From: Octopus vulgaris
Lineage: Eukaryota
Direction: 5' to 3'
Assembly (NCBI GenBank): GCA_951406725.2
Contig: OX597823.1
Span: 17,732,001-17,796,000 of the forward strand
DNA length: 64,000 nucleotides
The notes under the pieces are model-generated. The model was not told the origin of the DNA. It saw only the letters and a list, made by a program, of their open reading frames with translations, and ran no database searches. The translations under genes and the position numbers were made by a program. This document shows, in pieces, positions 1 to 64,000 of this stretch. Within the stretch, counting starts at the first letter, position 1; every line of letters starts with the position of its first letter.

Positions 1-101
1 AAGTAACAAAACAGAGTAGCTGGTACATTTGACAACAGTATTTTCATTATCAGAAAATACAGCTGTAAAGTATGGTTCAGAGAGGATAACACTAGTTATT
101 T

Positions 102-260
<159 letters not shown>

Positions 261-830
261 TGCATGTATGTATATATTTCTTTATTGCCTACAGGGAGCT
301 AAACACAGAGGGGAAAAACAAAAGGGAATAAATCAATTACATCGACCCCAGTGCGTAACTGGTACTTATTTAATTGACCCCAAAAGGATGAAAGGCAAAG
401 TCGACCTCGGCAAAATTCAAACTCAAAACGTAACGCCAGATGAAATACTGCAAAGCATTTTGCCCGGCATGCTAATGATTCTGCCAGCTTGCCTTATATA
501 TATAAGGAAATATCCTTCATTTAATGGGACATTTTTTTTAAAACAGTTATTAATATTGTGTTATAAGACTTACACAATCTCTGATGATTTGAAAATGTAA
601 CCTGCTTATATGGTTCTCATGATATAACAACGTTTATTTTATTATTAATGAAACATGTAAGATGATATACCTAAACAACTAATAAACCAACTCTCCTCTT
701 TTGTTTTTTAGCTTCAGGTCTTGGACCAAGGGAACATAGACCAGAGGCAAGTACACAACCAGTACTCACATTCAGAGATACAATGGGCCTGCCAGAACTG
801 CCTTTAAGTGATACCTGCACAACCACTGCA

Positions 831-1040
831 TGGTACCTTAAGAATGAAGGAACTCCATGCGATATTAAATGGAAGATCATAAAGCAGTGAGGGTCATATA
901 TAAACAGGAGTGGATGATGCAAGCTTTGCACAGTAAAATGGGCAAGGATTCTTAAAGATTTGTTGCATCCAGAGTCTCTCTTAAATTCATGACACGAGAT
1001 CTATAGTCCCTGTCCTCATTTCAAATACTACCTGCTACAG
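831..1040 (+). mobile_element. Penelope-like element remnant (GIY-YIG endonuclease C-terminus, decayed)
   Basis: Translates WYLKNEGTPCDIKWKIIKQ*GSY...CKLC...LLNS*HEIYSPCPHFKYYL, the W-LK...IKW-I...CxLC...LLN-R-E...CxH pattern of PLE C-termini; three stops. Confidence 0.75.
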
Positions 1041-1242
1041 TTGTTGGATGCCCTGTTCATCAATTAGGGCTGTAAAAGTATTTGTAGACCAAAACCAATC
1101 TAAGGACAGGAATTCCACATGTCTTAACTTACAATTAAATTTATCTTCCAATATTTTAGGATCATAATTTCAATATCTTTTGTCTAGGTTAATAGAGTCA
1201 GTCACCTTGTTTAAAAAAAGAATTGATTTCTTTTATACATAC

Positions 1243-43485
<42,243 letters not shown>

Positions 43486-43687
43486 CTAGTAGGAACAAAG
43501 AAAGAAGAAAATGAAAGTTTGTTGTGGTAAATATATATATATATAATAATAAATATTAGGGAATAAATCCAAACTTACAGGGAAAAATCAGATTTAGGAT
43601 TGAATCCAATTTTATAGTAAAATATTATATTATATTAAATTAGAGATAAAACCATTGATTAAACCTCGCCAAGTTAAATATTTAAAC

Positions 43688-43751
43688 CACCTGATGAATG
43701 ACTGTAACTCGAAAATTTAAAGAAATTAACAGCCATGAAACGATCGTAGTG
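43688..43751 (+). ncRNA. Minimal type-I hammerhead ribozyme motif (intact core)
   Basis: CAC-CTGATGA-[ATGACTGT..ACAGCCAT]-GAAAC-GATC-GTA-GTG. Confidence 0.75.
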
Positions 43752-44115
43752 CTATATTAATTATATTTTTTTAATAATTTTGTTATATATTTAAATAATA
43801 TAAATTAAATAATCTTATGTATTGGCTTAAGCTTTTCATTGTATGATTTGCCTAATAGTGGTTTTATCTCTAATTTAATATAATATATATATATATATAT
43901 TATATATACATATAAAGATTGATAAAATTTGGTTTACGATAAAAATTTCAGATATTTGTCTTAAACATTCAGACAAGCAAATTCATAATTCAGATGTATG
44001 ACATGAGATATTATTCCATTCAAATAACCACATATTTATATTAAGACATAGACGATAAAACTATAGAAATATAAGAGTATAAACATAAAAAATATAAGGA
44101 GTAACATGAAAGTAG

Positions 44116-44171
<56 letters not shown>

Positions 44172-44256
44172 TTCACAAAAAAAAAACAAAAGACGAAGAC
44201 AGGTGGTGTACAAAACAAACAGATGTATTAGTATAACACTCATGAATTGAAAAAGT

Positions 44257-44293
44257 CTTTTATGTTTCGAGCCTATGCTCTTCTACAGAAAAG
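44257..44293 (-). ncRNA. Hammerhead-like motif with variant core CUGUAGA
   Basis: TTT-CTGTAGA-A-GAGC-ATAG-GCTC-GAAAC-ATA-AAAG on the reverse complement. Confidence 0.5.
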
Positions 44294-44591
44294 GACACAG
44301 AAAAAAACAAGGAGAGAAAAAAATGTATACATATGTATATCAAAGAGAAAAAAACAAAATTTTGGAATTAATTAAGGGATAATTGAAGTAAAATTAATGA
44401 GTAAAGTGTATGAATTTGTATATTTAACACTTTCATTACCATACATGAGGTTAGAAGGATTTCTTATATGTGATGTGAATATAAAGAGACTGAAGTCTAA
44501 GAAAACTAATGATGGACGGTGTTAGTGTAAAGAAGTGAAAAGAAGTTGATAATAGATGTATAATAGAAGGTGTGTGAGTGTGAGTAACAAC

Positions 44592-44735
44592 AATGATGAA
44601 AATGATGATGATGATGGCATTGTTAATGATGATACTGACAAAAATGTTAATGAAGAAGATGATTATTATGATGACAACGTTAATGATGACGATGGTAATG
44701 TTGACAATGATGACGACAATGATGATGATAATGAA

Positions 44736-44769
<34 letters not shown>

Positions 44770-44835
44770 ATGATGATGATGATGATGATTATGATGATGA
44801 TGATGATGATGTTAATGGCTATGGAAATGGCAACA

Positions 44836-44866
<31 letters not shown>

Positions 44867-44870
44867 CAAT
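44592..44870. repeat. Degenerate (GAT)n microsatellite
   Basis: Direct reading; gives spurious poly-D and poly-M ORFs. Confidence 0.9.
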
Positions 44871-47859
44871 TTTGTTCCAGACAAAATTTATATTTCAAAG
44901 TATCTGTTATGTTCAGTTTATATAGCATCAATGGTTAAGGAATATATTCTGGAGTTTTCCCGTTACTCTCTCAATCCATATTTGCCCACCACCTACATGC
45001 ATCCACACTGTTCATTAATTTCTCCTTCCATCAGTAATCTACTTAAATACATAAGATTCCACCCCCTACACACAGACATACACACAAATATACATATATA
45101 AAAAGAAAACATACACATATACACATACATTATATGTTCTATATTAAACACATACGCATACATTCTGAATTCAAATTTGCCTTTCAACCTTTTGAAACCA
45201 ATGAAATAAAATTAAGTATTGGGGTTGATGAAATCGACTGACCCCTCCCACTAAAATTGAGGGCCTTGTGCCAAATCAATAGTTATTCTCTGGTAAATTT
45301 AGTTTCTTTTTCAGTATTGTCCAAAACAATAGCATTTTGTTATTAGAATCTCCAGAATCCATAGATTCAATAATTAAATCCTCTAAACCCATAACCCAAT
45401 TTAACATAGATCTCTTAGCCTTTGGATGCTTTTAGCAGAATCTGTTCTGTTCTAAGCATTTGCAATCAGATCTCCATTTCAAAGATAATTCAATATTTAG
45501 CTGTTGCTAAGGAGGAGAGCTGGCAGAATTGTTAGCACGCCGGGCAAAATGCTTAGAGTACTTCGTCTGTCTTTAGGTTCTGAGTTCAAATTCCACTGAG
45601 GTTGACTTTGCCTTTCATCCTTTCGGGGGATCAATAAATTAAGTACCAGTTGCATACTGGGGTCGAGCTAATCGACTGGCTCTCTCCCGCAAAATTTTGG
45701 GCCTTGTGCCTAGAGTAGAAGCGAATAATTAGATGTTGTTGCTTCTTACTGTATTAATTGAGATTTTTTTTTTTAAGTTGATAATTTTTTTTGTTTTTTA
45801 TCGAGACACCATCCAGTCAGGCTGATTGCCCAGGCCAACCTGATTATCTCTCTCCATCCCTCCCAATCTTCCATTAGTGTTTTTAGGTCAACCAGTGCAG
45901 TGAGAGAAATATCTCGATCATCAATAGATGTGGCTCACACTGATGATTATACTGAGCTATGGAAAGATTAGTTGGTCATTTAAGTTGGTAAATTCCTCAT
46001 AAATATTCACAAGGTCCGAAATTTTAGGGGAGGGGGCCAGTCGAGTACATCGACCCCAGTATGCAACTGGTACTTAATTTATCAGTCCTGAAAAGATGAA
46101 AAGCAAAGTTGACCTAGGCGGAATTTGAACTCAGAATGTAAAGACAGACAAAATATTGCAAAGCATTTTGCCCAGTGTGCTAACATTTCTGCCAGCTTAC
46201 TGCCTTAAATTCCTTATAAATATTAAGCTCACTTAATTTCTAACTGTAGACCATAATGAGAAACTAATTCTTATGAGATACTGTTGCAGTTGTTCTGAAA
46301 TAACACTGCACACTCTGCATCTATTTGTATCATGATATGGCTGGATAATAGAGTGATAAAATGGAGTGATGAGCAAATGACAGATTACTTGCTCACATTC
46401 AGTATTTGTTAAGTTGTATACATGTAAATTTGCTGAAAATTTGTTAACTGAAACTAATATTCTGTTAGCGCTCACAAACAATAGCCATTATATATTATTG
46501 GTAGTTCCTTGCCTTCTATAACTATAACTAAGCTCCAAAAAAGAAAGTTCCTGCAATCATTATTCTAGAATTCTAGAATAAAAAGATCTAATTAACACAA
46601 GGAGAGATTAAATATTGTTGTTGTTTAGTTCCAGATTGATCTTGATTATCTTGTCTTTTCCTTGATTTAGTCGTAGTCTATGCAGTACTATTCCATTTTT
46701 CGCTCAAGATTAAAATGTTTTACAATTCTGCATGGAAAAATTTAAACTAAAATACACCCACCCACTCAAAACAAACAAAGCAAAAAAAAAATTAAAATTA
46801 AAAAGTAAAAACAGAAATGGCCCAGCAGATTCCAACATTGAAAAATTCAAAAACTTAAAGAGAGATCTGTTCTTAGATTAACAAATAAGATATTGGAATA
46901 TAAACACTAGAATCAAAGAAGAGAAGTAATGGTCTTTGTTGGCAAGAGGTAAAAAGGAAGAAGAATAATCTTTTATAGAATTTTTTAAAAATATGAACTA
47001 AATTCATGGCACACCCCACCTCCCATTCCATTGCATAATTAGAAGAAATATTCAAAGCCGATATTAAACCAAAATGGTAATTATTGAAATCAAAAGGAAT
47101 TTTTTCCTCTATGTGTGTGATATTTCTTTTGCACTACTAGCTATATATTTTTATATTTTGCATCATTAATTTAGCTGTCAGGGCAGCAAAGATTGCTTCA
47201 AGGTAGCTATGGATGGTGAGTTACAAACCCTAGAAGGAGCAGTGCTATCAGGTATAGTACTAGCAGGATACATACTGTGGTTTAATCGACCTTGGTTGGC
47301 TTACCTAGGTTAGGGTGTATGATTGTTGAAACACTTGAAACATCAGATAACACCAGGGAATATGACTGAAGATGTGTCCAAGTGCATCATAGATTGATGT
47401 ATGGATGAAATAGTTACTAATAAAGTAACTCTACCATTAAGAACTACAATAGCCATTACTGGCACTCTGTCGGTTATGTTGATGAGGGTTCCAGTTGATC
47501 CGATCAATGGAACAGCCTGCTCGTGACATTAATGTACAAGTGGCTGAGCGCTCCACAGACACGTGTACACTTAATGTAGTTGTCAGAGAGATTCAGGGTG
47601 ACATAGTGTGACAAGGCGAGTCCTTTGAAATACAGGTACTACTCATTTTTGCTAGCTGAGTGGACTGGAAGAACATGAAATATAGTCTCTTGCTCAAGGA
47701 CACATGTCGTCCGGAATTGAACTCATGACCATACAATCGTGAGCTGAATACCCTAACCACTAAGCCATGTGCCTTCACACTATAGCCATTAATACTGAAT
47801 AAATAGTATTGCTGAATTGTTTGTTCTTTATGTTATAGCTTTGATGATGAATGGTGAAA

Positions 47860-48620
47860 AATTGCAATTAGAACCATTTCATGCTCCCTGTGGAAAAAAA
47901 AGCACTGAGTGCAAGGGCAGTGGCAAAAGAAACTAATGATGTGGAAGACCCAGAAAACTGGTTCAGACATTTCGAGAAAGATGACACTAGCCTTGAAGAT
48001 AAACCAAGGTCAGAGGGACATTCTGTTGTGGCAGATGAAGCCTTGTTTGAAAGGGTTGAAAAACAGTCAAGCACAAACACCCATACATTGTTGACAGAAC
48101 TTGGTCCTTCACAAAGAACCATCAGTCAACACCTCCATAACTTGGCCTTGTAAACAGGCATTGTTGAGAAATTCCTCAGGAACTGACCAATGGCCGATCC
48201 CAATAACATGTGAACTTTTGCAAACAACTTGAAAAATTCACCTATTTACATAATCCTATTAAGAGAAGTCAGTGACTTTGTTCCAGTCAAACTTCAGAAC
48301 CTGTAATCAAACAGAGGGTCATATTGTGTGTTTGGTGGAATTTCAAGAGGGTGTTGCACTTTGAGCTCCTTCCAGATGGTGATCCTGTAAATGCTAACCT
48401 TGATGCTAGTGAGTATATGATACTTTGAAAGCCTACTACTCGGCATTGATCAGTTTAAGATGTGCACGTCTACAACATGACAATGCCCCAGCACACACTG
48501 CCAATGTTACCAAGTGCAAACTTGATGGCTTGTGGGACCAGACATGCTACCTCAAACTGTTTACAGTCCAGATTTTGCACCAACAGGTTACCAATTTTTC
48601 TGAGCCATGGTTCATTTCCT
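47860..48620 (+). mobile_element. Decayed mariner transposase
   Basis: NWFRHFEKDDTSLEDKPRSEG (HTH), LCVWWNFK-VLHFELLP, LQHDNAPAHTA and YSPDFAP motifs across frameshifts. Confidence 0.85.
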
Positions 48621-49103
48621 GTATGGAAATTCATGAGCAGGCTGTTCCATTGATTGGATCAACTGGGACTCTCGTCATCAGAACTGACGGAGTGCTATGT
48701 CATATTTGTATGTATGCATTTGCTTGTATATTTGGATGTTTCTATAAGAATATATGCAGAAACCCCCTTTGGTCATGACTGACCATAGGATTGCACATAG
48801 GAAGTTACCCTGCCAGGCATAAGTCCGGGCAAGGTTGTTTATAGAAGACCAGCAGTTGCACATGCATACCTGCCTCCCTTCTCCACACCACTGGTTTTGT
48901 CCAAGGGAAAGGCAAAGGGGCCGATACAGCTTGGCACCTGTGATGTTGCAACTCATTTCTACAGCTGAGTGAACTGGAGCAACGTGGAATAAAGTGTCTT
49001 GCTCAAGAACACAACATGCAGCCTGGTCCAGGAATCGAACTCACAACCTCACAATCATAAGCCCAATGCTCTAACCATTGAGCCATGCACCTTCACTATA
49101 AGA

Positions 49104-49200
<97 letters not shown>

Positions 49201-50256
49201 CATACATTTGTGTATTTGTGTGTTCATATGTATATGTGTACATGTCGGCATATGAATGTTTCTTAATAGACATATGTATGTGTGTGGCATGTGTACGTGG
49301 GTGTCTGTGTGTGTGTATTTCACTGCTTGGAATGGCATATTATTATTGGAATTTGGGGAATTCAGCTTCCCAGTATCTGTTATTTCTGCTAATCATAAAA
49401 CTATGAACTAACAGAGGATGTGTTGTGAGGCAGGGAAAATTGAGGCAAACAAACTAATGAATTAATTAATTGACAAAGCATAACAACAGTTGTTGTGAGG
49501 TTTTCAATCCAGAACTCCTCATAGTCAGTAATCACGCTCTTTGAACCCACAGATATTATGTTTTTTTTTAAATATTTAATAACTTAGTATTTAATAAATT
49601 AAAGCTTGCAGAATCGTTAGCACACCGGCTGAAATGCTTAGCAACATTTCGTCTGCTGCTATGTTCTGAGTTCAAATTATGCCAAGGTCGACTTTGGCTT
49701 TTATCCTTTTGGGGTTGATTAAATAAGTACCAGTTATGCACTGGAGTTGATGTAATCAACTTAATCCCTTTGTCCTTGTTTGTCCCCTCTATGCTTGGCT
49801 CCTTGTGGGCAATAAAGAAATAAATATTTAATAACTTAATGTTGCTGTTGTTGTTTAGCCTCTTACTGGTTCTGATATAAAAGACCTTTGAACTAAAGCA
49901 TTCCAGTTGTGACCATCCATCATATTTTTATAAGCAAAGCATTCTCAATACTACATTATATCCAAAGCATATTTTCTTTTAAAGAGAGATTGTGATTTAA
50001 GGAGGATCTTGCTACTATTTCCTGCAATTCAAATTACCACATGGAGGCTCCTTCTGTATTTGTGATAGCTGAGACAGTGTGTGTTATTATTGTTGTTGGT
50101 ATTATTATCATTTAAAGCAGTTTGATTTGGTCCCCTGCAGGCTTCTTACAGAAACTTGAAGTCGCTTGAGGTCAAATCAAACAGTTTTAAATAATAATAT
50201 GCATAACTCTTACTAAACGTGTAGAGTGGCTCTTTCTTTCACTTGTTCCCTCACCT

Positions 50257-50326
<70 letters not shown>

Positions 50327-51509
50327 TATAATAATAAAAGGGTAAAATTAATTAATTAATTAATAATTAATAATTTTACCAAGTAGTTCGGTATGTTAAA
50401 AGAACCATTAAACTTGTACGGTAAACTTGTACAGAATTCTATAATTACAAGTGGTGAAGCAAACTTTTGCTGAACCCTAATTATAATTATACTCATAATT
50501 ATAGAAGTCTGTATATAAATACATGGTAAATGAAAGACGGAAGATAGAAGTTTTATTAATCACGACAATTGCTTCGACATGTCTAGCATCAATCCCTCAT
50601 GGGCGGAATACTTAACAACTGGTTGGGGAGCATTCGACAATACAGCTGTATCTCTTTGGGTGATAAATAGATACAACCTGTTAAAATAACACTTCCGCAA
50701 TGTATCTTCTCATTTTGTGTAAAGAAAAGCAGCAAATTAAAGGATATATCTTCATTTATATAATAATAAAAAATGCACCCTTTTTAAAGTGTAGATAGGC
50801 TCATGGGCCCGGTTTCACGGTTTCTATGGCGTATGTGTTCCGCAGCTGGACGGGACGCCAGTCCATTGCAGCGTTACTCATTTTTGCCAGCTGAGTGGAC
50901 TGGAGCAATGTGAAATGAAGCGTTTTGCTCAAGAACACAACGGGTCGCCCGGTCCAGGAACCGAAACCACAATCTTACGATCATGATGCTGACACCCTAA
51001 CCACTAAGCCACGCACCTCCACCTTCATTTATATAGAAGATCAAAAATAAAATAACAGATGCAAAAAAGAAACAAACACACAATACAGACAGATAGATAG
51101 GCACAGATGATGCTGTATCTTTGAGAATTTCCCTTTTCTAATCCTTAGTTTTAGATTCAGCCCTACCATGTGAAAGCTTGTACATGTGTTTGTTTACAAA
51201 AGTCATGAGCTATGTACAAATACTGTTGATGTCACTTATCCTGTCAACAAATCTTGTGCTAGCTTTGCATCTTTGAAGAAGTTTGAAATAAGAGTTTTTT
51301 TTACTCAAAAAATAAGTGTGGGTTTATAATAGGAAGGGCATCTGGTTGTAAAACAATGTTTCAATTAAATATTTGTGTAACCCATGCTAGCCTGGAAAAA
51401 CTGATGTAAAATATGTACGCAAATATATTTACATAATATATATATATATGCCATGATAGATCGTTAGCCACTACACACATTTTTTTCTTTCCTTGTTTTT
51501 TCTGTGTAC

Positions 51510-51545
51510 CTTTCTGTAGAAGAGCATAGGCTCGAAATATAAAAG
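51510..51545 (+). ncRNA. Hammerhead-like motif with variant core CUGUAGA
   Basis: CTTT-CTGTAGA-A-GAGC-ATAG-GCTC-GAAA-TATA-AAAG; second copy at 44257-44293 on minus strand. Confidence 0.5.
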
Positions 51546-51656
51546 ACGTTTTCTATTCCTGAGTGCTATACAAATACATCTGTTTGTTTTGTGCACCGCC
51601 TGTCTTTGTCTTTTGTTTATTTTCATAAACTTTCCCTATATATATATATAAATATA

Positions 51657-51710
<54 letters not shown>

Positions 51711-54700
51711 TACGTGTGTGTGTGTATATATATATATATATAAATATACGTGTGTGTGTATATATATATATATATGTATATACAGTATATACATACATAT
51801 ATATGTGTATGAATGTTTATATACATATATTAATGTATGTGTGTATACAGAAATTTTTCTGTATTTGTATGTCTTTATGTTTACGCCAATCTAAAAGCCA
51901 AATTTATTTATGTTACATTCCTTCATGTTCTTCAAACTTAATGGTTTGTTTAAATCCTTCAATGTATTATATCCGGGGGTCAAAGCATTTAATAATCAAC
52001 TAGTGTTTGTAGGTAACCTAATATTATACAGTTTACTGCTGTTAATAGCATATTTACTGTAAATCTGATACGTAACTGTTTGAGCGTTTACTCTCTTTGA
52101 GTTATTCATGGGAAGAAGGTTTGTACCCATAATTCAGGCACTCTTAAATCGATTCTATTGATCTCCAATCTGAACATTTGTATATCAATGTCTGCAGCTA
52201 GAACAGATGCAAAGGTAGAATCAGAGGGCTATTTTTAATGCATGCTATTGACTCCGTTAAGTATCAAGTGGAGGCATTAAACTAAGTTACGAGGTGGCTG
52301 TTTAGGTCCATGAAGTACTTAATTTCTTCTGCATGGAAAATAATGTTCCTAGACCATATCGATATCTTACCCAGAGATAGATTTATTTTTCAATCTCTTT
52401 ATATTACTGAATCTAATGGACTTGTGAACTATAGAAGTTATAAAAAGAACAGATTGAAATAAAAATGGAACTAGAAGGGTCAACGGAGTCTAATAGACTC
52501 TCTCTCTTTACTCTTTTACTCTTTTACTTGTTTCAGTCATTTGACTGCGGCCATGCTGGAGCACCGCCTTTAGTCGAGCAAATCGACCCCGGGACTTATT
52601 CTTTGTAAGCCCAGTACTTATTCTATCGGTCTCTCTTTTGCTGAACCTGCTAAGTGACGGGGACGTAAACACACCGGCATCGGTTGTCAAGCAATGCTAG
52701 GGGGACAAACACAGACACACAAACATATACACACACACTTATATATATATATATATACATATATACGACAGGCTTCTTTCAGTTTCTGTCTACCAAATCA
52801 ACTCACAAGGCATTGGTCAACCCGGGGCTATAGCAGAAGACACTTGCCCAAGATGCCACGCAGTGGGACTGAACCCGGAACCATGTGGTTGGTTAGCAAG
52901 CTACTTACCACACAGCCACTCCTGCGCCTATGTGAATAAATGTTGAATAAATTTTGAACTGTTCTTAACTGGAACAAAACTTGTGTTAAATGTACTTATT
53001 AATGAAAATAATATTTCAAAAATGTCAAAATAACTTATGAGGGCTGTAAATATCCCCTCATAAAAATAAACATAAAAACCTCAAAATATGGCAAGTTTTG
53101 ATGATAAGATAGATGATGGCAGTTTATATTTTTCTTGTTGTTTGTGCTAATGAAGAATTCATCAGATTATATCTGATGACTGGAAGGTTTAGGATGGGAG
53201 TGGTGTGTAGAATATAAACTCGCTGATTCTGGCTTAAACCTAAATATCAGGGCATGATATGTTAGATGTGTTTTTGGAGATCAGTTGAAAATGTGAAAAT
53301 GCCTGAGTATGGGTGATGAAGAGTTTAGAGTCAGTTTAATGAATAAAATAATAAAATGATGATGGTGGGTGTGAGAAGATAAACAACATTTAAAATTTAT
53401 ATACAAGATAATTTGACAACATAAAGTGGAAGGTTAGTAATACTGATGAGGCAAGAAGGCAGTAATTGATGCAGTGATGATGGTGATGGAAGTGAAAGGT
53501 GAGGGTAAGGAAAAGAGTGTAATGAAGAAATTGTAATTAAAGAGAAAAGTACGTGCTTGCAATTAAAAAAAAAAAAATGTTATGGTACTATTTTAGTAAT
53601 TTATTTAAATTTTACAATATTATTCAGAATAAGAAAGATAAGGAAAATATCTGGTCCCATCCACTTTTGTATTTATTTGTTTAAATAGAATTTTTGGAAT
53701 GGCAAAGATTTGAGTTGTGCTTTAAATAGGGTTTTAAGTATTTTGAAAGCAAAAAAGATATGATAGTTGTCAGGAACTATTAAAAGTTTTAGTGCTAGAG
53801 GTTTCAGGGACTTTTTAAATATTTTTTAGTGTTTCATGTCTGACAAGGAATTGGTTGTTCCACAATTGAACCACTTTTCCCAATATGGTACTAATCTTGG
53901 TTTAATGGACTTACAGGAAAGAGAAGCAAAGCTGTCCATAAAGTGAATACCGAGGAGTAAACTCCTGATAAATTGCAGACAGGAATTTGTCTCCATTTTC
54001 AATTATAATCATTGCACTTACATTACAAAGGCCTTCAAAAAAGCATGAAACAACACTGAAAACTATTGAAGCATTCCCTATTGTTGGTGCCATTGTTATT
54101 ACCAACTGTATATGTTTGTGTGTCTGTGTTTGTCTCCCTAACATCGCTTGACAACTGATTCTGGTGTGTTTACGCCCATGTAACTTAGCGGTTCAGCAAA
54201 AGAGACTTACAAAGAATAAGTCCTAGGGTCGATTTGCGCGACTAAAGGCGATGCTTCATCATGGCCGCAGTCAACTGACTGAAACAAGTAAAAGAGAGAT
54301 CAGTTGGTGCTTTTTACGTGCCACTGGCACGGAAGCCAGTCAAGGTGGTGCTGGCATCGGCTACATTCTGATGATGCATTTTATGTGCCACCAGCACAGG
54401 TATCACAACTACAATTTCCATTTGATTTTAATTTTGATGTAAATGACCAGTAAAATGATTTATAATGTTGAAACAAGTTCTCAGGTCCTTGTACCTCCAT
54501 CCATGTAAACTCACTTGTAAGACTACAAATATAATCTCCCATATTTGTTTGCACAGACTATAACTGCTTGGGTTAAAGCATTGTTGGCATGGCAAAACCA
54601 CTACATAATGCTATGCCAGTATTTGTTTCAGTCCACTACATTCTGAGTTCAAATCCTGCTGAGGTCTACATTGCCTTTCAACTATCTAGGGCTGAAAAAA

Positions 54701-55159
54701 TACAGTACTGTTCAAGTACTTGCGTCAGTATACACACACACACACACATGCACATACATGCATGCATGCATACATACATACATACATACATACATACATA
54801 CATACATACATACATACATACATTTATACACACATACATACATACATACATACATGTATACATACGTACATGAATACATGCATACATATGTACGTTCATA
54901 CATACATACATACACACATACATACACTCATATATATATATGTGTGTGTGTATAATGTATGTGCATGTATGCTGAAAACCAGTGTTGGTTTGTGTATGTG
55001 CTTGTTACTTAGAAGCTTGGCCAAAGAGCCAAATAAAATAAGTACAAAATTTTTAAAGAAATATATACTGCGGGTGATTTATTCAATTAAATTCTTCAAG
55101 GTGGTGCAACAGCAGGGCCACAGTCCAATGAATGTAAAATGTAAAAAATATTAAGAAAA

Positions 55160-55588
55160 AAGGCGCAGGAGTGGCTGTGTGGTAAGTAGCTTGCTTACCA
55201 ACCACATGGTTCCGGGTTCAGTCCCACTGCGTGGCACCTTGGGCAAGTGTCTTCTACTATAGCCTTGGGCTAACCAAAGCCTTGTGAGTGGATTTGGTAG
55301 ACAGAAACTGAAAGAAACCCGTCGTATATATGTATATATATATATATATATGTATGTGTGTGGATATGTTTGTGTGTCTGTGTTTGTCCCCCTAGCATTG
55401 CTTGACAACCAATGCTGGTGTGTTCATGTCCCTGTCACTTAGCGGTTCGGCAAAACAGACCGATAGAATAAGTACTGGGCTTACAAAGAATAAGTCCCGG
55501 GGTCGAGTTGCTCGATTAAAGGTGGTGCTCCAGCATGGCCACAGTCAAATGACTGAAACAAGTAAAGGAGTAAAAGAGTAAAGAGAGT
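55160..55588 (+). mobile_element. SINE family 3 (tRNA-like head, internal TA microsatellite, CR1-like tail ending (GTAAAAGA)n)
   Basis: Copies at 52505-52930(-) and 10320-10822(-); partial copies at 58505-58745 and 63937-64000. Confidence 0.82.
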
Positions 55589-55891
55589 ATTTGGCTATGT
55601 GTAACATCAATAAATATGCCAGTAGCTGACATATCACACATTATACTAACACAATAGTGACTCAGATAGCCGAAACTCTTCGAAGGTGGGGATGTAGGGG
55701 AGAAAAAAAGGAAAAGAAGAGGAAAACTGAAAACAACTGTATGTAATGATTTCTTTTATTGGTGCTAAGAAAGCCCTATATTTTTGGAGGAGTACAATCA
55801 TTTCTCACATTAATTAGCACTAGTAATTATAATGGACAAAGGTTTAGTTCATTGAACTGACCTCTCAATAAAACATCTGGTACAATTTTAA

Positions 55892-56110
55892 CCTTTTAGC
55901 ATTTAAGCTGACCATATCTGGCCCAAATATTTTATCAGTTTTGTGTTTGAACCAGCCATACAGGACCTCTCACACCTACCCTATAATGTAATTCTAAAAG
56001 AAACAACCACATCATTGAAATCTCAAAGGTACAAGATAATGTATGAGTAATTCAAAACAATGTGAATAAACAAACATTACATTTGACAGAGTGATTTGAA
56101 TGCTAAAGGG
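55892..56110. mobile_element. piggyBac-like MITE, family A
   Basis: TTAA-CCTTTTAGCATT ... AATGCTAAAGGG-TTAA. Confidence 0.78.
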
Positions 56111-56431
56111 TTAATTGATCTGAGAGAGGAAAATAACAGTCAACCCATTTCAGGATTTGTATTTAGAGTGTAAAGAACAGTAACCAATATCCAAGATAGT
56201 TCTTGCAAGTCTAAGTCCTTAAGCCTGTTATGGACACGTTTCTAACATTTGAGCTGCTAATATTTTCAATTAATTTACAAAATAACCATGTATATGGAGT
56301 GGGGTGATAGCATTTTAATTTATTACTTGTTCTGCTCCCACATCCAGTAGACCAGTGATCAAAAATGTTCCAAATATGACCATCCTATTTTTTTACAGAC
56401 ATAAATGTAATGGATCCATTTCCCCCCTTAA

Positions 56432-56651
56432 CCCTTTCATTACTGTATTTATTTTGAGATGCTCTGTGTTTCTTTCAATTACTTTAAATATTACAAAGAA
56501 TTTAGTAAAATAACTTAGTTATCATTCAGCTTGTGTTAGGAACATAAATTGTGACTAAGGTTTGGTGGAAGATTTTTATTCAAAACTTATGAAAATAAGA
56601 CATTTGTATCCAGAGCCAGAGCCGGTTTCAGCCGGGTTGGTAACTAAAGGG
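56432..56651. mobile_element. piggyBac-like MITE, family B
   Basis: TTAA-CCCTTTCATTAC ... GTAACTAAAGGG-TTAA. Confidence 0.8.
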
Positions 56652-57745
56652 TTAAAGACAATAAGATGTAATTTGAAGATTTGACTACTATTTCTAGTTG
56701 GCTGTTATATCACATAGAGAATTCTTTGTTAACTCATTATTTATTGATGTATTAAACTGGCATTTGGAACTTAACCAAAAAACTAATGTTTACTTACAGA
56801 AAGCTCACATCATCATATTTGCATTAAAACTATTTTGATCAAGATTTCAGTTTGAATATGAAAATCTTAATATGGGTGGTTTCACAGTTTTTTAATATCA
56901 AAGCAGCAGCAGACGCGGGAAGGGATGTATATTATTGAAAGAATTAATATACTATATGTTTTAATACTGCAATATAAAAGAGATTAACAAACTTGTTGTC
57001 AGGCATAAAGAAAGAAGAGGTCTTAGAAAAACAACAGTCAAGATAGTAGAACAAGTTTTAAATGTCATCCCAACATTAGTTATGCCCTGTAAGTGCAACT
57101 TCTGTTTTACATGCCGAATGATATTGTTACTAATAATATAATGTATTCTGGGTTAAATATAATAGAAAATAAGCTTTAGATTGTAGTGGGCGGAGTTTGA
57201 TATCATGATGGGAGGAGCTCTGTGATGGTATTGGGTGGAGCTATTGGACTGTAAAGGGTGAAAACTTTTACATTGTATTGGGAATGTTTGATATTGAGAT
57301 GGGAAGAGCTCTCTGATTGTATTGGGCGGAACAGATGGATTTAGAGGGTGGAGCATTTGGATTGTACAGGGGAGCTTGCTTTTATGATGGGAGAAGTTTT
57401 GTGGGTGTAGTGGGTAGTCCAATTGGATTGTAGATGATGGAGACTTTTGGCTAGACAGGGTGGAGATTGATATTGCAATGAGAAGAGCCCTTGGGTTATA
57501 TTGGGTGAAGTTTTTAGAGTGAAGTAGGGAGAGATTTTGATTTATCAGGAATGACTTGAGGAATTGTAGTTGATGTCTCTGTGTTGTAATAGGCAGGGTT
57601 TTGTGAGTGCTGTAATTGGAGCCCCTCATTATAACTCGTTCTTTTCAATAGTGCAGTAAAAGAAGTCCTTACTATGATCCTCATTATCAATGTCATCATT
57701 ATCGTCATTGCTATTGTCATCATCATCACTAGCAGGCTCAAAACA

Positions 57746-57754
57746 GTAGTAATA

Positions 57755-57817
<63 letters not shown>

Positions 57818-57902
57818 GTAATAGTAGCAGCATCAGTGATTATTTGTGATGATGGTGATGGTGATGGTGATGACGAAGGTGATGGTGATATTGATGATGA
57901 TA

Positions 57903-57962
<60 letters not shown>

Positions 57963-58075
57963 TGAGGATGATGATGATGATGATGATGATGTGAGGATGA
58001 TGATGATGATGATGATGATGATAGCAGCAGCAGCAGCAGCAGTGGTAGTAATAGCAGGCAATAGTAGTAATAGTC
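57746..58075. repeat. Compound (AAT)n-(GAT)n-(GCA)n microsatellite
   Basis: Direct reading. Confidence 0.9.
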
Positions 58076-58466
58076 ATTCATTAGATGGAAGCAATACAGA
58101 TTAAAACAGATACATTTCTTTTAGAATGGTTTCCTAGTTCACAGAATACTAAGATCTGGCACTTGTAGGTGGGTTGAGTCTTAAAGAGGCCAAAAAACGT
58201 ATTTCAACATCTAATTCTTCAGTGTGTATATGTATATGTGTATATGTGTATATTTTTTTAATTCTTTTATATGCTTCAACCTTGAAGTTACAGTCATGCT
58301 GGGGCACCATGGAGGCATAAAGTATTGATGATACAAGTATGTTTCAATGGCAGTTCAGGAAACATCTATGTTCAATAATTTGTTTAGCTAGAAATAGTGA
58401 CTGAATCTACCTCAATTAACATTTTGTTGTCTTAAAAGAGTACTGGTATTTTGGACAATGTAATCC

Positions 58467-58503
<37 letters not shown>

Positions 58504-58672
58504 TCTTTTATTTTTTCAGTCATTTGACTGTGGCCATGCTGGGGCACCGTCTTTTAGTTGAGCAAATCGACCTCAGGGTTTATTCTTAGTAAGCCTAGTA
58601 CTTATTCTATCAGTCCCTTTTAACAAATGCTAAGTTACAGGGACACACAAACACAGACACACAAACATATAC

Positions 58673-58713
<41 letters not shown>

Positions 58714-58751
58714 ATTCTTTTAGTTTCCATCTACCAAATCCACTAACAAGA

Positions 58752-59515
58752 GAGTGTAGTGGGTGCTTTTTACATGCAGCCAGCACGGGAGCCAGTCAGG
58801 CAGGCCTGGCATTGATCGCGTATGGATGGTGCATTTTGCATGCCACTGGCACAAGAGCCAGTCAGGGGGTACTGGAATCAGCCATGATCGGTTGGTGCTT
58901 TTTATGTGCCACCGGCATGGGATCCAGTCAGGGGGCACTGGTCACAGCTAAGATATTGGTCTTATTTGACTCAACAGGTCTTCTCAAGCATATTATATTG
59001 CCCGATGCATCAGGGTATTCTTAACAGGGCCGGATATGCGTGGCTGCGATCTCACTTTAGTTGCAGGGTCTTCTTAATCACAGCATATCTGCAAAGGTCT
59101 CAGTCTCCTGTCATTGCCTCTGTGAGGCCCAATGTCTGAAGGTCATACTTCACCACCTCATCCCATATCTTTCTGAGTCTACCTCTTCCACAAGTTCCTT
59201 CTACAGTTAGGGAGTGGCACTTCCTCACACAGCTCTCTTCATTCATACGTAACACATGACCATACCAGTGCAGATTTGATGCTTCTTAACTCAACTTTTC
59301 TCTCTGGGCATTTACACTCTGTTGTGTATACAGACTGATATTACACATCCAGTGGATCATACTAGCTCCATTTCTTTCAAGCCTATGCCACATGTCCTCA
59401 GCATTCATGGCCCATGTTTCACTGCCGTGTAGTATGGCAGTTCGCACACATGCATCATACAGTCTACCTTATACCCTGAGTGAGAGGCCCTTAGTTGCTG
59501 GCAGAGGTAGGCACT
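58752..59515 (-). mobile_element. RTE LINE 3' fragment: ORF C-terminus followed by 3' UTR containing 3 array units
   Basis: GRLYDACVRTAILHGSETW...LHWYGHVLRM...GRGRLRKIWDEVVK on the reverse strand, followed downstream by the ~60-bp units and CCCACTACACTC. Confidence 0.85.
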
Positions 59516-59516
59516 A

Positions 59517-59550
<34 letters not shown>

Positions 59551-60252
59551 AGAGACCAAAGTGTACGTAAGCCGCTATATATATATATATATAAAAAATA
59601 CAAAATGGGACAACAAAACATCCAGATAGACGATACAAAGAAAACAAGGACAGGTCATTCTAAGTTTTTTTTGGTAGAAAGCAGCAAATGTATACAAAAA
59701 CAAGGACGGAAAAAAACAGATGTTACACAAATACGATAAAAATAATAACAGGACATAACAACAGGTGTCTTTTGACTAAGGACGAATTAAATTAAGCTGG
59801 TGTGTGTGGAAATGAAGCCTTATGGCAGGGATAGAGGATTTCACAAACAGAGGGAGGAATATCAATGTTGCACGGACAACGGCCAGACCAAGATAGAAAG
59901 AACAGGCTTGGCTGAACGCTGGTCACGTGGGAAGAAAAGAGGGAGAAGTAGAAACAGCGGGACAGAAGAATTAAGGAGGGGTGAGAAAAAATGACAGGGA
60001 CACAGTGAAGTGAAAAGTGGAGGGAAAGTGAGCAAGAATCAAAGATTGGATTTTGGCAAAGGTACACCAGAACTTTTGCTGGATTTACACTATGATTAAC
60101 TGATTAAAACATTTTGGACCAGCAAAGAAAAGCAAATTTTAAAAATGAGATTTAATTGCTAACACTTAATCTACAACTTCAAAATTTTAAATTACAATTT
60201 TGGAAATGATGGTAGGTGTGATGGAAAGAAGAGAAACTACAATTCTCTAGTA

Positions 60253-60783
60253 TTGGGTTGTCCAGAAAGAAAATGGTCAATAAATATTTGCCATTACATT
60301 TTTAATCAACCAAATATGAACCATTTTGTTGCACAATGCGTCTCCATCTTCCCTTTAACTTGAAAATACCCTCTTCCCAGAATTGAGGTGGTTTCATGGC
60401 AAAGAATTCATCAAGGTATCTTTTTACGTCATCCAAGGAATTGAAATTTTTATCATTAAGACTATTCTACAGAGACCTGAATAAGTGGAAATCCAAAGGA
60501 GCAATATCTGGTGAATATGGAGGGTGGGGTAACACATCCCAGCTGAGCTGCAGTAATTTTTGTCTGATCCCAAAGCATCAAGTGCCGAAAATTAACTTTC
60601 TTATTTTCCATTTTAAAGGGTAACAGAATTAACACAGGTTACAGGAACATAAACCTTCTTAAAGCTTAAACTGTGCTCTAAATGGAGGTGTCGTCAAATC
60701 CCATTTCATGGACATAACCATGTTCTAAAATAGGTCGAAAGGTAAGCTACTATAAATCGGCACGAACTTTCCAGACAACCCAA
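60253..60783 (-). mobile_element. Internally deleted mariner element
   Basis: TIRs TTGGGTTGTCCAGAAAG / CTTTCCAGACAACCCAA, TA duplications at 60251 and 60784, internal PYSPDIAPLDFHLFRSL. Confidence 0.88.
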
Positions 60784-62109
60784 TATATATATTTTTTTCG
60801 TTTAATAAGTCATTTGGAAGAAGAAGGGCCTCCAAGACTGGTAACATTGATGTAGTTGATGTTTAGCAGGTTTGTAGGTCAATGTTGCAGGACAAATGTA
60901 GGCAGAGAAGGAATGCCAGATGGTTTCATTTCTGAGGAGGACAGACTAAAGAGAAAAGTGTGTTGAGTTTTATAACAGGGGATATGGACAGCCACAAGTA
61001 TTTAAGCTACCAGCACCAATTTACAGTTAAGCTGTTACAGCAGAGCTACCAGGAGCTATTCAATAACAGCAATAACAACAATATTGGCTACTACAACAAC
61101 AAAGATCAACAACTTAATTAGAAGACAAATTCTGGGTAAAAAGGGATAATGAAAATATTTATGTTGTTGACTGGCTGACCTGGGGTTCTCAACAGGAAGA
61201 CCGAAAAGGAAAGCCATGAAAGAGGAGCAGATGAATGAAGTGAGGGGAACTTAAGATTTCTGGGCAATATAGTGGAAGACCCATAAATGTTTGGCCAATC
61301 CACTGGTGCAATGTAATTGCTTAAAGCCATTATATTAAAGATGAACTGATTGCTATGCCACCTCCAATGCATCCACCACCATTAACCCCCTCCCCCCACA
61401 CACAAGCACACACTATTTCTTCCAACAACACCCATCACTATCGTCATTACCCACCCCCATTACCACCACTGCCACCACCATCATCACCATCAGCACCACC
61501 ACCACTACCATCACAAACACTGTTACTACAGTCAGACATCACTACTATCACACCCCTACCTCAATCACCGTTACCACGACCACCCATCACTATTGCCATC
61601 ATCATTACTCTCATCTTTACCACAATTATGTCACCATCACCATCACCATCACCATCACCACCACCACCATCACCACCATAAGTAACGCCTCAAGCATCAT
61701 GTTCTCTATTCTAACAAGACTTTTCCTAATTTCAGTTTACTTTGATCCTTACTAAAAGAACTGATCAACCTACCAAAATGTAGGAATCTCAGAGTACCCC
61801 ACGAAAAAAAAAAATCCTCATTCTGTCCCCTTTTCCCATGCTAGTGTGTGATGGACGAACCTTCTTGGGGCAGTATTCTATGATTGGATAGTTTTCTTGG
61901 TGCCAACCCTTTTTTTTCTCAAGTCTGATGCTTTCTTCCATAGATTTGCAATATGGAACTGCTGTGCTACATGATGCTTCTTTTATGCACAACATGAAAA
62001 TATATCACTGTTGCTTAAACTGTAACAAAGCAAAGACATGTGGAGATGAAACTTGAAACATACACTGATATACATGTGTGTGTGTGTGTGTGTGTGTGTA
62101 TGCATAAGT

Positions 62110-62143
<34 letters not shown>

Positions 62144-63343
62144 ATGCATAAGTGTGCGTGTGCGTGTGTGTGTTCAAAAACTAGCCATGTGGCTTTTCAT
62201 GCTCCAATTTGAAAAGATGTTACTGGCCACTGGCCATTAGGGTCTGATGAAACATGTGTAAAGCACTTTAGGGATGTGAAACCCTGAGTAACCCTATGAA
62301 CCAGACTACTGCTCTATAACTTCAAATGTGCTTCTCTTTCAGATTTATGATTTACTGACAACACACACACACACATATATAGTGGAGGCGCAATGGCCTA
62401 GTGGTTAGGGCTGCAGACTCACGGCTGCAGGATCACAGTTTCAATTCCCAGACCGGGTGTTGTGAGTGTTTATTGAACGAAAACACCTAAAAGCTCCATG
62501 AGGCTCTGGCAGGATGGAAGTGGGGGGTGATACCTGCTGTACTCTTTCACCAAAACTTTCTCTCACTCTTTCTTCTGTTGGCCTGCTCGCTTAGCCAGCG
62601 GGGTGGTGGCATTCAAAGGCTAAAACAATAAAACAATGCAAATGCATTGTGACCAGCGATGTGTAGCAACATCTGATGGTCTGATCGGTCATGTGATATA
62701 TATATATATATATAGTATAATTCAGGTAAAAATGTGATTTGTTATTAAAACCTGGGATCTTCCAACCTAATGTTATATTTTTCTTATATATAATGTATAT
62801 ATACATATCAAAAGAGAATATTGGTAAAACGTTTTTGAATCTCCTGTTTCAATGTGTAATTACTGAACAAAAATATTTTCCAGAATTTTCAACACTTATG
62901 CATTCTTCACACAAATATGACATCTATGTACAACTTTGGAATACTGGAATAAGTGGATATGTGCTTCAACAGGACACACTTTGGATGTTAATCCTATCAC
63001 CATAACATGTGTGTGTTGTTATACTGTACAAGTGTCTTCTAATACAGCTTTATTCTGAGGCTATATCAGAAGACATTTGTCTAAGGTGCCAGGCAACAGA
63101 AGCAAGCCCCAAAACCCATGGTTGTGAAATAAGCTTCTTAACTCCACAACCATGCCTGTGCAGTATATTTTAATCTGTATTTATGAACTTATGGGGATTA
63201 GCTAATTAACCTATGTTGGCACAGGTCACCATTAGTTTCCTAAGACCTCAGATTTTACAGTATACCAGTAAACTAAAAGAAGTTTGTGTCAACATCAGTT
63301 GTCAAGCGATGGAGGAGGGGACAAACACACACAGAAATAACAA

Positions 63344-63376
<33 letters not shown>

Positions 63377-64000
63377 AACACATATATATGACAGGTTTCT
63401 TTCAGTTTCCGTCTACCAAATCCAATCACAAGACAAATCCAACCACTGATGCACATTATGAACTACATTACCTATACTGACCTTCCTTTTTAAAAAGGCA
63501 CTGAGTAATTTGAGAAAATTTGTCTGCTATTTCAACCAGTTAAAAAAAATAAAATTCACAGGCTTCACTGACATTAGAACTTTATAGAGTCCCCAGCAAA
63601 CTCTGTTATGTGGTTGGCATAAGGAAGGGCATCCAACCAAAGAAATCATGTCACAACAGATAGTTGGAGTCTGGTCAGTTCCATGTCAAACCGTCTAATC
63701 CAGTGATTCTGAACCAGGGTCCATATAGCCCCTGAGGGTCCTTTAAGATTTTTGGGGGTCCACACAACAAAATAGTAAATTGGGGATCCCCAATATTATT
63801 TTAAGGGCCCCTGAAAAAATTTTGCTTCGGATGTATGTATTTGTATTATTGCAAGAAAAAGCTAGGTTTCTTTCTCAAATATTTTACATGGTTCAATCTA
63901 CACAAGTAAATAAGAATTTTGTAAGAAGTTTCTATAGGAGTGGCTGTGTGGTAAGTAGCTTGCTTACCAACCACATGGTTCTGGGTTCAGTCCTGCTGTG

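Follow-up and report, generated by a model that had tools for sequence, protein, structure and literature searches.

Metazoan Penelope-like elements (PLEs) carry minimal hammerhead ribozymes, whose cleavage is weak and confined to dimers (Cervera and De la Pena 2014, PMC4209133); dimer cleavage was described by Lunse et al. 2017, as cited in PMC6765202. Among the C-terminal EN+ PLEs, a Hydra clade that includes Hydra-1_Obim has been delineated (Craig et al. 2021, PMC8557442). In the case of Poseidon PAc of Anolis, RT was shown in vitro to start at two internal sites, and both strands to be nicked (Frangieh et al. 2024, PMC11167929), and in the case of the Penelope families of Adineta vaga, an antisense self-priming template was favoured as the explanation of intron retention (Arkhipova et al. 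2013, PMC3846280). The family described here touches on two questions raised by these elements, namely cutting by weak hammerheads in vivo and the reason why introns are kept (PMC4209133, PMC11167929, PMC3846280).

The locus lies in a 64,000-nt stretch of the Octopus vulgaris genome (contig OX597823.1, positions 17,732,001 to 17,796,000), referred to below as the window. We consider it very probable that the hammerhead found there belongs to the pLTR of a PLE family, likely of the Hydra type, and that the copy of about 340 bp around it represents two head-to-head, spliced pieces of the 5' end of a parent element. Reverse transcription from two start sites likely placed them in the cut ends of a (TA)n run, and the copy is likely inert. 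Both the motif and the layout are already known for PLEs, and the window copy itself is ordinary transposon debris; the interest lies in the footprints left at the level of the family. The features of the window are as follows (L131 is a long copy of the parent):

43287..43487, minus strand: host exon, the N-terminal laminin-G-like part of a collagen gene, which we take to be a TSPN domain, outside the element; covered exactly by a contig of sequencing run X2 that continues into 38571-38590
43531..43545, no strand: left (TA)n target remnant; TA runs also flank the family copies
43545..43654, minus strand: inverted 5'-truncated second arm, composed of 29 nt of the pLTR end and a tail of ~75-80 nt (site 2); 97% to L131
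43653..43887, plus strand: sense arm, a spliced pLTR that begins close to the inferred transcription start and ends at 3' end site 1, with no tail; 89% to L131 by blastn
43653..43677, plus strand: pLTR exon 1 remnant, with the splice junction at 43677/43678, where long copies hold an 851-nt GT..AG intron
43688..43751, plus strand: minimal type-I hammerhead of the pLTR, with the predicted cut between 43748 and 43749
43688-90, plus strand: stem I 5' strand CAC, read from the sequence
43691-97, plus strand: core CTGATGA, read from the sequence
between the cores, plus strand: stem II ATGACTGT/ACAGCCAT, 7/8 pairs with an A.C mismatch at pair 4
43737-40, plus strand: GAAA, read from the sequence
after GAAA, plus strand: stem III palindrome ACGATCGT, read from the sequence
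ending at 43748, plus strand: cleavage triplet GTA, followed by the stem I 3' strand GTG at 43749-51
43883..43900, no strand: right (TA)n target remnant; a target-site duplication is unreadable inside the TA runs
30691..30781, minus strand: older stub of the same PLE family (80%) that consists of the tail only and is flanked by (AAT)n and (TA)n

The two arms are joined via a 2-nt overlap at 43653-43654. The first-pass annotation, made from the sequence alone, had described an element with TA runs at its two ends and an inverted repeat around the motif. Both are present, and the repeat is perfect over 29 nt (43626-43654 / 43859-43887), but it does not bound an element: it is the overlap of two head-to-head arms, whose length differs between copies. 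The same annotation saw the 5' part of the element recurring at ~30720-30785. This match is real (30691-30781, 80%), but what recurs, 43545-43625, is a 3' tail on the minus strand.

All parts of the hammerhead that had been claimed for 43688-43751 on the plus strand were found at their positions; the CUGANGA and GAAA cores, an NUH triplet and strand ends in stem I define it as a type-I minimal hammerhead. Its 3' half had 1823 exact matches genome-wide against 0 for the reversed control, so the motif is not due to chance, and the pattern core-N10-40-GAAAC matched twice in the window against 0.28 expected. A real hammerhead motif of Penelope-like origin was confirmed at 43688-43751, with its cleavage predicted from sequence. 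The Rfam model search that had been proposed for it returned no hammerhead match. Our own descriptor demanded four contiguous stem II pairs and so missed the motif; the chance rate obtained with it, 0.06 per 64 kb, is therefore a rough guide only. The motif had no stable monomer fold (z +0.56; hammerhead conformation at -0.1 kcal/mol). In contrast, a dimer paired through the palindrome ACGAUCGU reached -15.0 kcal/mol, compared with -0.2 kcal/mol for two monomers, in agreement with the earlier proposal that the palindromic stem III is suited to dimers. The intermolecular stem III helix comprises 8 bp (-10 kcal/mol) and ends 1-2 nt from the predicted cut. For cutting, such a hammerhead would need to be dimeric or to have the help of a protein.

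As in the minimal hammerheads of PMC4209133, the octopus motif is of type I, with a helix II of 7-8 bp, a short helix I and a small palindromic helix III, and its genomic copies are mostly single or form opposite-strand pairs 100-700 bp apart. Contrary to those hammerheads, it shows neither the G10.1-C11.1 pair, stem II closing with A-U or U.U, nor a helix I of 4-5 bp, stem I being 3 bp long. We compared 114 copies, a set chosen for an intact core and therefore uninformative about core conservation. The closing pair of stem II was A-U in 74, U.U in 39 and C.U in 1 of them, and the outer pair of stem I was broken or wobble in 32/114 (2 bp in 31/114). Since helix I of Drosophila virilis Penelope is 2 bp long (PMC4209133), the short stem I marks a variant. 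The two also resemble each other in an intron that ends just before helix I, in the octopus family 10 nt before stem I. Position N7 was T in 61 and A in 53 copies, and loop II varied from 20 to 53 nt. Covariation of the stem among genomic copies, one of the checks that had been suggested, was observed at pair 8 of stem II, which shifts between U-A, U.G and C-G (91, 4 and 14 of 114 copies) and makes one compensatory pair. The core, however, did not stand out above its flanks. The deviation per site in 29 young copies was 0.020 in the core, 0.016 in the tail, 0.028 in the 3' flank and 0.083 in loop II. Conservation of the core thus does not exceed that of the tail or the 3' flank, and dead copies alone show no special constraint.

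The genome search that had been suggested for copy number, run with a 341-bp query, gave 1234 candidates, confirming that the copy number is high; the 40 scored were full-length, 86-97% identical and located on many contigs of the 2.8-Gb genome. The arms near the 3' end had 6437 exact matches genome-wide and 0 in the reversed control, and about two thousand copies of the hammerhead motif were left by the Penelope-type element. When 30 copies were aligned, their outer ends were constant and lay in (TA)n runs, while the inverted part met the hammerhead at a variable junction, with ~27 different arm junctions as read by eye. The real unit, revealed by other loci, is about 317 nt long. Starting from ..TTCATTG, it runs across the hammerhead and ends at site 1 (position ~243) or, where the optional tail is present, at site 2 (~317). 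The 3' ends of copies fall at these two fixed sites. In loci taken in genome order, 16/18 head-to-head pairs combined site 1 with site 2, 2 had an odd end, and 0 used the same site twice. Single arms (n = 27) ended at site 1 in 16 cases, at site 2 in 9 and elsewhere in 2.

The first-pass annotation had interpreted the 340-bp unit as a non-autonomous element, which would make it a unit moving by itself, similar to a MITE or a retrozyme, and the copies are indeed numerous, highly identical, in many cases alike in length, and bounded by an inverted repeat. However, the junction and the length of the inverted arm differ per copy, the two fixed sites account for the 3' ends, and the sequence of the unit is the pLTR of an RT-encoding element, an autonomous parent that is present in the genome. 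Moreover, head-to-tail arrays of monomers, which characterize non-LTR retrozymes, are absent from the loci mapped, and direct repeats occur in them only as 2-kb or 5-kb partial tandems. This interpretation is thus largely refuted, and we regard it as very unlikely. A MITE was rejected because the arms are variable, with no fixed terminal inverted repeats, and because the precise loss of an intron shows an RNA step. A non-LTR retrozyme was rejected because head-to-tail tandem hammerhead units are absent among the mapped loci: retrozymes of this kind, as described in bioRxiv 10.64898/2026.07.22.740005, share with the octopus copies the type-I hammerhead, the relation to PLEs and a short unit with no protein, but they form head-to-tail tandem arrays, whereas the octopus copies derive from a coding parent and are scattered as stubs, either single or head-to-head. 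The PLE origin proposed earlier was upheld. The same pLTR flanks an ORF with RT and GIY-YIG elsewhere in the genome. In view of this, together with the varying junctions and the two fixed 3' ends, the most fitting interpretation is that an autonomous family gave rise to each of the short copies separately, as a dead product.

The parent was reached by stepwise DNA walking upstream from the pLTR, and eight long copies were fetched. L131 has the layout pLTR, ORF, 1.3-kb 3' UTR, exon 1, 851-nt intron, hammerhead exon and tail, with a period of about 4.97 kb, and its main features are:

3191-3899 of L131: pLTR
ATG about 3929 to 6358 of L131: ORF, frameshifted, about 2.4 kb
to 8834 of L131: hammerhead exon with tail

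The ORF is composed of a TERT-like RT, an N-rich insert and, at its C-terminus, a GIY-YIG. None of the eight long copies fetched held a complete intact ORF: the open frame of L128 is truncated at its 5' end and spans 745 codons, and L131 is frameshifted. Twelve homologs were found at E 1e-10 or better, and the RT motifs were invariant across 11 homologs. The predicted structure of the ORF product had a mean pLDDT of 73, and a fold search with this model placed TERT structures at ranks 1-5 (3du5, E 2e-9). Its Atlas neighbours scored 0.95-0.98 and included HTH_animal/GIY-YIG clusters; GIY-YIG is present in 26-38% of the members of the Atlas clusters. Pfam and PDB-sequence searches returned no match for the ORF and were equally blank for two homologs, and so the GIY-YIG call comes from the endonuclease motifs VVYK..YIGST..R..H..E..N, read in the ORF and the alignment, and from the homologs and the Atlas. 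Residues 407-498 of the L128 ORF form an asparagine-rich, unfolded insert between the thumb and the endonuclease linker, which is missing from most homologs. As judged by eye, the L131 tail at 3836-3846 (CCTGTAAGTTT) could pair with the first ORF codons at 3931-3941 (GAATTTACAGG); this putative hairpin would cover the start codon, with 3' end site 2 inside it. The parent 3' UTR (L083, L090, about 1150-1500) holds a (TG/TA)-rich microsatellite block of its own, and so some microsatellite DNA in the genome was spread by the element.

Several properties of the parent are those of EN+ PLEs: a telomerase-like RT, a C-terminal GIY-YIG, a pLTR intron retained in some copies, pLTR-ORF-pLTR partial tandems with the hammerhead in the pLTR (L131 and L132), and an inverted 5'-truncated copy with a tail at one end (16/18 pairs). 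The alignment with the homologs revealed the DKT motif, the CxCx5C linker and the CxxC..E..N..CxH arrangement in which CxxC and CxH flank E/N, with no CCHH, as in the Hydra clade of PMC8557442. Other features shared with that clade as described there are the RT with C-terminal GIY-YIG, the preference for (TA)n targets, the hammerhead near the 3' end and the inverted 5'-truncated copy with the tail at one end. The Neptune clade was rejected: its CX2-5CxxC linker and CCHH were not found, and the motifs fit Hydra instead. Judged by its motifs, the parent family likely belongs to the Hydra clade. Its N-terminal RWK site reads RIKWKA (KWK) in L131, and RWK/RWR in close homologs. The family departs from the Hydra section of PMC8557442, as its unit of about 5 kb exceeds the <3 kb given there, worded as 'generally short', and contains the 1.3-kb 3' UTR and the N-rich insert; its tail measures ~75-80 nt compared with the published 30-40 nt, and that section mentions no pLTR intron comparable to the one of 851 nt. 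In addition, the N-terminus, RT4 and the hammerhead differ by eye from those of Hydra-1_Obim, and neither 'PMGAP' nor the hammerhead 15-mer occurs in the PMC8557442 supplement. No description of this octopus PLE family was found in that supplement or in the literature covered, a search that excluded Repbase, Dfam and subscription papers. With the A. vaga Penelope families (PMC3846280), it shares the head-to-head inverted pLTR, the tail, an Inr-like start, an N-rich ORF insert and a long spacer before the 3' pLTR. As a young, high-copy family of the Hydra type with a near-complete ORF, it would be usable for in vitro work.

Long copies carry extra sequence exactly between the bases that correspond to 43677 and 43678, which starts with GTATGT or GTATTT and ends with TTTTAG. 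This intron is 851 nt long in L131, where read alignment gave the same GT..AG joint (7695>8547). As the sense arm of the window copy lacks precisely this GT-AG intron, it was copied from spliced RNA. Genome-wide, there were 669 matches to the spliced junction, a count that includes a few donor mutants (L085, L096), versus 149 to the unspliced donor. The intron was kept in 24/25 copies extending at least 480 nt upstream, and short copies were mostly spliced. All 37 spliced arms sampled (from 90 loci, 30 of them picked for likeness to the window copy) had their start no more than 31 nt from the donor, at AGTTCATT or within it; AGTTCATT begins 29 nt before the splice donor. Beyond this sample, a few spliced copies reach further upstream (L037, L104). 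Contigs of sequencing runs guessed to be RNA contained both spliced and unspliced pieces, but both forms also exist as DNA, so these pieces carry no information on transcription. The uniform start of the spliced arms near the donor, with the intron kept in long copies, argues that most short stubs derive from a sense RNA that was spliced and whose start lies in the pLTR. Unlike in the proposal made for A. vaga (PMC3846280), precisely spliced short copies require a sense, spliced template.

On the model of PAc (Frangieh 2024), transcription would start at AGTTCATT in the pLTR, and the intron in the 5' UTR would be spliced out. The RT/EN protein would then nick both strands of a TA run, cDNA synthesis would begin inside the RNA at site 1 at one end and at site 2 at the other, and each cDNA would run toward the 5' end of the RNA until the two were joined through microhomology. 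The pairs of site 1 with site 2 fit the two RT start sites and the two-strand nicking of PAc, with which the octopus family also shares the AT-rich target, the two internal starts bounding the tail, the nicking and extension of both strands, and mostly uncut templates (PMC11167929). In contrast to the octopus family, PAc belongs to another clade and its ORF starts in stem II; the octopus ATG likely follows the tail by about 55 nt. When spliced mRNA is primed in its first pLTR, only stubs of at most 320 nt would result, and ORF-bearing copies would originate from the downstream, mostly unspliced pLTR of a read-through RNA. Most templates would be uncut (the window copy spans the predicted site), and arms that stop at the site would reflect either RNA already cut or an RT stalled at the dimer helix.

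We looked for arms whose 5' ends fall at the predicted cut with patterns of unequal length, which required foreign sequence upstream and covered one subfamily and three control windows. In the 3-nt window at the cut, 45 matches started and 738 arms ran through. The control windows gave 13 starts at -6..-4 (3 nt), 9 at +2/+3 (2 nt) and 7 in the 3 nt that border stem II on its 3' edge, so that the cut shows a 4.1-fold excess per nt (p 2e-9). Two pairs among the matches look duplicated (L246/247, L256/257). Inspection of all 74 loci left 41 true truncations at the cut, and 12, 8 and 6 in the controls. The 41 junctions at the cut comprised 18 blunt at +1, 4 with A before it and 19 with TA before it, which could start at -2. 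The inverted partner passed the cut in only 6/31 cases, and in 17 it stopped 6-27 nt short. In contrast, it passed in 13/15 for the two upstream controls (Fisher p 2e-5 versus the cut site) and in 4/6 for the downstream control. The partner arms rarely pass the cut; the two cDNAs from one event thus have this boundary in common.

That 5' ends are in excess at the predicted cut suggests RNA cleavage in vivo. About 4-5% of the arms that reach the site stop there, and we hold cut RNA to be the likely cause, with chances somewhat better than even. Still, RT could have stalled where the palindromic stem III of paired template RNAs ends on its 3' side, or microhomology could have produced the same ends with no cleavage, and we give this explanation a real but clearly less than even chance. 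The intermolecular helix described above ends so close to the cut that it would block both cDNAs alike, and TA precedes the site in 19/41 junctions. Additionally, as reported by Frangieh et al. (PMC11167929), no RNA-seq reads were found to start at the cut for PAc in Anolis; the octopus excess is found in genomic copies. On the other hand, the 3' edge of stem II gave no peak (7 matches, none blunt), and 18 junctions were blunt exactly at +1 compared with 3 blunt starts at -4. Cleavage of the RNA, in turn, makes an exact prediction, namely RNA ends with 5'-OH at the equivalent of window position 43749. No published genomic analysis of cut sites was found in a literature search that excluded subscription papers.

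On a broader reading, which we judge to stand at about even chances, the dead stubs, numbering in the thousands, would be a fossil record of the PLE reaction in vivo. Their cDNAs would have been primed at different sites of a sense RNA and would share a stop at the scissile bond, owing to germ-line cutting of a shared template or of a co-cleaved dimer, and intron splicing would sort the RNA into mRNA, which gives rise to stubs only, and unspliced read-through RNA, which gives rise to full copies. If true, this would explain the 'intron retention' of PLEs without an antisense template.

The position of the element antisense to a collagen gene, as first annotated, was borne out: the hammerhead is on the plus strand, and exon 43287-43487 and the 16 Gly-X-Y stretches (1.2-30.4 kb of the window) are all on the minus strand. 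The annotated distance of 200 bp from the collagen exon holds for the motif (200 nt), but the edge of the element is about 58 nt away. In the host gene, a Collagen match was obtained (E 1.4e-4), together with a weak Laminin_G_2 match of a downstream exon (E 0.0096); Pfam and PDB scans of the 66-aa neighbouring exon gave no match, and the upstream exon is outside the window. The contig of run X2, which is guessed to be RNA, joins 43287-43487 to 38571-38590, placing the element in an intron. Contigs break at the TA runs, so an empty-site allele is invisible in them. We regard it as extremely unlikely that the window copy was co-opted to regulate the collagen gene. It does lie 58 nt from the exon acceptor, and its tail is in the sense of the gene and holds a GTAAGT word. 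However, the hammerhead, being antisense, cannot cut the collagen pre-mRNA, and the exon is joined normally in the X2 contig. Moreover, with >6000 arms in 2.8 Gb, insertions in long introns are expected, and the window holds two. A host role for the window copy is not indicated.

A high-copy repeat lies just downstream of the element, at window 43922-44107, where contig depth was raised in three runs. Other common repeats occur at 62383-62700, 32460-32760 and 33920-34220, and a different repeat at 42300-42600; those at 62.4, 32.5 and 34 kb are presumably tRNA-SINE-like. A second type-I hammerhead, with stem I GGGT/ACCC and a GUA triplet, was observed on the plus strand at window 62241-62293. 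It belongs to an unrelated, older repeat family, of which 40 were scored out of 402 candidates (about 68-87%); several of these copies are arranged head-to-head, and stem II covaries by eye.
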